Assembly (NCBI GenBank): GCA_040006935.1
Contig: JBDTVZ010000001.1
Coordinates: 103,772 to 167,771 of the forward strand
Direction of reading: 5' to 3'
DNA from: Candidatus Dojkabacteria bacterium
Lineage (GTDB): Bacteria; Patescibacteriota; Dojkabacteria; J137
DNA length: 64,000 nt
Shown here: positions 1-64,000 of the stretch, one piece after another
How the letters are laid out: every line of letters starts with the position of its first letter
How positions within the stretch are numbered: position 1 is the first letter of the stretch
Program-made: the position numbers and the translations under genes
Notes under the pieces: generated by a model
The model's database searches: none
What the model saw: only the letters and a program-made list of their open reading frames with translations
What the model was told of the DNA's origin: nothing

Positions 1-176
1 ACTGTCGAAATTGTTAAATCAGATGGAACTTCACTAAGGAATTTCTCTAACCCTTCCTGATCATAGTCTGCGGCTACAACCTTAGCCCCCTGTTTTGCAA
101 AAAGCAAAGCAATCTCTTTACCTAAGCCAGATGCAGCGCCTGTAACAATAGCAACTTTACCTTGTAAGGAAAACAT
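1..176 (-). CDS. short-chain dehydrogenase/reductase (SDR) family oxidoreductase, N-terminal fragment (gene continues past the window start)
   Basis: Minus-strand translation from the ATG at 174-176 reads [34 protein letters not shown], which is the Rossmann TGxxxGxG motif. Confidence 0.7.
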
Positions 177-495
177 AATAAAAGTAATAAGAAGTATTTT
201 CTTATTTAATTTACTGCGAAAAGAAAGAAATGTCTAATGAGAGTATAAATTATGACAATAAAATACGAATAAGGCCTCCGTAGCTTTCCTTAATATTTGA
301 AAATATTTTTGATCTTCTAATAAATGTACGTATCACTCATTAAAAAAATCTGAAAATTGAAAGCTATTGATATGTTGATCGAATACTGACTGAAATTCAG
401 GATTCTTTTAATAATTTCTGGAGTTAATTGATGATTATTTGTGTTACCCGGAATAGCTATATATCCCGGGTGTTCGTTATAATTATTCATTTAAG

Positions 496-939
496 TTAAC
501 TTATTGCTTTTTTAACAAGCTCTATAATTTCATTTTCTTCTGCTGCTGTTAACTTAATTAATGCAAAAGATGTTGCCCACATATTACCATCATCAATATT
601 TGCTGGATCATTAAAACCTAACGTTGCATATCTCGATTCGTATTTACCTCCAGCTTTAAAAAAGCAAACTACTTGGCCATTTTCATTAGCATAAGCTGGC
701 ATTCCGTACCATGTTTTTGGTAATAACGCTGGTGCTGTTTTTTTTACTAGTTCATGTATTTTACTTCCCATGGATTTATCTGGTTCTGTCATTTGTTCTA
801 TTGCATTTAGTACATCTTTTTCACCTTCTTCCCTATTCTTAGCCGCTCTTGCTTCAGCTTTTAACTCTTTAGCTCTTGCTCTCATAGCTTCTCTTTCTAC
901 ATCTGAAAATGTTCCAGATTTATTTATTTCTTCTGACAT
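496..939 (-). CDS. DUF1801 (YdhG-like) domain protein
   Basis: 147-aa ORF with the pattern WYGMPAY...NGQVVCFFKAG...RYATLGF, typical of the DUF1801 family. Confidence 0.55.
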   Translation of the reverse strand: MSEEINKSGTFSDVEREAMRARAKELKAEARAAKNREEGEKDVLNAIEQMTEPDKSMGSKIHELVKKTAPALLPKTWYGMPAYANENGQVVCFFKAGGKYESRYATLGFNDPANIDDGNMWATSFALIKLTAAEENEIIELVKKAIS

Positions 940-1036
940 ACTTATTAATTAATATTTAAAATATATAACTAGATTTTAGCCGACATTTACTTTATAATCA
1001 AGATACTTTATTTTAAAGTTAACGTCAAGGTAATTT

Positions 1037-1495
1037 ATGAATGGAAATGAAGATCTAAAATTTAACGTATTAATGGCTGCTCGTGATAATGGAATTAGTT
1101 CTGTACTATTTCGTAATGCTATGGGCAAGAAATTAGGACTGAATCTAACTGAATCTGTTTGCTTAACTCTTTTAGGCATAAAGAGTGTTTCAACGCCCAC
1201 AGAGATTGCACAGTATACTGGTTTAACTTCAGGTTCTACCACAACAATGCTAGATAGACTGGAAAAGAAAAATTTTATTAGAAGAAAAGCAAACCCCAAC
1301 GATAGACGTGGAGTATTAGTCGAAATTAATGAAGAATATTCAAAAATTGCTTTTCCATTAGTTGCAGGAGTTCAAAAAGCACATAAAGAACTTATTGATA
1401 AATACTCAGATACAGAACTGAAAGTTATTGCTGACTTTCTAGTAGGATTCACTAAAAATATGGTGGAAGAAACAAAGAAGATAGATAGTAAGTAA
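1037..1495 (+). CDS. MarR family transcriptional regulator
   Basis: 152 aa. Winged-helix region LTLLGIKSVSTPTEIAQYTGLTSGSTTTMLDRLEKKNFIRRKANPNDRRGVLV matches the MarR signature (DRR...). Confidence 0.8.
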   Translation: MNGNEDLKFNVLMAARDNGISSVLFRNAMGKKLGLNLTESVCLTLLGIKSVSTPTEIAQYTGLTSGSTTTMLDRLEKKNFIRRKANPNDRRGVLVEINEEYSKIAFPLVAGVQKAHKELIDKYSDTELKVIADFLVGFTKNMVEETKKIDSK

Positions 1496-1518
1496 ATTAC
1501 AAGTTTTAATATATAACT

Positions 1519-1989
1519 ATGGATAAATTACCTGAAAATGAAAATCTAATGTTCTACCTAGCAAGAGTGAAAGATATTATTGATTATTACAGATTAAAAT
1601 ATGAGGATCTACAGTTTAATCTTAATCAAGTAAAGATTGACGATACTGTGACTGTCATACTAGAGGTGAAGTGTCCTGAATATATAATTGCATTTGCGAA
1701 CCCTATATTTGATAAAAAAAATGGATATTTTGGATTGTTAAATGAGATTTTCACTTCTTTAAATAGAATCGCAATGGAAAGCATGGGTGAAAGTGTAAGA
1801 CTTGAAGATATAGTTAGGATGGACGAAAGCAAGCTAAACCCTCAACAACTTAAAACATTAGAAGAAGTAAGAAGACTCTCAAAGAATATGCCTATTATAG
1901 AAATATCAAGGGTAAGAAAGGCATTTGAAGGCGGGGGCTTCAGTTTTGAAACCATGACTCTACGGTTTGAATGTAGTTTTGTGGAATAA
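1519..1989 (+). CDS. hypothetical protein
   Basis: 156-aa ORF with no recognisable motif, co-oriented with its neighbours. Confidence 0.4.
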   Translation: MDKLPENENLMFYLARVKDIIDYYRLKYEDLQFNLNQVKIDDTVTVILEVKCPEYIIAFANPIFDKKNGYFGLLNEIFTSLNRIAMESMGESVRLEDIVRMDESKLNPQQLKTLEEVRRLSKNMPIIEISRVRKAFEGGGFSFETMTLRFECSFVE

Positions 1990-2279
1990 AGAAAAATGAA
2001 GATGGTGAATAGAATTTTATTCTCCAGATGATATTTTAATAGTAAGATAAACTCGTTAAAATCTTACAAATCAGTAGGAAATTAAAGTATCATATGAAAT
2101 AAATTATTCAGAAATATTATGGTCTAAGAAATTTTATAAAAGATATAACTACTGAGGTATTCCAGAAAAAACCTCTTGATCTTAAAGACCTAGCAAAAGA
2201 ATTAATAGAGAACAAACCTCCTAAAATAGGAACAGAATTTCTGATCTACCCACAGAGCTTAACTATAAGTGATCTTCTT

Positions 2280-2735
2280 TTGCTAGGAGAATTACCATAT
2301 GAAGTTTCTATAGATCGATATGAAAATACACCATTTCTTTCGCTAATTATAGGTAGCGAATTTGAAACTGAAAGAATACATAAATACGATTATATGAGAC
2401 AGATTGCAACATTACACACTCATCCAAAACATGGAAGTAAGTTTATTTCCTATCAAGATTTATCTGCTGCAGAAATTTGGCAAATAGTATCACCTGGACT
2501 TCGATCATTTTTACTAACAGACCAAGGATTTATTGAGTACAGAGTTCCAGATAACAGAGATGATATCAGAGAGATAATGAATAATTGGGCTAAAAAACAT
2601 AACCTCAGTAACTTAAAACCAGATCAAGACGAATTAAAGCGAAGAGAGCTAATTCAAGGTGGAGGCTATATAGTACAAGAAGTGAAATGGAATGATCCAA
2701 GATTTTCAAACCTCCCAGATGCTTTTATAAATTAG
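2280..2735 (+). CDS. hypothetical protein with a possible JAB/RadC-like metal-binding motif (HTHPKHGSKFISYQD); TTG start as drawn
   Basis: 151-aa ORF. Glu followed by HxHP...S..D resembles the RadC/JAB motif HNHPSG..PS..D, but the match is weak. Confidence 0.35.
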   Translation: MLGELPYEVSIDRYENTPFLSLIIGSEFETERIHKYDYMRQIATLHTHPKHGSKFISYQDLSAAEIWQIVSPGLRSFLLTDQGFIEYRVPDNRDDIREIMNNWAKKHNLSNLKPDQDELKRRELIQGGGYIVQEVKWNDPRFSNLPDAFIN

Positions 2736-2741
2736 AAAAAA

Positions 2742-2813
2742 TGAGGCTACGGAGAATCGAACTCCGATTACCAGATTGAAAATCTGATGTCCTAACCGTT
2801 AGACGATAGCCCC
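2742..2813 (-). tRNA. tRNA-Glu (anticodon UUC)
   Basis: The minus strand reads GGGGCTATCGTCTAACGGTTAGGACATCAGATTTTCAATCTGGTAATCGGAGTTCGATTCTCCGTAGCCTCA. The 7-bp acceptor stem, D arm, TCAGA/TCTGG anticodon stem, TTTTCAA loop and TTCGATT T-loop are all present. No CCA is encoded. Confidence 0.85.
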
Positions 2814-3120
2814 ATTTTTTTCAATTTTAAACTTATCTATTATCCCTTTCTTTATTTGCCAATTACCTTTAACTTCGAGTTCTCTTTTTCTAGCACTAGT
2901 TTTATTTAAGTAGGTTTCAGTATAAACTAATTCATAAGGTATTCTAGACTTTGTTGATCTAACTAATCCCTTATTATGCCTTACTAATCTTGCCTCTACA
3001 TTACTAGTTATTCCGACATAATACCATTCTTTTTTATTACTTTTCAGAATATATAGAAAATACATATCTAATTATAACTTGATTACAGATTGTCACCCGA
3101 AGGGTGATCCCTTTGGGAAA
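2781..3120 (-). mobile_element. putative tRNA-Glu-associated insertion carrying the GIY-YIG gene and a regenerated tRNA 5' half
   Basis: A 340-bp segment lies between two identical 40-bp copies of the tRNA 5' half (2781-2820 and 3121-3160). It contains a UUCG-tetraloop hairpin and the GIY-YIG ORF. Confidence 0.4.
2799..3065 (-). CDS. GIY-YIG nuclease family protein (small stand-alone URI domain)
   Basis: 88 aa. YFLYILKSNKKEWYYVGITSNVEARLVRHN...VYTETY matches the GIY-YIG consensus (YxYIL..S..G..YIG.T.nl..Rl.eHn). The last 15 nt, including the TAA stop, overlap tRNA-Glu positions 1-15. Confidence 0.8.
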   Translation of the reverse strand: MYFLYILKSNKKEWYYVGITSNVEARLVRHNKGLVRSTKSRIPYELVYTETYLNKTSARKRELEVKGNWQIKKGIIDKFKIEKNGAIV

Positions 3121-3160
3121 AATCTGATGTCCTAACCGTTAGACGATAGCCCCATTTTTT
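3121..3160. repeat. 40-bp direct repeat duplicating tRNA-Glu positions 1-33 plus 7 nt of 5' flank (identical to 2781-2820); tRNA fossil
   Basis: Exact identity aatctgatgtcctaaccgttagacgatagccccatttttt at both sites. The upstream copy continues into a 25-nt hairpin insertion (CCAAAGGGATCACCCTTCGGGTGAC), then a remnant of tRNA positions 37-47, then diverges. Confidence 0.8.
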
Positions 3161-3286
3161 CTAATTCTGATTTGTATTTGCGGTGTATTATAGCGTTTTT
3201 GATTAATTTCATCAATAATTTAATGAGCATCCCTCTCCTTGAAAAGGACCTGTCTGCAACATCAATATTGTTAGCATATCTACATG

Positions 3287-3326
3287 GTCAGGCAAGGAGG
3301 GGGGACCGCTTGCGGTGGGTGAGGTC
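3287..3326. repeat. degenerate family B repeat (..GGAGGGGGGACC..GGTGGGTGAGGT)
   Basis: Shares the GGGTGAGGT 3' motif. It lies in a GC-rich island with no convincing ORF. Confidence 0.4.
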
Positions 3327-3368
3327 TAGCGCCTCAAAACCAGAAGAGTGTTTAGGCGCTCCTTTTTA
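3327..3368 (+). terminator. intrinsic terminator-like hairpin (AGCGCCT ...19 nt... AGGCGCT) followed by CCTTTTTATT
   Basis: Perfect 7-bp GC-rich stem followed by a T tract on the plus strand. It lies at the 3' end of a GC-rich, repeat-containing segment at 3230-3330. Confidence 0.45.
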
Positions 3369-3986
3369 TTAAAAACCCAAATCCTCGTTTACTAAAATAA
3401 CTTGCACTCTTCCAGGTAACATTGGAGATACATTATTTAAAATAAACAATTCTCTAACATTACTTTCTGGCATGCCGTATGCAGCTTGAACTCTTTTATT
3501 TTCCTGAGGAAGGACGTCTTCGTAGATTCTTTTTAGTCCACTATCTAAATCTTTTACAATTTTCTTTGTACTAGCAATCACAATAACTTTGTCTGCACCA
3601 TATGCTAAAGCTGGAATTTGACTTCCACTGTTACTTGCCCAAATTAGTTTCCCATCTTGTGTCACTGCATGAGTACTTACAACTGCAAATTCATGAACAC
3701 CACCTATTTTACTCATTTCTTTTTTCTGAGTGTTTCGGTCTAAAGAGTTCATTTGTGTTCTGACAGAATTATATTTTCCTGATTCATTTAATTCTTTTGT
3801 TAAACCAATTTGTTCTAGAGTTTTAGATGTCATTGTCATAACTTCAGAACCTTCTGTAATTAGTTCCAATGCTTGAGCCTTAGCTTTTTCTCCATTTTCT
3901 ACAACATATACTACAAAGCCATTTGACTTAAGACCTTCGACTGCTTTATTTACCTCATCTGAATTCGGAATTGAAACGTGATCCAT
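3369..3986 (-). CDS. LUD domain protein (LutC/YkgG-like, DUF162)
   Basis: 205 aa. GGVHEFAVVSTHAVTQDGKLIWASNSGSQIPALAYGADKVIVIASTKKIV fits the LUD pattern G.TGA.FA.AETG...SNEG....P..H...G.EK.V. Confidence 0.55.
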   Translation of the reverse strand: MDHVSIPNSDEVNKAVEGLKSNGFVVYVVENGEKAKAQALELITEGSEVMTMTSKTLEQIGLTKELNESGKYNSVRTQMNSLDRNTQKKEMSKIGGVHEFAVVSTHAVTQDGKLIWASNSGSQIPALAYGADKVIVIASTKKIVKDLDSGLKRIYEDVLPQENKRVQAAYGMPESNVRELFILNNVSPMLPGRVQVILVNEDLGF

Positions 3987-4081
3987 AGTTAATTATTAAT
4001 AAATATTAATTTATTCTAACTCGCTACTATGCTAAAATACAAGTACATACAAAAATTATATATACTAACTATTTAGATACT

Positions 4082-4414
4082 ATGAAAGAATGTACTAGTG
4101 CCGATCCAGTAAATATAACAATTAAAGCCATTGGAGGTAAATGGAAAGCAGTCATAATGTGGCATTTAAGCTCTGGAACCAAAAGGTTTAGTGAATTACA
4201 TAAGCTTGCCACCGGAGTTACTCAAAAAATGCTTACACAACAACTAAGAGAAATGGAAAGAGACGGACTAATTGAGAGAAAAGTCTATCCTATTGTTCCA
4301 CCTAAAGTAGAGTATTCGATTTCCAAATATGGTCAAACACTTCAACCTGTTTTGAAAGCTATGGCTGAATGGGGTGAAAGACATGAAAAGAACTTACGCG
4401 ATAATACTCTGTAA
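4082..4414 (+). CDS. HxlR family transcriptional regulator
   Basis: 110 aa. CPVNITIKAIGGKWKAVIMWHL...KRFSEL...GVTQKMLTQQLREMERDGLIERKVYPIVPPKVEYSISKYG is the classic HxlR/DUF24 winged helix. Confidence 0.85.
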   Translation: MKECTSADPVNITIKAIGGKWKAVIMWHLSSGTKRFSELHKLATGVTQKMLTQQLREMERDGLIERKVYPIVPPKVEYSISKYGQTLQPVLKAMAEWGERHEKNLRDNTL

Positions 4415-6934
4415 ATTCCTAATTGATTTTTCTAGATTAATTCCTTTGCCTACAACTGGTTTCCATAAATCTCCCATTTTATCTAGACGTTTTGAAAGAG
4501 TTTTAATTGTGTAATCTTTAACATCAAGTTTATTATTAACTTCGGACCATTTTAAAGGTGTAGAAACTGACGCCTTAACAACTGGACGAACAGAGTAGAC
4601 GGAAGCAGTTGTTTGACCACTTCGGTTTTGAAGGAAATCTATATATACTTTCCCTTTTCTTTTATCTGGAGATCTTTCTAAACTCACAATGTTTGGCAAT
4701 CTCTTACTGATTGAAATACTAATTATCTCTGAGAATTGTTTTGATTGCTCATAGGTATATTTTGTACCAAGTGGAGTATAGATATGCAATCCTCGTTTAC
4801 CGGAAGTCTTAATATAGTTATCTACCTCGATCTTATCCAAAAGTTCGTGAATTTCTAAAGCAACTTTAATTGTATATTTAAAATCCGCATCATTAGGATC
4901 TACATCAAAAATCATATAGTCTGGATTTTCAATTGAATCTATTCTCGAATCCCAAGGATTAATTTCAATACAACCTAAATTAACCATATAAATTAAAGTT
5001 TCCACATTATTACAAAGAATGTAATCAATAATCCTCTTTCTATTGCCTGAATAAATTCCATAAGTTTTAACAAAGTCCGGATGCGATTGCTCCAAGTCTT
5101 TATGGTAAAAACTCACACCCTCAATACCATCGGGATGCCTGTTCATATTCTGAGGTCGGTCTTTTAAGTATGGCAGAATAAAATCAGATATTTCTAAATA
5201 AAACTTTGCTAAATCTTTTTTCGTATATTTATCCTTAGGCCAATAGATCTTTTGAGGATTTGAGATTAACTCAAGTGGATCATGTTTTGTTTTACTATCC
5301 TGAGATTCATCTCTCCCGCCTGACTGCGCAAGTCGGGCAGGTAATTGATAATTCTTAATTGATAATTCAGTTAGATCATCGGGCTTTTTATCATCTCTGA
5401 TTCGCTGAAATATTGCTTGCCTTAGCATTCCTTCTTTCGTAACTTCTGCATAGTTAACTTCACAAACTAAAATTGGTTCTACAAATACACTTGAATTTGG
5501 AACTGGAGCATCATATTTAAATGGTGAGGAGTCACGCCTATGCTTATCTAGAAGCTCCCTAATTTCTTTAAGAGATTTATTATCGAATCCACTTCCCGTA
5601 TTACCAATATATTTTAAATTTCCATCTTGAAAAGTTCCGAGAAGTAGAGAACCAAAGTGTTCTCTTATCTCAGTTGGTTTGGTATAACCACATATTAAAC
5701 AATCTAACTCATTTACTTTCTTAAATTTCTTCCAATCATCTGATCTTTCTCCACTTCTGTAAATAGAGTCAGCTTTTTTTGCAACAACACCTTCAAAACC
5801 CTTTTTAATCATTTTAGTAAATAATGTTTTCCCTTTTGTCTCTACATAATCTTGAAGTACAATATTATCTTCAAAATTCACTTTTTTATAGAATTCAGCT
5901 AAGGCCTTTTTTCTCTCAATAAGTGGTAACGTTCGTAGATCTAAATTATCTAAAGAGAGCAGATCAAAAACCGTATACACTAAATCTCCTTTTTGAGAGT
6001 TAGGATAATCTTGGAGTAATTCGAATTGTGGAACCTTTTTTTTATTTAAAACGGATATCTCACCATCGATAATTGCATTTACATTAATTTTTTCTAGAGA
6101 TTCAATTAAACTTGGGTACTTTGAATTCAAATTTATTTGATTTCTCGAAAATAATTTTGCCTTTCCATTTTCTAATACTGCAATTGCCCTATATCCATCC
6201 ATTTTAGACTCAAAAATCCAATCTTTATTATCAAAAGGCTTTTCCGCAACAGAAGCAAGCATGGGTAAAGTAAGTCTTGAAGATTTGAGATTTTCAATTT
6301 TGTTTGTTAAATTATCTTCTTCTTTATTCTCTTTTCTCTTTTCTTTATTTGACTCCCACACAATCTCAGTATTTTCAATTTCCTCCATACTTTTCCCACT
6401 TTTTGCAGATAAAGCTTCTTTCTCAATCTTTGTCCCATCAAACTCATCTTTATCTTTGATAAATAACCAAGCATTTTCTCCAGCCTTCTTAAAACGTACT
6501 AAGGCAAATAACCCATGCAATTTCTTTCCAAATAACTCTAATTTTATTTCTCCTTTTTCCAAGCCATCCGCAATAGCTTTATCTGCTTCATTTTGATCTT
6601 TGATATTTGGAATTTGATATTTACCTAGATCCCAAACCATTACTGTACCAGCACCATAATTACCTTCTGGAATAGTTCCTTCAAAATCGTAATAATTCAC
6701 AGGATGATCCTCAACCATCATTGCTAAATGCTTTTCTTTAGAACTAGTTGGAACACCTTTAGGGACAGCCCAACTTTTTAAAACACCATCAGTCTCAATT
6801 CTGAAGTCAAAATGCAATCTCGTGGCTAAATGTTTTTGTACCACAAATCTCATCTTCCCTTCGTCAGATTTAACACCAGAAGGTTCAGGTGTATTCTTAA
6901 AATTTCTTTTTTCATTATATTTTTCTAAAGCCAT
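4394..6934 (-). CDS. ligD: multidomain ATP-dependent DNA ligase LigD (3'-phosphoesterase, ligase and polymerase domains)
   Basis: 846 aa. N-terminal PE domain (RFVVQKHLATRLHFDFRIE..LKSWAVPKG). Ligase motif I KMDGYR. C-terminal polymerase/primase domain (KRGLHIYTPL). Adjacent to ku. Confidence 0.9.
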   Translation of the reverse strand: MALEKYNEKRNFKNTPEPSGVKSDEGKMRFVVQKHLATRLHFDFRIETDGVLKSWAVPKGVPTSSKEKHLAMMVEDHPVNYYDFEGTIPEGNYGAGTVMVWDLGKYQIPNIKDQNEADKAIADGLEKGEIKLELFGKKLHGLFALVRFKKAGENAWLFIKDKDEFDGTKIEKEALSAKSGKSMEEIENTEIVWESNKEKRKENKEEDNLTNKIENLKSSRLTLPMLASVAEKPFDNKDWIFESKMDGYRAIAVLENGKAKLFSRNQINLNSKYPSLIESLEKINVNAIIDGEISVLNKKKVPQFELLQDYPNSQKGDLVYTVFDLLSLDNLDLRTLPLIERKKALAEFYKKVNFEDNIVLQDYVETKGKTLFTKMIKKGFEGVVAKKADSIYRSGERSDDWKKFKKVNELDCLICGYTKPTEIREHFGSLLLGTFQDGNLKYIGNTGSGFDNKSLKEIRELLDKHRRDSSPFKYDAPVPNSSVFVEPILVCEVNYAEVTKEGMLRQAIFQRIRDDKKPDDLTELSIKNYQLPARLAQSGGRDESQDSKTKHDPLELISNPQKIYWPKDKYTKKDLAKFYLEISDFILPYLKDRPQNMNRHPDGIEGVSFYHKDLEQSHPDFVKTYGIYSGNRKRIIDYILCNNVETLIYMVNLGCIEINPWDSRIDSIENPDYMIFDVDPNDADFKYTIKVALEIHELLDKIEVDNYIKTSGKRGLHIYTPLGTKYTYEQSKQFSEIISISISKRLPNIVSLERSPDKRKGKVYIDFLQNRSGQTTASVYSVRPVVKASVSTPLKWSEVNNKLDVKDYTIKTLSKRLDKMGDLWKPVVGKGINLEKSIRNLQSIIA
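5315..5341. repeat. GC-rich imperfect hairpin, family A-like (CCCGCCTGAC-TGCGCAA-GTCGGGCAGG), in frame inside ligD
   Basis: 9 of 10 bp pair in the stem. It encodes the LigD linker segment ARLAQSGGR and is preceded by TATCCTGAG. Confidence 0.5.
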
Positions 6935-7015
6935 ATGAAAGATTCAAATGTTATAAACAATGTTTAAAAGTTCTTTGAGATTCAACGTTAAAACATTTAA
7001 ACCTTCCAACGTTTA

Positions 7016-7795
7016 TTATTTTTTAACTTTAATTGTCTCCAAACTCTTCTGTAGTGATTCCATTAGCTCATCCATATTAGTTGCTTTAGGTGCTTCGTTC
7101 TTCGAAATTTTAAAAGTTTTATTTTTAGCTTTTGCTTCAATAACTTTCTTTAATCCAGTAATATAATCATCTTTGAAGTCTTCGGGAGTAAATTTCTCAG
7201 TCATATTGTCTATTAAATCCATAGCCAAATCCAGTTCTTTTTCTTTCAAATTTGTTGTTTTTGGTACTTTTAATTCTTTAATAGGCTTGATTTCGGAATC
7301 ATATCTAAGTTGATTTAGGATTAAAATGTCTCCATCAAATTTTAATGCACATAAGTGCTCTCTGTTTTTAAAAACAAACTCAGCGATTCCTACTTTTCGA
7401 GATTTCTTTAAAGACTGTGCAAATAACGAATATGTCTTTTCTGCACCCTCAGCAGGTTCCAGATAATATGGTTTTTCGTAATATTTAGAATCAATTTCAT
7501 CTTCTTTTACAAAGCATTCGATATCAATTGTTTTACTTCTATGAATTGTAACTTTCTCAAAATCCTCTTCTTCTAAAATTACATAATCACCTTTACTAAA
7601 TTGAAATCCTTTAACTACATCTTTCCAGGAAACTTCCTTTCCTGTATGTGTATCTATTCTTGCATAACGAATTGGAGATTTATCTTTCTTACTTAACAAA
7701 TCTAAATCTAATTCTATAGATTCTGAACCTGTATATAAATTCACTGGGATGTAGATTAATCCAAAAGATATTCCTCCTGTCCAAATAGGTCTCAT
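7016..7795 (-). CDS. ku: Ku protein (non-homologous end joining)
   Basis: 259 aa. MRPIWTGGISFGLIYIPVNLY...IRYARIDTHTGKEV matches the bacterial Ku N-terminus and core. Confidence 0.9.
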   Translation of the reverse strand: MRPIWTGGISFGLIYIPVNLYTGSESIELDLDLLSKKDKSPIRYARIDTHTGKEVSWKDVVKGFQFSKGDYVILEEEDFEKVTIHRSKTIDIECFVKEDEIDSKYYEKPYYLEPAEGAEKTYSLFAQSLKKSRKVGIAEFVFKNREHLCALKFDGDILILNQLRYDSEIKPIKELKVPKTTNLKEKELDLAMDLIDNMTEKFTPEDFKDDYITGLKKVIEAKAKNKTFKISKNEAPKATNMDELMESLQKSLETIKVKK

Positions 7796-7947
7796 AGAAA
7801 AATAATAATAGTTATATTACAAATATAGTATATTACTTTAATTAATAAATACCAAGAAGCTACTCCTTGTTAGAATATTTTTAGCTAACATAGATGCTAA
7901 ATTTTCCTTTTTCTGATATTTTATGTAAGTAGATTATTTTTATTTTC

Positions 7948-9945
7948 ATGGGTAAATCCAATATTTTAGCCAACGGTCAACTTCTAGTAGGATTAGATCA
8001 ATTTGCACAAGTAGACGACTTATATTTCCCATATATTGGGCTAGAAAATCACGCTTCGGCAACCTTTACGCATAAAATTGGGTTAATGGTAGATAATCAA
8101 TTCACATGGTTAGATGATGGTAAATGGGAATTTTGTTTTAATTGTGAATTATTAGATAAACGAAAACTAATCACAGCCATTAATACAGAATTAGGAATCC
8201 AATTAAAGTTTAATGATGAGGTTTACAATGAAAAGAATATTTTTCTTAGAGGTATTCAAGTTTCGAACTTAGCACCTAGAAAAAGAACAATAAAAATATA
8301 CTTCAATCAACAATTTGAAATATACGAATCTCATAGAGGAGATACTGCATATTATGATCCTACAAAAAAAGTAATTATTCATTACAAAGGAAGAAGATTA
8401 TTTCTAGTTAACGCAAGAATTAGAGAAGATGATACGTATTTTGATGATTATTCTGTAGATATAATGGATCCAGTTAATAATACAGGTAGTTTTAAAGAAG
8501 CGGAAAATGGTAAATTAACTAAAAGAGCTATTGAGTATGGACTTGTAGATTCAACTATTGGATTAACTATAAATATCGAAGCCAATAGAATTAAAACAAT
8601 TGATTATTGGCTTACAGTTTCCAAAACGATGGATGAACTTAAAGAGCTTAATGAATATGTAATAAGAAAAACTGTTGAATACTTGTTAGGATCTGCTAGA
8701 GATTATTGGAAGGCTTGGACAAATAAAATTGAACGAGACTATCGAGATCTTACTCCTGATGAGATTTGGCTTTATGAGAGATCATTAGAAATAATGAGAT
8801 TAAATACAGACTCAACTGGAGCGATCATTGCATCAGTTGATGCTGATTTACTGAAATATGGTAGGGATACATATAGTTATGTTTGGCCTAGAGATGCCGC
8901 AATGGTAATAATGGCTTTTGCAAAGTCTGGATATGATGATCAACTGAGAAAGGTCTTCGAATTTTTTAAAAATATAATTTCAGAAGAGGGTTATTTCATG
9001 CAAAAGTATAGAGCAGATGGTTCACTTGGAAGCTCTTGGCACCCTTGGGTTTATAATGGACAAAAAGAATATCCAATACAGTTAGATGAAACAGCTTTGA
9101 TAGTATACGCCCTTTGGGAGGCATTTAATAATGAGAAAGATGTTGAGTTTCTAGAAAGTATTTATAATGATTTAGTTGTAAAAGCAATAGATTTCATTAT
9201 TACAAGAATTGACCCAGAAACTGGAGTGGTCAAACCAAGTTATGATTTATGGGAAGAAGTATTTGCGACTTCTACTTTTGCGAGTTGTACAGTATATGGG
9301 GCATTAGTTGCTGCAAGTGAATTGGCAAAATTTTTAGGGAAGGAACATAAGACAATTGACTATGCAAACTATGCTGAAAAAGTTAAGCAAGGGATTTTAA
9401 AATATCATTATAATGAAAAAGATAAAGCATTCTATAAATATGTTACCTTTTTAGAAGAAGAGGGTAGAAGTACCTTGAAACCAAGTGAAGTGGTGGATTC
9501 CGCAAGTTTTTATGCTCTCCACAGATTTGGAGTCATAGATATAAATGATGAAAGAATGATACACATGAAAAACGCAATGCATAAGAAATTACAAAATATC
9601 TCCGGAATTGGTGGCTATCCTCGTTACGAAAATGATATTTATTTCAAGAATGAAGATACTGGAAATGGAAATCCTTGGGTACTAACAACACTTTGGATGG
9701 GACAAGCAGAAATTAAGCTTGCAAAAAATTTAGACGAACTTAAACAAACTAAAATGTATTTAAACTGGGCTTTCAATCATGCTTCACAGGGCGGGATGCT
9801 TTCTGAGCAGCTAAATGCAAACACTGGAGAACAACTTTCTGCCACACCTTTAACTTGGAGCCATGCTGAATATGTAGTAACTGTTGTGGAATATTTACGG
9901 AAATATGAAGAGTTATCTAAACAAACTTCTCCCCAAAGCCTTTAA
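7948..9945 (+). CDS. glycoside hydrolase family 15 (glucoamylase/glucodextranase-like)
   Basis: 665 aa. YVWPRDAAMV and SYDLWEEVF (DLWEE catalytic motif) are characteristic of the GH15 (alpha/alpha)6 barrel. Confidence 0.75.
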   Translation: MGKSNILANGQLLVGLDQFAQVDDLYFPYIGLENHASATFTHKIGLMVDNQFTWLDDGKWEFCFNCELLDKRKLITAINTELGIQLKFNDEVYNEKNIFLRGIQVSNLAPRKRTIKIYFNQQFEIYESHRGDTAYYDPTKKVIIHYKGRRLFLVNARIREDDTYFDDYSVDIMDPVNNTGSFKEAENGKLTKRAIEYGLVDSTIGLTINIEANRIKTIDYWLTVSKTMDELKELNEYVIRKTVEYLLGSARDYWKAWTNKIERDYRDLTPDEIWLYERSLEIMRLNTDSTGAIIASVDADLLKYGRDTYSYVWPRDAAMVIMAFAKSGYDDQLRKVFEFFKNIISEEGYFMQKYRADGSLGSSWHPWVYNGQKEYPIQLDETALIVYALWEAFNNEKDVEFLESIYNDLVVKAIDFIITRIDPETGVVKPSYDLWEEVFATSTFASCTVYGALVAASELAKFLGKEHKTIDYANYAEKVKQGILKYHYNEKDKAFYKYVTFLEEEGRSTLKPSEVVDSASFYALHRFGVIDINDERMIHMKNAMHKKLQNISGIGGYPRYENDIYFKNEDTGNGNPWVLTTLWMGQAEIKLAKNLDELKQTKMYLNWAFNHASQGGMLSEQLNANTGEQLSATPLTWSHAEYVVTVVEYLRKYEELSKQTSPQSL

Positions 9946-10011
9946 TGGGCTCACGGCCGAAATAAACTCATTCATGGTATAATTACCCTTGGCTATCTTT
10001 TATAAAACTTT

Positions 10012-11154
10012 ATGAAAGACCAAACAAATATAGTATATCTTTTCCATATCTATCAGCCACCGTGGCAAACCAAAGAGGTTTTAGAGGAAAACTACAACAA
10101 ATTTTATCTTCCCTTATTAGAAGTATTAGAATCTAGGCCGAATTATAAGGTTACATTGAATATTTCGGCTTCCCTAACTGAGCAATTGGCTAGAGAAGGT
10201 AAACAAGAGTTCTTTGATAGAGTAAGAGTTCTAGTTAAGAAAGGTCAGATTGAACTAACTGGTAGTGCTGCATATCATCCAATTCTTCCATTAATTCCAG
10301 AGAAAGAAGCAATAAGACAAATTAACTTAAATGATGAGATTAACTCAAAATATTTTAAGGAAGAATGGACACTAGCAAAAACTCGTGGGTTCTTTTTACC
10401 TGAACTTGCATATTCAACAAAAGTTTCAAAAATTATAAAAGGCTTAGGTTTTGATTGGCTTTCTGTGGATCAAACTACTGTGGCTGAGCAAGTTAATTGG
10501 AGTAAACAATATTCAGATAAAAGCTCTGGAATTAAATTACTAATTAATAACCGAGTGTTCTATACTCCCGATGTAAAGAAATTCTCCCAGAATAAATACA
10601 ATGTAATAATTAGTGATGGTGAAAATCAAATAAATAAAGATAAACAAGACATAGATTGGAGTTTATATCTAAGTCAAAGTGATCCTGGTTTGGAATCTAG
10701 ATACTTAACTGTGAGTGAATATTTAAAGGAAGTCGAAAATGAACAAGATATAATTCCTACAGAAAATAGTAATTGGCAAATTAAAGAGGAAGAAAAGAAA
10801 GTTGGTAGTTATTACCATCTTTGGAAAAATGATAATGAACCTATACACAAATTACTCTGGGAGTTTTTATTTGATGTAATGAAAGTTGTGGAACAAAATA
10901 ACTCTGACGATAATTTTAATTTTGCTAGAACAGAACTAGATAAAGGACTCGCTAGTTGTACTTGGTGGTGGGTAGATGGAAGAATATATGGATATAATCC
11001 TACGGCAGTAGTAAAAGGACTCGATATTATTGTGAATGCAATGCGAACCTTGAAAGATATTAACCTTGAAACGAGAATTAGAATTGAGAGATCTTACTCA
11101 GAAATAGTTTTTGAAGTATGGAAAAGGCATTGGACAAATTTTAATAAAAACTAA
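10012..11154 (+). CDS. glycoside hydrolase family 57-like protein
   Basis: 380 aa. N-terminal LFHIYQPPWQ matches the GH57 HxHQP motif. Confidence 0.55.
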   Translation: MKDQTNIVYLFHIYQPPWQTKEVLEENYNKFYLPLLEVLESRPNYKVTLNISASLTEQLAREGKQEFFDRVRVLVKKGQIELTGSAAYHPILPLIPEKEAIRQINLNDEINSKYFKEEWTLAKTRGFFLPELAYSTKVSKIIKGLGFDWLSVDQTTVAEQVNWSKQYSDKSSGIKLLINNRVFYTPDVKKFSQNKYNVIISDGENQINKDKQDIDWSLYLSQSDPGLESRYLTVSEYLKEVENEQDIIPTENSNWQIKEEEKKVGSYYHLWKNDNEPIHKLLWEFLFDVMKVVEQNNSDDNFNFARTELDKGLASCTWWWVDGRIYGYNPTAVVKGLDIIVNAMRTLKDINLETRIRIERSYSEIVFEVWKRHWTNFNKN

Positions 11155-11156
11155 AT

Positions 11157-12290
11157 ATGAAAATTGCAATTATAAGTTCGAATACTTTACCCACACCACC
11201 TGCTGGAGTTGAAATTCCGGATGGATGGACCACATCTATTCATAATCTAATTTCCGAAATAACAGAGGGATTGGTTAATAAAGGCCACGATGTAACTTTG
11301 TATGCTAGTGGTGATTCTAAAACAAGTGCTAAATTAAAAAGTGTTTGGGATGTATCTTCAAGTGAACTTGAAAAAATAGAGAATCAGTTTGGATACTATT
11401 GTTACGATCACATACTTACTTCCTACTGTTTTGAAGATTTAAAAAAAGAAAAATACGACATTATTTACACTTACCACACTTTTGATAGTGGAATATATGG
11501 GAATTTAATAGAGGCTCCAATAGTCTCAACATTCCATGGCTCAGCCCGTGATGATTACTTAAAAATATGGGGAACTAAAATAATTAGCCCTAATATTTAT
11601 ATCGGGATTTCAGATTTCCAAATTAACTCTATACCTTATCTACATTTTTACGATCGAATTTATCATGGCATTGATGGGGATTTTTTTAAGTATCAGTCCC
11701 ATGTAAATGACAATTTAGTAACCGTGGGACGAATTTCCACAGATAAAGGAACAGATATTTCTATTGATATAGCTAATGAATTAAATAAACAATTAGATAT
11801 ATTTGGCACAACTAATTACAAACCTTTGATGGATGAATTGTTGGAGAAATCTAAAGATCATAAGATTAACTTTCATGGGCAAAAGGAACAGAATATTATA
11901 AAACACACCGTGTCTAATTCCAAAGCCTTTATATTCCCTATCAGGTGGGATGAACCTTTTGGATTAGTCTTAATCGAAAGTCTTGCCTGTGGAACCCCCA
12001 TTATTGCTTTTGCAAATGGCTCTCTTCCGGAAATTGTAGAAGATGGAAAGACAGGTTTTTTAGTAAATTCTGATGAAAGTAATATTAGAGGGGATTGGAT
12101 AACAAAGAAGACAGGGAGGGAGGGGTTGCTCGAAGCGGTGAATAAGTTATATTCTTTGCCCATGGAAGAATATTTACAGATGAGAAAGAATTGCAGAGAA
12201 AGTTTTGAACAAAGATTTACAAAAGAAATAATGATTAACAACTACGAAAAACTTTTCCAGAAGATTATTAGTGAAAAAATAGAAAAATGA
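11157..12290 (+). CDS. glycosyltransferase family 4 (GT-B, group 1)
   Basis: 377 aa. EPFGLVLIESLACGTPIIAFANGSLPEIVEDGKTGFLV is the EX7E motif region. Confidence 0.8.
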   Translation: MKIAIISSNTLPTPPAGVEIPDGWTTSIHNLISEITEGLVNKGHDVTLYASGDSKTSAKLKSVWDVSSSELEKIENQFGYYCYDHILTSYCFEDLKKEKYDIIYTYHTFDSGIYGNLIEAPIVSTFHGSARDDYLKIWGTKIISPNIYIGISDFQINSIPYLHFYDRIYHGIDGDFFKYQSHVNDNLVTVGRISTDKGTDISIDIANELNKQLDIFGTTNYKPLMDELLEKSKDHKINFHGQKEQNIIKHTVSNSKAFIFPIRWDEPFGLVLIESLACGTPIIAFANGSLPEIVEDGKTGFLVNSDESNIRGDWITKKTGREGLLEAVNKLYSLPMEEYLQMRKNCRESFEQRFTKEIMINNYEKLFQKIISEKIEK

Positions 12291-13009
12291 AAATATCAGT
12301 AATAACCTCAACTTACAATCGAAAGGATTTTTTAATCGAATGTATTTCAAGTGTGCAAAAGACAATATTATTACCTTTACGAAACGAAGTCCAATTTGAA
12401 CATATCATTTACGATGATGGTTCGACGGATGGTACTGAGAAAATATTTGAGAACCATAATTACATTAATCTAAAATTTATAAGAAATACAGACAATCATG
12501 GGCAGGCATATGGAAGAAATAGAGCAGTAGAAGCAGCTACAGGAGAATACCTTTTTGTATTAGATAGCGATGATATTTTACTCCAAAGAACACTATTTAA
12601 TTTTGCGGATATAGCAAGAAAGAACCCTGATACACTTTGGTTTGTTTCTGATTTTTTAAGAGTAGATGATCAACTTAGATATTTACCTGGACAGGACTAC
12701 TTTGGTTGGAATTTTAAGAACGTGGAGGAAATTTTAAATGCAATCTTCAAAGGAGAACATTATATACAGCATAATGTATTTTTTAAAAAAGAATTATTTT
12801 TAAAATCTGGTGGATATGATGAAAAGATGCATATGGCAGAAGATTTAGATGTATTTGTTAAATTTCTATTAAATAAATCATTCCCTATATATACTAATTT
12901 CCTCTCGCATCTGCATAGAACTCACTTAAGTAATTTATCAAAAGATATGAATTTAGAGGTACATAAAAAAGACGCACAAGTTTTATTCGAAAAATATAAA
13001 AATAGATAA
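12287..13009 (+). CDS. glycosyltransferase family 2
   Basis: 240 aa. ISVITSTYNR...DDGSTDGT...VLDSDD are GT-A DxD features. Confidence 0.75.
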   Translation: MKISVITSTYNRKDFLIECISSVQKTILLPLRNEVQFEHIIYDDGSTDGTEKIFENHNYINLKFIRNTDNHGQAYGRNRAVEAATGEYLFVLDSDDILLQRTLFNFADIARKNPDTLWFVSDFLRVDDQLRYLPGQDYFGWNFKNVEEILNAIFKGEHYIQHNVFFKKELFLKSGGYDEKMHMAEDLDVFVKFLLNKSFPIYTNFLSHLHRTHLSNLSKDMNLEVHKKDAQVLFEKYKNR

Positions 13010-13010
13010 T

Positions 13011-14531
13011 ATGATAGAAAAAGATTTGAAAATATTACAGGTTGTTGGTGAAATTTATCCGTATTCTAAAACTGGTGGACTTGGTCATGTGACTGCAGAT
13101 ATTACATATAACCTTGCAGACTCAAATAATGACGTGACAGTATTCACCCCACTTTACGGAAGTGTTTGGAAAATGATTAAGAAGAAAAATGTAGAAACAG
13201 TGCTTACAGATATTCCCATTTACATTGACTCTACTACTACAATAACTTGTTCCTGTCTAAAATATGTTAAACACAATGGAAGTAGAAAGCCTATAACCTT
13301 CTACTTTATTAATCATTACGATTTTTTTGGAAGGTATTCCAGAAACTTATATTCAAGTCCAGACATGCATAAAAGGCTTTATTTCTTTAGTAAAGCTGTT
13401 GTTGTAATAATAAAAGAACTGGGATTAAATTTTGACATAGTCCATATACACGATTGGATGGTAGGTCTATTTCCAAAACTACTAAAAGAAGATTTTAACT
13501 TTAGTAGTCATAAATCACCAAAGGTCATTCTAACTATCCATAATCTAGCTTTTCAAGGCTCTGGTTTCTTGAACTTACATAGGTTTGAGAAAAAATTTCA
13601 AAGACCACCCGCACAAATTCTTCCACCATATAGTAATGATGAAAAATGGGAGAAAGTAAATTTTTTAAAGCAAGGTATAAAACATGCAGATATGATCACC
13701 ACTGTAAGTTCAACCTATGCAAATGAAATTGCAACTCCAGAATACGGAGAAGGATTGTCTAGTTTTCTATCGAAATATGGACCAATCTATGGAATTATTA
13801 ACGGAATTGATTACAAAGCATTTAATCCTGCTACAAGTAAGAATGTTCCTGAGAACTTTAATACACTAAACTTTACGGATAAGAAAAGGAAAAATAAATT
13901 ATATCTTATTAAAATGTTAAAACTACCAAAACATTTTATTAATTACCCTTTTATAATAACAACTCATAGAATAACTTATCAGAAAGGCTATGATCTGATT
14001 TTAAAAATATTCAGAACCTTGATGAAAATGAATATTGTATTTGTAGTATTAGGAGATGGAGATAAAAGATATGTAGATAAATTTCACGAACTAAATAAAA
14101 GCTACAAGAATTTTGTTTTCATAACTCCGTATTCAGATATTACAGAAGAGAAATTACTCGCGGGATCAGATATTCTTCTTTGTCCTTCAATTTACGAACC
14201 TTGTGGAACAGCACATATGAAAGGAATGAGGTATGGTGTTGTTCCAGTAGCAAGAAAAACTGGTGGCCTTGCAGATACTATTTCAAACTTTGATGAGAAG
14301 AAAAACTCAGGAACTGGATTTCTATTCTTATCGTATGATAAGAAATACTTTCTCAATAGCATTAAAAGAGCAATTAGAATTCATACAGAAAATAAAAAGG
14401 TATGGAAAGAAATAGTATTAAGATGTATGAACCAATCATTTACATGGGAGAAGAGTATAGAAGAATATATATTTCTATATCGAAAGCTCTTAAAAAAAAG
14501 TAAGAAGACAAAACTACTTAAGTCTAGATAG
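13011..14531 (+). CDS. glgA: glycogen/starch synthase-like glycosyltransferase (GT5, GlgA-like)
   Basis: 506 aa. N-terminal EIYPYSKTGGLGHV corresponds to the GlgA KTGGLGDV ADP-glucose-binding motif. GT-B C-terminal half is present. Confidence 0.75.
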   Translation: MIEKDLKILQVVGEIYPYSKTGGLGHVTADITYNLADSNNDVTVFTPLYGSVWKMIKKKNVETVLTDIPIYIDSTTTITCSCLKYVKHNGSRKPITFYFINHYDFFGRYSRNLYSSPDMHKRLYFFSKAVVVIIKELGLNFDIVHIHDWMVGLFPKLLKEDFNFSSHKSPKVILTIHNLAFQGSGFLNLHRFEKKFQRPPAQILPPYSNDEKWEKVNFLKQGIKHADMITTVSSTYANEIATPEYGEGLSSFLSKYGPIYGIINGIDYKAFNPATSKNVPENFNTLNFTDKKRKNKLYLIKMLKLPKHFINYPFIITTHRITYQKGYDLILKIFRTLMKMNIVFVVLGDGDKRYVDKFHELNKSYKNFVFITPYSDITEEKLLAGSDILLCPSIYEPCGTAHMKGMRYGVVPVARKTGGLADTISNFDEKKNSGTGFLFLSYDKKYFLNSIKRAIRIHTENKKVWKEIVLRCMNQSFTWEKSIEEYIFLYRKLLKKSKKTKLLKSR

Positions 14532-14957
14532 TATCTCATCAAGTTTCTTTTCCTGAGATTCTAAATGCATAAGCACAACTTCGATTTCTCTTTCAGCTCG
14601 TTTATTAACAACATAGTCACCTTCAGCTGTTGCTTCGTAATGCCTTCCTTGTAAATTTTGTCCTATCATAATAATGGGCATTAAGAATATTTGAATCATA
14701 TTAGAAATAAACAACCAGAAAGCAAAAGCAGGGAAAGGATCAAACCTTAATTCTTTTGGACCTAGAGTATTCCAAGCAAGCCAAGTCGATGTCCAAATAA
14801 AAATAATTATAAAAAATCCCATTGTACCTACATGTTTAGTTATAAATAAAGCTGCCTTATCTAGTGGAGAAAGCTCTAAATGAACCTTATGGTGAGTATT
14901 TATAATTGGCTCACGTAATTTCTTTAAGTCTTCTAATTTTGGAATTTCCATTTTCAT
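14514..14957 (-). CDS. DUF1003 family membrane protein
   Basis: 147 aa with two transmembrane helices, FDPFPAFAFWLFISNMIQIFLMPIIMIGQN.Q and an acidic C-terminal tail, which is the DUF1003 pattern. Confidence 0.5.
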   Translation of the reverse strand: MKMEIPKLEDLKKLREPIINTHHKVHLELSPLDKAALFITKHVGTMGFFIIIFIWTSTWLAWNTLGPKELRFDPFPAFAFWLFISNMIQIFLMPIIMIGQNLQGRHYEATAEGDYVVNKRAEREIEVVLMHLESQEKKLDEILSRLK

Positions 14958-15074
14958 AATATAATGAGTAATTATTATATTCTATAATATACAATTCAAA
15001 GACACAAGGCAATTGACATTCATTTACTAACAATGTAATCTGTATATTGAATTAATTCCCAATTTAAAATACAT

Positions 15075-15479
15075 ATGTTGACTATAAAAAAAAGTTTACT
15101 TAATAAAATGCTTTTTATTGTAATTGTACTTTTTAGTGCAATTGCTTTTATATTTCTAATTTCTAACCCACCAAGTAAAACATCAAGTGGCTATAGTGAA
15201 ATTGAATCGGATGGGAAACAATTAATTCGTATGACCGCCAAAGCTGGTTTTAGCCCTTCTATGGTAATAGCACAGGCAGAGAAACCAACCACTTTAAGAA
15301 TCTCCACAAAAAATACTTTTGATTGTTCATCAACAGTATCAATTCCAGCTCTTGGAGTAAATAGATCACTACCCTTTACTGGAGAGACTGATATAGAAAT
15401 TCCTCCACAAGTTATTGGAACAACTTTAACTGGTACATGCTCAATGGGGATGTACTCTTTCAAAATAAGTTTTACATAA
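15075..15479 (+). CDS. signal-anchored hypothetical protein (cupredoxin-like fold possible)
   Basis: 134 aa. N-terminal transmembrane segment and a beta-rich domain with a C..M.GM motif near the C-terminus. Confidence 0.3.
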   Translation: MLTIKKSLLNKMLFIVIVLFSAIAFIFLISNPPSKTSSGYSEIESDGKQLIRMTAKAGFSPSMVIAQAEKPTTLRISTKNTFDCSSTVSIPALGVNRSLPFTGETDIEIPPQVIGTTLTGTCSMGMYSFKISFT

Positions 15480-15534
15480 TATAACTCAATAAAAGGACCG
15501 CACATACCTTGGCGTAATTTCGGTACGGTATTAA

Positions 15535-15561
15535 CTCCCCTAACTCCTCTTAAAAGAGGGG
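15535..15561. repeat. family B repeat, minus orientation (CCCCTCTTTTAAGAGGAGTTAGGGGAG)
   Basis: Hairpin CCTCTT-AAAA-GAGGGG followed by a G-rich motif, in the intergenic region after ORF 15075-15479. Confidence 0.5.
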
Positions 15562-15780
15562 AAAGAATAATAATACGAACTTTTTTCTTTCTTATTCATT
15601 TTTGCTCAAAATAATTACTCTGCTTTCTAAGTTACTATATCCATGGTATTCAAACCTGCTGCCATTTTCTAACGTAATGGAAGTATCCTATAAAAGTTCT
15701 GTTATCAATTTTAGACATTTTATAGTGTACTCACAAAAAGTTTGTGATACGATGAGATAATTATATATTAGTAGCAATCT

Positions 15781-17172
15781 ATGAGAAGTAAATTTCCACT
15801 CGTGCTTTTCACCATCTTGGTGTTAGTTTTAGGTGTCAGTTTCACAGTTACTTACTATTACCTTAACCGTAATAAGGCAGCACCAGTGCAGAATGTGCTG
15901 GGAACAGCTACACAGTCTGAGCTGTCAATAAAGACCGACATAGATTATATCCATGCAAAATCGGACGGATCCTGTGAGATTAAGTATTCTTATACAGTAA
16001 GCAATACTAGTAAGAAGAATTCCGTGAAAAATTTGAAAACTCAAAGTGATTTACAAAAGACTTTTGGCTCTGATAACTTTGATGTTGTGTCAGTAGATTC
16101 AAAAGATACTAAATTAACAGTAAATAAAAATTTCAATGGAAAGTCTAACAAGGAACTTCTTATTGATGGAAATGATGTAAAGGTAGGAGAGAAGAAAGTA
16201 GTAAGTTTGATTGTAAAATTTAGACCAAATCGAAATAAAGGACCTTTCCAAAATAAGACAGTTATTCAAGGAGATATTGATACCCCTATCACTATAAATA
16301 ATAACAGTACAACTACAGGGTCAAATAATAATGGCAGCGGAGAAGATTCTAATTTACCTCCTAAAACACCTGTCACTACACCTACACCAGCACCCACTCC
16401 TGACACAATTACAACTCCCACCCCAGTACCACCTGCAAGTCCTTCTGATGAAACCAACGCAGACACTACTACCGTAGTAGATGTAACGCCAACTAAGGAT
16501 GAAACTTCCACAAATACTACATCTACAGTAGTTGGTGAAACCTCAACTGTAGTAGCAGCAAGTGAAATATCATTTACACTTCCTGATGACTTGCCAACTG
16601 TGGATGCAACACAAATAACAGACGTTAATGCACCTGAGAAAGATTTAACAGCAAGCGCTGGAATAAGTTTAAATGCAACTTCAGTTAGTGTTTCAGGCTT
16701 ACCCAATACTTCTGGAGTATCTTTTCATACTGGAATGATTGTCAAAGCAGAGGAATGGATAAAGGATAATATTTTAATGTTAAATAGAAACAAAATAATA
16801 ATTGACAAAATCGGTGTGAATGGGCCTATCGATGAAGGAACTACTGAAGCAACTTTAAGTGAAGGCTTTTGGAGAATGCCACAATCCTCTAATCCAGAAG
16901 AGGGTGGCAATACTGTAATCGCAGGACACAGATTCACATATAATTACGGACCTTTAACTTTCTATAATCTTAATCAATTAAGTGCTGGGGATGAAATAAG
17001 AACTATTTGGAACGGGAAAGTTTATAATTACAAAGTAACAAGTTTGAAAATTGTAGACGTAGAAGACCTTGGACCTTTAGAGCCAACAGATAAATCAACA
17101 CTTACTCTTATAACTTGCACATCTTTAACAGATAGTTCTGAGAGATTAGTTGTAAGAGCCACATTAGAATAA
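15781..17172 (+). CDS. membrane-anchored protein with an N-terminal Ig-like domain, a Thr/Pro-rich linker and a C-terminal sortase catalytic domain
   Basis: 463 aa. C-terminal IAGHRF...TLTLITC (sortase His and TLxTC Cys motifs). N-terminal transmembrane segment. A TPTPAPTP linker is present. Confidence 0.75.
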   Translation: MRSKFPLVLFTILVLVLGVSFTVTYYYLNRNKAAPVQNVLGTATQSELSIKTDIDYIHAKSDGSCEIKYSYTVSNTSKKNSVKNLKTQSDLQKTFGSDNFDVVSVDSKDTKLTVNKNFNGKSNKELLIDGNDVKVGEKKVVSLIVKFRPNRNKGPFQNKTVIQGDIDTPITINNNSTTTGSNNNGSGEDSNLPPKTPVTTPTPAPTPDTITTPTPVPPASPSDETNADTTTVVDVTPTKDETSTNTTSTVVGETSTVVAASEISFTLPDDLPTVDATQITDVNAPEKDLTASAGISLNATSVSVSGLPNTSGVSFHTGMIVKAEEWIKDNILMLNRNKIIIDKIGVNGPIDEGTTEATLSEGFWRMPQSSNPEEGGNTVIAGHRFTYNYGPLTFYNLNQLSAGDEIRTIWNGKVYNYKVTSLKIVDVEDLGPLEPTDKSTLTLITCTSLTDSSERLVVRATLE

Positions 17173-17245
17173 ACCAGTAGGGGAAAGACATGTCTTTTCC
17201 CTACTTCTACTACTACAAAATTGATGTTTACAGCTGACGTAGTTT

Positions 17246-18652
17246 TTGGTTTGTGATAGTATGAATAAATTCAATATTTTTATTCTATATTTAATGAAAC
17301 ACAAAGGAATTATTGCAATATTCACTTTGCTAATGATAATTTTAGGCATTAGTGCAATTGCAGTAGTTTTGAGTATACGAAATAGAAATACTGATCAAAC
17401 CGTTTCTGTAGATACAACGCTTCCACAAATTCAAGTTCAAACTGCGATTAGTTATATACATAATAACCCCGACGGTTCAACAGAAATTAAATACACTTAT
17501 ACATTAAAGAATATTAGTGGAACTTATAATATAGAGTCACTTGTAGCACAGAGTGATCTAACGGCAACGTTTTCTCCTCATAGTTTTAGTATTGTCAATT
17601 TAAGTTCTGATTCACTAAACGTAAACTCAACATATAATGGAACGTCTGATCAAGAACTTCTGAATGGAAATGATACTTTAGGTATTGGCCAATCAGTTCA
17701 AATATTTTTAGTAGTCAATTTTGTTCCAGGAGATGACGTTGGTCCGTTTGAAAATAATGTCACTGCTTCTGGAGATATAACCAGGCCTGATACCAGTACT
17801 TCTAACACTTCGTCAGGTGGCAGTTCCTCAGGCGATAGTAATACAACGGGCACACCACCAGGAACTAGCACAGATGGGGGATCTGATACAGGTGGAGATG
17901 ATTCCGGATCCACTACAGAAGGTGGTGGTGGAACCACAATTGGGGAAGAACCGCCTGGAGAACCAATAAGTAGACCTCACCACGGTGGAGGTAGCCATAG
18001 TTCAACCGGAAGTACACCTCCCTCAAATTCTGGTGGAAGCTCTTCAAACGGCAGCTCAAATACAACTACAGGAGGTTCCACAAGTGGAGGAAGTCCTAAT
18101 GTAAATGGAACAGCACAAGTATCATTTACTTTGTCCGCATCTGGGGGAGCACCTATAATAACACAGCCATCATTACCAAATACTTCAGGTTCCTTAAGAT
18201 ATCAAGGATTAGGTTTTTTATATTATACTAGAGAATGGATTGATGATAATGTTTTAAAATTAGAAAGAAATAAAGTAAGAATTAATAAAATTGGAGTGGA
18301 TGCGGAAATATTAGAGGGACAAAATGAAGAAGTATTAGAGTCTGGACTTTGGAGAATGCCACAAACATCGAACCCAGAAGAAGGAGGCAACATGGTAATT
18401 GCTGGTCATAGATTCTTAAGAACTTATAGCCCTCAGACGTTTTACAAGTTAGATCAAGTTCAGGTAGGAGATGAAATAGAAGTAATATGGAATAATAAAA
18501 AGTACATTTATATAGTTAAAGAAACGAAAGAAATTCTTTCTACGGATTTGAGTATTTTAGATGATAAAAAAAATACTTTAACTTTATTCACATGTATTTC
18601 TCAAACTGACAGCTCTAAGAGATTAGTGGTGAGGGCAGAGTTAAAAGAGTAA
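17246..18652 (+). CDS. paralogous membrane-anchored sortase-domain protein with an N-terminal Ig-like domain and a Gly/Ser/Thr-rich linker
   Basis: 468 aa with the same architecture. MVIAGHRF...TLTLFTCI. N-domain motif I.YIH...DGS.EIKYTYT is shared with the upstream paralog. Confidence 0.75.
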   Translation: MVCDSMNKFNIFILYLMKHKGIIAIFTLLMIILGISAIAVVLSIRNRNTDQTVSVDTTLPQIQVQTAISYIHNNPDGSTEIKYTYTLKNISGTYNIESLVAQSDLTATFSPHSFSIVNLSSDSLNVNSTYNGTSDQELLNGNDTLGIGQSVQIFLVVNFVPGDDVGPFENNVTASGDITRPDTSTSNTSSGGSSSGDSNTTGTPPGTSTDGGSDTGGDDSGSTTEGGGGTTIGEEPPGEPISRPHHGGGSHSSTGSTPPSNSGGSSSNGSSNTTTGGSTSGGSPNVNGTAQVSFTLSASGGAPIITQPSLPNTSGSLRYQGLGFLYYTREWIDDNVLKLERNKVRINKIGVDAEILEGQNEEVLESGLWRMPQTSNPEEGGNMVIAGHRFLRTYSPQTFYKLDQVQVGDEIEVIWNNKKYIYIVKETKEILSTDLSILDDKKNTLTLFTCISQTDSSKRLVVRAELKE

Positions 18653-19876
18653 CTGGAGTCTTAAAATAGCTTTCTTCACAAAATCTTGAATTTCTCTTCT
18701 TACAGTCAATTTATTTTCTAGGTTTAAATTTATATTAGAATTTACCAAATTGATAAGTTCTGTTCTGTATCGTTTTAAAAACTTATACTTTACAGAATTA
18801 ATATAAGGAATGTAATTCTTTTCGTAAATATTTGGGAAATTATTTGTATCTAAAGTTTTCGGAACTGCGATAGCAATCACTTTGAATATTCCAAAACTAG
18901 TAACTTCATGGTTCATTTTAATGGAAAATAAGGTTCCCATAATCATGTGTGGTGGAAACCCAAGTTTTACATATTCTTCCCCGTAGCAGATTGGCCAGGC
19001 AACTCCAGTTTTTTCATAGACAGTAACTTCTGAATTGATTTTATTTTGTGATCTTAAAAATGGTGAAATTCCAACATCAAAGAATACTGTGTTATTTTTC
19101 ACCGCTGAAAGTAAAGGCTCAGATTCTGCTTTTTTAACTAATCTATCAAACGCTTTAACAATATCTTTTAAGTCGCCACTATTTGCTCTAGGTTGAGTCA
19201 ATAATTTGAATCCCCCTTTATGTAGTTCCAATGTTGGAGCAAGATTAAATCCATCTAATGCTTTCTGAATTACTTCATCAGAGCCATAAATTTCTTCTAA
19301 TTTATTTCTAGCGATCTCAATGGCAGAGTTAGATGAAAGAGTTAGAGCGTTAAAACACAATTCATTTAGATCTATAGAAACTTCAGGAAAACTTTCCGCT
19401 TTCCAATTATATAAACCCACATCATTTCCTTTTAATTTTGCTCTTAATTTACTTTTTACATTTGAAATTCTATTTTTATTAAGCCAAATTATGACTTCTT
19501 TGTAATCCGGATTCTGAAGAATATGTTGATATTGCTTCCTAAAAATTAATTCTTTAACTAAATCTTTTGTTGCTTTGAATTGTTTATTCCTCTGTGTCAT
19601 TCCGACCGTGCCCGACGGCAGGCGGGACGAAGTCGAGGAACTATCAGAATTAAGTGATTTTGATAAAAGAGACATTGTAAATGGTTTTGAAGTACTAGCA
19701 AGGTTAACTATAGAGTTTTCAGTTGTCAGTTTTGAGTTATTAGAAATAACAACTCCGTCTTTCACAACAACACTTAATGTATTCCATTCATAAGTCGACC
19801 TAACATCCAATTTATAAGGATCAAATCCAGGTTTATAATTTTTGAAGAATTTTCCTAACGTTAAGTTTTTTTCCAC
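18641..19876 (-). CDS. hypothetical protein (a GC-rich repeat is inserted in frame near the N-terminus)
   Basis: Uninterrupted 411-aa ORF in an AT-rich genome. The segment SSSTSSRLPSGTVGMTQ is encoded by a family A hairpin repeat at 19595-19640. Confidence 0.5.
   Translation of the reverse strand: MEKNLTLGKFFKNYKPGFDPYKLDVRSTYEWNTLSVVVKDGVVISNNSKLTTENSIVNLASTSKPFTMSLLSKSLNSDSSSTSSRLPSGTVGMTQRNKQFKATKDLVKELIFRKQYQHILQNPDYKEVIIWLNKNRISNVKSKLRAKLKGNDVGLYNWKAESFPEVSIDLNELCFNALTLSSNSAIEIARNKLEEIYGSDEVIQKALDGFNLAPTLELHKGGFKLLTQPRANSGDLKDIVKAFDRLVKKAESEPLLSAVKNNTVFFDVGISPFLRSQNKINSEVTVYEKTGVAWPICYGEEYVKLGFPPHMIMGTLFSIKMNHEVTSFGIFKVIAIAVPKTLDTNNFPNIYEKNYIPYINSVKYKFLKRYRTELINLVNSNINLNLENKLTVRREIQDFVKKAILRLQLLF
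19595..19640. repeat. family A GC-rich hairpin repeat (TGTCATTCCGA...CGAAGTCGAGGAA), in frame inside ORF 18641-19876
   Basis: 46-bp island of about 65% GC in AT-rich coding sequence. Shares GTCATT..CGA and CGAAG termini with the other family A copies. Confidence 0.6.
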
Positions 19877-19906
19877 TTCTTTTAATTTTTAATTATTAAT
19901 TGATAA

Positions 19907-22468
19907 TTAAATAAGCCCCATCTGTTCCGGATGAATCTTCTTTGGCGTTTTTGGGCCACCCTTGTTGTCATTGCGAGACTCCGTCTTGGACGGAGACGAA
20001 GCAATCCCAGAATTTTCAAATTTATTCAAAATTTCATTCGCCCTCTTAGTTACCTCCACAGGAACCCCAGCAAGTTTAGCCACATGAACACCGTAACTCT
20101 TATTCGCAGATCCGGCTTCAATTTTATGAGTGAACAAAATTTCTTCTTTTTCTTTGTCATCTACAACTTTAACATTAAAATTCTTAATGCATTTATATTG
20201 TGATTCTAAAGAAATTAATTCGTGATAATGTGTTGCAAACAAAGTTTTTGCTTTTATATGTTCTTGTAAATATTCTACTATTGACCAAGCAATTGCAACT
20301 CCATCATAAGTTGAAGTTCCTCTCCCAACCTCGTCTAAAATTATTAAACTTTGACTTGTAGCATTATTTAAGATATTAGCTGTCTCTGTCATTTCTACCA
20401 TGAAAGTAGATTCTCCTTTAGATAAATTATCTGATGCTCCAACCCGTGTAAAAATTCTATCTACTATTTGGAACTTCATTTCTTTTGCTGGAACGTAACT
20501 TCCAATTTGTGCCATGAGTGTTATTAAAGCTACTTGCCTAATATAAGTAGATTTACCGGACATGTTTGGTCCTGTCAGAATATGAATTAAAGAATCCTCA
20601 GAAAATTCTGTTGAGTTTGGAATAAATTTCTCAACTAGTCTTTCTACAACTGGATGACGACCATCAGTAATCAGTGTTGAGTTATCAGTTTTCAGATTCT
20701 CTGATTTCTGAGAACTGACGACTGATGGCTTAGTATAGTTAAACTCTCTCGCTATAAATCCAAAGTTAACAATAACATCAACTTCTGCAATTGCATTTCC
20801 AACGGCTAAAAGCATTTGAGAATAATCTGCGAGTTTATTTCTAATTTCTATAAATAACTCTTGTTCTAATTTTATTAATTTCTCTTCAGCACTTAAAATT
20901 TTAACTTCTAATTCTTTTAATTCTTGAGTTATGTATCTTTCTGCATTTGCTAAAGTTTGCTTTCGAATATAATCCTCTGGGACTTTATCTAAATGAGTTC
21001 GTGTAATTTCAATGTAATACCCAAACACATTGTTGAAAGAGATTTTCAAACTTGTAATTTTAGTTCGTTCAATTTCTCGTTTCTGAATTTCCGCAAGAAT
21101 TTGTTTTGAATTTGATCTTAAATTTCTAAGTTCATCAACCTCAGCATGATATCCTGACTTCAAAATTCCTCCATTATTAATTAAAGCAGAAGGTTCGTTA
21201 TCGATTGACTTGTCAATAAAATCAATGACTTCTTTTATTTTCTCATTTTGCAATTCTCTCATTAAAAATGAAAGTCGTGTAGGTAACTCTTCTGAAGATA
21301 ATTGATTAGAAATATTAATTATATTTATCAAACTATTTTTCAAACCAACGAGGTCTTTTGGATTTGCACCACCAACTCCAATTCTTCCAACGATTCTTTC
21401 TATATCTGCAATTCGATAAAATTTATCTCTTAATTCCGAAATCAGTTGAGGTTTATTAAAAAAGAATTCTACTGAATCATGACGTTCTTTAATCATTACC
21501 ACATTTACTAAAGGATTTAAAATCCAATTTCGTAATTTTCTTTTTCCCATTGGGTTCGTAGCTCTATTAATAATAGAGTAGAGTGTTGGAGAATCGTGTC
21601 CTGAATTTGTAAATAATAATTCCAAATTTCGAATAGTTTCGAAGTCTAACTTCATGTAATCGTTAAAAGAATAACTTTGTATTCCTCTAATGTGTTTAAT
21701 ATCTCCTTTTTGACAATCTATTAAGTAACAAATTAAAGCACCGGCTGAAGTTACAATTGCAATATCTTCAGGCTTAGAATCTTTTATGGTTGATTTCTGA
21801 TTAACATTCAAACCAAAACCTTTTAACGAGCTTACTTTAAACTGTTTTTCTAAAATGATTACTGAATCTTTTAAATCAAACAATTTATCATCTAATTTCT
21901 GTAATCTGTTACCTTGAATCTTTAATATATCTTCATACTGTGAAGCCGGGCAAATTATCTCCGAAGGATTTATTTTCTTTAGCTCATTCTTAAGTGTAAT
22001 CTCAGAATTTGTTGTAAACGACTTTAGTTCCCCAGTAGTCAAATCACAAAAAACTAACCCATAACTGATGACTGATGACTGACCACTCATGACTACTGAA
22101 GCAATGTAATTATTTTTAGAAGAGTCTAAAGAATTTTCATCAATAATAGTTCCTGGTGTAATTATTTTGGTAATACTTCTTTCTACTAATTTACCAGGCA
22201 CTGCCGCTTCCATTTGTTCTGCAATAGCGATCTTGAGGCCAGCTTCAACAAGCCTAGGCATGTAATTTGGAAGAGCATGATAAGGAATTCCTGCTAAAGG
22301 TTGCCTGTTTTCATCTTTTCCTCGGCTCGTAAGCGTAATTCCTAAAACTCTAGATACTGTTTCTGCATCTTCATCAAAGGTTTCGTAAAAATCCCCAAGA
22401 CGAAATAGGATCACTGTTCCAGGATTTTCAGATTTTATTTTTTTGAACTGCTCCTGCATTGGAGTCAT
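19907..22468 (-). CDS. mutS: DNA mismatch repair protein MutS
   Basis: 853 aa. N-terminal GDFYE.F..DA mismatch-binding motif. Walker A GPNMSGKST. TH.HEL motif. The C-terminal tail contains a repeat-encoded segment. Confidence 0.9.
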   Translation of the reverse strand: MTPMQEQFKKIKSENPGTVILFRLGDFYETFDEDAETVSRVLGITLTSRGKDENRQPLAGIPYHALPNYMPRLVEAGLKIAIAEQMEAAVPGKLVERSITKIITPGTIIDENSLDSSKNNYIASVVMSGQSSVISYGLVFCDLTTGELKSFTTNSEITLKNELKKINPSEIICPASQYEDILKIQGNRLQKLDDKLFDLKDSVIILEKQFKVSSLKGFGLNVNQKSTIKDSKPEDIAIVTSAGALICYLIDCQKGDIKHIRGIQSYSFNDYMKLDFETIRNLELLFTNSGHDSPTLYSIINRATNPMGKRKLRNWILNPLVNVVMIKERHDSVEFFFNKPQLISELRDKFYRIADIERIVGRIGVGGANPKDLVGLKNSLINIINISNQLSSEELPTRLSFLMRELQNEKIKEVIDFIDKSIDNEPSALINNGGILKSGYHAEVDELRNLRSNSKQILAEIQKREIERTKITSLKISFNNVFGYYIEITRTHLDKVPEDYIRKQTLANAERYITQELKELEVKILSAEEKLIKLEQELFIEIRNKLADYSQMLLAVGNAIAEVDVIVNFGFIAREFNYTKPSVVSSQKSENLKTDNSTLITDGRHPVVERLVEKFIPNSTEFSEDSLIHILTGPNMSGKSTYIRQVALITLMAQIGSYVPAKEMKFQIVDRIFTRVGASDNLSKGESTFMVEMTETANILNNATSQSLIILDEVGRGTSTYDGVAIAWSIVEYLQEHIKAKTLFATHYHELISLESQYKCIKNFNVKVVDDKEKEEILFTHKIEAGSANKSYGVHVAKLAGVPVEVTKRANEILNKFENSGIASSPSKTESRNDNKGGPKTPKKIHPEQMGLI
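19965..20007. repeat. family A hairpin repeat (TTGTCATTGCGAGACTCCGTCTTGGACGGAGACGAAGCAATCC), in frame in the mutS 3' end
   Basis: Inner hairpin ACTCCGTC-TTG-GACGGAG. It encodes the MutS tail segment IASSPSKTESRNDNKGGP. Confidence 0.65.
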
Positions 22469-22505
22469 AAGGAGAATTAAGAATTATAAATTAATAATTA
22501 AGAGA

Positions 22506-22739
22506 TTATTTAACTTCACGAAACTCTGCATCTTCTGCTTGAGGCTTATTATCTGATTTCTTTTGTTTAGTAACCTTCTTCGCTTTCTTAGTTCCGGAAA
22601 GTTCATCAAATAAATCCTGAAACTGTTTATATTTCAATTGTCCCTTCTCCTTCAGAACGAACAGATAATAAATAATCGCGACTGAGAATACAACAAAAAC
22701 ACCGAAACACATTAAACTTAGGAATTCGAAAATAAACAT
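22506..22739 (-). CDS. small membrane protein (N-terminal transmembrane helix, basic C-terminal tail)
   Basis: 77 aa. The N-terminal 41 aa are about 85% identical to ORF 23610-23798. Confidence 0.4.
   Translation of the reverse strand: MFIFEFLSLMCFGVFVVFSVAIIYYLFVLKEKGQLKYKQFQDLFDELSGTKKAKKVTKQKKSDNKPQAEDAEFREVK
22618..22739. repeat. direct repeat copy 1 (5' part of the small membrane-protein gene)
   Basis: About 120 bp with roughly 80% identity to 23687-23798. The first 47 nt are near-identical. Confidence 0.7.
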
Positions 22740-22867
22740 AATTTTAATTTAATATTTAATTGCCCTAAATTATACCTAATGGCAGAAGAGTTGTAATTGA
22801 ATAATTTCCTTGTGATATTTTTTGATAATAACTATAATTTCTTTGTTTAACTTCTTAAAACAGAACT

Positions 22868-23671
22868 ATGTTTAAAATAATATATAGAGCTATTGTAGAC
22901 TTTTTACTTCTAAGAGAAAGATTAGATACAATCATAAATTGGCCAAAAGTAAAAGAAACTCACCCAAATCCTTTAGTTAGAAAAGGTCAAAAGTTTTTTT
23001 CCCAATTTGATGAGGATGGAATTATTTCTGAAATTTGTAGAAGATTGAAATTAGAAAAAGGAAATTTTTTTGAAATTGGTGTAGGGGACGGAAGCGAATG
23101 TAACACTGTAAACTTACTTTTCAAAGGTTGGAGAGGCGCTTGGGCAGGAAACGAGAAATTATTCTTTAATTCAAAGGAGCAGAACCTAAAATATTTAAAT
23201 ACATTTGTAACAATGGATAATATAAGTGAAGTTCTTGGAAATGTTCAAACATTTCTAGGAGAAGGAAAATCTATCGATTTATTCTCATTAGATATTGATG
23301 GAGTTGATTATTGGATAGGAAAAGAAATATTATCTACAATTAAGCCTAAAATTGTTATTGTTGAATACAATTCTCATTTTGAGCCACCAATTGAATATAT
23401 TACTGACTATAAAGCAGATCTTGTTTGGGATAGAACAAATAGATATGGCGCTTCTTTACAAGCATGGGTAAATTTATTCGAGCCAATGGGTTATAAGTTA
23501 GTTTGTTGCAACTATACTGGTAGTAATGCATTCTTTATTCAGAATAGCGAGATGGAAGCATTTAGAGATGTTCCTACAGATATTAATGAACTATTTATGC
23601 CACCTAACTTTAAGATTGGATATTCCACAGGACATAAATTATCTGCCGAAGTTTGTGAAAAATACTCATAA
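22868..23671 (+). CDS. FkbM family methyltransferase
   Basis: 267 aa. FFEIGVGDGSE...IDLFSLDIDGVDYWIG..IL...KPKIVIVEYN matches Methyltransf_21 (FkbM) motifs. Confidence 0.55.
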   Translation: MFKIIYRAIVDFLLLRERLDTIINWPKVKETHPNPLVRKGQKFFSQFDEDGIISEICRRLKLEKGNFFEIGVGDGSECNTVNLLFKGWRGAWAGNEKLFFNSKEQNLKYLNTFVTMDNISEVLGNVQTFLGEGKSIDLFSLDIDGVDYWIGKEILSTIKPKIVIVEYNSHFEPPIEYITDYKADLVWDRTNRYGASLQAWVNLFEPMGYKLVCCNYTGSNAFFIQNSEMEAFRDVPTDINELFMPPNFKIGYSTGHKLSAEVCEKYS

Positions 23672-23798
23672 TAATTTGAAACTGTTTATATTTCAATTGT
23701 CCCTTCTCTTTCAGAACGAAGAGATAATATATAATTCCAACAAATAAAACAACAAAAGATACGAAACAAATTAAAGATAGAAATTCGAAAATATACAT
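23610..23798 (-). pseudogene. truncated or chimeric duplicate of the small membrane-protein gene at 22506-22739
   Basis: Only the first ~41 codons are conserved. The 3' part overlaps the 3' end of the FkbM gene on the opposite strand. Confidence 0.3.
23687..23798. repeat. direct repeat copy 2
   Basis: See 22618-22739. The two copies flank the FkbM methyltransferase gene. Confidence 0.7.
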
Positions 23799-23917
23799 AT
23801 AATTTAGTTAAAACTTAAAAGCTACTAATTATAACGGATGTGTGAATATGTAACCAGAAGAGATTTTATTTACAATAAAAGTATTTGTTGCTAAAATATC
23901 CTATATTTAAATAACCT

Positions 23918-24580
23918 ATGATAAAAAACGTATTAGTTTTAATAGTATCTGTAGTAATTTTAATACTACTAGTCATTTCGTGTGCATTATCTCTAAATTA
24001 TTATAATTCTAGATCTAGGATAACCTTCACAAATAAAGATATTTCTTTAAATGACTTTAAAGAAAAGACTTATTTAACATTACCTGCAAGCGTAAAGTCA
24101 TTTAGTATTACAGAAGATAGAACTGAAAAGCATGGTATGTCAAACAGAATTGCTTTAATTAATCCTAAGTTTATAAAAATTGAGTTTGATGAAGCAGGCT
24201 ATAAAGAATTTTTAGCTACTAAAAGATTGGATGATCCTAAATATTCTACTCAATTTGCTCCACATTCAAAACTTGAGGAATTCTGTTATGTAATGCAGGA
24301 TGGAATTTTACAATATGGAGGAACTAAATATTCAGCTTATCATGGGCAAGAACTATCAATATATGCTGATAATCCTAAAGATTGTTCTTATACTTATCAA
24401 GAAATATATTTTGATGATACTTTAAAGCCAATCAGTATTGTTACTCCTGGGTTTGCTTCTACAGATACTGATGAGAACATGGTAAGCTATGGAACTTTTC
24501 AAGATTTTGATTTTAATTACTATATAAAAGTAATTAAAGGAGAAACAATTCAAGTTTTTATTTATATGGAACCTATTTAA
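23918..24580 (+). CDS. hypothetical signal-anchored protein
   Basis: 220-aa ORF with an N-terminal transmembrane segment. Confidence 0.4.
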   Translation: MIKNVLVLIVSVVILILLVISCALSLNYYNSRSRITFTNKDISLNDFKEKTYLTLPASVKSFSITEDRTEKHGMSNRIALINPKFIKIEFDEAGYKEFLATKRLDDPKYSTQFAPHSKLEEFCYVMQDGILQYGGTKYSAYHGQELSIYADNPKDCSYTYQEIYFDDTLKPISIVTPGFASTDTDENMVSYGTFQDFDFNYYIKVIKGETIQVFIYMEPI

Positions 24581-24583
24581 ACT

Positions 24584-25498
24584 ATGTTTGACTTCATTGC
24601 AGCTTGGAAAAGTGGATTTAAAGGTAAAAACGCAATTACTAATCTTATCGTTTTTGTTCTTGTAGATCCTTTTTTTATTTTAGTTGATTCAATTTTTGCA
24701 TTTCTAATTTTCAAAATTTATTATAATATCGCGCCATTAGGGAGTATCGGTTTTGCTTCTAAATTTTATAGTCCTTTTGGTTTTCATTTTCAGTTAAATA
24801 CTCCAACTCAAATTTCTGATGTTGTTACATTCTGGAATGCTTCAACTATTAATGCCGTTTTTGTTATTGTTTTGATAACAAGTTTACTGCTTATTATTTT
24901 GCTTTCAGCATTAATTAAAGGTTGGTATTTTTACGAGAATTTTAAGTCTTCATATTTCAAAACTGATAGTATGTTGGTCTTTAAAGAAAGTCCTTATAAG
25001 GTTTTAACAAAGAATATTAAGATGTTAATTATACGATTATTTTATTATATTGTTCCAATAATTATCTCACTTTGTTTAATAATAGCTTTAGGAACCTACT
25101 CAGCCTATTTATTGCAAGGCGAAGGGCAGTTAAATAATGTTTATGTTTTATCTCTAGTATTAGGTTTTTTATTCGTTTTATATTTTGTCTTCTTGTTTTT
25201 TGAAACAATGGTTGTTTCTACAGGAATTTACAAACTTATTAAGGAGAATTCTATAAAACCAGCGCTCAATATTGTTTCAGTTGTTGGTTATTCTTTAAGA
25301 AAATTCTTTCCATTATTATTGTTATTCATTCTAAATGTGATTGTTATTTTGTTTTCCAGATTTTTGAATAATTTTAATTTCATTTTGGTAGTAGGATTGA
25401 TAGTGAGTACTTTAAATGGTTATTACATGAATTTTGTTTACCCTCATATGCTTGGAAGTTTATATAGACATGCAGATAACAAAAAAGTTAAGAAATAG
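24584..25498 (+). CDS. hypothetical polytopic membrane protein
   Basis: 304 aa with at least 6 predicted transmembrane helices. Translationally coupled to the upstream ORF. Confidence 0.4.
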   Translation: MFDFIAAWKSGFKGKNAITNLIVFVLVDPFFILVDSIFAFLIFKIYYNIAPLGSIGFASKFYSPFGFHFQLNTPTQISDVVTFWNASTINAVFVIVLITSLLLIILLSALIKGWYFYENFKSSYFKTDSMLVFKESPYKVLTKNIKMLIIRLFYYIVPIIISLCLIIALGTYSAYLLQGEGQLNNVYVLSLVLGFLFVLYFVFLFFETMVVSTGIYKLIKENSIKPALNIVSVVGYSLRKFFPLLLLFILNVIVILFSRFLNNFNFILVVGLIVSTLNGYYMNFVYPHMLGSLYRHADNKKVKK

Positions 25499-25630
25499 TA
25501 AAGTTCGTGATATAATTTCGACTATGAAAGCAATCAACTTTAATAACAATAATAATTTCAACTCCAATTAGAGGGTTATTGTTGTTAAAGCTGAAAAACA
25601 ATAATCCCAAAGTAATTTGGGATTTTTTTA

Positions 25631-25676
25631 TGTCATTGCGAGTAGTCCCGAGAATCGGGACGACGTGCAATGACAA
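25631..25676. repeat. family A nested hairpin repeat (TGTCATTGCGAG-TAGTCCCGAGAATCGGGACGA-CGTGCAATGACA)
   Basis: Outer inverted repeat TGTCATTGCG / TGCAATGACA, with an inner perfect hairpin GTCCCGA-GAA-TCGGGAC. Confidence 0.7.
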
Positions 25677-25685
25677 CGAAAATAG

Positions 25686-25716
25686 TTGTCATCCTGAGCT
25701 TGTCGAAGGATAATGA
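25686..25716. repeat. family A variant (TTGTCATCCTGAGCTTGTCGAAGGATAATGA), abutting the tRNA-Asn 5' end
   Basis: GTCATCCTGAGC...CGAAGGAT resembles the widespread GTCATCCTGAGCGAAGCGAAGGATC REP-like element. Confidence 0.6.
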
Positions 25717-25785
25717 GTAGTAGCTCAATGGTAGAGCAAGCCGCTGTTAACGGCAAGGTTGTAGGTTCGAGTCCTACTTACTCAG
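25714..25785 (+). tRNA. tRNA-Asn (anticodon GUU)
   Basis: TGAGTAGTAGCTCAATGGTAGAGCAAGCCGCTGTTAACGGCAAGGTTGTAGGTTCGAGTCCTACTTACTCAG shows a cloverleaf with a CTGTTAA anticodon loop and TTCGAGT T-loop. Confidence 0.85.
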
Positions 25786-25819
25786 TTTTAGTTAAAATTT
25801 ATAATTCTTAACTTTTTTT

Positions 25820-27142
25820 ATGTCAGATTTAATTCCAGAATCTCAAAAAGTCTATATTAAAGACTTAGGTAAATTCGTAGACAAAGATGTTAAGTTAGAA
25901 GCTTGGGTGTATAACTCTCGATCTTCAGGAAAAATTGCATTTCTCCAATTAAGAGATGGGTCAGGTTTTACGCAAGGAATTGTAGAAAAAGCAAAAGTTG
26001 GCGATGAAATTTGGGAAAAAGCAGAAAAAGCTAGTATAGAATCATCTGTATTAATTTCTGGAAGAATTAGTAAGCATCCTAAAAAAGAAGAGTTCGAAAT
26101 CCAAGTTACAGATTTGGAAGTTATAAACTCAAGTTTCGAATACCCTATTGGAAATAAGGAACATGGTCCAGAATTTCTTTTCGAGAATAGAGATTTGTAT
26201 TTAAGATCAAAAACTCCTTGGGCAGTTTTAAGAATTAGAAATCAAGTATTTTTATCTATAACTAACTTCTTTAACGAAGAAGGATTTATCCGATTTGACA
26301 CTCCTATTCTACAAGCTACATCTGCAGAAGATACCTCTCAACTTTTTAGTATGAAGTATTACGAAGATAAAATGTATCTTACTCAATCAGGACAATTATA
26401 TGCAGAAGCTGGAATCATGGGGTTTGGAAAAGTTTACGATTTTGGACCAGTATTTAGAGCAGAAAAAAGTAAGACTAGAAACCATTTATCTGAGTTCTGG
26501 ATGATGGATGCAGAAATGGCATTTTACGAACAACAAATGAATGAGGATTTACAAGAAAGATTAGTGAAAAGAATTTTAAAAGATGCATTAGAAAACTGTA
26601 AAACAGAATTAGAAATTCTAGAAAGAAACACAGAAGTATTAAAAGCTTGTGTAGAAAAACCTTTTCAAAGAATAAAGCATTTTGCTGCTAAACAACTTTT
26701 AGAAAAAGAATATGGAATGACTGTTGATTATGCAGATGATATGACTACTGAAGAAGAAATTAAAATTGGAGATCACTTTGGAGTTCCAACATTTATAGAA
26801 GATTATCCATTCGAAGTAAAGGCTTTCTATATGAAAAGCATTATTGACGAAAGAGGAATGAAGAGAGCAAAATGTGCAGATTTAATTGCACCAGAAGAAG
26901 CGAGAGAAATTATTGGAGGAAGCCAAAGAGAAGATAGTTACGAAGTTTTATTAAACGAACTTAAACAAAGAAACTATCCTGTAGAAGAATACGAATGGTA
27001 TTTGAATGTTAGAAAGTACGGAGGAGTTCCTCACGCTGGATTTGGCATTGGATTAGAAAGAACAGTGAGATGGATTTCTGGAGTACATCATATCAGAGAA
27101 ACTATTCCGTTCCCGAGAACAACAATTTTGACACGACCATAG
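25820..27142 (+). CDS. asnS: asparagine--tRNA ligase
   Basis: 440 aa class IIb aaRS. FRAEKSKTRNHLSEFWMMDAEMAF matches the AsnRS-specific motif (cf. E. coli [21 protein letters not shown]). tRNA-Asn is immediately upstream. Confidence 0.85.
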   Translation: MSDLIPESQKVYIKDLGKFVDKDVKLEAWVYNSRSSGKIAFLQLRDGSGFTQGIVEKAKVGDEIWEKAEKASIESSVLISGRISKHPKKEEFEIQVTDLEVINSSFEYPIGNKEHGPEFLFENRDLYLRSKTPWAVLRIRNQVFLSITNFFNEEGFIRFDTPILQATSAEDTSQLFSMKYYEDKMYLTQSGQLYAEAGIMGFGKVYDFGPVFRAEKSKTRNHLSEFWMMDAEMAFYEQQMNEDLQERLVKRILKDALENCKTELEILERNTEVLKACVEKPFQRIKHFAAKQLLEKEYGMTVDYADDMTTEEEIKIGDHFGVPTFIEDYPFEVKAFYMKSIIDERGMKRAKCADLIAPEEAREIIGGSQREDSYEVLLNELKQRNYPVEEYEWYLNVRKYGGVPHAGFGIGLERTVRWISGVHHIRETIPFPRTTILTRP

Positions 27143-27212
27143 ACCTCACCCGTCTCTCACTACGTTCGAGCCACCCTCTCCATCGAGGATGGAGAGGGGC
27201 TGGGGGTGAGGT
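27142..27212. repeat. family B composite nested hairpin (ACCTCACCC ... CCCTCTCCATC-GAG-GATGGAGAGGG ... GGGGGTGAGGT)
   Basis: Outer inverted repeat ACCTCACCC / GGGTGAGGT and an inner perfect 11-bp hairpin. It starts at the asnS stop codon. Confidence 0.7.
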
Positions 27213-27231
27213 AATTATTATTAAAAATTTT

Positions 27232-28074
27232 ATGAAGATATCGATTCAAGGAAACCTCGGCTCCTATTCACACATCGCGGCCGAATCCATTTTCGGTAAA
27301 GAAATAGAATTAATCGAAAGATCCGAATTTACAGAAGTTTTTGAAGATTTAAAAACCAGCACTGCTGATTACATAGTTGTTCCAATTGAAAATTCAACTC
27401 ACGGTTCTGTTTACCAAAACTACGATAACATTAGTAAATTCGATTTCCCAATCATTGGTGAAGTGTATTTACGAATTAATTTTCATTTAATTGCTCACCC
27501 AGGAACAAATATAAAAGAGATAAAAACTCTTTATTCACATCCTGTTGGTTTAAATCAAATAAAAGAATTTTTAAAAGAAAACAAACAGATTAAAGCAATT
27601 GAATTTGATGATACTGCTGGAAGTGTGAAAATGATTAAGGAAAAAAATTTAAAAGATTCTGCCGCAGCAGCAAGTAAATTAGCAGCCCAGCTTTACGCAA
27701 TGGAAATTTTAGAAGAAAATATTCATGAAAACGAAAAAAACTTCACAAGATTTTTTGTACTTTCAAAAGATGGTAAACTTCCAAAAGAGTTAAAAGATAA
27801 TCGAAACGATAAAACATCTATTCAATTCTTGCTAGGTGATGAACCGGGTTCATTATACAAAGCTTTAAGAACTTTTGCAGATAGAGATATTGCTTTAACA
27901 AAAATTGAAAGTAGGCCAATTTTACATACAGATTGGGAATATAGATTTTATGTAGATGTAACGGCGGGAATTCAAGAAGATAAAATGAAAAATGCATTAT
28001 TTGAATTGAAAAGTTATGTAAAAGAATTTAAGATTTTGGGAAGTTATAAAAAAGGGGAATATATTGAAACTTAA
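27232..28074 (+). CDS. pheA: prephenate dehydratase
   Basis: Start moved to ATG 27232 (MKISIQGNLGSYSHIAAE) because the ORF-track N-terminal extension runs through a GC-rich repeat. PDT domain plus a C-terminal ACT domain. Confidence 0.8.
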   Translation: MKISIQGNLGSYSHIAAESIFGKEIELIERSEFTEVFEDLKTSTADYIVVPIENSTHGSVYQNYDNISKFDFPIIGEVYLRINFHLIAHPGTNIKEIKTLYSHPVGLNQIKEFLKENKQIKAIEFDDTAGSVKMIKEKNLKDSAAAASKLAAQLYAMEILEENIHENEKNFTRFFVLSKDGKLPKELKDNRNDKTSIQFLLGDEPGSLYKALRTFADRDIALTKIESRPILHTDWEYRFYVDVTAGIQEDKMKNALFELKSYVKEFKILGSYKKGEYIET

Positions 28075-28121
28075 CTTTAAATTAAAATAATTAGTATAAT
28101 AAAACCAATTAGATTAAATTA

Positions 28122-29546
28122 ATGAATCATTTAGAAATACCACAAATTACAAATATATCTGAAACAATAGCCAAAATTAAAACTGGAGAAATTTCAGTTT
28201 TAGCCTTAGTACAAGAACACTTAAAAAGAGCTCATGAAGTGCATGATGCAACAAACTCATTCATCACAATCTTAGATGAACAGGCATTAGCAAGAGCTAA
28301 AGAACTTGAAGTAGAAATTCAAAATTCGAAAATCGAAAATCGAAAATTACTTGGCATTCCCTTCACAGTCAAAGATCTTTATCTTGTTGAAGGAACTCGA
28401 ACAACTTTCGCATCCAAATTAATGGAAGATTTTATCGCACCTTATACCTCAACTATTGTTCAAAAATGTTTAGACGAAGGAGCAATTTTAATTGGGAAAT
28501 GTAACTGTGATCCTTGGGGATTCGGAGGAAGTGGAGAAAATTCTGGTTATGGACCAACAAAACATCCATTAGATTTTACAAAAACACCTGGAGGTTCAAG
28601 TTCAGGTTCTGCTGGAAGTTTATTAGCTGGAGTTGGATTTTTCTCATTAGGAACAGACACTGGAGGTTCAGTTAGATTACCTGCATCTTTTTGTGGACTT
28701 TATGGACTAAAACCAACTTATGGAAGAAACTCTAGATATGGAATAGGAGCAATGGGTTCTTCATTTGATACACCGGGATTTTTTACTAGAAATGTAGAAG
28801 ACATGGAATTAGTAGAAGAAATTATTGCTGGAAAAGATATTAACGATGCTACTACTGATGAGATTCCATACTACTCAAAACTTGAAACTAAAAACTCAAA
28901 ACTGACCATTGGAATTCCAAAAGAATATTATGAAGAAGGTTTAAGTCCTGAAATAAAATCTGCAATAGATAAAAAAATTGAAGAATTAAAATCTATGGGA
29001 CACGAAATTAAAGAAGTTTCTATCCCAAGTACAAAATATGCATTACCTGTTTATTATGTTTTGGTTCCTTCCGAAATTTCCTCAAACAGAGCGAGGTACG
29101 ATGGAGTTAGATTTGGTAAAAAAGTAGCAGATAATTATGAAGAAAACTTAATTCAATCCAGAAGTAAATATTTAGAAGATGAAGTAAAAAGAAGAATTAT
29201 GATTGGTACATATTCTTTAAGTAAGGGATACGCAGATCAATTTTATAAACAAGCAAGCAAAGTACGAACAAAATTAAAAAGAGAATTTGATAAAGTGTTT
29301 GAAGAAGTAGATGTATTAATAACTCCAGTTTCCCCTACAACCGCTTTTAAACTTGGCGAGAAATCACAAGATCCTGTTAAAATGTATCTTGTAGATATTT
29401 ATACTGTTACAGCAAATCTAGTGGGAGTTCCATCCTTAGCTGTTCCTATCGGGAAAGATTCTGAAGGCATGCCAATCGGAATGCAAATTACAGGTAAAAA
29501 ATGGGAAGAAGTAGAACTTTTCGGCTTAGCAAAAGAGATTGCTTGA
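28122..29546 (+). CDS. gatA: Asp-tRNA(Asn)/Glu-tRNA(Gln) amidotransferase subunit A (amidase signature family)
   Basis: 474 aa. GIPFTVKDLY...RTT.ASK...GGSSSGSA is the amidase signature, with GatA-like termini. Confidence 0.8.
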   Translation: MNHLEIPQITNISETIAKIKTGEISVLALVQEHLKRAHEVHDATNSFITILDEQALARAKELEVEIQNSKIENRKLLGIPFTVKDLYLVEGTRTTFASKLMEDFIAPYTSTIVQKCLDEGAILIGKCNCDPWGFGGSGENSGYGPTKHPLDFTKTPGGSSSGSAGSLLAGVGFFSLGTDTGGSVRLPASFCGLYGLKPTYGRNSRYGIGAMGSSFDTPGFFTRNVEDMELVEEIIAGKDINDATTDEIPYYSKLETKNSKLTIGIPKEYYEEGLSPEIKSAIDKKIEELKSMGHEIKEVSIPSTKYALPVYYVLVPSEISSNRARYDGVRFGKKVADNYEENLIQSRSKYLEDEVKRRIMIGTYSLSKGYADQFYKQASKVRTKLKREFDKVFEEVDVLITPVSPTTAFKLGEKSQDPVKMYLVDIYTVTANLVGVPSLAVPIGKDSEGMPIGMQITGKKWEEVELFGLAKEIA

Positions 29547-29649
29547 TCCACTCCAATTGACAACACCTGTGAATTCAATTATTCTATATACGTACTATCT
29601 TTACCTATTCATTCGATAACTGTAAAGCACTAACAGATGTCGATAACTA

Positions 29650-30396
29650 ATGGAAATTGGACGCGTAGCAAGACAAAGTAAAATTAAAATAATTAAGGCT
29701 AATTTATCTAAGCCTATTTTATTATTAAAAAGTTACAGAAGTACCAAATTAAAGAAATTGATAATGGTATTGGTAGTTTTCATCTTTTCTTTTTTCAGTT
29801 TAGTAAATATTAAAGGGGTGGTGCAAAATTCCGTAAGTAATTATTATGTAAATGCAGACTCTGCAACCCAAAACCAAGACATTAAACCTCCAGTAATATC
29901 AACAGATGTATCACAAAGTAAGATTTCCGATGCTTTTAGTTCAAATTCGAATGCTACATATATAGATAAACGGGCATATGTTTTAGATAGGTATCTACAA
30001 AGTAATAATTCCCCTCTAGCAGGTTATGGTCAGGTATTTGTTGATTCATGTACAAAATATGGTGCACCTAAAGAGTGTATAACTGTGGTTGCAATAGCCT
30101 ATAATGAAACTCATTTGTGTAAATATCCAGGCTCCGCAGAAATGTTCAATTGTTGGGGTTTTGGAGGTGGTGGTGAAAACAGAATAGCATTTAGTTCCTT
30201 TAATGAATCAATCGATCAGGTTACTAAAATATTAGCAATTCAATATGGATACAAATATATGGAAGATCCAAGTTTAATGGAAGGTACTTTTTGTGGAAAC
30301 GAAGAGGGATGCACAGGTTGGGGAAATAAAATAAAATATTTTATGAAAGATATCCGTAATTACGCTGCTAGCTTAGGTGTTAATATGGCAAATTAA
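29650..30396 (+). CDS. signal-anchored protein, possible glucosaminidase/lysozyme-like cell-wall hydrolase
   Basis: 248 aa. Transmembrane anchor and a domain with AIAYNETHLCKY...NCWGFGG, reminiscent of the ...NNLFGIK motif of mannosyl-glycoprotein endo-beta-N-acetylglucosaminidases. Weak. Confidence 0.35.
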   Translation: MEIGRVARQSKIKIIKANLSKPILLLKSYRSTKLKKLIMVLVVFIFSFFSLVNIKGVVQNSVSNYYVNADSATQNQDIKPPVISTDVSQSKISDAFSSNSNATYIDKRAYVLDRYLQSNNSPLAGYGQVFVDSCTKYGAPKECITVVAIAYNETHLCKYPGSAEMFNCWGFGGGGENRIAFSSFNESIDQVTKILAIQYGYKYMEDPSLMEGTFCGNEEGCTGWGNKIKYFMKDIRNYAASLGVNMAN

Positions 30397-30867
30397 ATGA
30401 ATTTATTAAATATCAAAGAAAATGCTAACCCCCCTGACGACTCTTTTCTGAAGTCGGTATCCAATTACGGTGAAACATCAGGCACTCAATGGAATGGTCA
30501 TAATTTAGTACATAGATATTTAGAAGATAGATTAGGTAATAATACATTCACAATAACTGGATATATCTCATTATATAAAATTTTAAAATCACCCGAAAAG
30601 AGGAGTGATGCTTTAAAATTAATTAAAGATAATGCTCAGATTTTACAGAATTTTCTAATTAGTCTGCCTATAACTATTTTCAGTGAGGAAGATCAAGAAA
30701 CAATAATAGAATTAAAAAATGAATACCTTGAAATATTATTTGTAATTTTACAAATGGACGAAGAAGGTTTATTAACCTACGAGCAGGATATACCAGAAAG
30801 ATTAGAGTGGATAAAGGGAAGAATCTTAGGTACTGAAAACATATACTACGAACAAGATAATTTTTAA
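30397..30867 (+). CDS. hypothetical protein
   Basis: 156-aa ORF that begins 1 nt after the upstream stop. Confidence 0.4.
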   Translation: MNLLNIKENANPPDDSFLKSVSNYGETSGTQWNGHNLVHRYLEDRLGNNTFTITGYISLYKILKSPEKRSDALKLIKDNAQILQNFLISLPITIFSEEDQETIIELKNEYLEILFVILQMDEEGLLTYEQDIPERLEWIKGRILGTENIYYEQDNF

Positions 30868-30884
30868 ATCTTAAGAAAAACTTT

Positions 30885-31310
30885 ATGTCAAAATCTGAGA
30901 TGGCTAACAATCAAAACTACGATTTTGATTCAGAATATAATATTTATATAAATGGAAGAGGGAAAAATCGTGCTAATATGCAGGGATTTTTAGAGGACGT
31001 TATTGCGAATAAATTGGTAAAATTCTCTAAGGTAAATTTTATTGTATCTGGTATGCCTGCTTATACGAATGATTTACCTAAGTTATTACAGGGTTCTTGT
31101 GAGTTTCTTTTAAATTTCTTCCAATTGGTTCCAGGTCAATATATTTCTGAAGACGCAAAAAATTTACTAATTGAAAAAACTCAGAAACTTTTAAATTTAT
31201 CAACAGTTACAAACGAACAAACAACCATAGAGGAATGGGGAGAGATAGATCTACTTGCAAAAGAATTAACAAGTTTTTTCAGAGATGTAATTAAAGATAT
31301 GCAGAATTAA
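30885..31310 (+). CDS. hypothetical protein
   Basis: 141-aa ORF. Confidence 0.4.
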   Translation: MSKSEMANNQNYDFDSEYNIYINGRGKNRANMQGFLEDVIANKLVKFSKVNFIVSGMPAYTNDLPKLLQGSCEFLLNFFQLVPGQYISEDAKNLLIEKTQKLLNLSTVTNEQTTIEEWGEIDLLAKELTSFFRDVIKDMQN

Positions 31311-32626
31311 ACCACTCTCTTCATATTCTTATTACTGTAAATATTTTCGAAGCCAAGCCTCTTGGATTCTTTAATACGTTTATCCTCCAAGAATATTTTT
31401 CTCACTTCTCCAGTTAATCCAACTTCTCCAAAAAATATTGAAGTTTTTGGAATTATTTCGTTTTTAATTGAAGATATTACTGCTTTAATTACAGCTAAAT
31501 CCAAGCCGGAGTCATTTACTTTTATTCCTCCAGTTATATTTACATAAACGTCTAATTCGCCAGTATTTAATTTTAATTTCTTTTCTATTATTGCAAGGAT
31601 TATAAATAATCTATTTAAGTCAAATCCCGATGTTGTTCTTCGAGGATTACTGAAGTAGGATCTGGATGCCAAAGCTTGAACTTCAACTACAACTGGTCTT
31701 GTTCCTTCCATTACCATAGAATAGACAGATCCTGGTGCATCAGATTTATTGGGATCAAAAAGTTCTTTAGTATCCTTTACTTCTGTTAAGCCTTTCTCAC
31801 TCATTCTAAATAAACCAACTTCATCAGTTGGCCCATATCTATTTTTTTCAACTCTTAAAATTCTAAACTCCATCCTTTTATCTCCTTCGAAATAAATTAC
31901 AGTATCCACCATATGTTCTAAAACTTTCGGACCTGCAATATCACCTGCTTTCGTAATATGTCCAATTATAAAAGTTGTAATGCCAAAACCTTTGGCTAAA
32001 TTTGTAATTCTATTTGTACTTTCACTTATTTGAGAAACAGATCCGGATGTAGAAGGTAGGTTGGGATCGTACATCGTTTGAATTGAATCCACAAACATCA
32101 CATCCACTTTATCTAAATTAGAAGCAACATAGCTCTCAACTTCTGCCATGTTGGTTTCTGGAAGAAACGAGACATTTTCATGTTTTAATCCCAGTCTTTT
32201 AACTCTGTGTGCAATTTGATCCGGAGATTCTTCACCACAAATATAAAGTACGTTCAAACCTTTTTGAGAAAAAGCTTCGGTAATTTGTGCAGAAAGAGTA
32301 CTTTTTCCAACTCCAGGTGCTCCTGAAAGGAGTAATACTTGACCCGAAACTAATCTTCCTCCAAGTGCATTATCGAATTCGTGGATACCAGTTACTAGTT
32401 GCCTGTTGCTAGTTCCCTGTTTTTTATCTGAAGATTCTTTACCTAAATCAATAAACCTAATGGGCTTTATACTATTGGAGATACCTGTCTTCCCCTTCCC
32501 CTTACTCTTACCTTTACCCTGAAACCCGGAACTAGCAACCTCAGTAATAGTCCCCCATTGACCACAGCTATCGCAGCGGCCTTGCCATTTAGAATAAGTT
32601 TTTTGACAATTGGAGCAAACAAACAT
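31307..32626 (-). CDS. radA: DNA repair protein RadA/Sms
   Basis: 439 aa. N-terminal C4 zinc finger (CSNCQ...CDSCGQWG). Walker A GAPGVGKST. KNRYG motif. Lon-like C-terminal domain. Confidence 0.9.
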   Translation of the reverse strand: MFVCSNCQKTYSKWQGRCDSCGQWGTITEVASSGFQGKGKSKGKGKTGISNSIKPIRFIDLGKESSDKKQGTSNRQLVTGIHEFDNALGGRLVSGQVLLLSGAPGVGKSTLSAQITEAFSQKGLNVLYICGEESPDQIAHRVKRLGLKHENVSFLPETNMAEVESYVASNLDKVDVMFVDSIQTMYDPNLPSTSGSVSQISESTNRITNLAKGFGITTFIIGHITKAGDIAGPKVLEHMVDTVIYFEGDKRMEFRILRVEKNRYGPTDEVGLFRMSEKGLTEVKDTKELFDPNKSDAPGSVYSMVMEGTRPVVVEVQALASRSYFSNPRRTTSGFDLNRLFIILAIIEKKLKLNTGELDVYVNITGGIKVNDSGLDLAVIKAVISSIKNEIIPKTSIFFGEVGLTGEVRKIFLEDKRIKESKRLGFENIYSNKNMKRVV

Positions 32627-32662
32627 ACTGCAGTTATATCACAAATTTGATAATTTGACTTT

Positions 32663-33256
32663 CTATATTCTATCGAGAGACGAATTTTTACTTAATTTTG
32701 TAATCAGAAGGAAAGCTGCCAAAGAGCCTCCAATATTCATAATCAAATCTTTAATAGTATCTTGGTAAACGTAAGCAGAAGATGAACCCATGGACAACCT
32801 AATAAAATATTCCACAATCTCATTAGCTAAACCTACAAAGTTAATGATAGAAATAAAAGTTATAAAAAAGAAAATGCGAGACTGAGAGTTTCTAAATTCT
32901 TTCTCTAGTAAAAAATATGCAATTACTCCAAAGCTAAATGCCCAGGAAAAGTGTTCAACTCTGTTAAGAGTGTCGTACGAGTTAGGGATAATATTAAGGT
33001 AGTAGATAGCCTTTATTGAAAATTCAAATAAGGGATAAGCTAACATTATAAGTATAGAGAAATTTTTTCTAATATCAAAAGTTTTCTTTTTCAACACAAA
33101 GTAAGTGAGCAGAAGCCAAAGTGAGGATAAAGCTAACCATTGTTTAGAAATAAAGATAGAGGGAATTAATAGCAGTAAGTAAATCAAAACGGCTAGCACT
33201 AAGATTTTTTTATTTGTAATTTTATTCATAATTGTTAAGTGTGAGGTAGGGTACAA
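32663..33256 (-). CDS. VanZ-like family membrane protein
   Basis: 197 aa with 4-5 transmembrane helices. NRVEHFSWAFSFGVIAY and D...NIGGSLAAF resemble VanZ motifs. Confidence 0.4.
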   Translation of the reverse strand: MYPTSHLTIMNKITNKKILVLAVLIYLLLLIPSIFISKQWLALSSLWLLLTYFVLKKKTFDIRKNFSILIMLAYPLFEFSIKAIYYLNIIPNSYDTLNRVEHFSWAFSFGVIAYFLLEKEFRNSQSRIFFFITFISIINFVGLANEIVEYFIRLSMGSSSAYVYQDTIKDLIMNIGGSLAAFLLITKLSKNSSLDRI

Positions 33257-33330
33257 AAACCTGGTAAGTACTATTACAAAGCATAATTTACTGGTAAAAT
33301 CAGTGCATGCTTAATTTTTAAAAGCAAAAT

Positions 33331-33513
33331 ATGGGAAAGGTCGTAATTGGTATAATTGTGGGAATTTTAGTTACACTATGCGTTTGTTCAATGTGCTGCC
33401 TTATGACTTTTGCACTTTTAGCATCTAACGCTGATTTTAGAAGTAGATACTGTGGTGATTATCGTGGAAATCTAAGAAGTACAACGCCTCTTGGTTTGGG
33501 TTGGTGTAAGTAA
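33331..33513 (+). CDS. small Cys-rich membrane peptide (paralog 1)
   Basis: 60 aa. Transmembrane helix with a CVCSMCC cluster, then C-terminal R.RYCGDY...P.GLGWCK. Confidence 0.45.
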   Translation: MGKVVIGIIVGILVTLCVCSMCCLMTFALLASNADFRSRYCGDYRGNLRSTTPLGLGWCK

Positions 33514-33601
33514 AGAAATCTTAGGAGTAGGCGAGTTTTAGATTTTCATAGTCCTGAACGAAGTGCAAGACTTAAATAATCTTAAATATTAAAGAAATCT
33601 T

Positions 33602-33784
33602 ATGATGAAAGTTGGACTTGGAGTTATAGTAGGAGGATTACTTCTAGTATTTCTATGCTTATGCTGCTGCTGCATGAGTATCTTGTTTTTATCTAGAGAT
33701 ACAAGCTTTAGAACTAGTTATTGCACAAGTTATATTAAACAAGGTGGAAAATTAAGTAACGAACCTTTCGGGTGGTGCAGGTAG
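33602..33784 (+). CDS. small Cys-rich membrane peptide (paralog 2)
   Basis: 60 aa. LCLCCCCM transmembrane helix, then C-terminal R.SYCTSY...P.FGWCR. Same length and pattern as paralog 1. Confidence 0.45.
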   Translation: MMKVGLGVIVGGLLLVFLCLCCCCMSILFLSRDTSFRTSYCTSYIKQGGKLSNEPFGWCR

Positions 33785-33877
33785 TGTGCTAATTTTAAGT
33801 AGATTAAAATTAAGAATTAAGAATTAATAGAAGAATCCCAACTATTAATTTTTAATTTATAATTCTTAATTGACATT

Positions 33878-36328
33878 ATGAAGTACGACCCAAAGACTTT
33901 TGAAAATAAATGGAAAGAGAAATGGTTAAACGATAAACTCTATAAAGCAAATTTTGAAGATACTAAAAGTGATAAATTTTATTCACTTTATTCTTATCCT
34001 TACCCATCAGGAGCTGGTTTACATGTTGGACATTCCGAAGGAATGGTAGCCAATGACATAATGGCCAGATACTGGAGGATGAAAGGAAGGAATGTGATTT
34101 ACCCAATGGGTTGGGACTCTTTTGGACTTCCTGCAGAAAACTATGCAATTAAAACTGGAGTACCTCCACAAAAGACGACTGACGATGCAGTTGTAACTTT
34201 TAAAGAACAAATTAATAATTTAGGAATTTCTATAGATTGGGATACAGAAGTAGGAGCTCACTGGCCAGAATATTACAAATGGACGCAATGGATTTTTGTT
34301 CAATTGTTTAAAAAAGGGTTGGCTTATAAAAAGAAAGCATCTGTAAATTGGTGTCCTAAAGACCAAACAGTTTTAGCCAATGAACAAGTTATAAATGGTA
34401 AATGCGAAAGATGTGATACCGAAGTTGTCCAAAAAGATTTAGAACAATGGTTTTTTAAAATCACAGATTACGCTGATAGGTTAGATAAAGACTTAGACAA
34501 AGTAGATTGGCCAGATAGTACAAAAGCGACTCAAAGGAATTGGATAGGAAAGAAAACTGGTATTAATATAGATTATAAAATTGAAAATACAAACAAAATT
34601 CTTACATGTTTTACTACAAGGCCTGATACTAACTTCGGAGTTACATTCATAGCAGTAGCTCCAGACTCACAATTTGTAAAAGATAATATTCAAATATTTC
34701 CTAACAAAGAAGAATCTCAAAAGTATATTGACGAAACATCAAAGAAGACAGAGTTAGAGCGTTTACAAGAAGGAAAGAAAAAAACTGGTGCATTTACTGG
34801 CTTATATGCAATTAATAATTTAAATAATAAAAAAATACCTGTTTATTTATCTGATTTTGTATTAGCAAATTTTGGTACAGGTGCTTTAGTTGGAGTTCCT
34901 GGTCATGATCTTAGAGATTTTCAATTTGCAAAAACAATGGGAATTGAAATAATTAGAGTTGTAAAAGGTGCGGATGGTGATGAAAGTGAAATTACTGAAG
35001 AATCTCAAGTTCAAGAAGAACAAGGTGCAATGATCAATAGTGATTTCTTAAATGGAATGAATATCCATGAAGCAACAAAAAAAATAATGGACTATATTGA
35101 AGAAAAAGGTTGGGGAAAGAAAGTTGTAAATTTCCGAATCCGAGACTGGTTAGTTTCCAGACAAAGGTATTGGGGTTGTCCAATTCCAATAGTTTACGAT
35201 CCAGAAGGAAACCCTCATGCAGTTGAGGAATCTGATTTGCCAATATTATTACCAACTGATGTAGACTTTAGACCAACTGGAGAATCTCCAATTGCCAGAT
35301 CAGAAGAATATAAAAAACGAGCGGAAGAAAAATATGGAAAAGGTTGGCACTACGAAGCAGATACAATGGATACATTTGTAGATTCAAGTTGGTATTTTTT
35401 CCGACACATCGATGCTAATGATAGCGAAAAGGCTTTCGATTCAGCAAAAGCTGATTACTGGCTTCCAACAGATTTATACATGATTGGTGCAGAGCATATT
35501 GTATTACATTTACTTTACTCAAGATTCTTTACAAAATTCTTTTTTGACGAAGGAATTGTTAACTTTAACGAGCCATTCTATAAAATGAGACACATGGGAA
35601 TTATTTCCGGACCTGATGGAAGAAAAATGAGTAAAAGATGGGGAAATGTAATTAATCCAAACGATGAAATTGCAAAATACAGTGCCGACACAGTCAGAAT
35701 GTACGAAATGTTTATGGGACCATTAGCAGATCCAAAACCTTGGAACGATAGATCAGAAAATGGAGTATTTAGATTTCTAAATAAGGTTTGGGATTTATCA
35801 AATAAGATCTCCTCCACTGAGGGAGGTGGTACGCCTCGCCTGCCATCAGGCATGGACGACCCGAAGTTGTTAGATCAATTAAGACTTGTTCATAAATTAA
35901 TTCAGAAAATCTCTGAAGATACAGAAATTTTAAGCTTCAATACAGCAATTGCAAAGTATATGGAATTTATTAACGCAATTTCTGCATTTGAAAAAATTGA
36001 TAAGACAGTTTGGGAAACATTCTTAAAAGTATTAGCTCCATATGCACCATTCATAACAGAAGAACTTTGGGGAAAATTAGGAAATGGTTATTCAATCCAT
36101 ACTCAAAAATGGCCAGAATTCGATCCGGAATTAATTAAGGACGAAGTTATTACAATGGCTGTACAAATTAACGGAAAAGTTAGAGGAACTATTCAAATCA
36201 ATCCCGAAGCAGAAGAAAGAGATGCTATGGATAAAGCAAAAGCAGATGAGAAGATAAATAAATACATAACCAGTGATGTAAGGAAAGTAATCTATATAAA
36301 AGGAAAGATTTTGAATATCATTATCTAA
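33878..36328 (+). CDS. leuS: leucine--tRNA ligase
   Basis: 816 aa. HVGH (PYPSGAGLHVGH) and KMSKR (KMSKRWGN) class I motifs, plus the LeuRS editing domain. Confidence 0.95.
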   Translation: MKYDPKTFENKWKEKWLNDKLYKANFEDTKSDKFYSLYSYPYPSGAGLHVGHSEGMVANDIMARYWRMKGRNVIYPMGWDSFGLPAENYAIKTGVPPQKTTDDAVVTFKEQINNLGISIDWDTEVGAHWPEYYKWTQWIFVQLFKKGLAYKKKASVNWCPKDQTVLANEQVINGKCERCDTEVVQKDLEQWFFKITDYADRLDKDLDKVDWPDSTKATQRNWIGKKTGINIDYKIENTNKILTCFTTRPDTNFGVTFIAVAPDSQFVKDNIQIFPNKEESQKYIDETSKKTELERLQEGKKKTGAFTGLYAINNLNNKKIPVYLSDFVLANFGTGALVGVPGHDLRDFQFAKTMGIEIIRVVKGADGDESEITEESQVQEEQGAMINSDFLNGMNIHEATKKIMDYIEEKGWGKKVVNFRIRDWLVSRQRYWGCPIPIVYDPEGNPHAVEESDLPILLPTDVDFRPTGESPIARSEEYKKRAEEKYGKGWHYEADTMDTFVDSSWYFFRHIDANDSEKAFDSAKADYWLPTDLYMIGAEHIVLHLLYSRFFTKFFFDEGIVNFNEPFYKMRHMGIISGPDGRKMSKRWGNVINPNDEIAKYSADTVRMYEMFMGPLADPKPWNDRSENGVFRFLNKVWDLSNKISSTEGGGTPRLPSGMDDPKLLDQLRLVHKLIQKISEDTEILSFNTAIAKYMEFINAISAFEKIDKTVWETFLKVLAPYAPFITEELWGKLGNGYSIHTQKWPEFDPELIKDEVITMAVQINGKVRGTIQINPEAEERDAMDKAKADEKINKYITSDVRKVIYIKGKILNIII

Positions 36329-37032
36329 TGTTTTATCAAAAGAATACTCACTCAAAAGAAACAGATCCTATAGATAACGGTATCCTGGAAACGAGAGGAT
36401 CCCTTTACAGAACAATACAAGAACTAGGTTTTAATAATTTAGAAGATCTGCTTAATTTTATTGAGGGTGGTAATGTTTTAAATTTAGGTTCAGGAGGAGG
36501 AGGTTTTGGAGTAGACTTTGAAGTTCTCAAAAAAATTAGAGAACAGCAATTAGGTATTATCTACTCAATAAATCCCAGACATGGTTTACACTCTCAGGAG
36601 CAATTAGACTATTTCTTCGATTTAAGTTCACTAAAGAAACATTACACTAAAGAGATTGCTCACTTGGCAGATGCAGACCTGAATGAAATTCATACTGAAG
36701 CAAATGAAATAAATATAACTAGAACTTCTGCAGAAAGTTGGGAACACCTATCTTTCCCAGATGAATTTTTCGATAAAATAATCGCTACAGGATCATATAT
36801 TTATTACCCTGCAACATTTACAGAATCATCATTTTTAGAAATTTGCAGAGTATTAAAGAAAGGCGGTGAGATGAGAATTGGTTTAGATAGTTTCAATTTA
36901 AATATGAAATTAATAAATTCAATAATAGATAGGATTAAAGAATTAGATTTAAACATTCAGGTAGAATTATTAACATCAAAAGATATACATAATCTTGATG
37001 TATATTTTTTTAAAATAGTAAAGCTTTCCTAA
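36328..37032 (+). CDS. hypothetical protein (possible SAM-dependent methyltransferase fold)
   Basis: 234 aa. VLNLGSGGGGFGVDFE resembles methyltransferase motif I. Weak. Confidence 0.35.
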   Translation: MFYQKNTHSKETDPIDNGILETRGSLYRTIQELGFNNLEDLLNFIEGGNVLNLGSGGGGFGVDFEVLKKIREQQLGIIYSINPRHGLHSQEQLDYFFDLSSLKKHYTKEIAHLADADLNEIHTEANEINITRTSAESWEHLSFPDEFFDKIIATGSYIYYPATFTESSFLEICRVLKKGGEMRIGLDSFNLNMKLINSIIDRIKELDLNIQVELLTSKDIHNLDVYFFKIVKLS

Positions 37033-37670
37033 TGCAAATCACCTCAATCGAACAAGCAAAAAAGAATATTAACCGAGTGAACCTTTTTCTGGATGGAGAA
37101 TTTTGGGTTGGCTTAGATAAAAATGACCTTTTAGAATTCCAACTTCATAAAAACAAAACTATTTCCGAAGAAGAAAAAAAAGAAATAGAAAAAACTTCAC
37201 AACTAGGAAAAATACGAACTCGAATTCTAAATTACACAATGCTTCGACCTCATTCAAAACGAGAAATTCTAGATCATTTTATTTTAAAGAAAGAGATAGA
37301 TCGACAAGAGATTCAAAGTGTTTTAGATGAACTCGAAGAGAAGAGTTTAATCTCTGACCTTGAGTTTGCAAAATGGTATATGGAAGGAAGATTAGCCTCA
37401 GGAAAGCATGGCGTAAATAAAATTAGAGCAGAATTAATGAAAAAAGGAGTCAGTAGTAAATTTATAGAAATTGCTATTTACGAGAAAACATCAACAGAGG
37501 AATTTGAAGAAAAAAATATAGAACAAATTAAAGAGTACATTCAAAAAGTTTCAAGAAGCATAAAATCTAAGGACGATAGAGAATTTAAGAATAAACTTAT
37601 ACAGAGGCTAATGAGTAGAGGATTTAAATACGATGATATTAAGAGTGCTTTAAAGATTGAAGAAGATTAG
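37032..37670 (+). CDS. recX: recombination regulator RecX
   Basis: 212 aa. VNLFLDGEFWVGLDKNDLLEFQL.KN..IS and LISDLEFAKWYMEGRLASGKHGVNKIRAELMKKGVS follow the RecX three-repeat pattern (cf. B. subtilis RecX). Confidence 0.75.
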   Translation: MQITSIEQAKKNINRVNLFLDGEFWVGLDKNDLLEFQLHKNKTISEEEKKEIEKTSQLGKIRTRILNYTMLRPHSKREILDHFILKKEIDRQEIQSVLDELEEKSLISDLEFAKWYMEGRLASGKHGVNKIRAELMKKGVSSKFIEIAIYEKTSTEEFEEKNIEQIKEYIQKVSRSIKSKDDREFKNKLIQRLMSRGFKYDDIKSALKIEED

Positions 37671-37712
37671 TGTACACCTAAGTTCACTATTTATTATAAT
37701 TTTTATGAATAT

Positions 37713-38315
37713 TTGATGAAATTAAGTAAATGGATAGGAGTTTTTTCCCTTATGATTTTCTTACTCATTTGTACGTGCTCTTTTTGCTTTGTGTCTTTAA
37801 AAATCTTCGATAAAGATTACTATAATATTGGAGCAATAAATTTTCAGAGTTTAGATCAATCTCATTATAATAAATACCTACAGGAACTTAATGTAAATAT
37901 TACGAATAACTACAACTTAACAATCAATAATAACTCCTATCCTAGAAAATTAACTATTGAAAATAATGTAACTAAAAAAGTTTCAGTTATATTTGGTTCT
38001 TTTGATTCAACCTTAGACTCTTACTCAATTATCAATTCAAGATTATCAAGTTTTCTAGTTTATAAATATACCATTCCCAGTGGAAACGCATATACCTACG
38101 ATGGATATTTAGTTTATAAACTAGGACAAGATAAATCCGCTGAACTATCTATCCCAATTCGATCTTGCTATCTACCTCATTTGGACGGAAATAAAATTAA
38201 TTTTTATTCTCTAAAGGATTCTGGCGTGGAATTTGTTGCTGCACCATCATGTTATCCTGAACTTTTTATGATAAAACCAGATCCAGGAGAAGTATTGAAA
38301 ATTGAATTAAAATAA
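37713..38315 (+). CDS. hypothetical secreted or signal-anchored protein
   Basis: 200 aa with an N-terminal hydrophobic segment and an Asn-rich region. Confidence 0.4.
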   Translation: MMKLSKWIGVFSLMIFLLICTCSFCFVSLKIFDKDYYNIGAINFQSLDQSHYNKYLQELNVNITNNYNLTINNNSYPRKLTIENNVTKKVSVIFGSFDSTLDSYSIINSRLSSFLVYKYTIPSGNAYTYDGYLVYKLGQDKSAELSIPIRSCYLPHLDGNKINFYSLKDSGVEFVAAPSCYPELFMIKPDPGEVLKIELK

Positions 38316-38321
38316 TAAAAT

Positions 38322-38864
38322 TTATCGAACAGAGCTTAGCAACGACACTATTGAAACGGAAAAAATTCCACAACACAGTATTAGAAACAATGGAGCAATA
38401 GTAACAAACAAAAGGACTATGATTGCAAACCCAATTCCTCTATAGGTATTATCTTCTAATTTCTCATGGACAATTAAACCTTCTTCACCTTTAATTTCTC
38501 TTGGTTTTAACGATTTAGCTTCCTTATTCTCTATTGCAATAGAATTTAATTTATTTGCCCAATTGCTAACAGCAAATACATTCTTAAAGTAACCAGATAC
38601 AGGTACAAAATTAAAGGACTTTACAGAACCATCATTAGACTTATACGATACTTGCACATAATAATAGTCACCGTATCTGGACAATAAACCCCAAAAAATA
38701 TTTCCTACTTCCTTAGCAGAAACTAAATTCTCAAATGGAATTATTACCTCTGGATTACTTGAAACAAAGGCTGTTTTAGGTTTATAAGTAACTTCTTTCT
38801 TGTCCCAATCAATAATAAGATTTCCACCTGTGATCCCTATCATTATCTTTGTTTCTTCCTGCAT
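38322..38864 (-). CDS. hypothetical protein with a C-terminal transmembrane anchor
   Basis: 180-aa ORF. Confidence 0.4.
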   Translation of the reverse strand: MQEETKIMIGITGGNLIIDWDKKEVTYKPKTAFVSSNPEVIIPFENLVSAKEVGNIFWGLLSRYGDYYYVQVSYKSNDGSVKSFNFVPVSGYFKNVFAVSNWANKLNSIAIENKEAKSLKPREIKGEEGLIVHEKLEDNTYRGIGFAIIVLLFVTIAPLFLILCCGIFSVSIVSLLSSVR

Positions 38865-38937
38865 ATTATTAAATTAAGAAAATACTACCCTAATAATAAA
38901 GCTATTTGAAATGTAATTCACTAATAAAAATCATAAA

Positions 38938-38970
38938 AAAGACTTAGATTCCTCAAGTCTTTTTAATGGC
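38938..38970. terminator. bidirectional intrinsic terminator (AAAAAGACTT-AGATTCCTC-AAGTCTTTTT)
   Basis: Hairpin flanked by an A-run and a T-run. It lies immediately 3' of the predicted rnpB on the minus strand. Confidence 0.6.
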
Positions 38971-39366
38971 CCATTCCGTAAGCCGAATTCTGTGTTTAAA
39001 AGAATAATTTCTCTATGCCCACTATGTGGTTGCTCCAGACAGGGGTTACCAGCATCCTAATATTACTATTAGAACCGGTGGTCTCTTACACTTGTCCCGT
39101 CTTGTATTTCTACAATTCAAGACAATTCCCGAAAAACGGGAACACCATTTCACAATTCCTCTTCTTCCCCCTCTCCTGTTAAGGAGAGGGTTGGGGTGAG
39201 GTTTTTCTTTCTGTTGCCCTCTTAGCTACTCGATGAGTTAGCACCCTAAGATTACTCCCAGCCGATCTCCTTTCGGATACGCGGTGTCTTTTTTTGGAGT
39301 CCGGACTTTCCTCTTGTATATATTTCAATATTACAAATATATACAAGCTATTCTTTGGAATGGACC
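38966..39366 (-). ncRNA. rnpB: RNase P RNA (bacterial type A-like)
   Basis: On the minus strand, P1 is formed by GGUCCAUUCC (5') and GGAAUGGGCC (3'). A P3 hairpin is CUUGUAUAUAU...AUAUAUACAAG. The P4 5' strand GGAAAGUCCGGACUCC matches E. coli GGAAAGUCCGGGCUCC at 15 of 16 positions. GGGCAACAGAAAG corresponds to GUGCAACAGAGAG, and GUAAGAGACCACC to GUAAGAGCGCACC. GGUAACCCCUGUCUGGAGCAACCACAUAGUGGG corresponds to GGUAAACUCCACCCGGAGCAAGGCCAAAUAGGGG, and ACAGAAUUCGGCUUAC to ACAGAACCCGGCUUAUC. A TTATAAT -10 box lies upstream and the terminator downstream. Confidence 0.85.
39167..39202. repeat. family B repeat (CCCCTCTCCTGTTAAGGAGAGGGTTGGGGTGAGGT), located within rnpB (P12 region)
   Basis: Perfect hairpin CCTCTCC-TGTTAA-GGAGAGG followed by TTGGGGTGAGGT, preceded by ACAATTCC as in the other copies. 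Confidence 0.7.
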
Positions 39367-39386
39367 AGTGTAATTATAACATGGAA

Positions 39387-39423
39387 GTGTCATTGCGGGC
39401 ACGAAGTGCGAAGTAATGACACA
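39387..39423. repeat. family A hairpin repeat (GTGTCATTGCGGGCACGAAGTGCGAAGTAATGACAC) in the rnpB upstream region
   Basis: Termini GTGTCATTGCG / GTAATGACAC form an imperfect inverted repeat. Confidence 0.6.
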
Positions 39424-39426
39424 ATT

Positions 39427-39460
39427 CCCTCTCCTTTTAAGGAGAGGGTTAAGGTGAGGT
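39427..39460. repeat. family B repeat (CCCTCTCCTTTTAAGGAGAGGGTTAAGGTGAGGT)
   Basis: Near-identical to 39167-39202 and also preceded by ACAATTCC. Confidence 0.7.
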
Positions 39461-39497
39461 CATAGCGCACCGAAAGCACACCTAATTCTGTGCGCTC

Positions 39498-39893
39498 CTA
39501 TTTAATCTCAGGATATTTACCTGGTTGTCTTAGATAAATATCAATTACTGCCTGATTATCAGGATTGACCTCATTAAACTCAACAAACGCTCTTTCTTTA
39601 AAGCCACCAGCCTTTTGTCTTTTTCTTTCCATTTCAGTTTCTAGTTGTTCTCTGGAAATTTCTAATTCTTCTAGTATTGTGTTTATTATTTCTTGAATAT
39701 CAGCCAACTCTCCCAGAATTTCTTCAGATGATGCAACTCTAAGTTCACTTGCTTCTTCTAGAAGTTTTCTTATTAGTTCTACTATAAATTCCTTAGAATC
39801 TAATTTATGCCATGTTGTCTTCTGACCTGGGTCATTCTGCATTGCTTTAATTATGTTATCTCTAACCAATTTTTTAAATTCAAATTTTCTCAT
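39498..39893 (-). CDS. MazG-like nucleotide pyrophosphohydrolase domain protein
   Basis: 131 aa. KLVRDNI...EEASEL...ELADIQEII are all-alpha NTP-PPase (MazG/PRA-PH-like) motifs. Confidence 0.55.
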   Translation of the reverse strand: MRKFEFKKLVRDNIIKAMQNDPGQKTTWHKLDSKEFIVELIRKLLEEASELRVASSEEILGELADIQEIINTILEELEISREQLETEMERKRQKAGGFKERAFVEFNEVNPDNQAVIDIYLRQPGKYPEIK

Positions 39894-40012
39894 TCTTAAT
39901 TAGTCTAAAAAATAAATTAGCTTGAAGAATACAAAGTTAGTGCCAACTAGGTGCGAATCTACATCTCCTCACAAAGGTTCATCTCGTAACTTTGTGCGCT
40001 CCAGAAATTTAC

Positions 40013-40402
40013 TTAAGGAACTTTAATTCCTAATAAAGCGACCATTAATACCAAGAAACCAAACCCACAAAGAAAACAACCAGTTAAAATTAGCATTGCA
40101 TACCTCAATGTCAAGAAAGTTTTAAAAATATCCTGACCATGTTTTAATGTTTCTTCATCTAGCCAAAATTTTCCTTCTTTAGTTTCTTTTATACATTCTA
40201 ATTTTCTATAATACCTATCGACATAGAGATTATATTCTTCATCAGTTAATGTAATTGCTTTCTCTTCTGAGGTTGCCACTTTATCTCTAAAAAATTGAAT
40301 GGATCTTTTATCTTTAGTATAATTTGGATATACAAAGTCTATTGGTGCTTCAATTTTAGCCATTCCAAATATACTTTTTGGAGTTCCTCTTGTTTCTGCC
40401 AT
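40013..40402 (-). CDS. hypothetical protein with a C-terminal transmembrane anchor
   Basis: 129-aa ORF. Confidence 0.4.
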   Translation of the reverse strand: MAETRGTPKSIFGMAKIEAPIDFVYPNYTKDKRSIQFFRDKVATSEEKAITLTDEEYNLYVDRYYRKLECIKETKEGKFWLDEETLKHGQDIFKTFLTLRYAMLILTGCFLCGFGFLVLMVALLGIKVP

Positions 40403-40406
40403 AAAA

Positions 40407-42056
40407 TTATTTAAAAGATTTATTAAGATATTCTACAAGATCGGAGATTTTAATTCTATCTTGTTGCATTGTATCTCTATCTCGAATTGTTACTGCCTGA
40501 TCGTTTAAGGTTTCAAAATCAATTGTTACACAGTAAGGTGTTCCTACTTCATCTTGTCTTCTGTATCTTTTCCCAATTGAAGCAGTTTCATCATATTGAG
40601 TCATGTATTGTGATTTAATCATATCTTGAACTTCTAGAGCTTTTTGTTGTAATTCTGGTTTTTTAGATAAAGGTAATATTGCAACTTTGATTGGTGCTAA
40701 GGATTTTTTAAGCTTTAGTACAACTCTAGAATCTTTTTCTCCTTTGGAATTTGTTAATTCTTCTTTTGTATATGCATCTTCGAGAACCATCATTAGAATT
40801 CTATTCAACCCAACAGAGGTTTCCATAATATGAGGAACTAATCTTTCTCCAGTTTCCTGGTCAAAGTAATCTAGCTTTTCTCCAGAGAATTTTGAGTGTT
40901 GAGTTAAATCGTAATCTCCTCGATCGTGAAGTCCTTCTAATTCCTTAAATCCTCCTAAAGTTTCGTAATTATATTCAATATCAAAGGCTTGAGATGCATA
41001 GAATACTAATTTTTCGTGTTTTTTGAACCTTAATTTGTCTGGGTTAATTCCAAGTTCCTCTACATGCCATTTCATTCTAGTTTCTTTCCACATTTCAAAT
41101 AAATTTTGTTTATCTGCAGGTTTGTGAAAGTATTGCATTTCCATTTGTTCAAATTCTCTTGTTCTAAATACAAATTGACGAGCGATTATTTCGTTTCTAA
41201 ACGCTTTTCCAACTTGTGCAATTCCGAATGGTAACTTAGGCCTTAAAGTATCTCTATAATTTTTATATTCTAAATAAATTCCTTGGCAAGTTTCTCCTCT
41301 TAAATATGTAACGTTTTCTTCCGAAAAACTTGAATCTGTTGTTCCCATGTTTGATTTAACAAGAAGATTAAATGCTCTAGGTTCTGTTAAATCATTTCCT
41401 TGAGGAGACTTAATATGCAAAATTTTAATTACTTGTTCTAATTCTTTTGCCGAAGCTTTATCAAGATCAACTAATTTATTATTTGAAACTTGATTATAAA
41501 TTCTAGCGACCATCACAGGCAAAACATATTCTAAAGCATCAAGATCTTTTGTTTCCGCTTTGAAATCCTCAATGGTTAGTTCGCCACCTTGACCTTTCCT
41601 AATTAAGAAGATTGGCTCCGACCCATTAGGCCCATTATGCGATACCCATCTATTATCTAGTACTTTATATTCTTCTTGATTAACATATTCTATGAGATGT
41701 TTGACTAATGTATCGAATTCTATTTTCTCACACGCTTCTTCAACTAAATGATCAGCTCTGTATCTTGTATGTGTTTTTTTATCTTCTACTAGAACATCAT
41801 CAAATCCTCCTACGTGTCCGGATGCAACCCAAGTTTTTGGATGCATAAATATTCCAGAATCAAGCATTAAAATATCGTTTCTTTCCTGAACCATAGATTT
41901 TTCCCATGCTCTTTGGATATTATTTTTTAATAAAATTCCGTAATGTCCGTAATCGTAAACTGCAGCAAATCCTCCATAAATTTCGGAAGATGGATAAATG
42001 AATCCATTTTCTTTTGCCCAGGATTTGAACTCGTCTAGTGTTTTAAGTTTTTCCAT
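40407..42056 (-). CDS. glyQS: glycine--tRNA ligase (alpha2 homodimeric type)
   Basis: 549 aa. SSEIYGGFAAVYDYGHYGILLKNNIQRAW matches the alpha2 GlyRS N-terminus. Class II motifs and a C-terminal anticodon-binding domain are present. Confidence 0.9.
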   Translation of the reverse strand: MEKLKTLDEFKSWAKENGFIYPSSEIYGGFAAVYDYGHYGILLKNNIQRAWEKSMVQERNDILMLDSGIFMHPKTWVASGHVGGFDDVLVEDKKTHTRYRADHLVEEACEKIEFDTLVKHLIEYVNQEEYKVLDNRWVSHNGPNGSEPIFLIRKGQGGELTIEDFKAETKDLDALEYVLPVMVARIYNQVSNNKLVDLDKASAKELEQVIKILHIKSPQGNDLTEPRAFNLLVKSNMGTTDSSFSEENVTYLRGETCQGIYLEYKNYRDTLRPKLPFGIAQVGKAFRNEIIARQFVFRTREFEQMEMQYFHKPADKQNLFEMWKETRMKWHVEELGINPDKLRFKKHEKLVFYASQAFDIEYNYETLGGFKELEGLHDRGDYDLTQHSKFSGEKLDYFDQETGERLVPHIMETSVGLNRILMMVLEDAYTKEELTNSKGEKDSRVVLKLKKSLAPIKVAILPLSKKPELQQKALEVQDMIKSQYMTQYDETASIGKRYRRQDEVGTPYCVTIDFETLNDQAVTIRDRDTMQQDRIKISDLVEYLNKSFK

Positions 42057-42073
42057 ATTTTTATAATAATAAA

Positions 42074-42502
42074 TTAATAGTTAATTCCCTCCTTTATTAA
42101 AGGAGGGGTAGGGGAGGATTTAGAGCCAATCTCCTGTTTTCTGATTTCAAATTCTTTCAGCAATTTCTCTTTTATTAGTTCGATGTTACCTGTTAACTCA
42201 TGATTCCAGAACCTGATTAGCTTAATCCCTACTGATTCTAAGACAATAGTTCTATAATTATCATACTCTTCCTTTCCTTCATGAGACTCTCCATCAAGTT
42301 CTATTCCCAAAAGCAACTTATCACAATAAAAATCTAATATAAAATTATCTATTGGTTTTTGCCTCAGCCATCTATAACCTAATTTATCTCTACGTAAAAC
42401 ATAATTCCATAGTACTTGCTCTGCTTTTGTAGGTAATGATCTATTCTGCCTTGCAAAAGTTTTCAATTTCTTATCGTATGGTTTGTGATATCTATTGTTC
42501 AT
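42074..42502 (-). CDS. DUF559 (Vsr/YcjD-like) endonuclease-domain protein
   Basis: 142 aa. LPTKAEQVLWNYVLRRDKLGYRWLRQKPIDNFILDFYCDKLLLGIELDGESH...LIRFWNHEL closely matches E. coli YcjD and DUF559. The C-terminal tail is encoded by a family B repeat. Confidence 0.8.
   Translation of the reverse strand: MNNRYHKPYDKKLKTFARQNRSLPTKAEQVLWNYVLRRDKLGYRWLRQKPIDNFILDFYCDKLLLGIELDGESHEGKEEYDNYRTIVLESVGIKLIRFWNHELTGNIELIKEKLLKEFEIRKQEIGSKSSPTPPLIKEGINY
42083..42119. repeat. family B repeat, plus orientation (AATTCCCTCCTTTATTAAAGGAGGGGTAGGGGAGGAT), overlapping the 3' end of the DUF559 gene
   Basis: Hairpin CCCTCCTTTA / TAAAGGAGGG followed by a G-rich tail. Confidence 0.65.
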
Positions 42503-42507
42503 AAAAA

Positions 42508-42545
42508 ATCCCTCCCTGCCCTCCCTTTTACAAAGGGAGGGATTA
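42508..42545. repeat. family B repeat, minus orientation (revcomp AATCCCTCCCTTTGTAAAAGGGAGGGCAGGGAGGGAT), immediately upstream of the DUF559 start codon
   Basis: Inverted relative to 42083-42119. Together the two copies bracket the gene. Confidence 0.65.
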
Positions 42546-42752
42546 TAAAACTCACTACAATAACAAAAAAAGTCGTCTCAGAATAAAAATTAATTTACTC
42601 TGGGACGACTCTTTTAACAAGCTTGCCGCGGTTCCACCCATTTTTCTCGAATCCGAGACTCTTTATATTAAGTTTTATCAAAAGCATGCCATTGCTTTAC
42701 TACAGAAATTATACAATACCAATTATGGTATTGCAATTTCTGTTAGTTTAGC

Positions 42753-42923
42753 TTACATAGTTGGTGCAGCTGGAGTTGGTTCCATTGGTGCTGGCATTGT
42801 AGTATCCATCTTACATGTGCATCCTTCGCAATTGCATCCTTCAGGTGAATTCATGTGACTGCAAGCAGCACAATTCATATCTGTCGAACATTCTGCGCAT
42901 GAGCAAGTACATCCTCCTTCCAT
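42753..42923 (-). CDS. small Cys-rich metallothionein-like protein (56 aa, below the ORF-track cutoff)
   Basis: Minus-strand ORF MEGGCTCSCAECSTDMNCAACSHMNSPEGCNCEGCTCKMDTTMPAPMEPTPAAPTM. It has 13 Cys arranged as CxC and CxxC pairs, and its codon usage is GC-richer than that of its neighbours. Confidence 0.45.
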   Translation of the reverse strand: MEGGCTCSCAECSTDMNCAACSHMNSPEGCNCEGCTCKMDTTMPAPMEPTPAAPTM

Positions 42924-42984
42924 ATATATAAAATAATAAATATATAATTATATTTAACCACTTTAACTAAATTTTTACAACATA

Positions 42985-43311
42985 CTACTGCTCGCCGTAA
43001 AACCTTGGGCTGGAATGTTCATATGAAAATGCAATACCTTTTACAAAACTTTTAGGACCAACTTCCGTAATTACTGAAAATCCTGAATTTATAATTATTT
43101 TCTCTATTTCTTTATATTCTGTAATATTATTTTTATACTTCAAGTTGAGATAACTGATCAGGCTGGGATAACCAGTTTGTTCGGGTAAACCTAGATTCTT
43201 AATTAATTGAATAAAAGCAGATTCCTCGATCTCATATGGATCAATATCTGACATATGAACTGCTGTTTCTGGAGTCCCGGTTACTTCTACATCTAGTAGT
43301 TGAACTGCCAT
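42985..43311 (-). CDS. hypothetical protein
   Basis: 108-aa ORF. Confidence 0.35.
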   Translation of the reverse strand: MAVQLLDVEVTGTPETAVHMSDIDPYEIEESAFIQLIKNLGLPEQTGYPSLISYLNLKYKNNITEYKEIEKIIINSGFSVITEVGPKSFVKGIAFSYEHSSPRFYGEQ

Positions 43312-43360
43312 ATTAAATAGGTAAGAAATAAAAAAAGACCCTCGCGGGCCTTTTAATTAA

Positions 43361-43999
43361 TTACTCTTCTGATCCTTCTTCATCATGATCGTGGTCATGC
43401 ATGTCCTCCTCAAATTCCTCCAACTTAGGAGCATAGTCCTTTTGGTATCTTTCAGCACATTCATCTATAATTTTTACTGCTTCCGTAGCATCAAAAAAAC
43501 CTTTCACTATGCAAGTTCCTGGTTTTTTAAGATCTTTATAATGTTCAAAATAATAGCCAACTTCTTTTACCCAATGTCCTCCTAAATCTTCAATTTTCTG
43601 AATATGATCCATTCTTTTATCATCGTTTATTACTGTTACAACTTTATCATCAATTTCTCCTCCATCTTCAAATCTCATAATTCCAATAATTCTTGCTTCT
43701 ACTAACGATCCTGGAATCAATGGCTCTGTAACATTAGCAATTACAAAATCTAATAAATCTCCATCATGATCCCAAGTTTGTGGAATTGCGCCGTACGCAA
43801 CTGGATATGTTAGAGAACTGTATCCAACTCGATCTAACTTAAGTTGTCCGGATTCTGTAATTAATTCATACTTATTTATTGTATTAGAATTAATTTCAAC
43901 AATTCCGTTTATTACTTTTTTATCTTCATCTGTATATGGATCTAATACATGTTGAAGATTAAGCATGTAAATTGATGGTGGTGTTTTAATGTTTGCCAT
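43361..43999 (-). CDS. ppa: inorganic pyrophosphatase (family I) with an acidic/His-rich C-terminal tail
   Basis: 212 aa. PQTWDHDGDLLDFVI and HYKDLK match the Ppa active-site signature. The tail is DMHDHDHDEEGSEE. Confidence 0.9.
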   Translation of the reverse strand: MANIKTPPSIYMLNLQHVLDPYTDEDKKVINGIVEINSNTINKYELITESGQLKLDRVGYSSLTYPVAYGAIPQTWDHDGDLLDFVIANVTEPLIPGSLVEARIIGIMRFEDGGEIDDKVVTVINDDKRMDHIQKIEDLGGHWVKEVGYYFEHYKDLKKPGTCIVKGFFDATEAVKIIDECAERYQKDYAPKLEEFEEDMHDHDHDEEGSEE

Positions 44000-44210
44000 A
44001 GAATTTATTGTTATGAAATAGGTACAGTGAGTTTAACTTATTTTACTTTTACCATCAAGGTCGAATAAAGCTATTTAGTACTTTATATGGCAATTTAGCT
44101 ATCAGACCTGCTATAATATGGTGTTGGTGAAGTTTGGCGACAGACTATGTAGATGAATTTTGACATTATAAAGACAATCCTATAATATTTGTATTAGATT
44201 AAATAAGAAT

Positions 44211-45020
44211 ATGAATGAATCAAATTTAGATTCACAATTAGATATATTCTACGGAAGAGTTTCTTCGCATGTACTTGAAAAGTTGAATAATCTAATAAGA
44301 AATTCCCCCGAAGATGTTAACCTGTCAAGATTCCTTGGTTTGATGGAGAATGACACAAACGCCAGAAGCTATGTGATCAACAACGTTCTAAATAATAACA
44401 CCATTTCCTTTGGAATGAAATCAGATGCAGAATTAAGACAGATGTTAATGAATGCATATGCTGAGCTGAAGATAATTGGTGATACAACCCCAATTAATCT
44501 TACTGACAGTACTCCATCTAGATTAATTGAACCTCAGCAAGATCCTGTGTTGTCATCTATAAGCTATAAGCAACAAGCAGAACTTTTAAAGGGAGTGCTA
44601 GAAACACAAGAAATAAACCTTGTTGGAATAATTAATCAAGGTACAACTAAATACTTAGTCAATCAAATGGTTACTTCATTAGAAGGCAATATAAACCCTG
44701 GAAAAACATCAGTCGAAGATCACACAATTCGAAATACACTTACTAAAATATTTCTAAGTACAACTCAGTTAATTTCTCTCAAAAAAAGATTGAATAAAAA
44801 GGAAGAATATTCAGATTTGATAAATGATGTTGATAATTTTATAAATAAGTATGTAGCAGAAATGAATTCACATTTTCTTGAAGCAGGTACTAGCGAAGAG
44901 TTATCAAGTATATTTAATCATTCTCCACATAAATTTACAGAAAGTTTCAATAGAGTATTGGAGGAAGAAGCTTCTAGAACTTATAGAGAGATTGGTGTAA
45001 AGTTGCCTACATTGAGTTAA
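44211..45020 (+). CDS. hypothetical protein
   Basis: 269-aa soluble ORF. Confidence 0.4.
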   Translation: MNESNLDSQLDIFYGRVSSHVLEKLNNLIRNSPEDVNLSRFLGLMENDTNARSYVINNVLNNNTISFGMKSDAELRQMLMNAYAELKIIGDTTPINLTDSTPSRLIEPQQDPVLSSISYKQQAELLKGVLETQEINLVGIINQGTTKYLVNQMVTSLEGNINPGKTSVEDHTIRNTLTKIFLSTTQLISLKKRLNKKEEYSDLINDVDNFINKYVAEMNSHFLEAGTSEELSSIFNHSPHKFTESFNRVLEEEASRTYREIGVKLPTLS

Positions 45021-45050
45021 GATTAATTTAGTAAATTTTAATTAATACAT

Positions 45051-45890
45051 ATGGATACTCTAAGTGGAAAATTAGAAAATTTAGAGAGTGGGCTTCCAAT
45101 AGAAGTTTATAATAAACTTCTCGAATTATATGAGTACGCAGAATCAAAGAATGATGTTGAGTTACTTCAAATGTTCGATGACGTGCAGAATAAAGAGACA
45201 ATTAGAAAAGTATTTTTTGGATACTTTAAGGATGAAGAATATGCCTGGCTAGCAACAGAACAAGAGCCCCCTCAACTTAAAAAGACTCTAATGATGCTTT
45301 ATGCTCAAGGAAAAACAGCTGTACAAAACGAAACGTATTCTAATGCATTAGCTTCTGTAACCTCCTTAGCTGGCAAAGGTTTTACAATTAGGGCACCTGA
45401 AATTACTGTGGAAATAGAGCAAATGCCTCTAGATGAAAAGGTAAAAGCTATATTATCAAAATTGAATGATAAAATTGAAGATATTAACTTAGGTAACCCT
45501 GAAGACAATATTGCTCAGAGTCTTAACAGAATATTTTCTAAAGGAGAAACAACAGGTACAGGTGGTACTGGAAGAGATAAAATGAGTATTGGTGAGCACA
45601 CTATCACAACAATATTTACAATTCTTTTCTCAAATCCACTCCTCTTGGATGGGTATATGAAAGAACTAGAAGCTCAAGAAAATCCAGAATATGATAATCT
45701 TATTAAAGATTGCAAATCCAGAAGCAAAGAATATGTAAATTTAGTGTGTGGACATTTACAAGGGGCTGTATCAAAGAGTAACTTGGCAGAAGAGATCAGT
45801 ATTGCAGAATTTATCAAGCTTTTCAATAAAGTTTTGGAAAGAGCTCCTGAGTTTGGATATATCGGAGTTGAATTACCAGCCTCTAACTAG
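45051..45890 (+). CDS. hypothetical protein (weak similarity to the upstream ORF)
   Basis: 279 aa. GEHTITTIFTILFSN resembles EDHTIRNTLTKIFLST in ORF 44211-45020. Confidence 0.4.
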   Translation: MDTLSGKLENLESGLPIEVYNKLLELYEYAESKNDVELLQMFDDVQNKETIRKVFFGYFKDEEYAWLATEQEPPQLKKTLMMLYAQGKTAVQNETYSNALASVTSLAGKGFTIRAPEITVEIEQMPLDEKVKAILSKLNDKIEDINLGNPEDNIAQSLNRIFSKGETTGTGGTGRDKMSIGEHTITTIFTILFSNPLLLDGYMKELEAQENPEYDNLIKDCKSRSKEYVNLVCGHLQGAVSKSNLAEEISIAEFIKLFNKVLERAPEFGYIGVELPASN

Positions 45891-45926
45891 TACACCGTCA
45901 GTTAGTTTTCTGCTAATATAGTTGTA

Positions 45927-46793
45927 ATGCCAAGTTACAACTATAAACAAAAATTATACATAGCTCTCGCAATTGGAATTTTCCTAACTATAAACCTAAT
46001 TGGGTTTCTTCTTGCTATTCCAACTTTATTCCCAGGCAAAGTTCAAGGTTCTTTTACAGATAATACTAGCGAGGCTGTATTGATAAATGGTGAGATAACA
46101 AAAAAATTTAATCCTACTGAAAACGAAGAAATCTCTACAAACACGGAGACACTATTTTTAAGAAATGTTAACTTTATTTTTCTTGCACTCCCACAATCTA
46201 AAACATCATTTGGAGATATCGATTCAGCAAATGTCCAATTTGGGGTTGGTTATATTGAAAACTATACTGAATTTGATTTAAGACTCAAAGATTGGTCGAT
46301 TACCTTATCACCATCTTCCAAAGTAATTTTTGATTCCAGTGAAGGAACAATTACAGTTTTAAAAGGAAGTATAAAAATAGCTGGCAAGGAATTCTACGCA
46401 GGCTTTATAGCAAGTTTAAATGACCCTGAACTAAAACCTTCCGTTATAAACAAAGATAATTTATTTAGTACAAACAAAGCAAAAGAAATAAATAAAATTT
46501 TAATAAGCAAAACTATTTTTCTACCTGAAATAAACTTTAATTCAAAACCTTTATTAAATATCGCTGGCAATCAACAAGAGATAATTACAAATGAAAATGT
46601 TTACAGAATTTCCGGAAATACTTCCAAATTAAATTCAGTTTATATTAATAATCAACCAATAGAAGTTAATCAAAATGGAGAATTTAGCAAAGTTCTTCCA
46701 CTTAGTAAAGGAATTAACTATTTTGAAATTACTGTGGTAGACGAACTAGCTAGTACTTACACTAAGAATATTAAAATAATTTTAAATAACTAA
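45927..46793 (+). CDS. hypothetical signal-anchored protein
   Basis: 288 aa with an N-terminal transmembrane segment. Confidence 0.4.
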   Translation: MPSYNYKQKLYIALAIGIFLTINLIGFLLAIPTLFPGKVQGSFTDNTSEAVLINGEITKKFNPTENEEISTNTETLFLRNVNFIFLALPQSKTSFGDIDSANVQFGVGYIENYTEFDLRLKDWSITLSPSSKVIFDSSEGTITVLKGSIKIAGKEFYAGFIASLNDPELKPSVINKDNLFSTNKAKEINKILISKTIFLPEINFNSKPLLNIAGNQQEIITNENVYRISGNTSKLNSVYINNQPIEVNQNGEFSKVLPLSKGINYFEITVVDELASTYTKNIKIILNN

Positions 46794-46795
46794 GT

Positions 46796-47236
46796 ATGGA
46801 ATATCTAATGTTTGCTGGGTTAGTAATTTTTTCCGCATTTATTTGGGCACTATTAGAAGTACAAATAGAAGGGAAAAATGGTTGGGCAGGAGCATTACCT
46901 ACTTGGCGTTATAAAGTGTATATAAAATATATATGGGAACGAGAAATAACAGGTTATCACGTTTACTTAATGACATTCATTGCATTGCTGCTTCACAGCG
47001 TGTTCATTTATATTTCATGGAGTCTCAGATTAGAATTAAAAATAATCGCATTCTTCATAATTTTAGGAGTTATTGAGGACTTCTTGTGGTTTGTATTAAA
47101 TCCAGCTTTTGGGTTAAAAAATTTCAATAGAGAACACGTAGCCTGGCATACAATGTGGTTTCTCAGAATTCCAACATTTTACTGGGCCTTTCTTCCATTG
47201 GGGATTTTGATTTACGCGGTCAGCTTCACTATATAA
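46796..47236 (+). CDS. hypothetical 4-TM membrane protein
   Basis: 146 aa. Begins 2 nt after the upstream stop. Confidence 0.4.
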   Translation: MEYLMFAGLVIFSAFIWALLEVQIEGKNGWAGALPTWRYKVYIKYIWEREITGYHVYLMTFIALLLHSVFIYISWSLRLELKIIAFFIILGVIEDFLWFVLNPAFGLKNFNREHVAWHTMWFLRIPTFYWAFLPLGILIYAVSFTI

Positions 47237-47307
47237 TTAAAAGAATCCGGAGTAACTTCATGCCTTAAATCTACTTAGCTGTTATAATTAATTCGAAATA
47301 AAACAAT

Positions 47308-47347
47308 ATCATCGCGAGGTAAAGCAAGCTTTACCTCGCGATGACAT
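47308..47347. repeat. family A-like perfect palindrome (TCATCGCGAGGTAAAGC-AA-GCTTTACCTCGCGATGA) upstream of ychF
   Basis: 17-bp perfect inverted repeat with a 2-nt spacer. Confidence 0.7.
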
Positions 47348-47363
47348 AATTCTTAATTTATAA

Positions 47364-48437
47364 TTGATGAACCTTAGTCTCGGAATTGTTGGTTTGCCAA
47401 ATGTAGGAAAATCAACATTATTTAATGCATTAACTAAACAAAGCGTTCCTGCAGAGAATTATCCTTTCTGTACAATAGATCCCAACACGGGTATTGTTCC
47501 TGTAGCAGATAAACGAGTAGATCAAATTTCCGCTATTTCTAAGCCAGAAAAAATTATTCCAGCAGTTGTGGAGTTTGTAGATATTGCTGGACTTGTTAAA
47601 GGAGCTGCGAGCGGAGCAGGACTTGGGAATAAATTCTTAAGCCACATTAAAGAGGTCTCTGCTATCGTTCAGGTTGTAAGAGCATTTAATAACTCCAACA
47701 TTACTCATGTTGAGAATTCAGTGGATCCACGAAGAGATATTGAGTTAATCCAAACAGAACTAGCTTTGAAAGACATTGATACCGTAACTACAAGAGTTAC
47801 CTCGATAAGAAGCAGAGCTCGCTTCGACAAATTACTATTAGCTGAACTTGAGCATTTAGAATTATTACAAAAACATTTAGAGGGAGGTAAACTGGCTTTC
47901 GATTTTGAAAAACCAAAAGATGATGAGGTAATAAATGCGAGGAAATCTTTATTTTTACTATCTGATAAACCTGTAATATATCTTGTCAATTCTGAGGATC
48001 CAAAATCTGCAGATTTAATTAAAGATATTGTAGGGAATAAAACAGTTATAGTTATGGACGTAAAAACAGAAAGCGAATTGGCAGCCCTGAATGATGAAGA
48101 TCGAGCTATTTTCATGAAAGAATTTGGATTAGAAGAAACAGGTTTAGATAGATTAACAAATGCTGCATATGACACATTGGGATTAATGTCTTTTTTTACT
48201 GAAGGCCCAGAAGAAGTAAGAGCCTGGACTATTTTAAAAGGTTCTAAAGCACCGGAAGCCGGAGCTGCAATTCATACCGATTTTCAAAAGAAATTTATTG
48301 CCTGTGACGTTTGTTACTATCAAGACTTCCTTGATGCGGGAAGCTGGAACAAAGCGAAAGAATTAGGGAAAGTAGGATTGGAAGGAAAAGAGTATGTAGT
48401 AAGAGATGGAGATATTATGATTTTCCGACATGGTTAA
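47364..48437 (+). CDS. ychF: ribosome-binding ATPase YchF (Obg-family GTPase)
   Basis: 357 aa. GIVGLPNVGKSTLFNALT is the G1 motif. A C-terminal TGS domain is present. Confidence 0.9.
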   Translation: MMNLSLGIVGLPNVGKSTLFNALTKQSVPAENYPFCTIDPNTGIVPVADKRVDQISAISKPEKIIPAVVEFVDIAGLVKGAASGAGLGNKFLSHIKEVSAIVQVVRAFNNSNITHVENSVDPRRDIELIQTELALKDIDTVTTRVTSIRSRARFDKLLLAELEHLELLQKHLEGGKLAFDFEKPKDDEVINARKSLFLLSDKPVIYLVNSEDPKSADLIKDIVGNKTVIVMDVKTESELAALNDEDRAIFMKEFGLEETGLDRLTNAAYDTLGLMSFFTEGPEEVRAWTILKGSKAPEAGAAIHTDFQKKFIACDVCYYQDFLDAGSWNKAKELGKVGLEGKEYVVRDGDIMIFRHG

Positions 48438-48859
48438 TTTTTTGGTGGTTTGGTATAGAATACAAACCTAGTTCCTCCAGAATATTTATACTGCACAAGC
48501 CATTGATCAAAAAGCTGTCTTGAAGAATCATCCTTTAATCCAACAGAAATTATATTAGTACCATCTTCATCAGGCCTCAACAATGCAATGCTAAACTCGA
48601 TACTATCGTATGGAAGATTATCCACTAGCTGCGTGCTATCGCTTTCGTACGTATTTTTATCCGGACTATAATTATCTCCATTTACAGTTTGACCTCTTCC
48701 TGCCCCATTAATACCGTTATTTTGATTATTAGTTGATGGAATAATATAGAAAAGAGTATTAATTACAACTAGAAGAGCAATAAAAAGACCCAGTAAAAGT
48801 AATCTTCTTTTTTTTATTCTTTCCCATAATTTTTTCAGATTTTCTTTTAACTTTTTCAT
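48434..48859 (-). CDS. hypothetical signal-anchored protein, co-transcribed downstream of the giant surface-protein gene
   Basis: 141 aa with a transmembrane anchor. It starts 2 nt after the stop of the 1682-aa gene. Confidence 0.4.
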   Translation of the reverse strand: MKKLKENLKKLWERIKKRRLLLLGLFIALLVVINTLFYIIPSTNNQNNGINGAGRGQTVNGDNYSPDKNTYESDSTQLVDNLPYDSIEFSIALLRPDEDGTNIISVGLKDDSSRQLFDQWLVQYKYSGGTRFVFYTKPPKN

Positions 48860-48860
48860 A

Positions 48861-51800
48861 TTAATAATAAGCTCCTATTTCATTACTAATTCTACAAATA
48901 TTTAAAGGAAAATGTGGATTATTTTGGAAACTTGTACAATTTGGCCTTCCAACTTCCCCCGAATATGTACACATGTAAGGCACAAAATCCGGGAATTCAG
49001 AAATATATGTACTCAAACAATCTATTTGCTCAGAAATATGATTCATCATTGCATTTTGATCGTGTCTATCTAACCCTCCTAGTTCACCAGTTGGCCTTCC
49101 ATCTCTAAAATAAACACAACCTAGTCCCCAATTTCCTACTGCAGAGCCCCCTGTTTCCTCTAGCCATTCAGTAATTACGAATCTTGGATTAATACCTAAC
49201 TGCTTAGCTTTGTTTACAACAAAATTGTAAACTGTTGGATCATTTATAAATGTATAGCTTTGATTACTATCACTATTATAAGCTCTTCCGTAAATATCTA
49301 AGTAAGGTTTTATAGTATTAAAATCTGCATTTTCATTTGCATTTGTTAAAGCAATATCACATCCAATAATACCTTTTCCAGATGGATCACCATGTCCACT
49401 GACTACAGAACCAGTTATAGAACAATTCAAACCAGTAGTTCCACCTGAACCAGTTGGCGAAGAGACCGGAGTAGTACTAGAACCACTGAACAACTGATCC
49501 CCTGTTAATCCTGCAGGTTTACTACAAGCATTATCCTGCAATTTAAATCCTGAATCTGAATTCGTTACACAATATCCAGAATCCGCACCCACAACAGTTC
49601 CATTCGGAATAGGAGAACCATCATCTGCAATTGGTGCTTTTAAATTACAACCAAGTGCCTGTCCATAAAGATAATATGGATCTATATTTTGACCATCTTT
49701 TGTAGCACTTACATGCAAGTGAATATTATTATTGTCGTACGCAAGTCCTGGATATGATTGTTGTGTCGCTATCTCAGTCATAACTTGGCCAACATTCACA
49801 TGATCGCCAACTTGAATCTGCATCTTTGACCTTGCAGTATGCTGGAGCTTATACAGAATTCCAGAATTTCCTAAAAGTTCTATAAACGTTCCTTGGTTTC
49901 CATTGTCCGCTATATTTTGTATAACACCACTTTCCGGAGCGACAACTCGTAAATCTCTCCTAGCCGGATCATCCGACCCACCTACGAAATAGGGATATAA
50001 ATCTGCTGGGAGAGAAGATTCTACACAATGTGTAAAATCACCAGTAGCACCTTGGAAGCATCGGTGTCCTGTTGGTAGTGGGCATGTTGTACCTGAAATA
50101 TTTCCAGCAGGGGTTGTTGTGGGCGTTGAAGTACATTGCCTTTCACAAGCACCTTCAACTGTATAACCTCGTCTACATAGTTCTACTTCGAATTTATTCG
50201 ACTTTCTATTATCAGTGATATCCGTAATGCAATTGTAGTTTTCTCCTGAGACTTTATAATCATAGGGCCATAATTGATTTATAAGATCAGTCACAGATTT
50301 CTCTAAATTATCTCCAGTTAGTTTTGGATCAGTTGATTGTAAATACGTTCTTATGGAATTTTTAATACTATCACTTCCTAAAAGTTGTGTTTTAGTATAT
50401 TTCTTACCAATTTCCATTTGATCGCATGTTAGTAAAGGCAAGCTTGTATATTGACTTGCTAATCCACTTATAACAATCTGCTGTCTTTCACTATTAGGCT
50501 CGCCACCTTGTTGATAAAAAGGATTATTTATTCTTTGTTCTCCCGAAAGTTGGGTATTATTCTGATAAACACTCCAATATTCCTGGAATAAATCTAAATT
50601 CCCCAACCAATCATAATAATAATCAGTCTCCTTTTGAGAAGAAACACCTCTCCCGAGAGTTACTTCGTTATTAAATAAATTAGATTCTGTCACAGTTGCT
50701 GTGGATCTTGGATTATTTTCAATGTCACTTAAATATGTTCTTTCAGGATCAGTAGCTTTGAAATTTGAATCCCTTTGCTCTTGGGACGAATTATTTCCAT
50801 CTCTTAAAATAGAATATCCTTCAACTTTCCAGCCTAAATTATTATTAACTACTAATTTAAGATTTCTACTTTTGATTGAATTGCTCAGCCTTTGATAAGT
50901 TCTATAAAGTGAGTCATATATATTTGGTATATCCATGGCACTTGGCAAAGCTGCAAAACTATTATCATGGTAGTAAATTCTATCGCTTCCTTGTGAGCCA
51001 TATTCAAAACAGCTACTCCTCATTTCCGGTCCTGCATTAGCAAGGAGATACTGATTAAGTTGGCATTTACCATTTTTAATATCACTGTCTGAACATGGTG
51101 CAAATGTTGCACAACTAAATGTTCCTACATTCGTACTCACAACTTCATCAGTTTTAACACTACAATTTATAGATGAGCTGGCAACCAGTTTTGAACCTGG
51201 ATCTACATTCCTTTCAGAATATAACGAACACATATGGCTACTATTTCCCAAACTTACTGTCTGTGTTCCCATCTGAACTTCGGGACCATAAATGTAATCG
51301 TCTGAATTTTTAAGATATTTCAAATCAGAATTAGCTTCCGGGACATCGATATAATCTTGTGGAGTAGAGAATGGATTATAATCTCTCACAATCTTCACTT
51401 CATTCACAGGACATTTATCTACAATCTGCCCTCTAAAAAATAAAGTTCTTTCATCAGGAATATATTCTTTCCCATCTCTTTCCAGAGCATAACATGTTGA
51501 GCTATCATCTTCTCGAGCAACATTTTGTTTAAGTAAATCTCCTTGAATATCGGTATCCGTATTTTTTATAACAGTCCCAGGATTTATATATGCTTGTAAA
51601 GCAGGTATATTAGAAAAATCGGTAGAATATTTTATCAATTCACTCGAACAATTTATTGCAGAACCAAGCCAAGGCATTGGGTAGTCTCCAATTTTCCCTG
51701 CAAATTGATTCAGGGGATCATAAACGTCATTATTCATCATGGAAGCTACGTTTGCACAAATCGGAACAAAGTTTTTAGTTTCTGTTCCAAAGCTAGAATT

Positions 51801-53909
51801 AGACCCGAATTCTTTAATTGGAGCTCTTAATCTCATAGTTTGTGTAACTTTAATATTACAATCGCCACTTCCACAATCCACCTTGAAAGTAGGACCAGCT
51901 CCTCCTGCATCATCTTCCATTTTCTGGTAAACACTTTGTGCAGTCGAACTAGTTGCAGAAACTAGCGGAACTCTATTTAAATTATCTCCATATATTGTAG
52001 AGTCAAAGTTGCAGTCCACCCAAGGTCTTGGTTTTGAGCAACTTGAAGTCATGTCGTAAATTACACTTGTAGAAAGTGGTAAAGGTTTTGGATCGTTAGC
52101 ATCAAGTTCGTTTTTCGGGAAGGATCTAAAAAATAAAACGGCTGAAACATTAGTGTCTGTACAAAATTTATTGAATGCATCTTTAAGTTCTGCGTTAGTA
52201 CCTGTAAATTTACCAAACTCAGTAATTAAAGTTTTCATTCCATTACTATCCACAACTTGTTTCATTCCACTATCTACGTAGAAGGAGTAGGCAGATTTAT
52301 TATCTACGTTATAAGTATTACCGGACAAATAATCGAATAATCCAAGATTTAAGCCTCTATTATTCGATAGATATTCATGGACATCATCATTCTGCCTGTT
52401 AGTCATATTAAACACTGCAGGTGTTAAATACATATTCCCTCCAGCAGAAACTCTATATCCTTGAAGTTGTTGTGCAAAGTCATTGGCATGATCTACCAGG
52501 GTTTGGTAATCCCCATTTGGAACTCCAAATGCTGTCATTTCATTTGCCGTTCCAGGTTCGTTTGGTCCTAGAATCGCAACGAATACATTATCCGGACCAA
52601 CCGCATCGGACACATCTTTGTAAAATTTAGGAATACTATTATCGTACATGTTAAAGGCACAACCACCTACAAAACATAATCTAACAATAGGCAAAAGTCC
52701 TGCATCATTTGTTTTAGTTATAAAATCAGCGGCCCTTGCAACATCTGGCCCAGTGAAGAGAGAAATTAAATTTCCTGTTTTTAAATCTCTATGCAAAGAA
52801 TTTCCACCTTGTACAAAATTTATTTCATCAGTCCAAGCACCGACTGAACCCTGATTAATGCCTCCTTTCCCTTCTTCTAAAGAAGTTCCACCACCTGAGT
52901 TAATACTTCTTAATTGTTTTCCAGTCCGAGGATTGAATGCAACACATCTATCCGGTTGATCTACAATATCTTGTTTAGGCGAACTAAAAAGACTTAAATT
53001 CGATTCAAGATCACCTTCCTCATTACATTTCAAAGTGGGATCATCAGAATCTGTTTGGATAGAACTGTGGAAATCTACATTACCACCATTATTAAAGTAG
53101 AATCCTGTTAAGCCAAATCCTTTAGAATAATATTTTTCTTCACCAGCACCAGCGCCACCTGTGCTTCTTAAAACTATAGTTCCATTATTAACGTAAAGGC
53201 TACTAATTTGTGGTCCGTTGCTTCCAGAACTTGCAATATCTACTTGATAAGTTGGGTTAGTTACTTCGAAATCGTTTGTGCAAGCAGTACCACTTGGCTG
53301 ATCTGAATCTCGAATAAATCTTTTTATCTTTTGAGAGGAAGTTTGCGATTCTCCAGGACTCCAGCACCTTGGAATAGGTCCACCTACTTGATCACTAGGA
53401 CCAAAGACCCGATAATAAGCTCTTTGACCATTTGGACATAAACCATCCCAAGAAGTATCTTCCACAAAATAAATATTTTGATTATCGTAATAGTAAAGTT
53501 CGTAATCGTTATTTTTCTTCAATTTAAAAGCATCGTGTCCTTCGAAAGTTGTTTGTTCTACTTGAAACGTTTGTGGTGATGGTCCAGGTCCATCTTTTGT
53601 ACAATACTTAACTTCATAGGATGGAGCACTTTCAGCAAACATGTATTGAAGTAAATCTATTTTATCTCCACAAACTGAATTTGGAATTCCGCCAGGTGAG
53701 GGTAATTCCGAAGCTAAAATATCACCAGTATGAAAGATCTGCGCGAAAGCAACTTCAGCAAAACCAAATGGTCTAATTCCGTAAGACTTTAAATCTCTAA
53801 TTAAATTGAAACTTGAGAAAATAATTATCACGCCAAGAAAAGAAGCCACTAGAATTTGTGACCTATCTAAGGATTTAATAATTTTGAAATAAGTTTTAAA
53901 ACGATTCAT
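48861..53909 (-). CDS. giant membrane-anchored surface protein with an M23 (LytM-type) metallopeptidase domain and a C-terminal lysozyme/glucosaminidase-like region
   Basis: 1682-aa uninterrupted ORF with an N-terminal transmembrane segment. YKLQHT...IQVGDHVNVGQVMT...IHLHVS...NIDP matches M23 motifs (HxxxD, HxH). The C-terminal region contains NWGLGC. Confidence 0.7.
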   Translation of the reverse strand: MNRFKTYFKIIKSLDRSQILVASFLGVIIIFSSFNLIRDLKSYGIRPFGFAEVAFAQIFHTGDILASELPSPGGIPNSVCGDKIDLLQYMFAESAPSYEVKYCTKDGPGPSPQTFQVEQTTFEGHDAFKLKKNNDYELYYYDNQNIYFVEDTSWDGLCPNGQRAYYRVFGPSDQVGGPIPRCWSPGESQTSSQKIKRFIRDSDQPSGTACTNDFEVTNPTYQVDIASSGSNGPQISSLYVNNGTIVLRSTGGAGAGEEKYYSKGFGLTGFYFNNGGNVDFHSSIQTDSDDPTLKCNEEGDLESNLSLFSSPKQDIVDQPDRCVAFNPRTGKQLRSINSGGGTSLEEGKGGINQGSVGAWTDEINFVQGGNSLHRDLKTGNLISLFTGPDVARAADFITKTNDAGLLPIVRLCFVGGCAFNMYDNSIPKFYKDVSDAVGPDNVFVAILGPNEPGTANEMTAFGVPNGDYQTLVDHANDFAQQLQGYRVSAGGNMYLTPAVFNMTNRQNDDVHEYLSNNRGLNLGLFDYLSGNTYNVDNKSAYSFYVDSGMKQVVDSNGMKTLITEFGKFTGTNAELKDAFNKFCTDTNVSAVLFFRSFPKNELDANDPKPLPLSTSVIYDMTSSCSKPRPWVDCNFDSTIYGDNLNRVPLVSATSSTAQSVYQKMEDDAGGAGPTFKVDCGSGDCNIKVTQTMRLRAPIKEFGSNSSFGTETKNFVPICANVASMMNNDVYDPLNQFAGKIGDYPMPWLGSAINCSSELIKYSTDFSNIPALQAYINPGTVIKNTDTDIQGDLLKQNVAREDDSSTCYALERDGKEYIPDERTLFFRGQIVDKCPVNEVKIVRDYNPFSTPQDYIDVPEANSDLKYLKNSDDYIYGPEVQMGTQTVSLGNSSHMCSLYSERNVDPGSKLVASSSINCSVKTDEVVSTNVGTFSCATFAPCSDSDIKNGKCQLNQYLLANAGPEMRSSCFEYGSQGSDRIYYHDNSFAALPSAMDIPNIYDSLYRTYQRLSNSIKSRNLKLVVNNNLGWKVEGYSILRDGNNSSQEQRDSNFKATDPERTYLSDIENNPRSTATVTESNLFNNEVTLGRGVSSQKETDYYYDWLGNLDLFQEYWSVYQNNTQLSGEQRINNPFYQQGGEPNSERQQIVISGLASQYTSLPLLTCDQMEIGKKYTKTQLLGSDSIKNSIRTYLQSTDPKLTGDNLEKSVTDLINQLWPYDYKVSGENYNCITDITDNRKSNKFEVELCRRGYTVEGACERQCTSTPTTTPAGNISGTTCPLPTGHRCFQGATGDFTHCVESSLPADLYPYFVGGSDDPARRDLRVVAPESGVIQNIADNGNQGTFIELLGNSGILYKLQHTARSKMQIQVGDHVNVGQVMTEIATQQSYPGLAYDNNNIHLHVSATKDGQNIDPYYLYGQALGCNLKAPIADDGSPIPNGTVVGADSGYCVTNSDSGFKLQDNACSKPAGLTGDQLFSGSSTTPVSSPTGSGGTTGLNCSITGSVVSGHGDPSGKGIIGCDIALTNANENADFNTIKPYLDIYGRAYNSDSNQSYTFINDPTVYNFVVNKAKQLGINPRFVITEWLEETGGSAVGNWGLGCVYFRDGRPTGELGGLDRHDQNAMMNHISEQIDCLSTYISEFPDFVPYMCTYSGEVGRPNCTSFQNNPHFPLNICRISNEIGAYY

Positions 53910-54043
53910 TAAGATTGTTTAACAATTACATTCTAAGGTAAAAGATATGTATATTCAATTTAAAATATTTATAAACATTACTTAGATAATAGTTATAGGA
54001 TATAAAGAATGAGGTATAATCAAGATATATATAATTAAGAAAT

Positions 54044-54466
54044 ATGGAACGAATAAGAGATATAAATTCAACAGCAGAACAAATTCCAGGAATTCATTCA
54101 ATAGTAAGAGGTTTATTTTTACTAGATGGATTTATTGATGACCTAGTAGCTAATGGGTTGATTGATGACTATAAAGAAAGTTTATCTCAATTCCGTGAAG
54201 ATCTAATTAATGTTCGGGCTCTAGAACAGTTAGAAATATTTTACGAGGCAAATATCATTGATATCTCAGTAATTACTCTTGTTAACAACCAGCTACTTCC
54301 AAATACACAGAAATATCGAGAATTAGTTGTAGTAGTTGTGCAAAGATTATTGCAGATCCTTACTGTGGACCTAGAACAAAAACCAACAATGACCTTATTT
54401 TTCTTTGAAAGAGTTATCAATGCAATTAAGCTATTAGAGTCATTAAGATCAGAAGAAGATAGCTAA
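54044..54466 (+). CDS. hypothetical protein
   Basis: 140-aa ORF. Confidence 0.4.
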   Translation: MERIRDINSTAEQIPGIHSIVRGLFLLDGFIDDLVANGLIDDYKESLSQFREDLINVRALEQLEIFYEANIIDISVITLVNNQLLPNTQKYRELVVVVVQRLLQILTVDLEQKPTMTLFFFERVINAIKLLESLRSEEDS

Positions 54467-54554
54467 TAGGAACTGTTATTTAGCAGAACTTGATATTGAC
54501 TGCTAAAAACTTTATAATTACAATAGTATAAAGTTAAATTTTTAATAACTTTCT

Positions 54555-57059
54555 ATGAATATTTCTGATCTCTTCTCGAATCGAACTAACGAAGCTCTTC
54601 AAATCGCACTTTCTAAAACAATTGAAAACCATCAAAGAGCAGTAGATACAGAAGAAATTTTATATGGCCTAACGTCCGATGATATTGTAATGAGTAAAAT
54701 CTTTAAAGAGTTAGGAGTTGACGTTAAAGAACTACAAAATCTTTTAGATAAACAGATTACAGAAGGATCATATTCAGGCAGCCAACCAAGTTTTACACCG
54801 AGAGCAAGCCAAGTAATTCAACTTGCATATCAAGAATCTTTAGAATTAAACCATACTTACATTGGAACAGAACATTTATTTTTAGGTTTAATACTTGAGC
54901 AAGAAGGCTTGGCAGCACAAATCTTAAGAAGATATGGAATTACGCATATTCAAGCAAGGCAAGCAGTTATTAAAGTTGTAGGAGAAGGAGATAAAGAAGG
55001 TTCCGAAGTTGGAAAAACATCGGAGACCCCAACATTAGATGAGTTTACAAAAGACCTTACTGACTTAGCTAAACAAGATAAAATCGATCCTGTAATTGGA
55101 CGAGATGACGAAATAACAAGAGTTGTGGAGATTCTTTCAAGAAGAAAGAAAAACAACCCCGTGTTAATTGGAGAACCTGGAGTTGGGAAAACAGCAATTG
55201 CGGAAGGACTTGCACAAAGAATCATATCCGGACAAGTTCCAGAAGTTTTAAGAGGTAAAAAAGTAAAGTCCCTTGATCTCACATCGTTAGTTGCAGGTTC
55301 TAAGTTCCGAGGAGAATTTGAAGAGAGAGCAAAGAAATTGATTGAGGATTTAGAGAAAGCGGAACGAAGTGTCATTTTGTTTATTGATGAACTACATACA
55401 ATAGTAGGAAGCGGAGCTCAACAAGGAGAATTGGATTTCTCAAATATGATAAAACCTGCATTAGCTCGTGGAGAACTTCAGGTTATTGGAGCAACAACTT
55501 TGAATGAATACCAAAAGTATATTGAAAAAGATGCAGCTTTAGAGCGAAGGTTTCAACCAGTAATTGTTGAAGAACCTAGTGTCGAAAATACCATTATAAT
55601 ATTAAAAGGTATTAAAGAAAGATACGAAGCTCATCACAAATTAAAGATCAATGAAGATGCTTTAGTAGCTTCTGCAATTTTATCTCAAAGATATATTAAA
55701 AATAGATTCTTACCAGACAAAGCAATAGATGTGTTGGATGAAGCTTCAAGCAGAGTAAGGCTAAGAGTAACAAGTGAACCAAAGGAATTACAAGTTTTAA
55801 AATCTCAAATTAAAAAATTAGAAACAGAAAGAGAATCTTTAACGAGAGGAGGACAACACAAAGAATCTGCAGAGTTAAAAGTTAAAATCGAACAACTTAA
55901 AGAAGAGTTAAAACCAATCGAAACGGAATGGTTAAGAAAAAGAGGAACTGGAACACCAGAAGTAAATGTTTCTGATATTAATGAAGTAATTTCCAGAATG
56001 ACTGGAGTTCCAATTACTGAATTAAATCAAGAAGAAAAAGCTAAGTTAATAAATTTAGAAGAAAATTTGCACAAAAGAATTATTGGACAAGAAGAAGCTG
56101 TTCATTTAGTTGCTCAATCAATTCGAAGAGCACGGACAGGATTAAAAGATCCTAAAAGACCTATTGCTTCATTTTTATTTCTCGGTCCTACAGGAGTTGG
56201 GAAAACTGAATTAGCAAAAGCACTTTCAGAATTAGTTTTTGGAGATGAAGATGCAATGATTCGTTTAGATATGAGTGAATATATGGAAAAGTTTGCAGTT
56301 TCAAGGTTAATAGGTGCTCCTCCAGGGTATGTGGGTTATGATGAAGGTGGACAATTAACCGAGAAAGTGAGGAGAAAACCATATTCTGTAATCTTGCTAG
56401 ACGAAATTGAAAAAGCCCATCCAGACGTATTCAACATTTTACTGCAAGTTCTTGACGACGGTAAATTAACTGATGGGAAAGGTAGAATGGTTGATTTTAA
56501 AAATACCATTATTATTGCAACTAGTAATATTGGTGCAGATTTAATAGTAGCATCAATTGGGGCAACAGAAGTTGGTAAAATGATCGATTCAATAACTACT
56601 AAAGAAGACCATGCCGAAGGGCAGGCAAGTAAGAAAAGTTTAGTAAAAATGAAATCAGTAGAGCAATCTTTGCCAAAGTGGGAAGAGTTAAAAACTCAAG
56701 TATTTGAAATTCTTAAAAAATATTTCAGGCCGGAATTCTTAAACAGATTGGATGAAATAATAATGTTTAAAGCATTAACAATGAGTGAAGTTGAAAGGAT
56801 TGTTCTTCTCGTTTTAGAAAATACACAAGAACTTTTAAAACAACAAGACGTAGATGTTGAATTTGATAAAAGTGTAATTGAAGAAGTTGCAAGAATCAGT
56901 TTTAATCCGCAATTTGGTGCTAGGCCTATAAAAAGGACTGTGCAAAGAGAAATTGATAATTTAATATCTCAGGAATTACTTGAAGATAAAGTTAAGTCTG
57001 GAAGTAAAATTAAATTGGTATTTAAAGGAAATAAGTTTATGGTAGAAAAAAGAAATTAA
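54555..57059 (+). CDS. clpC: ATP-dependent Clp protease ATP-binding subunit ClpC (class III AAA+ chaperone)
   Basis: 834 aa. Two Clp_N repeats. Two AAA modules (GEPGVGKT and GPTGVGKT). A short middle domain consistent with ClpC rather than ClpB. Confidence 0.9.
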
Positions 57060-57520
57060 AATTCAACTCCGTATTTAATATAAAGCTCCTTTCTACGTTC
57101 CCAGTCGACTTCGATATGTGATCTAGTATCTATGAAATTTTCAATCTCAGTAAGAGCATCTATAGATATTATTAGAAACTTATTCAAATCTAAGGCTCCA
57201 TCTTTAATACATATATTCCAAGCGTCGACTAAAGCTTTTAAAAGTCTGAAATTTTCTTCGATATTTTTATTAAATAGACTTAAACCAAAGATTCTATCAG
57301 ATAATTCCTCCACGCTGGTAGAATTAGTAATATAAACGAACTCATCAATTCCAACAAGATCAGCTACATACTTCATTCTACTTGGGTTAAACACAATATC
57401 AACAAAAATAGATGAGAGCTTTGCCTGTGGTGAATCTAAGGGAATTTCCTTAATATTCTTTCTTAAATATCCAATATTTTTAACAGCATCAACATATTGT
57501 TTTAACTGTAATAAATCCAT
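57056..57520 (-). CDS. hypothetical protein (tandem paralog A)
   Basis: 154 aa. Shares conserved C-terminal blocks (..DAWN.., [12 protein letters not shown]) with the adjacent ORF. Confidence 0.4.
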
Positions 57521-57552
57521 ATTTAAATTAATAATGTGAAAAAGATTTAATA

Positions 57553-58011
57553 CTACATCTCAACATTATATTTTCTACATAATTCTTCTCGTTTTTCTTT
57601 ATCTATTTCTATTTCTGGAGATCCTGTTGAATAAGATAATCTAGAGGTAAGACCTTTAATACAACTTATTATAAATTCTTCCGGTTTGATAACTCCATCA
57701 TCATTCAGATTTGAATTCCAAGAATCTCTCAAAATTCTAAGTATCACAAACTTATCAGACAATTCAGGCTTGAGTATATTGCTATCTAAAATCCTCGCTA
57801 TGAAATCTTCTGCTGTAGTACTGTTAGCTAGTAAATCTAACTTCTCTTGACCAAAGTATTCGTAACTCATATTGATACCTTCAGCACTAAACATTAAAGA
57901 TATAAACATATGAACTATCTTGGATTTTGAATCAGTTAATATTTCAGAATCTAAATTTTTCTTGAAATTCATAAATTTAGTTACAATTTCTTGTTTCCAG
58001 AGTAAACTCAT
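57553..58011 (-). CDS. hypothetical protein (tandem paralog B)
   Basis: 152 aa. RDSWN...REELCRKYNVEM aligns with paralog A. Confidence 0.4.
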   Translation of the reverse strand: MSLLWKQEIVTKFMNFKKNLDSEILTDSKSKIVHMFISLMFSAEGINMSYEYFGQEKLDLLANSTTAEDFIARILDSNILKPELSDKFVILRILRDSWNSNLNDDGVIKPEEFIISCIKGLTSRLSYSTGSPEIEIDKEKREELCRKYNVEM

Positions 58012-58096
58012 ATTTTTATTATAATAATTGCGAGATTATATCAGATAAATATTTAAAGAGAAATTTGATACAATTATATGAATAATTAAATCAAAT

Positions 58097-58744
58097 ATGA
58101 ATGTTCTAATCTTAATATTTATAATTTTATTATCTCTCCAAATTGTATTGGCATTATTTGCCTGGGGATTACGAAGGGAGTTAGAAAAGAAATATTCATT
58201 TGCCACAGGTGAAGGGAAGGAACCTGCAGAAGTAATTGAAGAATACTATAAAGATGGTAATACGAAATTTAGAATTATTGCTTCAGACGAAATTGTAGAA
58301 CCTGCTTTTGCCGAGAGCGATTTATTGATAATTAATAAAAATAAAATTTACAAGAAAGATCTTTACACAAATTTTTATATAATTTTTCAGGCAGAATTAA
58401 CAAAAAGTGACTACAAAATCTTAAGAATATTAGGAAATTTCCAAAGTTTTGTATTTATATTAGAAATCGCAGTGTTTGTGCTTGCAAATACAATAACAAC
58501 CAACTTTAAGGAGATTATTCTGTATGTTGCAATAGCTATTCAAATCTTCTCATTCATTCTTACACTCATTGGATTTATACAAATAGATGGATTATTAGAC
58601 GACACGATGACAATTTCGAAATCCTTACTTAAACTCGACGATGTAGAAGAAGCAAGAGCACTAGGTCTAAAAAGTGATTTAAGATACTCAGTTTTTGAAT
58701 ATCCATTTGAAGTTGTGTGGCGAATAGTACAGTTTCTGAGATGA
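58097..58744 (+). CDS. hypothetical membrane protein
   Basis: 215 aa with N-terminal and central transmembrane helices. Confidence 0.4.
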   Translation: MNVLILIFIILLSLQIVLALFAWGLRRELEKKYSFATGEGKEPAEVIEEYYKDGNTKFRIIASDEIVEPAFAESDLLIINKNKIYKKDLYTNFYIIFQAELTKSDYKILRILGNFQSFVFILEIAVFVLANTITTNFKEIILYVAIAIQIFSFILTLIGFIQIDGLLDDTMTISKSLLKLDDVEEARALGLKSDLRYSVFEYPFEVVWRIVQFLR

Positions 58745-58890
58745 TGAGAGAATTAATTACGAGCTATCTCTCGTAACCCACATTCACATCCTCCAATCCT
58801 CCTTTAATTCTTGTTAATTACTAATTGTTTGGGTTATACTTTGTAGCTCATAAAACAAGCAAAAACCCTTAAATTTTAGACAAGTTAAGT

Positions 58891-61800
58891 ATGTTCCCAA
58901 AACTTAAATTCGGTATTGACCCAAACTCAAAACAAGTCAAAATCACCGATAAACCTCTACAGAAAATCAAAGAACTTAGAGAGCAAACAAAAGATATGAG
59001 TTTTGAGGATATGAGAAAAAGGATTTCCGAAATGAAGGCAGAGCTTAGTGAATTAAGTAATAAAATCCCTAAAGATAAAAAACTTTCTTTAACTAAAGTA
59101 GAAAGGCAAGCTGGTTTATCGAAAGAAGAGCAAGATATTCAAAAGAAATTATACGATTTCATGCCTGAAGTTTATGCTTTTGTGGACGAGGTATTCTCTA
59201 GAAAAATTGGATTTAGATACCACGATGTACAATTAAGAGCTGCAATTACACTCTCTCAAGGACAGAGACTTGTTGAGTTATTCACGGGAGAAGGGAAAAC
59301 CATGACTTTCCAGTTGCCTTTAATACTTTACTCTTTAGTAGGAAGAGGAGCTCATCTTATTACTGTTAATGATTACCTTTCTAGAAGAGATGGAGAATAC
59401 GCAGGACACGTAGCAGTAGAATTAGGCCTAAGCCTTGGAATTATTAATTCTCAAGCTTCATATAGATTTATCGCAGACGATCAGATCAAAGCTTATAAAG
59501 GGGAAGAAGGACAGGCCGTTCGTGATGCTATTAAGAATCTAGATATTAGCAATATGGATAGTGCTAATTTAATTGAGTGTTCAAAAACTGAGAGCTATAA
59601 CTGTGATATAACCTATGGAACTAACAATGAATTTGGATTTGATTATTTAAGAGATAACATGGCTTGGGATTTAAGCCAACTGTCTCAAAGAGAACTTTAT
59701 TTCTGCATTATAGACGAGGCCGATTCAATTTTAATTGACGAAGCTAGAACACCATTAATTATTTCTGGAGTACCTAGTGATGCCAATACAAACAAATATC
59801 AATTATTCGCTGCTGCAGTAGAGCCATTGGAAGAAGAAAAAGATTTTGTTATTGACCATAAATCTCGATCCGTAAGCCTTACAGAAGAAGGAATTAAGCA
59901 TGTGGAAAATAATCTAGGAATAGATAACCTTTGGAATGACTATTCAAATGCTTACCATATTGAGAATGCATTAAAAGCAAAATCAATGTTTAAAAAAGAT
60001 GATGAGTATATGGTAAAGAATGGCGAAGTTTTAATTGTAGATGAATTCACTGGTAGAGTTTTAAAAGGGAGAAGATATAGTGAGGGTTTACACCAAGCAA
60101 TTGAAGCTAAGGAAAAAGTTCAAATTCAACAAGAAAGCAAAACTTACGCAACGATCACTTTCCAAAACTTTTTTAGGCTTTACAAAGTTCTTTGTGGAGG
60201 TTCTGGAACTATTATGACAGAAGCCGAAGAGTTCTTTAAAATATATGGACTTGAATCAGTAAATGTTCCAACAAATAAGCCTGTTGTTAGAGTCGATCAT
60301 AAGGATAGAATATATAAATCACAAGATGCAAAATTTAAGGCTGTTGTAGCAGAAATTAAAGAAAGAAATGCATTAGGACAACCAATATTAGTTGGTACAA
60401 CTTCTGTCGATAGATCTGAAATCATTTCTCATCTTTTAGACTTGGAAGGCATTCCTCATGAAGTTTTAAATGCTAAATATCACGAGCAGGAAGCAAAGAT
60501 TATTGAGAGAGCCGGTAGAAGAGGTGCAGTTACTGTTGCCACAAACATGGCAGGTAGAGGTGCAGATATTGTTATTGGAGGAGGAAGGAGAGGTGATGCA
60601 GCATGGAAAGAGATTGCAGATATTGGTGGACTTCACGTTATAGGAACAGAAAGACATGAATCTCGTAGAATTGATAATCAATTAAGAGGAAGAACTGGAA
60701 GACAAGGAGAACCTGGGTCTTCAAGATTTTATGTTGCGTTAGATGATACTTTAATGAAAATTCTTGGTGGTGATGTTATGTCTGGTTTAATGGATAAAGT
60801 TGGAATGCAAGACGATATGCCAATTGAAATGAGTTTTATTTCTAGACAAATAGAAATGGCTCAAAAAAGAATAGAGAATATCAATTTTGACTCCCGAAAA
60901 AGAGTAGTTGATTACGACGATGTAATGAATCAACACAGGGAAATTTTCTATTCGAGAAGAAGAAAATTCTTAAATAACGTAGAGAATTCATCTGGTAAAT
61001 TTATTGATGGAGTAAAAGTAATTGATATTAATACACCTGAATATAAAGATAAAATTGCAGAGAGAAAAGACGATGTGGAAGAAGCAAGAGCAAAAGTTAA
61101 GTCAACAATAGAAAAGATTTTTGTAGGAGATGTTAAAAAATCAATTAATGATTATTTAAGCGCAAACCCAAGGTTAAATGAAGATAAATTAAAGAAAATT
61201 ATGGATATTTTTGCTACATTTGTTCCTGCTGGTTTAGTAGCACCATTTGTAAATGTTAGAGAAGGGGAAGCATATTCTGAAATTTTGAAGAAAGTTAAAA
61301 CATTAAAGAACAATGAGATTCTTCCATATTTTGCAGATCTAGCTCAAAATGCTTACCCAATAAAAGTTGAAGAATTTGGGGAAGATTTTTACTACCTAGC
61401 AAAAGTTTTGATGCTTCAAAATACTGATAATCTCTGGGTTGACCACTTAGAATTAATGAAAGACATTAGAGAAGGAATAGGATTGCAAGCATATGCTCAA
61501 AAAGATCCTTTGGTTGAATATAAGAACGAGGCATTTATAGTTTTCTCTAACTTTATCGATAAGATTAACTCTGAAGTTGCAAAGAAAATTTTAAATATTC
61601 AAAAAGTAGAAAAACAACCAGAACCTCAAATGCAAAAATTGGATACCAACGTTGAAGATATTCAAGATATTTTAGACGGAGATAGAGAATTTATTCAAGA
61701 TGCTGAGATTACTTCAGATGTAAAAGATGGAGTTAGAGCAGATTCTGTAATTAAGAAAGCAATTAGAGAAAGAGATAGGAATCAATCATCGTTATCTTCT

Positions 61801-61965
61801 AATAGAATTAAAGATACTGTTGGTACTAAGAAAAACGAAAAGTTTGAAAATATAGGAAGAAACGATAAAGTTTCTGTTAGATATAAAGATGGTAAAGAAT
61901 TAAAAGATGTTAAGTATAAGAAAGTAGAACAGGATGTTAAAAATGGTGATGCTATTTTGATTTAG
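58891..61965 (+). CDS. secA: preprotein translocase ATPase SecA (with a long C-terminal extension)
   Basis: 1024 aa. DEAD-like motor motifs (FTGEGKT, DEADS-like IIDEADSILIDEARTPLIISG) and an HSD/IRA region. The ~150-aa C-terminal tail has no zinc-finger CxxC motifs. Confidence 0.95.
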   Translation: MFPKLKFGIDPNSKQVKITDKPLQKIKELREQTKDMSFEDMRKRISEMKAELSELSNKIPKDKKLSLTKVERQAGLSKEEQDIQKKLYDFMPEVYAFVDEVFSRKIGFRYHDVQLRAAITLSQGQRLVELFTGEGKTMTFQLPLILYSLVGRGAHLITVNDYLSRRDGEYAGHVAVELGLSLGIINSQASYRFIADDQIKAYKGEEGQAVRDAIKNLDISNMDSANLIECSKTESYNCDITYGTNNEFGFDYLRDNMAWDLSQLSQRELYFCIIDEADSILIDEARTPLIISGVPSDANTNKYQLFAAAVEPLEEEKDFVIDHKSRSVSLTEEGIKHVENNLGIDNLWNDYSNAYHIENALKAKSMFKKDDEYMVKNGEVLIVDEFTGRVLKGRRYSEGLHQAIEAKEKVQIQQESKTYATITFQNFFRLYKVLCGGSGTIMTEAEEFFKIYGLESVNVPTNKPVVRVDHKDRIYKSQDAKFKAVVAEIKERNALGQPILVGTTSVDRSEIISHLLDLEGIPHEVLNAKYHEQEAKIIERAGRRGAVTVATNMAGRGADIVIGGGRRGDAAWKEIADIGGLHVIGTERHESRRIDNQLRGRTGRQGEPGSSRFYVALDDTLMKILGGDVMSGLMDKVGMQDDMPIEMSFISRQIEMAQKRIENINFDSRKRVVDYDDVMNQHREIFYSRRRKFLNNVENSSGKFIDGVKVIDINTPEYKDKIAERKDDVEEARAKVKSTIEKIFVGDVKKSINDYLSANPRLNEDKLKKIMDIFATFVPAGLVAPFVNVREGEAYSEILKKVKTLKNNEILPYFADLAQNAYPIKVEEFGEDFYYLAKVLMLQNTDNLWVDHLELMKDIREGIGLQAYAQKDPLVEYKNEAFIVFSNFIDKINSEVAKKILNIQKVEKQPEPQMQKLDTNVEDIQDILDGDREFIQDAEITSDVKDGVRADSVIKKAIRERDRNQSSLSSNRIKDTVGTKKNEKFENIGRNDKVSVRYKDGKELKDVKYKKVEQDVKNGDAILI

Positions 61966-61968
61966 AAA

Positions 61969-62691
61969 ATGATTAAAAAGTTTTTTATTGCTTTTTATAG
62001 ACTTTCGAGAATTAAAGTAATTTTAAAAGATTACTTTATTCCTCTGACAATCATATCTATTTTTGCATCGGGATTTAAAGTTAGTATTTTTGATTATGTG
62101 ATTGCCATATTAGTTTCACTTTCTGTTCATTGTTACTCTTTTATTGTCAACGATTGCGAGGATGCAGAAGATGATGCTATGGATCCAAAGAAAGTACATC
62201 GAAATCCAATCTCAGATAAATTTATAACTTATAAGCAAGGATTAATGTTCCTGCAGATAACTTCATTTCCTACTTTAATTATAGTTTTAGTTTTTCAAAG
62301 TATTCCAGCTTCTTTAATTATTCTTTCCGCACTACTTGCAGGACATTTCTACTCTTGGAAAACTGTTAGATTTAAATCTTATCCATTTATAGATTTACTT
62401 TCACATTGTTATGCACTCGGAGTTTTTCAAGTTGTTTATTTTATGCTGCTTTCAAACGGAGAAAATAGTTTAATTGGAGTGTTTTCTATTGTAGGTATTG
62501 GGTTATTTTCTATGGGAGGCGCTTTATATAATCAAATTAGAGATTTTGAAGTAGATGTAAAATCTAAATTAAATAATACGGCAATTACAATTGGGAAAGG
62601 AAATGCGAATATGCTTTCAATCCTCTTTTACTCACTTGGAGTTTCGTTAATTGCTGTCGCAATTATTTTAAGACTTGCCAAGTTTTCTTAA
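61969..62691 (+). CDS. UbiA family prenyltransferase
   Basis: 240 aa polytopic membrane protein. VNDCEDAEDDAMD...RNPI matches the UbiA motif NDxxDxxxD...RP. Confidence 0.6.
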   Translation: MIKKFFIAFYRLSRIKVILKDYFIPLTIISIFASGFKVSIFDYVIAILVSLSVHCYSFIVNDCEDAEDDAMDPKKVHRNPISDKFITYKQGLMFLQITSFPTLIIVLVFQSIPASLIILSALLAGHFYSWKTVRFKSYPFIDLLSHCYALGVFQVVYFMLLSNGENSLIGVFSIVGIGLFSMGGALYNQIRDFEVDVKSKLNNTAITIGKGNANMLSILFYSLGVSLIAVAIILRLAKFS

Positions 62692-62747
62692 CATTCCAAG
62701 CTTTTCCTGCTACTATTAATTGAATTATTCAATTATTTTCTTACTAA

Positions 62748-63698
62748 ATGAGAGAGAAAATAGCAGCAGCAATTGTAGCAGTATTGATTTTGCTAACAGC
62801 TGCACCTTATATTTTTACTCTCCCTTCAGACGATTATAGGAAACCAGAACAACTTGCGGGGTTCAATTCGCTATTTGATACTATTAATGGTGTGAAAATT
62901 CACTACGAAATTTATGGTGATCCAGTTAACCCTGCAGTGATTTTAATTCATGGATTTGGTGGTTCAACATTTACTTGGAGAGATACAATTCCAGCTCTTT
63001 TAGAAAATAAATTCTACGTAGTTGCACTAGATTTAAAAGGTTTTGGTCTAAGTGAAAGAGGGATAAATCTAGACTACTCCCACGAGTCTCAAGCAAACTT
63101 AGTTAATGACTTAATGGATAATCTAGGCATAAAGGAGGCGTTTATTGTTGGACATAGCATGGGAGGGAATGTTGCGACTTTCCTAACTGAGCTCCATCCC
63201 GAAAAAGTTCGGAAACTAATTCTTGTTGATGCACAGATTTTTAGACCAAATTACGATATTATAAAAGTTTCTCAAGTCTCTCAACTAATAACAGTATTTC
63301 CATTTGATCAATATGCACGACAAATTTTACTTAGGTATATAACACCAAGCACGGTGAGAAATATTTTATCTTCCGCATATTATGATAAAGATTTAGTAAC
63401 AGACTACACAGTTGATGGTTATGCGCAGTCCTTGAAAATTAAAGATTGGCAAGAATCGTTAATTGGAATAATCCGAGATCAATATAAAAATAATTTGCCA
63501 AATCCATTAGAAAAAATCGAGAAACCAGTAAGAATAATTTGGGGATTGCAGGATACTTGGATAAATTTGGAGGAAGGTAAAAAAATTAATATTGAAATAA
63601 AAGGTTCTGTCATGGATGTAATTGAGAATGCAGGGCATATGCCAATGGAAGAAAGTCCAGAGGACTTTAATGCTATACTTTTGAAAGACCTAAAATAA
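62748..63698 (+). CDS. alpha/beta-fold hydrolase
   Basis: 316 aa. HGFGGS oxyanion region and GHSMGG nucleophile elbow. A C-terminal ..GH.. catalytic His is present. Confidence 0.75.
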   Translation: MREKIAAAIVAVLILLTAAPYIFTLPSDDYRKPEQLAGFNSLFDTINGVKIHYEIYGDPVNPAVILIHGFGGSTFTWRDTIPALLENKFYVVALDLKGFGLSERGINLDYSHESQANLVNDLMDNLGIKEAFIVGHSMGGNVATFLTELHPEKVRKLILVDAQIFRPNYDIIKVSQVSQLITVFPFDQYARQILLRYITPSTVRNILSSAYYDKDLVTDYTVDGYAQSLKIKDWQESLIGIIRDQYKNNLPNPLEKIEKPVRIIWGLQDTWINLEEGKKINIEIKGSVMDVIENAGHMPMEESPEDFNAILLKDLK

Positions 63699-63819
63699 CA
63701 AATACCAAATTTCCAAATCTTAAATCAAGAGTTTCAAAAATTCATAAAACAAAGTTTGTATTTTTTTAATTTGTAATTTGTTGGATATTGGTATTTAATA
63801 TTTGTTATTTGTTATTATC

Positions 63820-64000
63820 ATGCTCAGAAAAGGAGACCAAATTCCACAAAATATTTTAATTATTGACGAGAACAATAAAGAAGTAACTTTATCTGACTAC
63901 TTAACTTCCAAATATCTTGTAGTCTACTTTTATCCAAAAGACCAAACTCCAGGCTGTACAGAGGAAGCTTGTTCTTTTAGGGATAACAATGAGAAGTTAA
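63820..64000 (+). CDS. bcp: thiol peroxidase Bcp-type peroxiredoxin, N-terminal fragment (gene continues past the window end)
   Basis: MLRKGDQIPQNI...VVYFYPKDQTPGCTEEACSFRD is the peroxiredoxin F.PKD.TPGCT motif. Confidence 0.8.
   Translation, partial: MLRKGDQIPQNILIIDENNKEVTLSDYLTSKYLVVYFYPKDQTPGCTEEACSFRDNNEKL

Follow-up and report, generated by a model that had tools for sequence, protein, structure and literature searches.

The GC-rich hairpin repeats dispersed in a 64,000-nucleotide stretch of a Candidatus Dojkabacteria (CPR) MAG (hereafter the window, meaning the whole stretch that was analysed) are very probably members of the BoxC repeats, also known as PIT and TMECO. Two of the copies stand in inverted orientation at the ends of a YcjD-like DUF559 nuclease gene, and this arrangement recurs in other genomes. 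Taken jointly, the BoxC identity of the hairpins and their role as terminal repeats of a DUF559 cassette are slightly favoured by the available data.

Copies in the window

The preliminary description of this DNA listed a dispersed family of at least seven GC-rich nested hairpins. The family is real: five copies are robust (those for which a core is given in Table 1), while those at 3231-3326 and 15535-15561 are degenerate. A scan for the three-arm layout (pyrimidine arm, loop, complementary arm, G-rich third arm) found five copies in the window and none in 100 shuffles. Over the 64 kb, CCCTCTCC-N(3-30)-GGAGAGGG occurs three times versus 0.00 expected, and GGAGAGGG alone seven times versus 0.61 expected. 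With these counts, and with the exact pattern found in many phyla (see below), the copies cannot be dismissed as low-complexity coincidences.

Table 1. Positions of BoxC-type copies and associated genes in the window
Feature	Position	Core	Strand	Remarks
Degenerate/variant copy	3231-3326		+	C-arm 3231-3238, 47-nt insert, G-arm GGAGGGGGG, mini-hairpin, GGGTGAGGT
Doubtful relic	15535-15561		-	CCCCTCT-TTTA-AGAGGAG-TTA-GGGGAG; stem only 5 bp
Double-sided BoxC copy	27143-27213	27174-27213	+	Occupies the asnS-pheA spacer
rnpB (bacterial RNase P RNA, class A)	38963-39367		-	Rfam RF00010
BoxC copy in rnpB	39167-39203	39169-39203	+	Antisense to RNase P RNA, distal helix P12
Solo BoxC copy	39427-39461	39427-39461	+	Between rnpB and the upstream minus-strand ORF; spacer TTA
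YcjD-like DUF559 (Vsr-like PD-(D/E)XK) nuclease gene	42074-42502		-	142 aa, PF04480
BoxC variant	42083-42119	42086-42118	+	Overlaps the DUF559 ORF 3' end, antisense to the gene
BoxC variant	42508-42545	42510-42542	-	CCCTCCC / GGGAGGG / GGGAGGGA; directly upstream of the DUF559 gene, sense

The set comprises five plus-strand and two minus-strand copies, including one inverted pair and one double-sided copy, and is intergenic except for the copy in rnpB P12 and the one overlapping an ORF 3' end. The hairpins fold with energies of -14 to -39 kcal/mol. The copy at 39427-39461 (-19.4 kcal/mol, z = -4.0) shares its TTA spacer with the E. coli 'type A' copies. An Rfam search of the window at gathering thresholds returned only rnpB and two tRNAs, and placed no RNA family on any copy. 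Two details of the preliminary description apply to a part of the set. The term 'nested' suits the copy at 27142 and none of the others. ACAATTCC, said to precede several copies, is located at 39152 (10 nt from the copy, inside the RNase P core) and at 39421, i.e., in front of just the two rnpB-associated copies, and was rejected as a part of the element or a feature of the family.

The copy at 3287-3326 has no adjoining C-arm. The nearest CCCTCTCC is located 47 nt upstream, at 3231, and a 12-nt mini-hairpin separates the two G-arms. The covariance model R1, derived from 12 E. coli K-12 copies, did not detect this copy. Since an identical layout, with a mini-hairpin in the spacer, is present beside DUF559 genes in two CPR loci (L215 and L219), 3231-3326 is probably a true variant. 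The sequence at 15535-15561 is treated as a doubtful relic; it folds no better than its shuffles (z = -0.46) and is absent from the results of both R1 and the three-arm scan.

Relationship to BoxC

BoxC, PIT and TMECO are names of one repeat known from E. coli and about 260 genomes; the main study of the motif regards its origin as an unanswered question (PMC4666352). Its published pattern is CCCTCNCCC-N3-6-GGGNGAGGG-N3-GGGNGAGGG, with one mismatched triplet allowed (PMC4666352). The window unit measures about 32-37 nt. Its C-rich arm is followed by a loop and a complementary G-rich arm, and a spacer of 2-5 nt leads to another G-rich arm mirroring the first one. The copies at 39169 and 39427 agree with the published pattern at 7-8 of 9 positions per arm and have loops and spacers in range: 39169-39203 reads CCCTCTCCT-GTTA-AGGAGAGGG-TTG-GGGTGAGGT (8/9 in each arm, loop 4, spacer 3) and 39427-39461 scores 8/9, 8/9 and 7/9. 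The copy at 27174-27213 reaches 8/9 in each arm with a 5-nt spacer, and in the 42086 and 42510 copies the arms are shortened to CCCTCC(C). The literal pattern is matched by no window copy, all arms lacking one position at the inner end; at 39169 this position is changed from C-G to T-A, and the pairing is kept.

Model R1 was constructed from 12 E. coli K-12 TMECO sequences only, and the window was searched with filters off. The top match was the rnpB copy at 39167-39203 (33.7 bits, E = 3.6e-7), followed by 39427-39461 (30.2 bits, E = 2.9e-6), 27143-27213 (15.8 bits, E = 0.016) and 42508-42545 (14.4 bits, E = 0.038). Four window copies therefore show significant similarity (E <= 0.04) to the E. 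coli copies in both sequence and structure; the match at 42083-42119 (9.9 bits, E = 0.58) is weak taken alone. The window copies also have the habit of BoxC, being dispersed, present in both orientations, mostly intergenic and in part arranged as an inverted pair.

The exact 23-base pattern was found in at least 120 stretches of species-representative genomes from many phyla, so the motif is by no means confined to the window, and viral contigs likewise gave at least 120 stretches. Among the matches listed, the hosts belong to Ignavibacteriota, Proteobacteria, Cyanobacteria, Chloroflexota, Planctomycetota, Verrucomicrobiota and others. As the repeat family is already known, its occurrence in Dojkabacteria widens just the host range, which is still notable given the small size of the host genome and the position of one copy inside an essential ribozyme gene.

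Copies next to asnS and within rnpB

The stop codon of asnS (TAG) occupies 27140-27142, and the largest copy starts directly after it. This copy consists of ACCTCACCC (27143-27151), a 22-nt spacer, CCCTCTCCATC-GAG-GATGGAGAGGG, GCTGG and GGGTGAGGT (27204-27212). The CCCTCTCCATC-GAG-GATGGAGAGGG part at 27174-27198 is a perfect 11-bp stem, and GGGTGAGGT is perfectly complementary to 27143-27151, so that a 9-bp inverted repeat places the third arm on either side of the stem. Both the coordinates and the fold bear out the earlier account of an 11-bp inner hairpin inside a 9-bp outer inverted repeat at the asnS stop. The RNA fold of the copy has an energy of -39.4 kcal/mol (z = -3.9), a value reached by 0 of 200 shuffles. 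The double-sided form was also found in four other loci (L002, L010, L058 and L076).

The N-terminal extension of pheA through the repeat had been considered spurious, and this is correct: the ORF at 27070-28074 translates through the repeat to ...SSHPLHRGWRGAGGEVIIIKNFMKISI, the prephenate dehydratase domain begins at residue 3 counted from the ATG at 27232, and the pheA product in the NCBI annotation is the 280-aa form. In annotated proteins, BoxC-type elements give rise to spurious extensions of ORFs and to odd tails at the C-terminus (...SPSP, ...PLP-GEG...).

The rnpB gene matches RF00010 over its full length (101.8 bits, gathering score 100, E = 5.4e-30), and for the ORF neighbouring it one homologue was found. 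In the Rfam alignment, about 22 nt of the 39167-39203 copy have no counterpart in the class A consensus and are inserted in P12. P12, a dispensable helix of RNase P RNA, would then have received a BoxC insertion.

A DUF559 gene bracketed by inverted BoxC copies

The only DUF559 gene of the window (42074-42502) codes for a protein which matches Pfam PF04480 (3.1e-28, domain end at residue 118), the YcjD model PRK09767 of NCBIfam (1.1e-19) and PDB 3HRL (1.8e-17), and has every residue that is invariant across eight aligned homologues (alignment A1). The presumed catalytic residues belong to a conserved D...ExDG..H motif. The PADLOC defence-system models gave no meaningful match to this protein. 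The copies at 42508-42545 and 42083-42119 form its inverted flanks. About 16 last residues of the protein are encoded by the downstream copy, and the third arm of the upstream copy ends 6 nt before the ATG, with GGAGG at Shine-Dalgarno distance. The flanking copies are of the CCCTCC/GGGAGG type, whereas the solo copies of the window are of the CCCTCTCC/GGTGAGGT type, so the flanks of the resident DUF559 are not the direct source of the solo copies.

Among genome loci anchored by the motif (matches listed), 6 out of 120 had a DUF559 gene within 130 nt. The geometry with a sense copy upstream and an antisense copy downstream was also seen in L004, L030 and L081. Metagenome loci were retrieved with the protein domain alone as a query. 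A 4-sequence DUF559 alignment was used in this search, which biases the sample toward proteobacterial-type relatives; the broad 8-sequence alignment was too diverse for locus search. Of these DUF559-anchored loci, 50 of 73 had a sense copy no more than 150 nt upstream, 60 of 77 had an antisense copy no more than 150 nt downstream, and 42 of 70 had the full BoxC-DUF559-BoxC unit; as the 80 loci are the closest relatives of the BoxC-adjacent protein, these frequencies (60-78%) hold for the YcjD-like clade and not for all of PF04480. The density of BoxC was 5.79 per kb within 200 nt of DUF559 versus 0.094 per kb beyond 1 kb, a 62-fold difference. In viral contigs, BoxC flanks were found at 3 of 31 DUF559 loci, the closest ones, and 18 high-GC loci with 32-40% identity had no BoxC flanks. 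CPR relatives of the window DUF559 carried a BoxC-like copy upstream in 4/4 cases and downstream in 3/4, although in one of the CPR loci (L220) the downstream copy is direct rather than inverted, which counts against the cassette mechanism considered below. Flanking copies within one locus have loop and arm variants in common.

The start codon lies 6-16 nt past the motif in 13 of 28 scorable metagenome loci, with no assignable start in 22 of 50, and a general role of the third arm as a Shine-Dalgarno sequence is only suggestive. A GTG start inside the third arm was rejected for DUF559, being in frame in only 8 of 39 loci.

Comparison of two loci, L160 and L190, delimits the unit. They are 83% identical over exactly AG/CCCTCTCC...DUF559...GGAGAGGG/CT (453 bp, slashes marking its edges), and their flanks are unrelated. 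This homology ends no more than 2-3 nt from the outer ends of the C-arms, i.e., the unit is bounded by terminal inverted repeats; no clear target-site duplication was found at the ends of the L160/L190 cassette.

Inverted BoxC copies bracketing DUF559 and recurring across metagenome and CPR loci appear to be a new observation, as do two unrelated contigs with just this 453-bp unit in common and a BoxC copy within helix P12 of rnpB. We found no paper tying DUF559 or ycjD to repeats, inverted repeats, BoxC or TMECO in an incomplete coverage of the literature, and an earlier description is possible.

BoxC and ycjD in E. coli

ycjD is the single DUF559 gene of E. coli K-12 and has BoxC copies on its downstream side only: its product ends with ...SPSP within a degenerate BoxC, and TMECO no. 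9 is located 168 bp downstream. By our estimate, the probability of such proximity by chance is about 0.003. In 3378 E. coli genomes, the gene is found as a single copy and always at one site, which counts against mobility. Salmonella is reported to lack TMECO. One 59-nt BoxC query matched 4161 genomes versus the 3378 matching ycjD, hence at least 783 BoxC-positive genomes lack ycjD. With the individual strains grouped by presumed phylogroup, 19-30 TMECO copies are present in the ycjD-carrying phylogroups A, B1 and C and 0-2 in B2 strains (Holder Table S1/S7). ycjD is carried by phylogroups A, B1 and C, and eefRABCD occupies the same site in B2; the sampled E, D and F strains, except ST69 and ST182, carry eefRABCD rather than ycjD (PMC12817139). 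Phylogroups E, D and F nevertheless have 6-15 BoxC copies despite eefRABCD, which counts against dependence on ycjD. The correlation between ycjD and TMECO number across phylogroups rests on very few independent events.

Individual sites are polymorphic. A 92-bp BoxC segment is present between pstB and pstA in 2099 of 5426 E. coli genomes and is cleanly missing in two sequenced examples, one of them from a strain with a single query match. The filled site has 8-bp direct repeats AACCGTGT at its junctions, which may be a target-site duplication but might just as well stem from a deletion between microhomologies. At yjdP-phnP, alleles occur in filled, half-filled and empty form, with microhomology to the C-arm at the junction. 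zntA-tusA was rejected as a filled/empty pair, as the copy is conserved in nearly all E. coli; one strain without it has a complex rearrangement with an unrelated membrane ORF.

A putative selfish cassette and alternative explanations

The linkage between BoxC and DUF559 and its geometry are conserved, the cassette is discrete in unrelated contexts, and solo copies show presence/absence polymorphism. That BoxC copies are the terminal repeats and non-autonomous derivatives of a selfish DUF559 cassette, presumably mobilised by DUF559, seems to us evenly balanced between true and false. The broader view that BoxC/PIT/TMECO are terminal inverted repeats of an unrecognised pan-bacterial selfish element, having a YcjD-like DUF559 (Vsr-fold) as its sole gene, reaching streamlined CPR genomes and able to lodge inside RNase P RNA, is tentative and falls slightly short of such a balance. 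The autonomous unit would be BoxC (sense) - YcjD-like DUF559 gene - BoxC (antisense), while solo copies, inverted pairs and double-sided copies would be non-autonomous derivatives analogous to MITEs or REPINs, inserted into intergenic spacers, gene ends and an RNase P RNA helix. The nuclease presumably recognises the three-arm hairpin, whether in a cruciform or in single-stranded DNA, and cuts there, so that repair or copying after cutting would spread the element. More speculatively, the third arm of the upstream copy might double as the ribosome-binding site of DUF559. A PD-(D/E)XK nuclease alone does not carry out strand transfer, which counts against mobilisation by DUF559.

BoxC could instead be a structural DNA motif (intrastrand triplex or G-quadruplex/hairpin switch) maintained by the host, promoting local genome instability or regulation and spreading by replication slippage or recombination rather than through DUF559; DUF559 would then be a structure-specific nuclease with the motif at its own gene for autoregulation or by seeding there. 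In vitro, the isolated strand adopts a stable triplex, and TMECO loci vary more between E. coli strains than control loci do (PMC4666352), circular dichroism revealed a G4/hairpin switch (PMC5100583), GGGAGAGGG-NN-GGGGTGAGGG carries four G-tracts, the third arm is conserved though a hairpin does not require one, and filled-site junctions have microhomology. We nevertheless consider this unlikely, as DMS footprinting in vivo did not reveal a triplex, earlier in vivo work found no promoter, terminator or replication effect, and window copies with two-G tracts (GGAGAGGG..GGTGAGG) would make poor G-quadruplexes. Slippage leaves unexplained a 453-bp gene-containing unit, the sharp BoxC boundaries in unrelated contexts, and near-identical motifs in distant phyla. 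A DUF559 endonuclease gene of the homing type could also target inverted BoxC pairs and insert between the two copies, with BoxC itself spread by other means. One homing endonuclease family (I-Bth0305I) employs Vsr-like catalytic domains, and gene-less inverted pairs with copies 16-27 nt apart do exist (five in E. coli K-12) and share the plus-then-minus arrangement of the DUF559 flanks. Homing is quite improbable, because the L160/L190 homology spans both BoxC copies to their outer edges and flanking copies co-vary within a locus, both of which fit movement as one unit better, though they would also be compatible with homing into pairs that existed beforehand.

The copies might also act on RNA, terminating transcription of the flanking genes, stabilising their mRNA or serving as translational operators, as could be expected from the strength of the hairpins, from the position of the upstream third arm relative to the DUF559 start in the window and in the metagenome loci mentioned above, and from terminator-like hairpins on the plus strand after two copies. 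The orientation relative to transcription is mixed, however, with five copies antisense to flanking genes (39167, 39427, 42083, 15535 and 3287) and two sense (27142 and 42508), there is no U-run behind the motif, one copy is within a structural RNA, a GTG start in the third arm failed, and PIT elements had neither promoter nor terminator activity in earlier work. A terminator scan of 39000-39600 and 3000-3450 found sites only beside copies, none coinciding with one. The copies are therefore not intrinsic terminators, lacking a T-run behind any of them, in line with the initial remark that their orientations do not suit a simple terminator role, and RNA-level action in general is very improbable. 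Programmed inversion of DUF559 between the inverted copies as an on/off switch is the least plausible. Among predicted targets of programmed inversion, the annotation 'DUF559 domain-containing protein' is over-represented (odds ratio 14.3), in a prediction which begins from inverted repeats at gene ends (PMC9881135). Such a switch would leave the solo copies, which form the majority, without an explanation, the repeats are just about 35 bp long, and a Pfam scan found no invertase gene among the six neighbouring ORFs (40013-43311).

Should BoxC and DUF559 indeed form one system, both would gain a partner. BoxC/TMECO has been known for some 30 years and was reported without a mobility gene, the main motif study finding no transposase, integrase or other mobility function near the motifs (PMC4666352). 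To DUF559/YcjD, a widespread family whose structure has been solved (PDB 3HRL), no function has been assigned. The link offers a candidate substrate for YcjD and a candidate mobilising or processing enzyme for BoxC, and could help to rationalise why strains differ in BoxC number and why ycjD has taken the place of eefRABCD in E. coli.

Comparison with known systems

The window copies share with BoxC/PIT/TMECO/HPGQ (PMC4666352, PMC5100583) the three-arm layout, a nearly equal sequence (CCCTCTCC-loop-GGAGAGGG-TTA/TTG-GGTGAGG), intergenic siting, both orientations, inverted pairs and variable copy number. Their arms are 7-8 nt long rather than 9-10 nt, their loops are A/T-rich, and the host is a Patescibacteria member with about 32% GC, whereas the described hosts are proteobacteria and cyanobacteria. 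TMECO were described as always intergenic and without mobility genes nearby, while in the window one copy is inside rnpB and another over an ORF end, and here as in many other loci BoxC brackets a DUF559 nuclease gene.

In IS-derived MITEs as in BoxC, the autonomous form has a gene between terminal inverted repeats and most elements are gene-less pairs; BoxC also shows presence/absence polymorphism, with short direct repeats at one tested site. The two differ in that BoxC has no DDE or other known transposase, that for BoxC a target-site duplication is only a possibility, and that half elements, i.e., single copies, are frequent. Rickettsia palindromic elements (RPEs) are lineage-restricted structured repeats of 100-150 bp inserted non-destructively into RNA genes and protein-gene ends of a small genome. 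BoxC has a similar insertion habit in a small genome, the sequences being unrelated; RPEs are not known to have an associated nuclease gene.

BoxC does not belong to the REP/RAYT systems (REPINs, 'REPtrons'), as the flanked gene codes for a Vsr-like PD-(D/E)XK nuclease (PF04480 DUF559, NCBIfam PRK09767) and not for an IS200/IS605-type Y1 transposase; the BoxC repeat has a third arm, and DUF559 has no known transposition chemistry. In both, the repeats are short, palindromic and GC-rich and occur mostly singly or as inverted pairs, and a single-copy cognate enzyme gene is flanked by inverted repeat copies, which makes REP/RAYT the closest analogy for the way a BoxC-DUF559 system could work.

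The hairpin repeat of the window belongs to the BoxC family

The 89-nt spacer between asnS (stop codon TAG, 27140-27142) and pheA (ATG at 27232) is filled almost completely by one BoxC element, in the order ACCTCACCC, a 22-nt spacer, CCCTCTCCATC-GAG-GATGGAGAGGG, GCTGG, GGGTGAGGT. Direct reading of the sequence bears out the preliminary description of this largest copy, which starts at the asnS stop codon: a perfect 11-bp inner stem lies inside a perfect 9-bp outer inverted repeat. Its predicted fold (-39.4 kcal/mol) was equalled by none of 200 shuffled sequences, and the N-terminal pheA extension (...HPLHRGWRGAGGEV...) is indeed spurious. tRNA-Asn(GTT) (25714-25785) is located directly upstream of asnS (25820-27142), the gene of its own synthetase.

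G+C-rich motifs are conspicuous in the window because the background GC content is only 29-36%. GGAGAGGG is found seven times (0.61 expected) and CCCTCTCC-N3-30-GGAGAGGG three times (0.00 expected). A scan with a generic three-arm pattern (pyrimidine arm, loop, complementary arm, G-rich third arm) has found five copies in the window and none in 100 shuffles, so the GC-rich hairpin repeat proposed earlier is real; of the seven copies originally listed five are robust and two weaker. ACAATTCC, said to precede several copies, does so only for the two at rnpB, and at one of these it is part of the RNase P core.

BoxC copies in the window and their scores with the E. coli-only covariance model
Class	Position	Strand	Detected by; context	Model score
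robust	27174-27213	+	three-arm scan; asnS-pheA spacer	15.8 bits, E = 0.016
robust	39169-39203	+	three-arm scan; inside rnpB	33.7 bits, E = 3.6e-7
robust	39427-39461	+	three-arm scan	30.2 bits, E = 2.9e-6
robust	42086-42118 (whole element 42083-42119)	+	three-arm scan; downstream of DUF559 gene	9.9 bits, E = 0.58 (42087-42119)
robust	42510-42542 (whole element 42508-42545)	-	three-arm scan; upstream of DUF559 gene	14.4 bits, E = 0.038 (42509-42541, minus strand)
weak	3287-3326		two G-arms, displaced C-arm, mini-hairpin within spacer	
marginal	15535-15561			

The repeat unit is a hairpin, with a C-rich arm paired to a complementary G-rich one, and after 2-5 nt a second G-rich arm similar to the first. 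The BoxC repeat of E. coli was re-described as a "potential intrastrand triplex" (PIT), later TMECO, with the pattern CCCTCNCCC-N3-6-GGGNGAGGG-N3-GGGNGAGGG, 23 copies in MG1655 and 3610 in 262 proteobacterial genomes (Holder et al., 2015, PMC4666352), and once more as a G-quadruplex/hairpin/duplex switch (Kaplan et al., 2016, PMC5100583). A covariance model trained solely on 12 copies of E. coli K-12, run on the window without filters, matches the window copies, which are therefore members of this family; their arms are one position shorter and their loops A/T-rich.

The motif is not confined to the window. Scanning one genome per species with CCCTCTCC-N3-14-GGAGAGGG-N1-7-GGTGAGG (23 specified bases) has found at least 120 stretches, against about one expected by chance according to our estimate. 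Among the matches listed, the hosts include Melioribacteraceae, Pseudomonas, Xanthomonas, Enterobacteriaceae, Acinetobacter, rhizobia, cyanobacteria, Chloroflexota, Planctomycetota, Verrucomicrobiota and others, and the motif is also frequent in the listed IMG/VR viral contigs. The flanks differ between genomes, and only the ~32-nt motif is common. The repeat itself is a further member of a known family, in a host that is both new for it and unusual (Candidatus Dojkabacteria, Patescibacteria/CPR); six proteins of the window are identical to NCBI entries of a Dojkabacteria MAG. Proteobacterial copies (at least six loci) have in common an additional CGGTC, in many cases TCGGTCGGTC, immediately 5' of the C-arm, and in Pseudomonas BoxC forms part of longer tandem repeat units of ~150 bp.

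The isolated BoxC strand forms a stable triplex or G4 in vitro, while in vivo neither a triplex footprint nor promoter or terminator activity was seen; orientation and neighbouring gene function are unbiased, and local variability between strains was raised (PMC4666352, PMC5100583).

The best-scoring copy lies within rnpB (class A RNase P RNA, 38963-39367, minus strand; 101.8 bits, barely over the Rfam gathering threshold of 100). Antisense with respect to the RNA, it constitutes the distal hairpin of P12; some 22 nt of it appear as inserted when compared with the class A consensus. P12 belongs to the variable peripheral helices and should tolerate such an insertion. Another ACAATTCC-BoxC stretch (39421-39461), 260 nt from the P12 copy, looks like a partial duplicate of this region.

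Two mutually similar plus-strand terminator-like hairpins (TAGCGC...GCGCTCC and a T-run; 3328-3372 and 39462-39500) each directly follow a BoxC copy, with the neighbouring genes on the minus strand; small plus-strand transcripts containing BoxC may end there. A second GC-rich hairpin family starting with GTCATT(G/C)CG (e.g., GTCATTGCGAGTAGTCCCGAGAATCGGGACGACGTGCAATGAC) is located at 19596-19640, 19967-20002, 25632-25674 and 39387-39422, its exact 9-mer occurring four times in the window. One copy is just upstream of tRNA-Asn, another abuts BoxC at 39427.

BoxC copies bracket a DUF559 nuclease gene

ORF 42074-42502 (minus strand), bracketed by two inverted BoxC copies, codes for a DUF559 protein (PF04480, 3e-28, domain end at residue 118; top NCBIfam match, the E. 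coli YcjD model; PDB 3HRL, 1.8e-17). The upstream copy is sense to the gene and ends 6 nt before its ATG; the downstream one is antisense and codes for the last ~16 residues (...SKSSPTPPLIKEGINY*). Since no further DUF559 genes or fragments were found in the 64-kb window, the remaining BoxC copies are solo. The flanks of the resident gene belong to the CCCTCC(C)/GGGAGG subtype, whereas the solo copies at 27174, 39169 and 39427 are of the CCCTCTCC/GGTGAGGT subtype, which also flanks the DUF559 gene of another Dojkabacteria MAG. The solo copies therefore probably do not derive from the resident flanks.

Of the matches listed, 6 of 120 stretches have a DUF559 gene no more than 130 nt away from the motif. 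At three loci (L004, L030, L081) it lies between inverted copies with the geometry seen in the window, and the proteins at motif-anchored loci have BoxC-encoded tails (e.g., ...SPSP, ...PLPEGEG). Starting from the gene, a domain-trimmed DUF559 alignment gave 80 metagenome loci which, being the best matches to a BoxC-associated query, are not a sample of all PF04480; with one substitution per arm allowed in the motif, sense BoxC is present within 150 nt upstream in 50/73, antisense BoxC within 150 nt downstream in 60/77 and both in 42/70. Motif density is 5.79/kb within 200 nt of the gene and 0.094/kb beyond 1 kb, and copies flanking one gene have loop and arm variants in common. At three metagenome loci the copies beside DUF559 genes are by turns canonical BoxC and a sister motif, CCCTTCCCCC-loop-GGGGGAAGGG-CT-GGGGATG, which suggests that several subtypes co-exist.

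The closest homologues of the window protein come from SR1, Absconditabacterales, Dojkabacteria and Zambryskibacteria. In this clade BoxC-like copies were found upstream in 4/4 and downstream in 3/4 contexts, two of the four with a mini-hairpin in the spacer, as at 3287-3326. BoxC flanks are present at only 3 of 31 DUF559 loci of viral contigs, the three closest, and at none of 18 high-GC loci (32-40% identity); the link is confined to one DUF559 subfamily. Within it, phyla far apart share a conserved three-arm motif that is paired tightly and in a set orientation around a YcjD-like nuclease gene.

The cassette is a unit, and solo copies are gained or lost

Two loci from different metagenomes are 83% identical over exactly 453 bp and at random level outside. 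The shared span runs from AG|CCCTCTCC through the DUF559 gene to GGAGAGGG|CT, so the cassette is a distinct unit whose limits are the outer C-arm ends of both copies: gene and BoxC pair behave as one.

Solo copies are gained or lost. In E. coli, a 92-bp pstB-pstA segment with TMECO #19 is present in 2099 of 5426 genomes; most of the listed strains lacking it are shorter by exactly 92 bp, as are both of the two aligned, one of which matched the query once. In the filled allele AACCGTGT is found at the left junction, directly after the motif and at the right junction. yjdP-phnP exists as two-hairpin, one-BoxC and empty alleles, with junctions overlapping C-arm-like microhomology.

ycjD, the single DUF559 gene of E. 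coli K-12 (in the MG1655 stretch 1351040-1351830), ends (...RRSPSP*) inside a degenerate BoxC, followed by a ~50-nt duplicate of the ycjD 3' end and then TMECO #9. A perfect 15-bp palindrome, CACCTCATTCTGACA...TGTCAGAATGAGGTG, is located just upstream of the gene. ycjD is single-copy and at one fixed position in 3378 E. coli genomes. In the comparison by phylogroup, named strains are placed in the groups to which we take them to belong. ycjD lies between sapF and fabI in phylogroups A, B1 and C, while B2 strains have eefRABCD in its place (PMC12817139); TMECOs number 19-30 per strain in A/B1/C, 0-2 in B2 and 6-15 in E/D/F (Holder et al., 2015, PMC4666352). These counts fit a DUF559-BoxC model, few independent events being behind the comparison.

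Possible role of DUF559

The third arm is conserved yet dispensable for the hairpin, which favours recognition, either by a protein or of an unusual structure. We infer that the DUF559 nuclease recognises BoxC; cuts at BoxC would cause the cassette to be copied and, in trans, gene-less copies as well. More speculatively, the third arm of the upstream BoxC might serve as the ribosome-binding site of the DUF559 gene, and pairing of the C-arm with either G-arm might tune its translation; such alternative pairing appears in the predicted minimum-energy fold of 42504-42550.

Alternatively, BoxC could be a host structural motif that DUF559 processes. DUF559 might also home into pre-existing BoxC pairs, or BoxC might act as a regulator at the RNA level, but both readings leave the excess of solo copies unexplained. 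The same excess stands against an inversion switch formed by the inverted copies; DUF559 is enriched among predicted inversion targets (PMC9881135), but this is what inverted repeats at gene ends would produce.

In the literature searched, no paper ties DUF559/YcjD to BoxC, and the main study explicitly reports no transposase, integrase, phage or plasmid association (PMC4666352), so the cassette architecture seems not to have been noted before for this long-known element. The proposed pairing of BoxC with DUF559 would parallel that of REP sequences with RAYT transposases, and gene-less BoxC copies would relate to the DUF559 cassette as MITEs do to their parent IS elements.

What the first reader, a model, noticed from the sequence alone, without database searches (positions are those of the whole stretch)
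38938..39497. Unannotated RNase P RNA gene on the minus strand, with a dispersed-repeat copy embedded in its P12 region
The 630-bp gap without ORFs contains a bacterial RNase P RNA. It has a P1 pairing GGUCCAUUCC/GGAAUGGGCC, a P3 hairpin, and a P4 strand GGAAAGUCCGGACUCC that matches the E. coli sequence at 15 of 16 positions. Further blocks match E. coli M1 RNA (GCAACAGAAAG, GUAAGAGACCACC, GGUAAC..CUGGAGCAA..AUAGUGGG, ACAGAAUUCGGCUUAC), and a bidirectional terminator follows. The segment corresponding to the variable P12 stem (plus 39167-39202) is a full copy of the family B repeat that occurs at least five more times in this window. A second family B copy and a family A hairpin lie in the rnpB promoter region at 39387-39460. 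Either a REP-like element has colonised the dispensable P12 helix of a catalytic RNA, or P12 was the source of the repeat family.
Basis: partly seen in the sequence, partly recalled or inferred. Interest (0 to 1): 0.65.

Follow-up and report, generated by a model that had tools for sequence, protein, structure and literature searches.

The report
RNase P RNA carrying a selfish hairpin
The gap holds a real RNase P RNA gene from a Dojkabacteria (CPR) genome, and its outer P12 helix has been replaced by a copy of a small GC-rich palindromic selfish element found across several bacterial phyla; this is a new example of a known kind of event, not a new kind of system.

Summary
**Gene.** Rfam RF00010 matches window 38963-39367 (minus strand) over the full model (101.8 bits, E 5e-30).

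**Organism.** A Candidatus Dojkabacteria MAG with 32% GC.

**P12 repeat.** P12 reads ACCUCACCCCAA-CCCUCUCC-UUAACA-GGAGAGGG plus a decayed 3' arm. It is 91% identical over 34 nt to a copy 258 bp upstream. It has the same layout as copies at 27143-27212 and 3231-3325.

**Relatives.**
- Three relatives' rnpB genes, found by LeuRS-RecX synteny, have short or AT-rich P12 helices without the repeat.
- The same element occurs in another CPR contig (in-frame in IF-2), a Bacteroidetes MAG and cyanobacterial plasmids.
- So the element colonised P12. P12 is not its source.

**Link to DUF559.** The element flanks DUF559 (Vsr-like endonuclease) genes in inverted orientation in a second Dojkabacteria genome. 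Related hairpins flank the DUF559 gene in this window. This suggests DUF559 cassettes carry or mobilise it.

**Is the gene still working?** The conserved core, an extended -10 box shared with relatives and a terminator are intact, so the RNA is probably functional. This is inferred, not shown.

**Precedents.** STRR repeats in cyanobacterial P12, Rickettsia RPEs and yeast mitochondrial GC clusters.

**Verdict.** Observation confirmed. Moderate interest.

The parts
38963..39367 (-). rnpB, the RNase P RNA gene, bacterial class A, 405 nt
   Evidence: RF00010 match of 101.8 bits, E 5e-30, over the full model. The MFE fold has z = -6.5 against shuffles.
39155..39206 (-). P12 helix made of a family B palindromic element. 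RNA sense: ACCUCACCCCAA-CCCUCUCC-UUAACA-GGAGAGGG-GGAAGAAGAGG. Element core on the plus strand is 39169-39202.
   Evidence: - 34 nt, 91% identical to 39427-39460.
- Folds as a 4-bp base (CCUC/GAGG), a 7x7 internal loop and a 9-bp distal stem, -22.5 kcal/mol.
- Aligned to P12 of the model.
- Absent from relatives.
- Aligns with copies from other genomes.
39092..39143 (-). Lineage-specific 52-nt insertion in the P13 loop, forming two hairpins. It is not a dispersed repeat.
   Evidence: - The CM alignment shows 62 nt where the model has 11.
- Absent in L088, L211 and L210.
- Folds with z = -4.8.
- No other copy in the window or the fetched loci.
39313..39348 (-). Extended AU-rich P3 hairpin
   Evidence: CM alignment. 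Longer than in relatives.
39373..39381 (-). Extended -10 promoter element TGTTATAAT, 5-6 nt upstream of the predicted 5' end
   Evidence: Read directly from the sequence. The same TGTTATAATTACAC is found upstream of rnpB in L088, and TGATATAAT in L211. The consensus scan did not flag it because there is no -35 box.
39387..39422 (-). Family A GC-rich hairpin (GTGTCATT...AATGACAC) sitting where a -35 box would be
   Evidence: Fold of -16.3 kcal/mol, z = -3.05. Related GTCATTGCGA...GCAATC-type islands lie at 19953-20010, 19587-19647 and 25636-25674.
39427..39460 (-). Second family B copy, in the same orientation as the P12 copy and 258 bp upstream of it
   Evidence: (D2, 91% identity), and a fold with z = -3.7.
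39464..39496 (-). Third GC-rich hairpin (AGCGCAC...GTGCGCT) immediately after the stop codon of the upstream NTP pyrophosphohydrolase gene
   Evidence: Read from the sequence. GC island.
38935..38964 (-). Terminator-like hairpin AAAAAGACUU-loop-AAGUCUUUUUU at the rnpB 3' end
   Evidence: Read from the sequence. Not flagged by the scan because the stem is AT-rich.
27143..27212 (+). Full palindromic family B copy (ACCTCACCC...CCCTCTCC-loop-GGAGAGGG...GGGGGTGAGGT) directly after the asparaginyl-tRNA synthetase stop codon
   Evidence: Fold of -39.4 kcal/mol, z = -3.8.
3231..3325 (+). Family B copy with a GGGTGAGGT tail; its hairpin is interrupted
42074..42541 (-). DUF559 endonuclease gene flanked by inverted hairpin-plus-tail elements (42510-42541 upstream; 42087-42120 at the 3' end). 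This is the candidate carrier or mobiliser of the element class.
   Evidence: Pfam PF04480, 98 bits. Flanks (third member of D2). The same architecture, with true family B ends, is seen in L219.

Best explanation
The 633-bp gap encodes the RNase P RNA (class A) of a Candidatus Dojkabacteria genome. It is a reduced CPR-type RNA in which P15-P17 is shrunk to an 11-nt hairpin and P18 is absent.

In this lineage it acquired a copy of a short GC-rich palindromic selfish element. The element is a hairpin CCCTCTCC/GGAGAGGG with an ACCTCACC/GGTGAGGT tail. It now forms essentially all of helix P12.

The element's own stem replaces the distal P12 helix. Four base pairs (CCUC/GAGG), between the element's tail and a decayed 3' arm, form the P12 base. 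Because distal P12 is peripheral, the ribozyme tolerates the insertion and most likely remains functional.

The element belongs to a family spread over several phyla. That family inserts into intergenic DNA, in-frame into protein linkers, and here into a structured RNA. In Dojkabacteria it forms the inverted ends of small DUF559 (Vsr-like endonuclease) cassettes, which probably carry or mobilise it.

**Shown:** the gene, the repeat identity, absence from relatives, the cross-phylum distribution, and the DUF559 flanking arrangement.

**Inferred:** that the RNA is still active, that the element was inserted rather than gene-converted, and that DUF559 is the mobilising enzyme.
For: **Gene**
- RF00010 full-length hit, E 5e-30.
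- The conserved regions CR-I to CR-V align with relatives.
- An extended -10 box is conserved with L088 and L211.
- The fold has z = -6.5.

**Taxon**
- Flanking proteins are 100% identical to NCBI Dojkabacteria MAG proteins on a 516,739-bp contig.
- CPR RNase P RNAs are known to lack P13/14/16/17 and the CCA-binding motif and to score low (PMC8172020).

**Repeat**
- 31 of 34 nt identical between the P12 copy and the upstream copy.
- Hairpin and tail motifs are far above the shuffle expectation.

**Derived state**
- Relatives' P12 helices carry no repeat:
  - L088: ACUACUCAUAUA...UAUAUGAGU
  - L211: ACCGCCAGACUUGUCUGGUAAGG
  - L210: ACUUCCCAGAUUAGUCUGGGAG
- A broad rnpB sample shows none.

**Family found elsewhere**
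- L085, in-frame in IF-2 (SSIPSPKLGEGRKGEV).
- L052, a Bacteroidetes MAG.
- Pseudanabaena and other cyanobacterial plasmids.
- Joint alignment A3.

**DUF559 link**
- In L219 the DUF559 gene is flanked by hairpin+AAGGTGAGGT upstream and ACCTCATC+hairpin at its 3' end.
- The window's DUF559 gene is flanked by related inverted hairpins.
- In Pseudanabaena a DUF559 domain bracketed by such hairpins lies in-frame inside a methyltransferase.
- 43 of 118 DUF559 homologues carry proline-rich hairpin-type motifs in their C-terminal tails, against 7 in the core.
- The Vsr/DUF559 clade contains a bona fide homing endonuclease (PMC3424549).

**P12 tolerance**
- Repeats in cyanobacterial rnpB, and P12 being dispensable there (Vioque 1997, as cited in PMC2858038).
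Against: - No expression or activity data exist. The CM score (101.8) is only just above the gathering threshold and 40-60 bits below relatives (143-162), because of the P12 and P13 insertions.
- Only 64 kb of a contig of at least 517 kb was visible, so a second rnpB or a protein-only RNase P elsewhere cannot be excluded.
- The relatives used are fairly distant (LeuRS 65-72% identical). The closest one (L087, whose rnpB 3' half is nearly identical) has a contig that ends inside P13, so its P12 is unknown.
- No target-site duplication or empty-site/filled-site pair at close range was seen.
- The DUF559 association is correlative. The motif count used a motif defined after looking at the data.
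- The window's own DUF559 flanks are only about 62% identical to family B.
Confidence: 0.8

Rival explanations
1. P12 is the source. An ancestral, lineage-specific P12 hairpin of this rnpB was copied and dispersed to create family B.
For: The P12 copy and the copy 258 bp upstream are each other's closest relatives in the window (91%). They share the following AATTGTG. The leading ACC of the element coincides with the conserved ACC that starts P12 in other bacteria.
Against: - Three relatives' P12 helices are unrelated.
- The same tail-spacer-stem architecture occurs in a Bacteroidetes MAG, in cyanobacterial plasmids and in another CPR contig, inside protein genes.
- It forms the ends of DUF559 cassettes in another Dojkabacteria genome.
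Confidence: 0.03
2. The gene is a decaying pseudogene. The P12 and P13 insertions inactivated it, and RNase P function is supplied from elsewhere in the genome.
For: The score is barely above the gathering threshold and well below relatives. There are two lineage-specific insertions in the specificity domain. Only 64 kb of the genome was examined.
Against: - All conserved regions, P1, P4, L14 and the L13 GUAAGAG are intact.
- The promoter -10 box is conserved with relatives, and a terminator is present.
- The nearly identical 3' half in L087 differs mainly in loop positions.
- CPR rnpB genes commonly score low (PMC8172020).
- P12 is dispensable in other bacteria (PMC2858038).
Confidence: 0.1
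3. The resemblance is a chance or convergent one. P12 simply evolved a GC-rich stable hairpin that looks like the repeat.
For: P12 is a hairpin in all bacteria, and a GC-rich stem could be selected for stability in a 32% GC genome.
Against: The identity extends beyond the stem to the non-pairing tail ACCTCACC and the spacer (31 of 34 nt; alignment A3). The motifs have about 0 expected occurrences in shuffles.
Confidence: 0.02
4. The element is mobile, but DUF559 does not move it. It spreads by another enzyme (a RAYT-type or unknown transposase) or by recombination or gene conversion, and DUF559 genes are just another frequent neighbour or target.
For: - Most copies in the window are far from the single DUF559 gene.
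- The window's DUF559 flanks are divergent from family B (62%).
- Family A hairpins co-occur without any obvious enzyme.
- Yeast mitochondrial GC clusters spread without a dedicated known enzyme (PMC4478555).
Against: Exact family B ends flank DUF559 in inverted orientation in L219. A hairpin-DUF559-hairpin unit sits in-frame in a Pseudanabaena gene, while a paralogue has hairpins alone near the same motif. Hairpin-type motifs are enriched in DUF559 tails.
Confidence: 0.4

Closest known systems
Bacterial RNase P RNA class A (Rfam RF00010), in the reduced forms described for CPR bacteria (Lui et al. 2021, PMC8172020)
   Same: - Full-length CM match with P1-P4 core, CR-I to CR-V, P12, P13 and P14.
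- P16/P17/P18 and the CCA-binding loop are lost.
- The Rfam score is low, as reported for many CPR genomes.
   Different: P12 is built from a dispersed GC-rich palindromic element. The P13 loop carries a unique 52-nt two-hairpin insertion. Close relatives have neither.
STRR (short tandemly repeated repetitive) sequences inside the rnpB gene of heterocyst-forming cyanobacteria (Vioque 1997, NAR 25:3471; cited in PMC2858038)
   Same: [quoted passage not shown] That the STRR sit in P12 rests on my memory of the paper, plus PMC2858038 citing it for P12 being dispensable in cyanobacteria.
   Different: STRR are tandem heptamer arrays. Here a single palindromic hairpin-plus-tail element is present and there is no tandem array. 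The phylum differs, and the element is shared across phyla.
Rickettsia palindromic elements (RPE; PMC1779305)
   Same: Short palindromic selfish repeats in a small AT-rich genome. They are found both between genes and in-frame inside essential protein genes, and are tolerated because they land in permissive positions.
   Different: RPEs are 100-150 bp, restricted to Rickettsiales and unrelated in sequence. Family B is about 35-70 bp, GC-rich and associated with DUF559 genes.
Palindromic GC clusters of yeast mitochondrial genomes (PMC4478555)
   Same: GC-rich palindromes in a very AT-rich genome, showing presence/absence polymorphism, merging of units, and occasional location inside genes.
   Different: The host is an organelle, the sequences are unrelated, and there is no associated endonuclease gene.
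REP/REPIN elements mobilised by RAYT transposases (PMC3116915, PMC3733652)
   Same: Short extragenic palindromes present in many copies, thought to be non-autonomous derivatives mobilised in trans by one enzyme.
   Different: The ends carry no GTAG/CGTC tag and no RAYT was identified. The copies also occur in-frame in ORFs and in an RNA gene. The candidate enzyme is a PD-(D/E)xK (DUF559) nuclease, not a Y1 transposase.
Vsr/DUF559-clade homing endonucleases such as I-Bth0305I (PMC3239194; PMC3424549, row 58)
   Same: A small PD-(D/E)xK Vsr-like nuclease encoded in a compact selfish insertion.
   Different: I-Bth0305I lives in a self-splicing group I intron. Here the gene is bounded by GC hairpins with no intron or intein. 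No homing has been shown.

Membership tests
Bacterial RNase P RNA class A (RF00010) | Covariance-model score at or above the curated gathering threshold over the full model | tested here: met
   101.8 bits against a threshold of 100, E 5.4e-30, model positions 1-367, not truncated.
Bacterial RNase P RNA class A (RF00010) | Catalytic core: P1-P4 with both P4 strands conserved (GAGGAAAGUCCGG... and ACAGAA..CGGCUUA) | tested here: met
   Both strands are present and aligned with high posterior probability. They are conserved with relatives.
Bacterial RNase P RNA class A (RF00010) | Specificity domain with the J11/12 ACAGAAA and J12/13 GUGAAA modules, and the type A helices P13 and P14 | tested here: met
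   GCAACAGAAAG, UUGUGAAAUGGUG, the L13 GUAAGAG and the P14 hairpin are present. P13 carries a 52-nt insertion.
Bacterial RNase P RNA class A (RF00010) | P15-P17 with the GGU loop that pairs with the tRNA 3' CCA, and P18 | tested here: not met
   52 + 26 model positions are replaced by 7 + 6 nt; P15 is an 11-nt hairpin, CCACAUAGUGG. This is a known variation in CPR and cyanobacteria (PMC8172020), so it does not exclude membership. The tRNA genes in the window do not encode CCA.
Bacterial RNase P RNA class A (RF00010) | Endonucleolytic 5' maturation of pre-tRNA | not testable with these tools
   Requires an in vitro or in vivo assay.
Dispersed palindromic repeat family B (hairpin CCCTCTCC/GGAGAGGG plus tail ACCTCACC) | Several copies sharing stem, spacer and tail sequence, above chance | tested here: met
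   Alignment A3 includes copies from four other genomes.
Dispersed palindromic repeat family B (hairpin CCCTCTCC/GGAGAGGG plus tail ACCTCACC) | Presence/absence at orthologous sites, as the signature of insertion | tested here: met
   P12 of L088, L211 and L210 lacks it. The upstream region of rnpB in L088 and L211 lacks the GC hairpins.
Dispersed palindromic repeat family B (hairpin CCCTCTCC/GGAGAGGG plus tail ACCTCACC) | Target-site duplication or a defined insertion mechanism | tested here: inconclusive
   No flanking direct repeat is evident at the P12 or upstream copies. The relatives are too diverged to reconstruct the empty site.
REP/REPIN (RAYT-mobilised) | GTAG or CGTC tetranucleotide at one end of the palindrome | tested here: not met
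   The ends are ACCTCACC.../...GGAGAGGG, with no GTAG/CGTC tag. The criterion is from PMC3733652.
REP/REPIN (RAYT-mobilised) | A RAYT (IS200/IS605-type Y1 transposase) gene flanked by the repeats | not tested
   Only 10 of the window's ORFs were scanned against Pfam. None was a Y1 transposase. The rest of the genome was not available.
STRR-type repeats in rnpB | Tandem heptanucleotide arrays | tested here: not met
   TRF finds no such array in 38900-39520.
DUF559 (PF04480) endonuclease cassette with hairpin ends | A DUF559 ORF bounded by inverted hairpin-plus-tail elements | tested here: met
   Window 42074-42541. L219 3950-4386 with true family B ends. In-frame version in L216.
DUF559 (PF04480) endonuclease cassette with hairpin ends | Endonuclease-driven mobility of the cassette or of solo hairpins | not testable with these tools
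   Needs biochemical or genetic assays. Only correlative evidence is available.

The most novel reading that the evidence does not exclude
Family B hairpins are the inverted ends of a compact selfish cassette built around a DUF559 (Vsr-like PD-(D/E)xK) endonuclease, with neither an intron nor an intein. The cassette spreads across phyla (CPR, Bacteroidota, Cyanobacteriota). Its ends are shaped so that they are harmless wherever they land. Translated, they give flexible P-x-P...G-E-G...G-E-V linkers. Transcribed, they form a stable stem that can stand in for a peripheral RNA helix. On this reading, the P12 of this ribozyme is a solo end or footprint of such a cassette. It would be the first case of this element class built into a catalytic RNA.
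Probability: 0.35. Interest if true: 0.65.

Novelty: new member of a known kind. Interest (0 to 1): 0.42.

Why it matters
**Annotation.**
- CPR RNase P RNAs sit at or below Rfam thresholds. Selfish-element insertions in P12 and P13 are one concrete reason.
- Masking such elements would improve rnpB detection and completeness checks for CPR genomes.

**RNA biology.**
- This is a natural experiment: an entire distal P12 can be swapped for an unrelated GC-rich hairpin in a minimal, AT-rich ribozyme.

**Mobile DNA.**
- The window links a cross-phylum family of GC-rich palindromes to DUF559 endonuclease genes.
- These palindromes are tolerated in intergenic DNA, inside proteins and inside a ribozyme.
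- If DUF559 proves to be their mobiliser, a very common 'domain of unknown function' would acquire a role.
- It would also explain many odd proline/glycine-rich inserts and tails in bacterial proteins.

Tried and rejected
1. **Synteny through the adjacent NTP pyrophosphohydrolase gene.** Its homologues (about 45-52% identity) lie in unrelated contexts with no rnpB nearby.

2. **Genome-collection scan with GlyRS.** This returned one Dojkabacteria contig without rnpB and 79 Bacteroidota loci. It was useful only for naming the taxon and as background DNA.

3. **Metagenome scan with the CR-I pattern GAGGAAAGTCYGGACTCCAA.** This returned 120 taxonomically broad rnpB loci rather than close relatives. 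They served only as a negative background for repeats in P12.

4. **Literature search by sequence strings.** Searching GGGGTGAGGT and similar strings found only primers and unrelated hits. Word searches for palindromic repeats in Patescibacteria, or for DUF559 mobility, found no description of this element.

5. **The P13 52-nt insertion as another repeat.** No other copy was found in the window or in 2.2 Mb of fetched loci.

6. **Sub-threshold Rfam hits on the repeats.** These were ilvH RNA (23.8 bits, E 0.18) on P12 and P14 sRNA on the upstream copy. I treat both as chance matches to GC hairpins.

7. **DUF559 homologues in the fetched loci.** tblastn found none, so the association had to be tested with the last protein search and the last contig look-up.

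8. **GGTGAGGT in the P13 5' strand of L211.** I considered this as possible target-site microhomology. I rejected it as insignificant, because only two variable positions of a conserved motif are involved.

9. **Assembly artefact.** Rejected. Both halves of the gene are colinear with relatives, and an assembler cannot create a coherent helix replacement.
Full report
**1.

A covariance-model scan of the whole window against Rfam 15 gives one RNase P hit. It is RF00010 (bacterial class A) at 38963-39367 on the minus strand: 101.8 bits (gathering score 100), E 5.4e-30, covering model positions 1-367 without truncation (repeated locally).

This includes P1 (GGUCCAUUCC/GGAAUGGGCC, with one G-U pair) and both P4 strands.

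- The 405-nt RNA folds far better than shuffles (z = -6.5).
- The gene lies in a 633-bp ORF-free gap between a 180-aa ORF and an NTP pyrophosphohydrolase gene.
- An extended -10 element, TGTTATAAT, ends 5-6 nt before the predicted 5' end.
- An A-run/stem/T-run hairpin follows the 3' end. The consensus scanner missed both, because there is no -35 box and the terminator stem is AT-rich.

**2. Organism and type of RNA**

Flanking proteins are 100% identical to NCBI proteins of a Candidatus Dojkabacteria MAG, on a 516,739-bp contig. The window has 32% GC.

The RNA is of the reduced CPR style. The 52 + 26 model positions of P15-P17 and P18 are replaced by 7 + 6 nt. Lui et al. reported that CPR RNase P RNAs often lack P13/14/16/17 and the CCA-binding motif, need manual refolding and fall below Rfam thresholds (PMC8172020). 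The borderline bit score is therefore expected.

**3. The repeat in P12**

In the CM alignment, the segment between the conserved ACAGAAAG and GUGAAAUGGUG is AAACCUCACCCCAACCCUCUCCUUAACAGGAGAGGGGGAAGAAGAGGAAUU.

It folds into three parts (-22.5 kcal/mol):
- a 4-bp base, CCUC/GAGG
- a 7x7 internal loop
- a 9-bp GC stem

Thirty-four nucleotides of it (plus strand 39169-39202) are 91% identical to 39427-39460, which lies 258 bp upstream in the same orientation.

- The hairpin pattern occurs only at these two sites; 0 are expected.
- The tail GGGTGAGGT occurs four times in the window against 0.14 expected.

Further copies:
- 27143-27212: a complete palindrome with both tails, placed right after the asparaginyl-tRNA synthetase stop codon.
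- 3231-3325: a copy with an interrupted hairpin.
- 42087-42120 and 42510-42541: more divergent hairpin-plus-tail elements flanking a DUF559 gene.

The 3' side of P12 (GGAAGAAGAGGAAUU) looks like a G-to-A decayed second tail; compare GGGGGTGAGGTAATT at 27202-27216. That reading is mine, from the sequence.

So 'family B' is real. 'At least five more copies' holds only if the two divergent ones are counted.

**4. Direction: colonisation, not origin**

I found relatives through the conserved LeuRS-RecX neighbourhood and scanned them with Rfam.

| Relative | LeuRS identity | rnpB score | P12 |
|---|---|---|---|
| L088 | 70% | 143 bits | ACUACUCAUAUA-uuuuaacuuaagUAAA-UAUAUGAGU |
| L211 | 65% | 162 bits | ACCGCCAGAC-UU-GUCUGGUAAGG |
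| L210 (partial rnpB) | 72% over part of its length | 111 bits | ACUUCCCAGA-UUAG-UCUGGGAG |

None has the GC-rich element. All have an ordinary P13.

- The extended -10 box is shared with L088 and L211, but the GC hairpins upstream of it are found only in the window.
- A broad metagenomic sample of rnpB genes gave 102 full-length segments and about 60 extracted P12 helices. No family A or B element was seen in P12.

The same tail-spacer-stem architecture also occurs in quite different places:
- in-frame inside IF-2 of another CPR-like contig (...IIG-SSIPSPKLGEGRKGEV-NIVL...)
- in a 58% GC Bacteroidetes MAG
- repeatedly in plasmids of Pseudanabaena and other cyanobacteria

The joint alignment is A3. 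A family with that distribution cannot have arisen from this lineage's P12.

**5. What the element is**

Within the window, GC-rich palindromes of families A and B sit in several kinds of place:
- in intergenic DNA
- in-frame in the C-terminal tail of MutS (19953-20010)
- in the interdomain linker of LigD (5299-5347)

This behaviour matches that described for Rickettsia palindromic elements (PMC1779305) and for yeast mitochondrial GC clusters (PMC4478555).

The new lead is an association with DUF559.

- **In the window.** The DUF559 gene (PF04480, 98 bits) is bracketed by inverted hairpin-plus-tail elements.
- **In a second Dojkabacteria genome (L219).** A DUF559 gene has CCCTCTCCTATCGAAGGAGAGG-AGCAAGGTGAGGT 15 nt before its start codon. 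Its 3' end carries ACCTCATCTAAATCTTCTCCTAAGTTAGGAGAAGA. These are family B ends in inverted orientation.
- **In Pseudanabaena plasmid pPg_02.** A hairpin-DUF559-hairpin unit lies in-frame inside a large methyltransferase gene. A paralogue carries hairpin-coded peptides alone next to the same DPACGSGHFL motif.
- **Across homologues.** Of 118 DUF559 homologues, 43 have proline-rich hairpin-type motifs in their short C-terminal tails, against 7 in the much longer core. The motif was defined after looking at the data, so this count is only indicative.

The Vsr/DUF559 clade includes a characterised homing endonuclease (PMC3424549; PMC3239194).

I therefore think it likely that DUF559 cassettes carry and perhaps mobilise these hairpins, and that solo hairpins such as the one in P12 are their derivatives. 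It is not shown. The rival, that another mechanism moves them, keeps substantial weight.

**6. Function of the RNA**

The following are intact:
- the core and both P4 strands
- CR-II and CR-III flanking P12
- the L13 GUAAGAG
- P14
- the promoter and the terminator

The literature treats distal P12 as dispensable in some bacteria. The title of Vioque 1997 states that repeats (STRR) occur inside the rnpB gene of heterocyst-forming cyanobacteria. PMC2858038 cites that paper for P12 being dispensable there. The paper itself could not be opened.

I infer that the RNA is functional and that the element's stem substitutes for the P12 helix.

A second lineage-specific change is a unique 52-nt two-hairpin insertion in the P13 loop. 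It is unexplained. P13 is thought to contact P12 (from memory), so the two changes could be linked.

**7. Comparison and novelty**

The gene is a member of RF00010. All core criteria are met, and the missing P15-P18 module is a known CPR variation.

- **REP/REPIN.** The element is not one in the strict sense. It has no GTAG/CGTC tag (PMC3733652) and no RAYT was seen.
- **STRR.** It is not an STRR array; there is no tandem array.
- **RPE.** It is not homologous to RPEs, but it behaves like them.

A repeat-family member inside the RNase P RNA gene already has a precedent in cyanobacteria. The finding itself is therefore a new member of a known kind.

The DUF559-hairpin cassette idea is the most novel reading that remains open.

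**8. Limits**

- Only 64 kb of the genome was available.
- The closest relative's contig (L087) ends inside P13, so its P12 is unknown.
- The collection scans and contig look-ups were exhausted.
- There are no expression or activity data.

Noticed in passing
window 2741-3166 (minus strand): The 5' 48 nt of tRNA-Glu (2741-2814) is duplicated at 96% identity at 3119-3166. An 88-aa GIY-YIG nuclease ORF (2799-3065; Pfam, 47 bits) lies between the two copies. The upstream partial copy continues into a GC hairpin, GGGATCACCCTTCGGGTGAC. This looks like a small GIY-YIG cassette that inserted at the tRNA gene and regenerated its 5' half.
   Followed up: partly
window 42598-42749 (minus strand); L088 7635-7773: A sub-threshold T-box leader (37 bits, E 1e-5) lies upstream of the DUF559 gene and glycyl-tRNA synthetase. 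The DUF559 cassette seems to sit between the leader and the gene it should regulate. The relative L088 also has a T-box-like leader (46 bits) upstream of its GlyRS operon.
   Followed up: partly
window 19953-20010, 19587-19647, 5299-5347: GC-rich palindromes lie in-frame inside ORFs. One is in the C-terminal tail of MutS, after domain V. One is in the linker between the ligase and primase-polymerase domains of LigD. One is near the start of an unassigned 411-aa ORF.
   Followed up: partly
window 39092-39143 (minus strand): A 52-nt two-hairpin insertion sits in the P13 loop of rnpB. It is absent from three relatives and has no other copy in the window. Its origin and role are unknown. It may be linked to the change in P12.
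   Followed up: partly
L087 9200-9317: The closest relative's contig (Dojkabacteria GCA_047445235.1) ends exactly inside rnpB, at the P13 3' strand. A repeat in its P12/P13 region breaking the assembly would explain this, but it could not be checked.
   Followed up: no
L216 (NZ_CP112876.1), L217, L218: Pseudanabaena galeata plasmids: Large DISARM-type or type II methyltransferase genes are riddled with in-frame hairpin-coded peptides, such as PSPPAPLPSGERG, PLSLNGRGAGGEG and SPRPLGEGLGVRE. One of these genes carries a complete DUF559 domain bracketed by such peptides.
   Followed up: partly
L088 4790-4825: Upstream of the relative's rnpB promoter there is a short tandem array GTCATTT(T/C) x4. 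Its GTCATT resembles the start of the family A hairpin (GTGTCATT) found at the equivalent place in the window.
   Followed up: no
L088 4880-5257 compared with the window: rnpB lies between RecX and GlyRS in both genomes, but in opposite orientation relative to LeuRS. This indicates a local inversion of the gene.
   Followed up: no
window 22618-22781 and 23677-23840: A 164-nt direct repeat at 79% identity, 1059 bp apart, lies in front of two adjacent ORFs (22868-23671 and 23918-24580). It was not examined.
   Followed up: no
window 39169-39202 and 39427-39460: The two family B copies are direct repeats bracketing the 5' half of rnpB and its promoter. Recombination between them would delete the catalytic-core 5' strand, which is a potential source of instability.
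   Followed up: no

Follow-up and report, generated by a model that had tools for sequence, protein, structure and literature searches.

A DUF559 nuclease gene between inverted, predicted triplex-forming repeats: a candidate mobile cassette in the leader of Dojkabacteria glyQS

IS200/IS605 elements have ends that are recognized as single-stranded DNA folded into hairpins, a recognition in which non-canonical base triples take part, and they leave no target-site duplication (TSD); the Rickettsia palindromic elements (RPEs) and other in-frame MITEs are small structured repeats that are tolerated within protein-coding genes. In REP/REPIN-RAYT systems, a usually single-copy gene for an HUH/Y1 transposase lies between inverted copies of a short structured repeat, a simple hairpin with a GTAG/CGTC head, which is far commoner elsewhere as singlets and inverted doublets, and such a partnership can persist vertically over long periods. 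Vsr, which pairs with the Dcm methylase and nicks T:G mismatches, belongs to the same fold family as YcjD, the DUF559 member of E. coli. EDxHD homing endonucleases such as I-Bth0305I, like free-standing homing genes, have a Vsr-type core and leave no TSD, and the EDxHD enzymes additionally carry NUMOD/HTH modules and reside in introns or inteins (PMC3239194); their genes are selfish and show presence/absence polymorphism.

The BoxC/PIT/TMECO repeats, which carry an intrastrand purine-motif triplex motif (TM), have been known since the 1990s without a function, an origin or a protein partner. They are multi-copy in many phyla, occur as singlets and inverted doublets, and have been published as orphan intergenic repeats (Hoyne & Maher 2000, 2002; Holder et al. 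2015, PMC4666352), with the consensus 5′-CCCTCNCCC N3-6 GGGNGAGGG N3 GGGNGAGGG (PMC4666352). The TMECO triplex has been demonstrated in vitro by CD and NMR and was undetected in vivo in E. coli, TMs stall polymerases and mark unstable loci, PIT elements have neither promoter nor terminator activity, and purine-motif triplexes do not form in RNA; Holder et al. reported no function, no pattern among flanking genes, and mobility genes ‘never’ near TMs (PMC4666352). DUF559 is among the most widespread nuclease families of ‘unknown function’, and Milman et al. list it, in a table only, among inverted-repeat ‘inversion targets’ (PMC9881135). We found no paper linking DUF559 or ycjD to intrastrand triplexes or to boxC/REP repeats, so that the two are known separately and the connection between them appears to be new.

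We analyzed a 64-kb stretch of DNA (64,000 nt, hereafter the window) in which a ~455-bp cassette at 42087-42541 contains a single gene. The 142-aa ORF at 42074-42502 (minus strand) had been judged DUF559-like in the original prediction, and a Pfam search bore this out, with a match to DUF559 (PF04480) of 98.2 bits (cut-off 20.6; E=3.1e-28), covering profile positions 2-108 of 109. The closest solved structure is 3HRL, an ‘endonuclease-like protein’ (E=1.8e-17), and the conserved acidic/His core (..IE.DG..H..) is kept in the window protein; E68, D70, H74, R84 and R97 are invariant in an alignment of 42 DUF559 homologs. The Pfam and 3HRL matches together settle the fold, that of a predicted Vsr-like PD-(D/E)XK nuclease. 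A homology search recovered an NCBI entry, on a 516,739-bp contig of a Candidatus Dojkabacteria MAG (CPR), with which the protein is 100% identical, and dN/dS among DUF559 genes was 0.04-0.20 in all pairs tested, in-frame copies included, indicating purifying selection.

DUF559 and MTES_1575 are the only profile matches within the cassette, and no second ORF is present; neither Pfam nor the ORF list contains a known transposase class (DDE, HUH, Ser/Tyr recombinase or DEDD), and specifically no HUH/Y1 (IS200-like) protein was found with Pfam. The catalytic domain stands alone, with no NUMOD/HTH DNA-binding module detected by Pfam, and no intron or intein was found at the cassette, where Rfam gave no match. 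PADLOC returned no defense-system match, the sole NCBIfam match was the YcjD model below its cut-off, and no second DUF559 copy occurs within the 64-kb window.

Inverted copies of one repeat bracket the gene, as had been proposed. The upstream (5′) terminal repeat lies at 42507-42541 (minus strand) and, read on the gene strand, comprises a Y arm CCCTCCCTTT, the loop GTA, an R arm AAAGGGAGGG, the spacer CA and a third strand GGGAGGGATT, the last mirroring the R arm without a mismatch (G->G, A->A/T). This repeat stops 4 nt short of the DUF559 ATG, and its third strand carries a Shine-Dalgarno-like GGGAGGG that ends 7 nt before the ATG (spanning 7-13 nt). The downstream (3′) terminal repeat, at 42087-42120 (plus strand) and thus inverted relative to the upstream copy, comprises Y CCCTCCTTT, the loop ATT, R AAAGGAGGG, the spacer GTAG and the third strand GGGAGGATT. 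It overlaps the stop region of the ORF, which had been noted before, and it encodes the last ~12 residues of the protein (..PTPPLIKEGINY). A repeat search recovered the inverted arms at 42086-42117 and 42511-42542 as 32 nt with 72% complementarity, and a degenerate hairpin pattern run over the 64 kb gave 3 matches, all at the two cassette ends, with 0.01 expected from shuffles; both hairpins are more stable than shuffled sequences (z = -2.9 to -4.6). The two copies differ from each other in a three-way compensatory manner, the downstream copy being shorter by one C in Y and by one G in each of R and the third strand. No T-run follows either TM, neither was flagged as terminator-like, and the downstream hairpin is followed by AATTAAC. 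No Rfam family matched the repeats at gathering or E-value thresholds; we dismissed snoR31, MIR4378 and CrcZ as chance matches.

Going beyond the original prediction, we observed that the repeat has the layout of a mirror-repeat triplex motif already known as BoxC/PIT/TMECO. It consists of a C-rich arm, a loop, a G-rich arm, 2-4 nt, and a mirror copy of the G-rich arm, where mirror means reversed and not complemented, with G retained and A replaced by either A or T. An antiparallel purine-motif triplex follows this code, with the triads G*G:C, A*A:T and T*A:T, and we therefore identify the cassette repeat as a TM whose fold is predicted from its sequence. From the published consensus the window cassette copies depart in their A/T extension, CCCTCC(C)TTT, and in second loops that measure 2 and 4 nt, which makes them a variant of it.

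We tested the mirror rule on 156 non-redundant units from 80 DUF559 loci and found a perfect full-length mirror third block in 103 (66%), compared with 8.5% of non-cognate pairs of arm and third strand (p=1e-47). A direct-repeat reading of the third strand scored below the mirror reading (p=8e-13), and a G-quadruplex formed from R and R′ seems less likely since it would leave the position-specific A->A/T mirror rule unexplained. The spacer between R arm and third block is exactly 3 nt in 78 of 129 good cases, and the remaining good cases have a small second hairpin in the spacer, of which the structure is kept and the sequence is not. Orthologous copies beside carB in Sphingomonadales again show three-way compensation (CCCTCCCCC/GGGGGAGGG/GGGTGGGGG vs CCCCTTCCC/GGGAAGGGG/GGGGATGGG).

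The cassette occupies the 5′ leader of an essential gene. Immediately 3′ of it lies glyQS (40407-42056, minus strand), the glycine-tRNA ligase gene, and on its other side lies the T-box leader of glyQS (42598-42749, minus strand), for which the Rfam match is weak (37 bits and E=2e-6, gathering score 93) and the T-box sequence AAAUGGGUGGAACCGCGG is conserved, together with the terminator, in the two closest relatives retrieved, L081 and L083. The terminator/antiterminator hairpin of the leader is an inverted repeat at 42566-42615 (minus strand), and a promoter-like site was found upstream of the leader at 42736-42708. The order in the window is therefore leader, 22 nt, cassette, ~29-31 nt and the glyQS ATG. 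In L081 and L083, of which the GlyRS is 86-87% identical to that of the window, the upstream neighborhood is that of the window, with a small Cys-rich ORF followed by the T-box leader and its terminator, and glyQS then comes after 26-140 nt. Neither DUF559 nor a TM is present at either glyQS locus, so that the comparison of orthologous loci suggested by the original prediction came out as an absence of both gene and repeats. Because close relatives carry the leader and then glyQS without either, we interpret the cassette as an insertion into the glyQS 5′UTR, with a presence/absence polymorphism at an otherwise conserved site, and because the empty sites lack any TM, the gene and the TMs appear to have arrived together. 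We found no convincing promoter between DUF559 and glyQS; glyQS is probably co-transcribed through the cassette, which, given that neither TM is terminator-like, is probably read through.

The association between TMs and DUF559 extends across phyla. We examined 80 DUF559 loci, taken as the best tblastn matches to the DUF559 query among GTDB species representatives, using a narrower DUF559 alignment for their retrieval since the broad one was too diverse; the loci span CPR, Bacteroidota, Chloroflexota, Cyanobacteria, Acidobacteriota, Alpha-, Beta- and Gammaproteobacteria and others, amounting to most bacterial phyla. Each locus has on average 0.64 perfect C-arm-first hairpins in the 100 nt that precede the DUF559 match and 0.38 + 0.54 around its end, compared with a background of ~0.02 per 100 nt, giving peaks at both gene ends of ~30x background. 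Strict TMs reach 3.58 per kb at DUF559 gene ends and 0.095 per kb elsewhere in the same loci (38-fold). The upstream enrichment is as strong as the downstream one, and it is only the downstream figures that may be slightly inflated by the TM-encoded C-terminal tail of the query. At least one TM-bearing flank was found in 60 of 74 loci, the other 14 having no strict TM on either side, and in 59 of 72 loci the flank-to-flank inverted alignment scores above the 95th percentile of shifted controls. With 22-26 loci, the most frequent order is (hairpin-G segment)-gene-(C segment-hairpin); the flipped arrangement occurs in 5-6 loci, and direct arrangements also occur. Other CPR loci likewise have the G segment just before the DUF559 start codon, and in many database homologs the ORF tails translate TMs, for example N-terminal NPLPLGEGGRRPGEG... 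and C-terminal ...PPSLTPTLSQRERE.

Comparisons among these loci show that the unit bounded by the terminal inverted repeats is discrete. The cassettes of L069 (Paceibacteria) and L074 (Saccharibacteria) are 82% identical at the nucleotide level over 503 bp, and this homology spans both TMs in full and reaches precisely as far as the inverted tips ACAACCGCCCCG...CGGGGCGGTTGT, beyond which the flanks are unrelated. L011, inside metG, and L054 are likewise homologous over the cassette only, and in Sphingomonadales the same cassette family occurs at at least 2 different loci. Cassettes range in size from 415 to 503 bp, and ~10 of them lie in frame inside large host genes, namely those for MmeI-type, type ISP and Eco57I-type RM enzymes, DUF1156, a YgiQ radical-SAM protein and MetRS, where they split Pfam domains (MmeI_Mtase, Radical_SAM_N and Type_ISP_C, with another cassette within MetRS). 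Few plasmid records are positive (24 of 72,556, most of these being megaplasmids or chromids) and phages account for 2 records, so that classical vectors do not explain the spread. The cassette behaves as an inserted, discrete and mobile unit; what we infer below is its route of movement and the recognition or cleavage of TMs by DUF559. The original prediction of an IS- or MITE-like unit therefore stands as regards the relatives that lack gene and repeats, the TM-flanked homologs across phyla and the homology that ends at the tips; it departs from a classical IS in that the cassette has no known transposase and is single-copy in the window, and no TSD was seen at its ends or at ~24 other cassettes examined, nor specifically at L069/L074.

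Most TMs are solo or in doublets and stand apart from DUF559. In a converse test on 120 metagenome loci, 6 of 148 matches to the TMECO pattern (4%) were within 150 nt of a DUF559 homolog, yet all four DUF559 genes in those loci were TM-flanked, and the numbers thereby resemble those of REP/REPIN and RAYT. E. coli has ~20 TMECOs, and all 5 of its TMECO doublets have the cassette arrangement, with the third strands facing each other across 16-27 nt, while a gene-less doublet in L012 lies in frame in the same host ORF as the L012 cassette. The stop codon of the E. coli DUF559 gene, ycjD, is covered by a decayed TM; the gene's 3′ end is also partially duplicated there, and the intact TMECO no. 9 of Holder et al. 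lies ~170 nt downstream. ycjD is present as a single copy in 3378 of 5426 complete genomes, at a locus occupied by eefRABCD in other strains; in phylogroups A, B1 and C its inheritance is vertical and its locus fixed, as is also the case for the Sphingomonadales DUF559 gene beside carB. The ycjD-negative locus is uninformative as an empty site, as it holds the eefRABCD island with no TM at its junctions. In a sample of 60 records, ycjD-positive chromosomes have 11-28 ycjD- and TMECO-like places, and 12 of 21 ycjD-negative ones have 1-3, a correlation that is suggestive and confounded by phylogroup.

Taken together, we consider it probable that 42087-42541 is a selfish mobile cassette of ~455 bp, of which the nuclease is proposed to act on the triplex-forming ends. 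In this model, the cassette, an insertion downstream of the T-box leader and ahead of the glyQS start codon, would be transcribed with glyQS, and each of its ends would be able to fold in single-stranded DNA into a hairpin with the G-rich arm covered by a mirror-image third strand. The DUF559 nuclease would be the protein partner of the TMs, binding and cutting at or beside them, after which host repair or recombination might place copies of the cassette, or of TM singlets and doublets that lack the gene, at new sites, much as in the case of a homing endonuclease gene or of the RAYT/REPIN partnership. We favor a role for the TMs at the DNA level because the ends are inverted, with their G-strands on opposite strands, and because purine-motif triplexes are excluded from RNA (PMC4666352). 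Counting against this model, a hydrolytic PD-(D/E)XK nuclease is unable to carry out strand transfer unaided, no TSD was seen, and DUF559 is single in the 64-kb window, as ycjD is single-copy at its fixed locus in E. coli. The 14 of 74 loci that have no strict TM, the flipped and direct arrangements, the difference in subtype between the cassette TMs and the solo TMs of the window, and the failure to detect triplexes in vivo in E. coli (PMC4666352) also weigh against it.

The gene-less doublets also suit a reading in which the TMs are landing pads only, spread by another route, and DUF559 is a free-standing homing-type gene that enters pre-existing TM doublets, recognizing the palindromic (hairpin-G)(C-hairpin) doublet as its site. 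The doublets of E. coli and L012 match the cassette arrangement exactly and have short spacers, no TSD is left, DUF559 is absent near most TMs, and Vsr-like EDxHD enzymes are true homing endonucleases (PMC3239194). This reading is nevertheless unlikely, as the empty sites in the relatives of the window have no TM, from which it follows that gene and TMs came together, the L069/L074 homology takes in whole TMs to their outer tips, and the window protein has no NUMOD/HTH module with which to bind DNA. The vertical, single-copy and fixed inheritance in E. coli A, B1 and C and beside carB in Sphingomonadales, with strong purifying selection, could instead indicate a domesticated Vsr-like repair nuclease that benefits the host by acting on lesions or stalled forks at triplex repeats and therefore sits where TMs accumulate, which would be consistent with the polymerase stalling and locus instability caused by TMs (PMC4666352) and with the higher TMECO-like counts of ycjD-positive E. 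coli in the 60 records. We regard domestication as distinctly improbable, however, since the E. coli correlation is confounded by phylogroup and since repair would leave unexplained the occurrence in unrelated contexts of a discrete cassette tipped by TMs, the in-frame insertions within host genes, and the insertion into the glyQS 5′UTR that relatives lack.

The hairpins could instead be cis-regulatory, whether as insulators, terminators, stems that stabilize mRNA or a clamp on the translation of a toxic nuclease, in that the Shine-Dalgarno-like third strand of the upstream copy, 7 nt before the ATG, can be sequestered, the 5′ G segment is complementary to the 3′ C segment, and the G segment precedes the start codon in other CPR loci as well. 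Against this, neither copy has a T-tract or a terminator flag, PIT elements are inactive as promoters and terminators (PMC4666352), Watson-Crick RNA hairpins do not explain the mirror covariation and form no purine-motif triplex (PMC4666352), and TMs also occur solo and in frame within ORFs; moreover, because the cassette sits between the T-box leader and the start codon, termination at its hairpins would block and so silence the essential glyQS. A regulatory role is thus very unlikely, and the same evidence does not support the transcriptional insulators that the original prediction had offered as an alternative. Finally, the inverted repeats might drive a programmed inversion switch of the DUF559 segment, given a 14-fold excess of ‘DUF559 domain-containing protein’ in the set of predicted programmed-inversion targets (PMC9881135). 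We give this almost no credence, since the window arms are just ~35 nt and 72% complementary, no invertase is nearby, and inversion would explain neither the empty sites nor the cassette-limited homology; the published enrichment is itself accounted for by the flanking inverted repeats.

The selfish cassette that we favor resembles the BoxC/PIT/TMECO repeats in the architecture of its TMs, of which the sequence is a variant of the consensus, and in their occurrence as multiple copies, singlets and inverted doublets in many phyla, but here the repeats are the two ends of a nuclease-gene cassette and not orphan intergenic elements. It shares with REP/REPIN-RAYT the usually single-copy gene between inverted repeats and the excess of repeats elsewhere, and differs in its enzyme, a PD-(D/E)XK Vsr-like nuclease in place of an HUH/Y1 transposase, and in its repeat, a hairpin plus a mirror third strand in place of a simple hairpin. 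It is like EDxHD homing endonuclease genes in its Vsr-type core, its selfishness, its presence/absence polymorphism and the absence of a TSD, whereas its DUF559 protein is of ~110-140 aa, is free-standing or translated in frame within hosts, and is accompanied by structured inverted repeats. Unlike the asymmetric, one-strand ends of IS200/IS605, which are served by the HUH TnpA, the cassette ends are symmetric inverted repeats paired with another enzyme fold. As with RPEs, the repeats, with or without the gene, are tolerated in frame in protein-coding genes, but RPEs encode no enzyme and have no triplex-type mirror repeat. The fold family of Vsr and YcjD is also that of the window protein, and no methylase adjoins the window gene in the way that Dcm pairs with Vsr.

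More broadly, DUF559 proteins, YcjD included, may be dedicated BoxC/PIT/TMECO enzymes that are structure-specific for the intramolecular purine-motif triplex, and TMs and DUF559 together may form an unrecognized domain-wide class of mobile element, a possibility that we hold with more doubt than belief. If true, this class would comprise autonomous cassettes of ~0.45 kb and non-autonomous singlets and doublets, and it would provide the first defined role in bacteria for intramolecular triplex DNA. In either case DUF559 becomes a candidate protein partner for BoxC/PIT/TMECO, and a single hypothesis joins both puzzles that is testable in E. coli, which has both ycjD and its TMECOs. Were the nuclease to recognize triplex-folded DNA, it would represent a new principle of end recognition in mobile elements and a possible source of structure-specific DNA tools. 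The link also accounts for recurring annotation artifacts, which are the PLPLGEGxGVR and SPxPSP tails that DUF559 ORFs carry and the ‘domain insertions’ of RM enzymes, MetRS and radical-SAM proteins, and for the presence of DUF559 among predicted inversion targets.

The repeat had been described as one of a family, and further copies are indeed present in the window. An intergenic solo TM at 27144-27211, with a fold z of -5.1, has third strands on both sides (CCTCACCC..CCCTCTCC-loop-GGAGAGGG..GGGTGAGG); another, at 39169-39202 (plus strand), forms part of the RNase P RNA gene, where it is located at the tip of P12, and a third, at 39427-39460 (plus strand), lies just 5′ of that gene and has one third-strand mismatch. 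A degenerate copy of the same motif family is found near 15530-15570. Across both cassette copies and the three solo copies, the third strand is perfect or has 1 mismatch. The cassette TMs differ from the solo TMs in sequence subtype, and the solo copies at 27174 and 39169 fit the published consensus (CCCTCTCC / GGAGAGGG / GGGTGAGG).

The RNase P RNA gene (38963–39367, minus strand; 405 nt, 101.8 bits against a gathering score of 100) carries at the tip of helix P12 a complete copy of the intrastrand triplex motif (TM: Y arm, loop, R arm, spacer and G-rich third strand), at 39169–39202 and with the arrangement CCUCACCCC-AA-CCCUCUCC-UUAA-CAGGAGAGGG; here the repeat appears to have inserted into the gene of a structural RNA. 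Directly 5′ of the same gene lies a second TM (39427–39460, plus strand; CCCTCTCCT-TTTA-AGGAGAGGG-..-AGGTGAGGT), whose orientation is that of the TM within the gene. The solo TM at 27144–27211 has a third strand on each side, which would allow a triplex to form on either strand, and an outer stem formed by CCTCACCC and GGGTGAGG encloses the entire element, which has a z of −5.1 when folded as DNA. As listed, ORF 27070–28074 spans this TM; its true start codon is probably an ATG near 27231. At ~15530–15570 the repeat occurs in degenerate form, CTCCCCTAACTCCTCTTAAAAGAGGGG, with an imperfect hairpin whose folding was not above that of shuffled sequence.

The glyQS gene is preceded by a short, divergent T-box leader (42598–42749, minus strand, and 42566–42615), which scores 37 bits against an Rfam gathering score of 93 and is conserved in both Dojkabacteria relatives that lack the DUF559 nuclease cassette at glyQS (L081 and L083); the Rfam threshold may be too strict for CPR T-boxes, causing some to be missed. 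Also conserved in both relatives is a Cys-rich ORF of 56 aa just upstream of the leader (42753–42923, minus strand; CTCSCAEC..CAAC..CNCEGCTC), the product of which may be a small metal-binding protein. In L081, the spacer between the T-box and glyQS (330–465) contains two small hairpins, CCATGGTGAGGTTCTCGAACCATG and TCATCCTTCGAGAGCCTCAGGATGA, which belong to another repeat type. The GlyRS encoded in the window (glyQS, 40407–42056, minus strand) has an ~84-aa insertion at residues 112–195 relative to its closest ortholog, which has 4 residues in its place and is 87% and 95% identical in the flanking segments; the DNA of this insertion contains no TM.

At the comparison locus L118 (1708–2514), an array of ~25-aa tandem repeats lies between two TMs and is translated in frame within a HemN-like radical-SAM gene, indicating that TM-bounded inserts can hold content other than DUF559. 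L068 (3415–3800) contains two tandem copies of a ~140-bp MITE-like element adjoining a DUF559 gene, with the third strands pointing outward (C segment-hairpin ... hairpin-G segment). Several Sphingomonadales (L017, L018, L033 and L055) carry the cassette directly 5′ of carB and divergent from it, and a Pasteurellaceae MAG (L066) also has it 5′ of carB, but co-directional; this recurrence of carB as the neighbor could reflect either a shared target or coincidence. The E. coli K-12 locus of the DUF559 member ycjD (L085; 1,351,204–1,351,760) has a decayed TM over the ycjD stop codon, and we also noted there a partial duplicate of ~50 nt of the ycjD 3′ end, with TMECO no. 9 (an E. coli TM, in the numbering of Holder et al.) further downstream. 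Among complete E. coli genomes, 38% lack ycjD and have the eefRABCD efflux island in its place.
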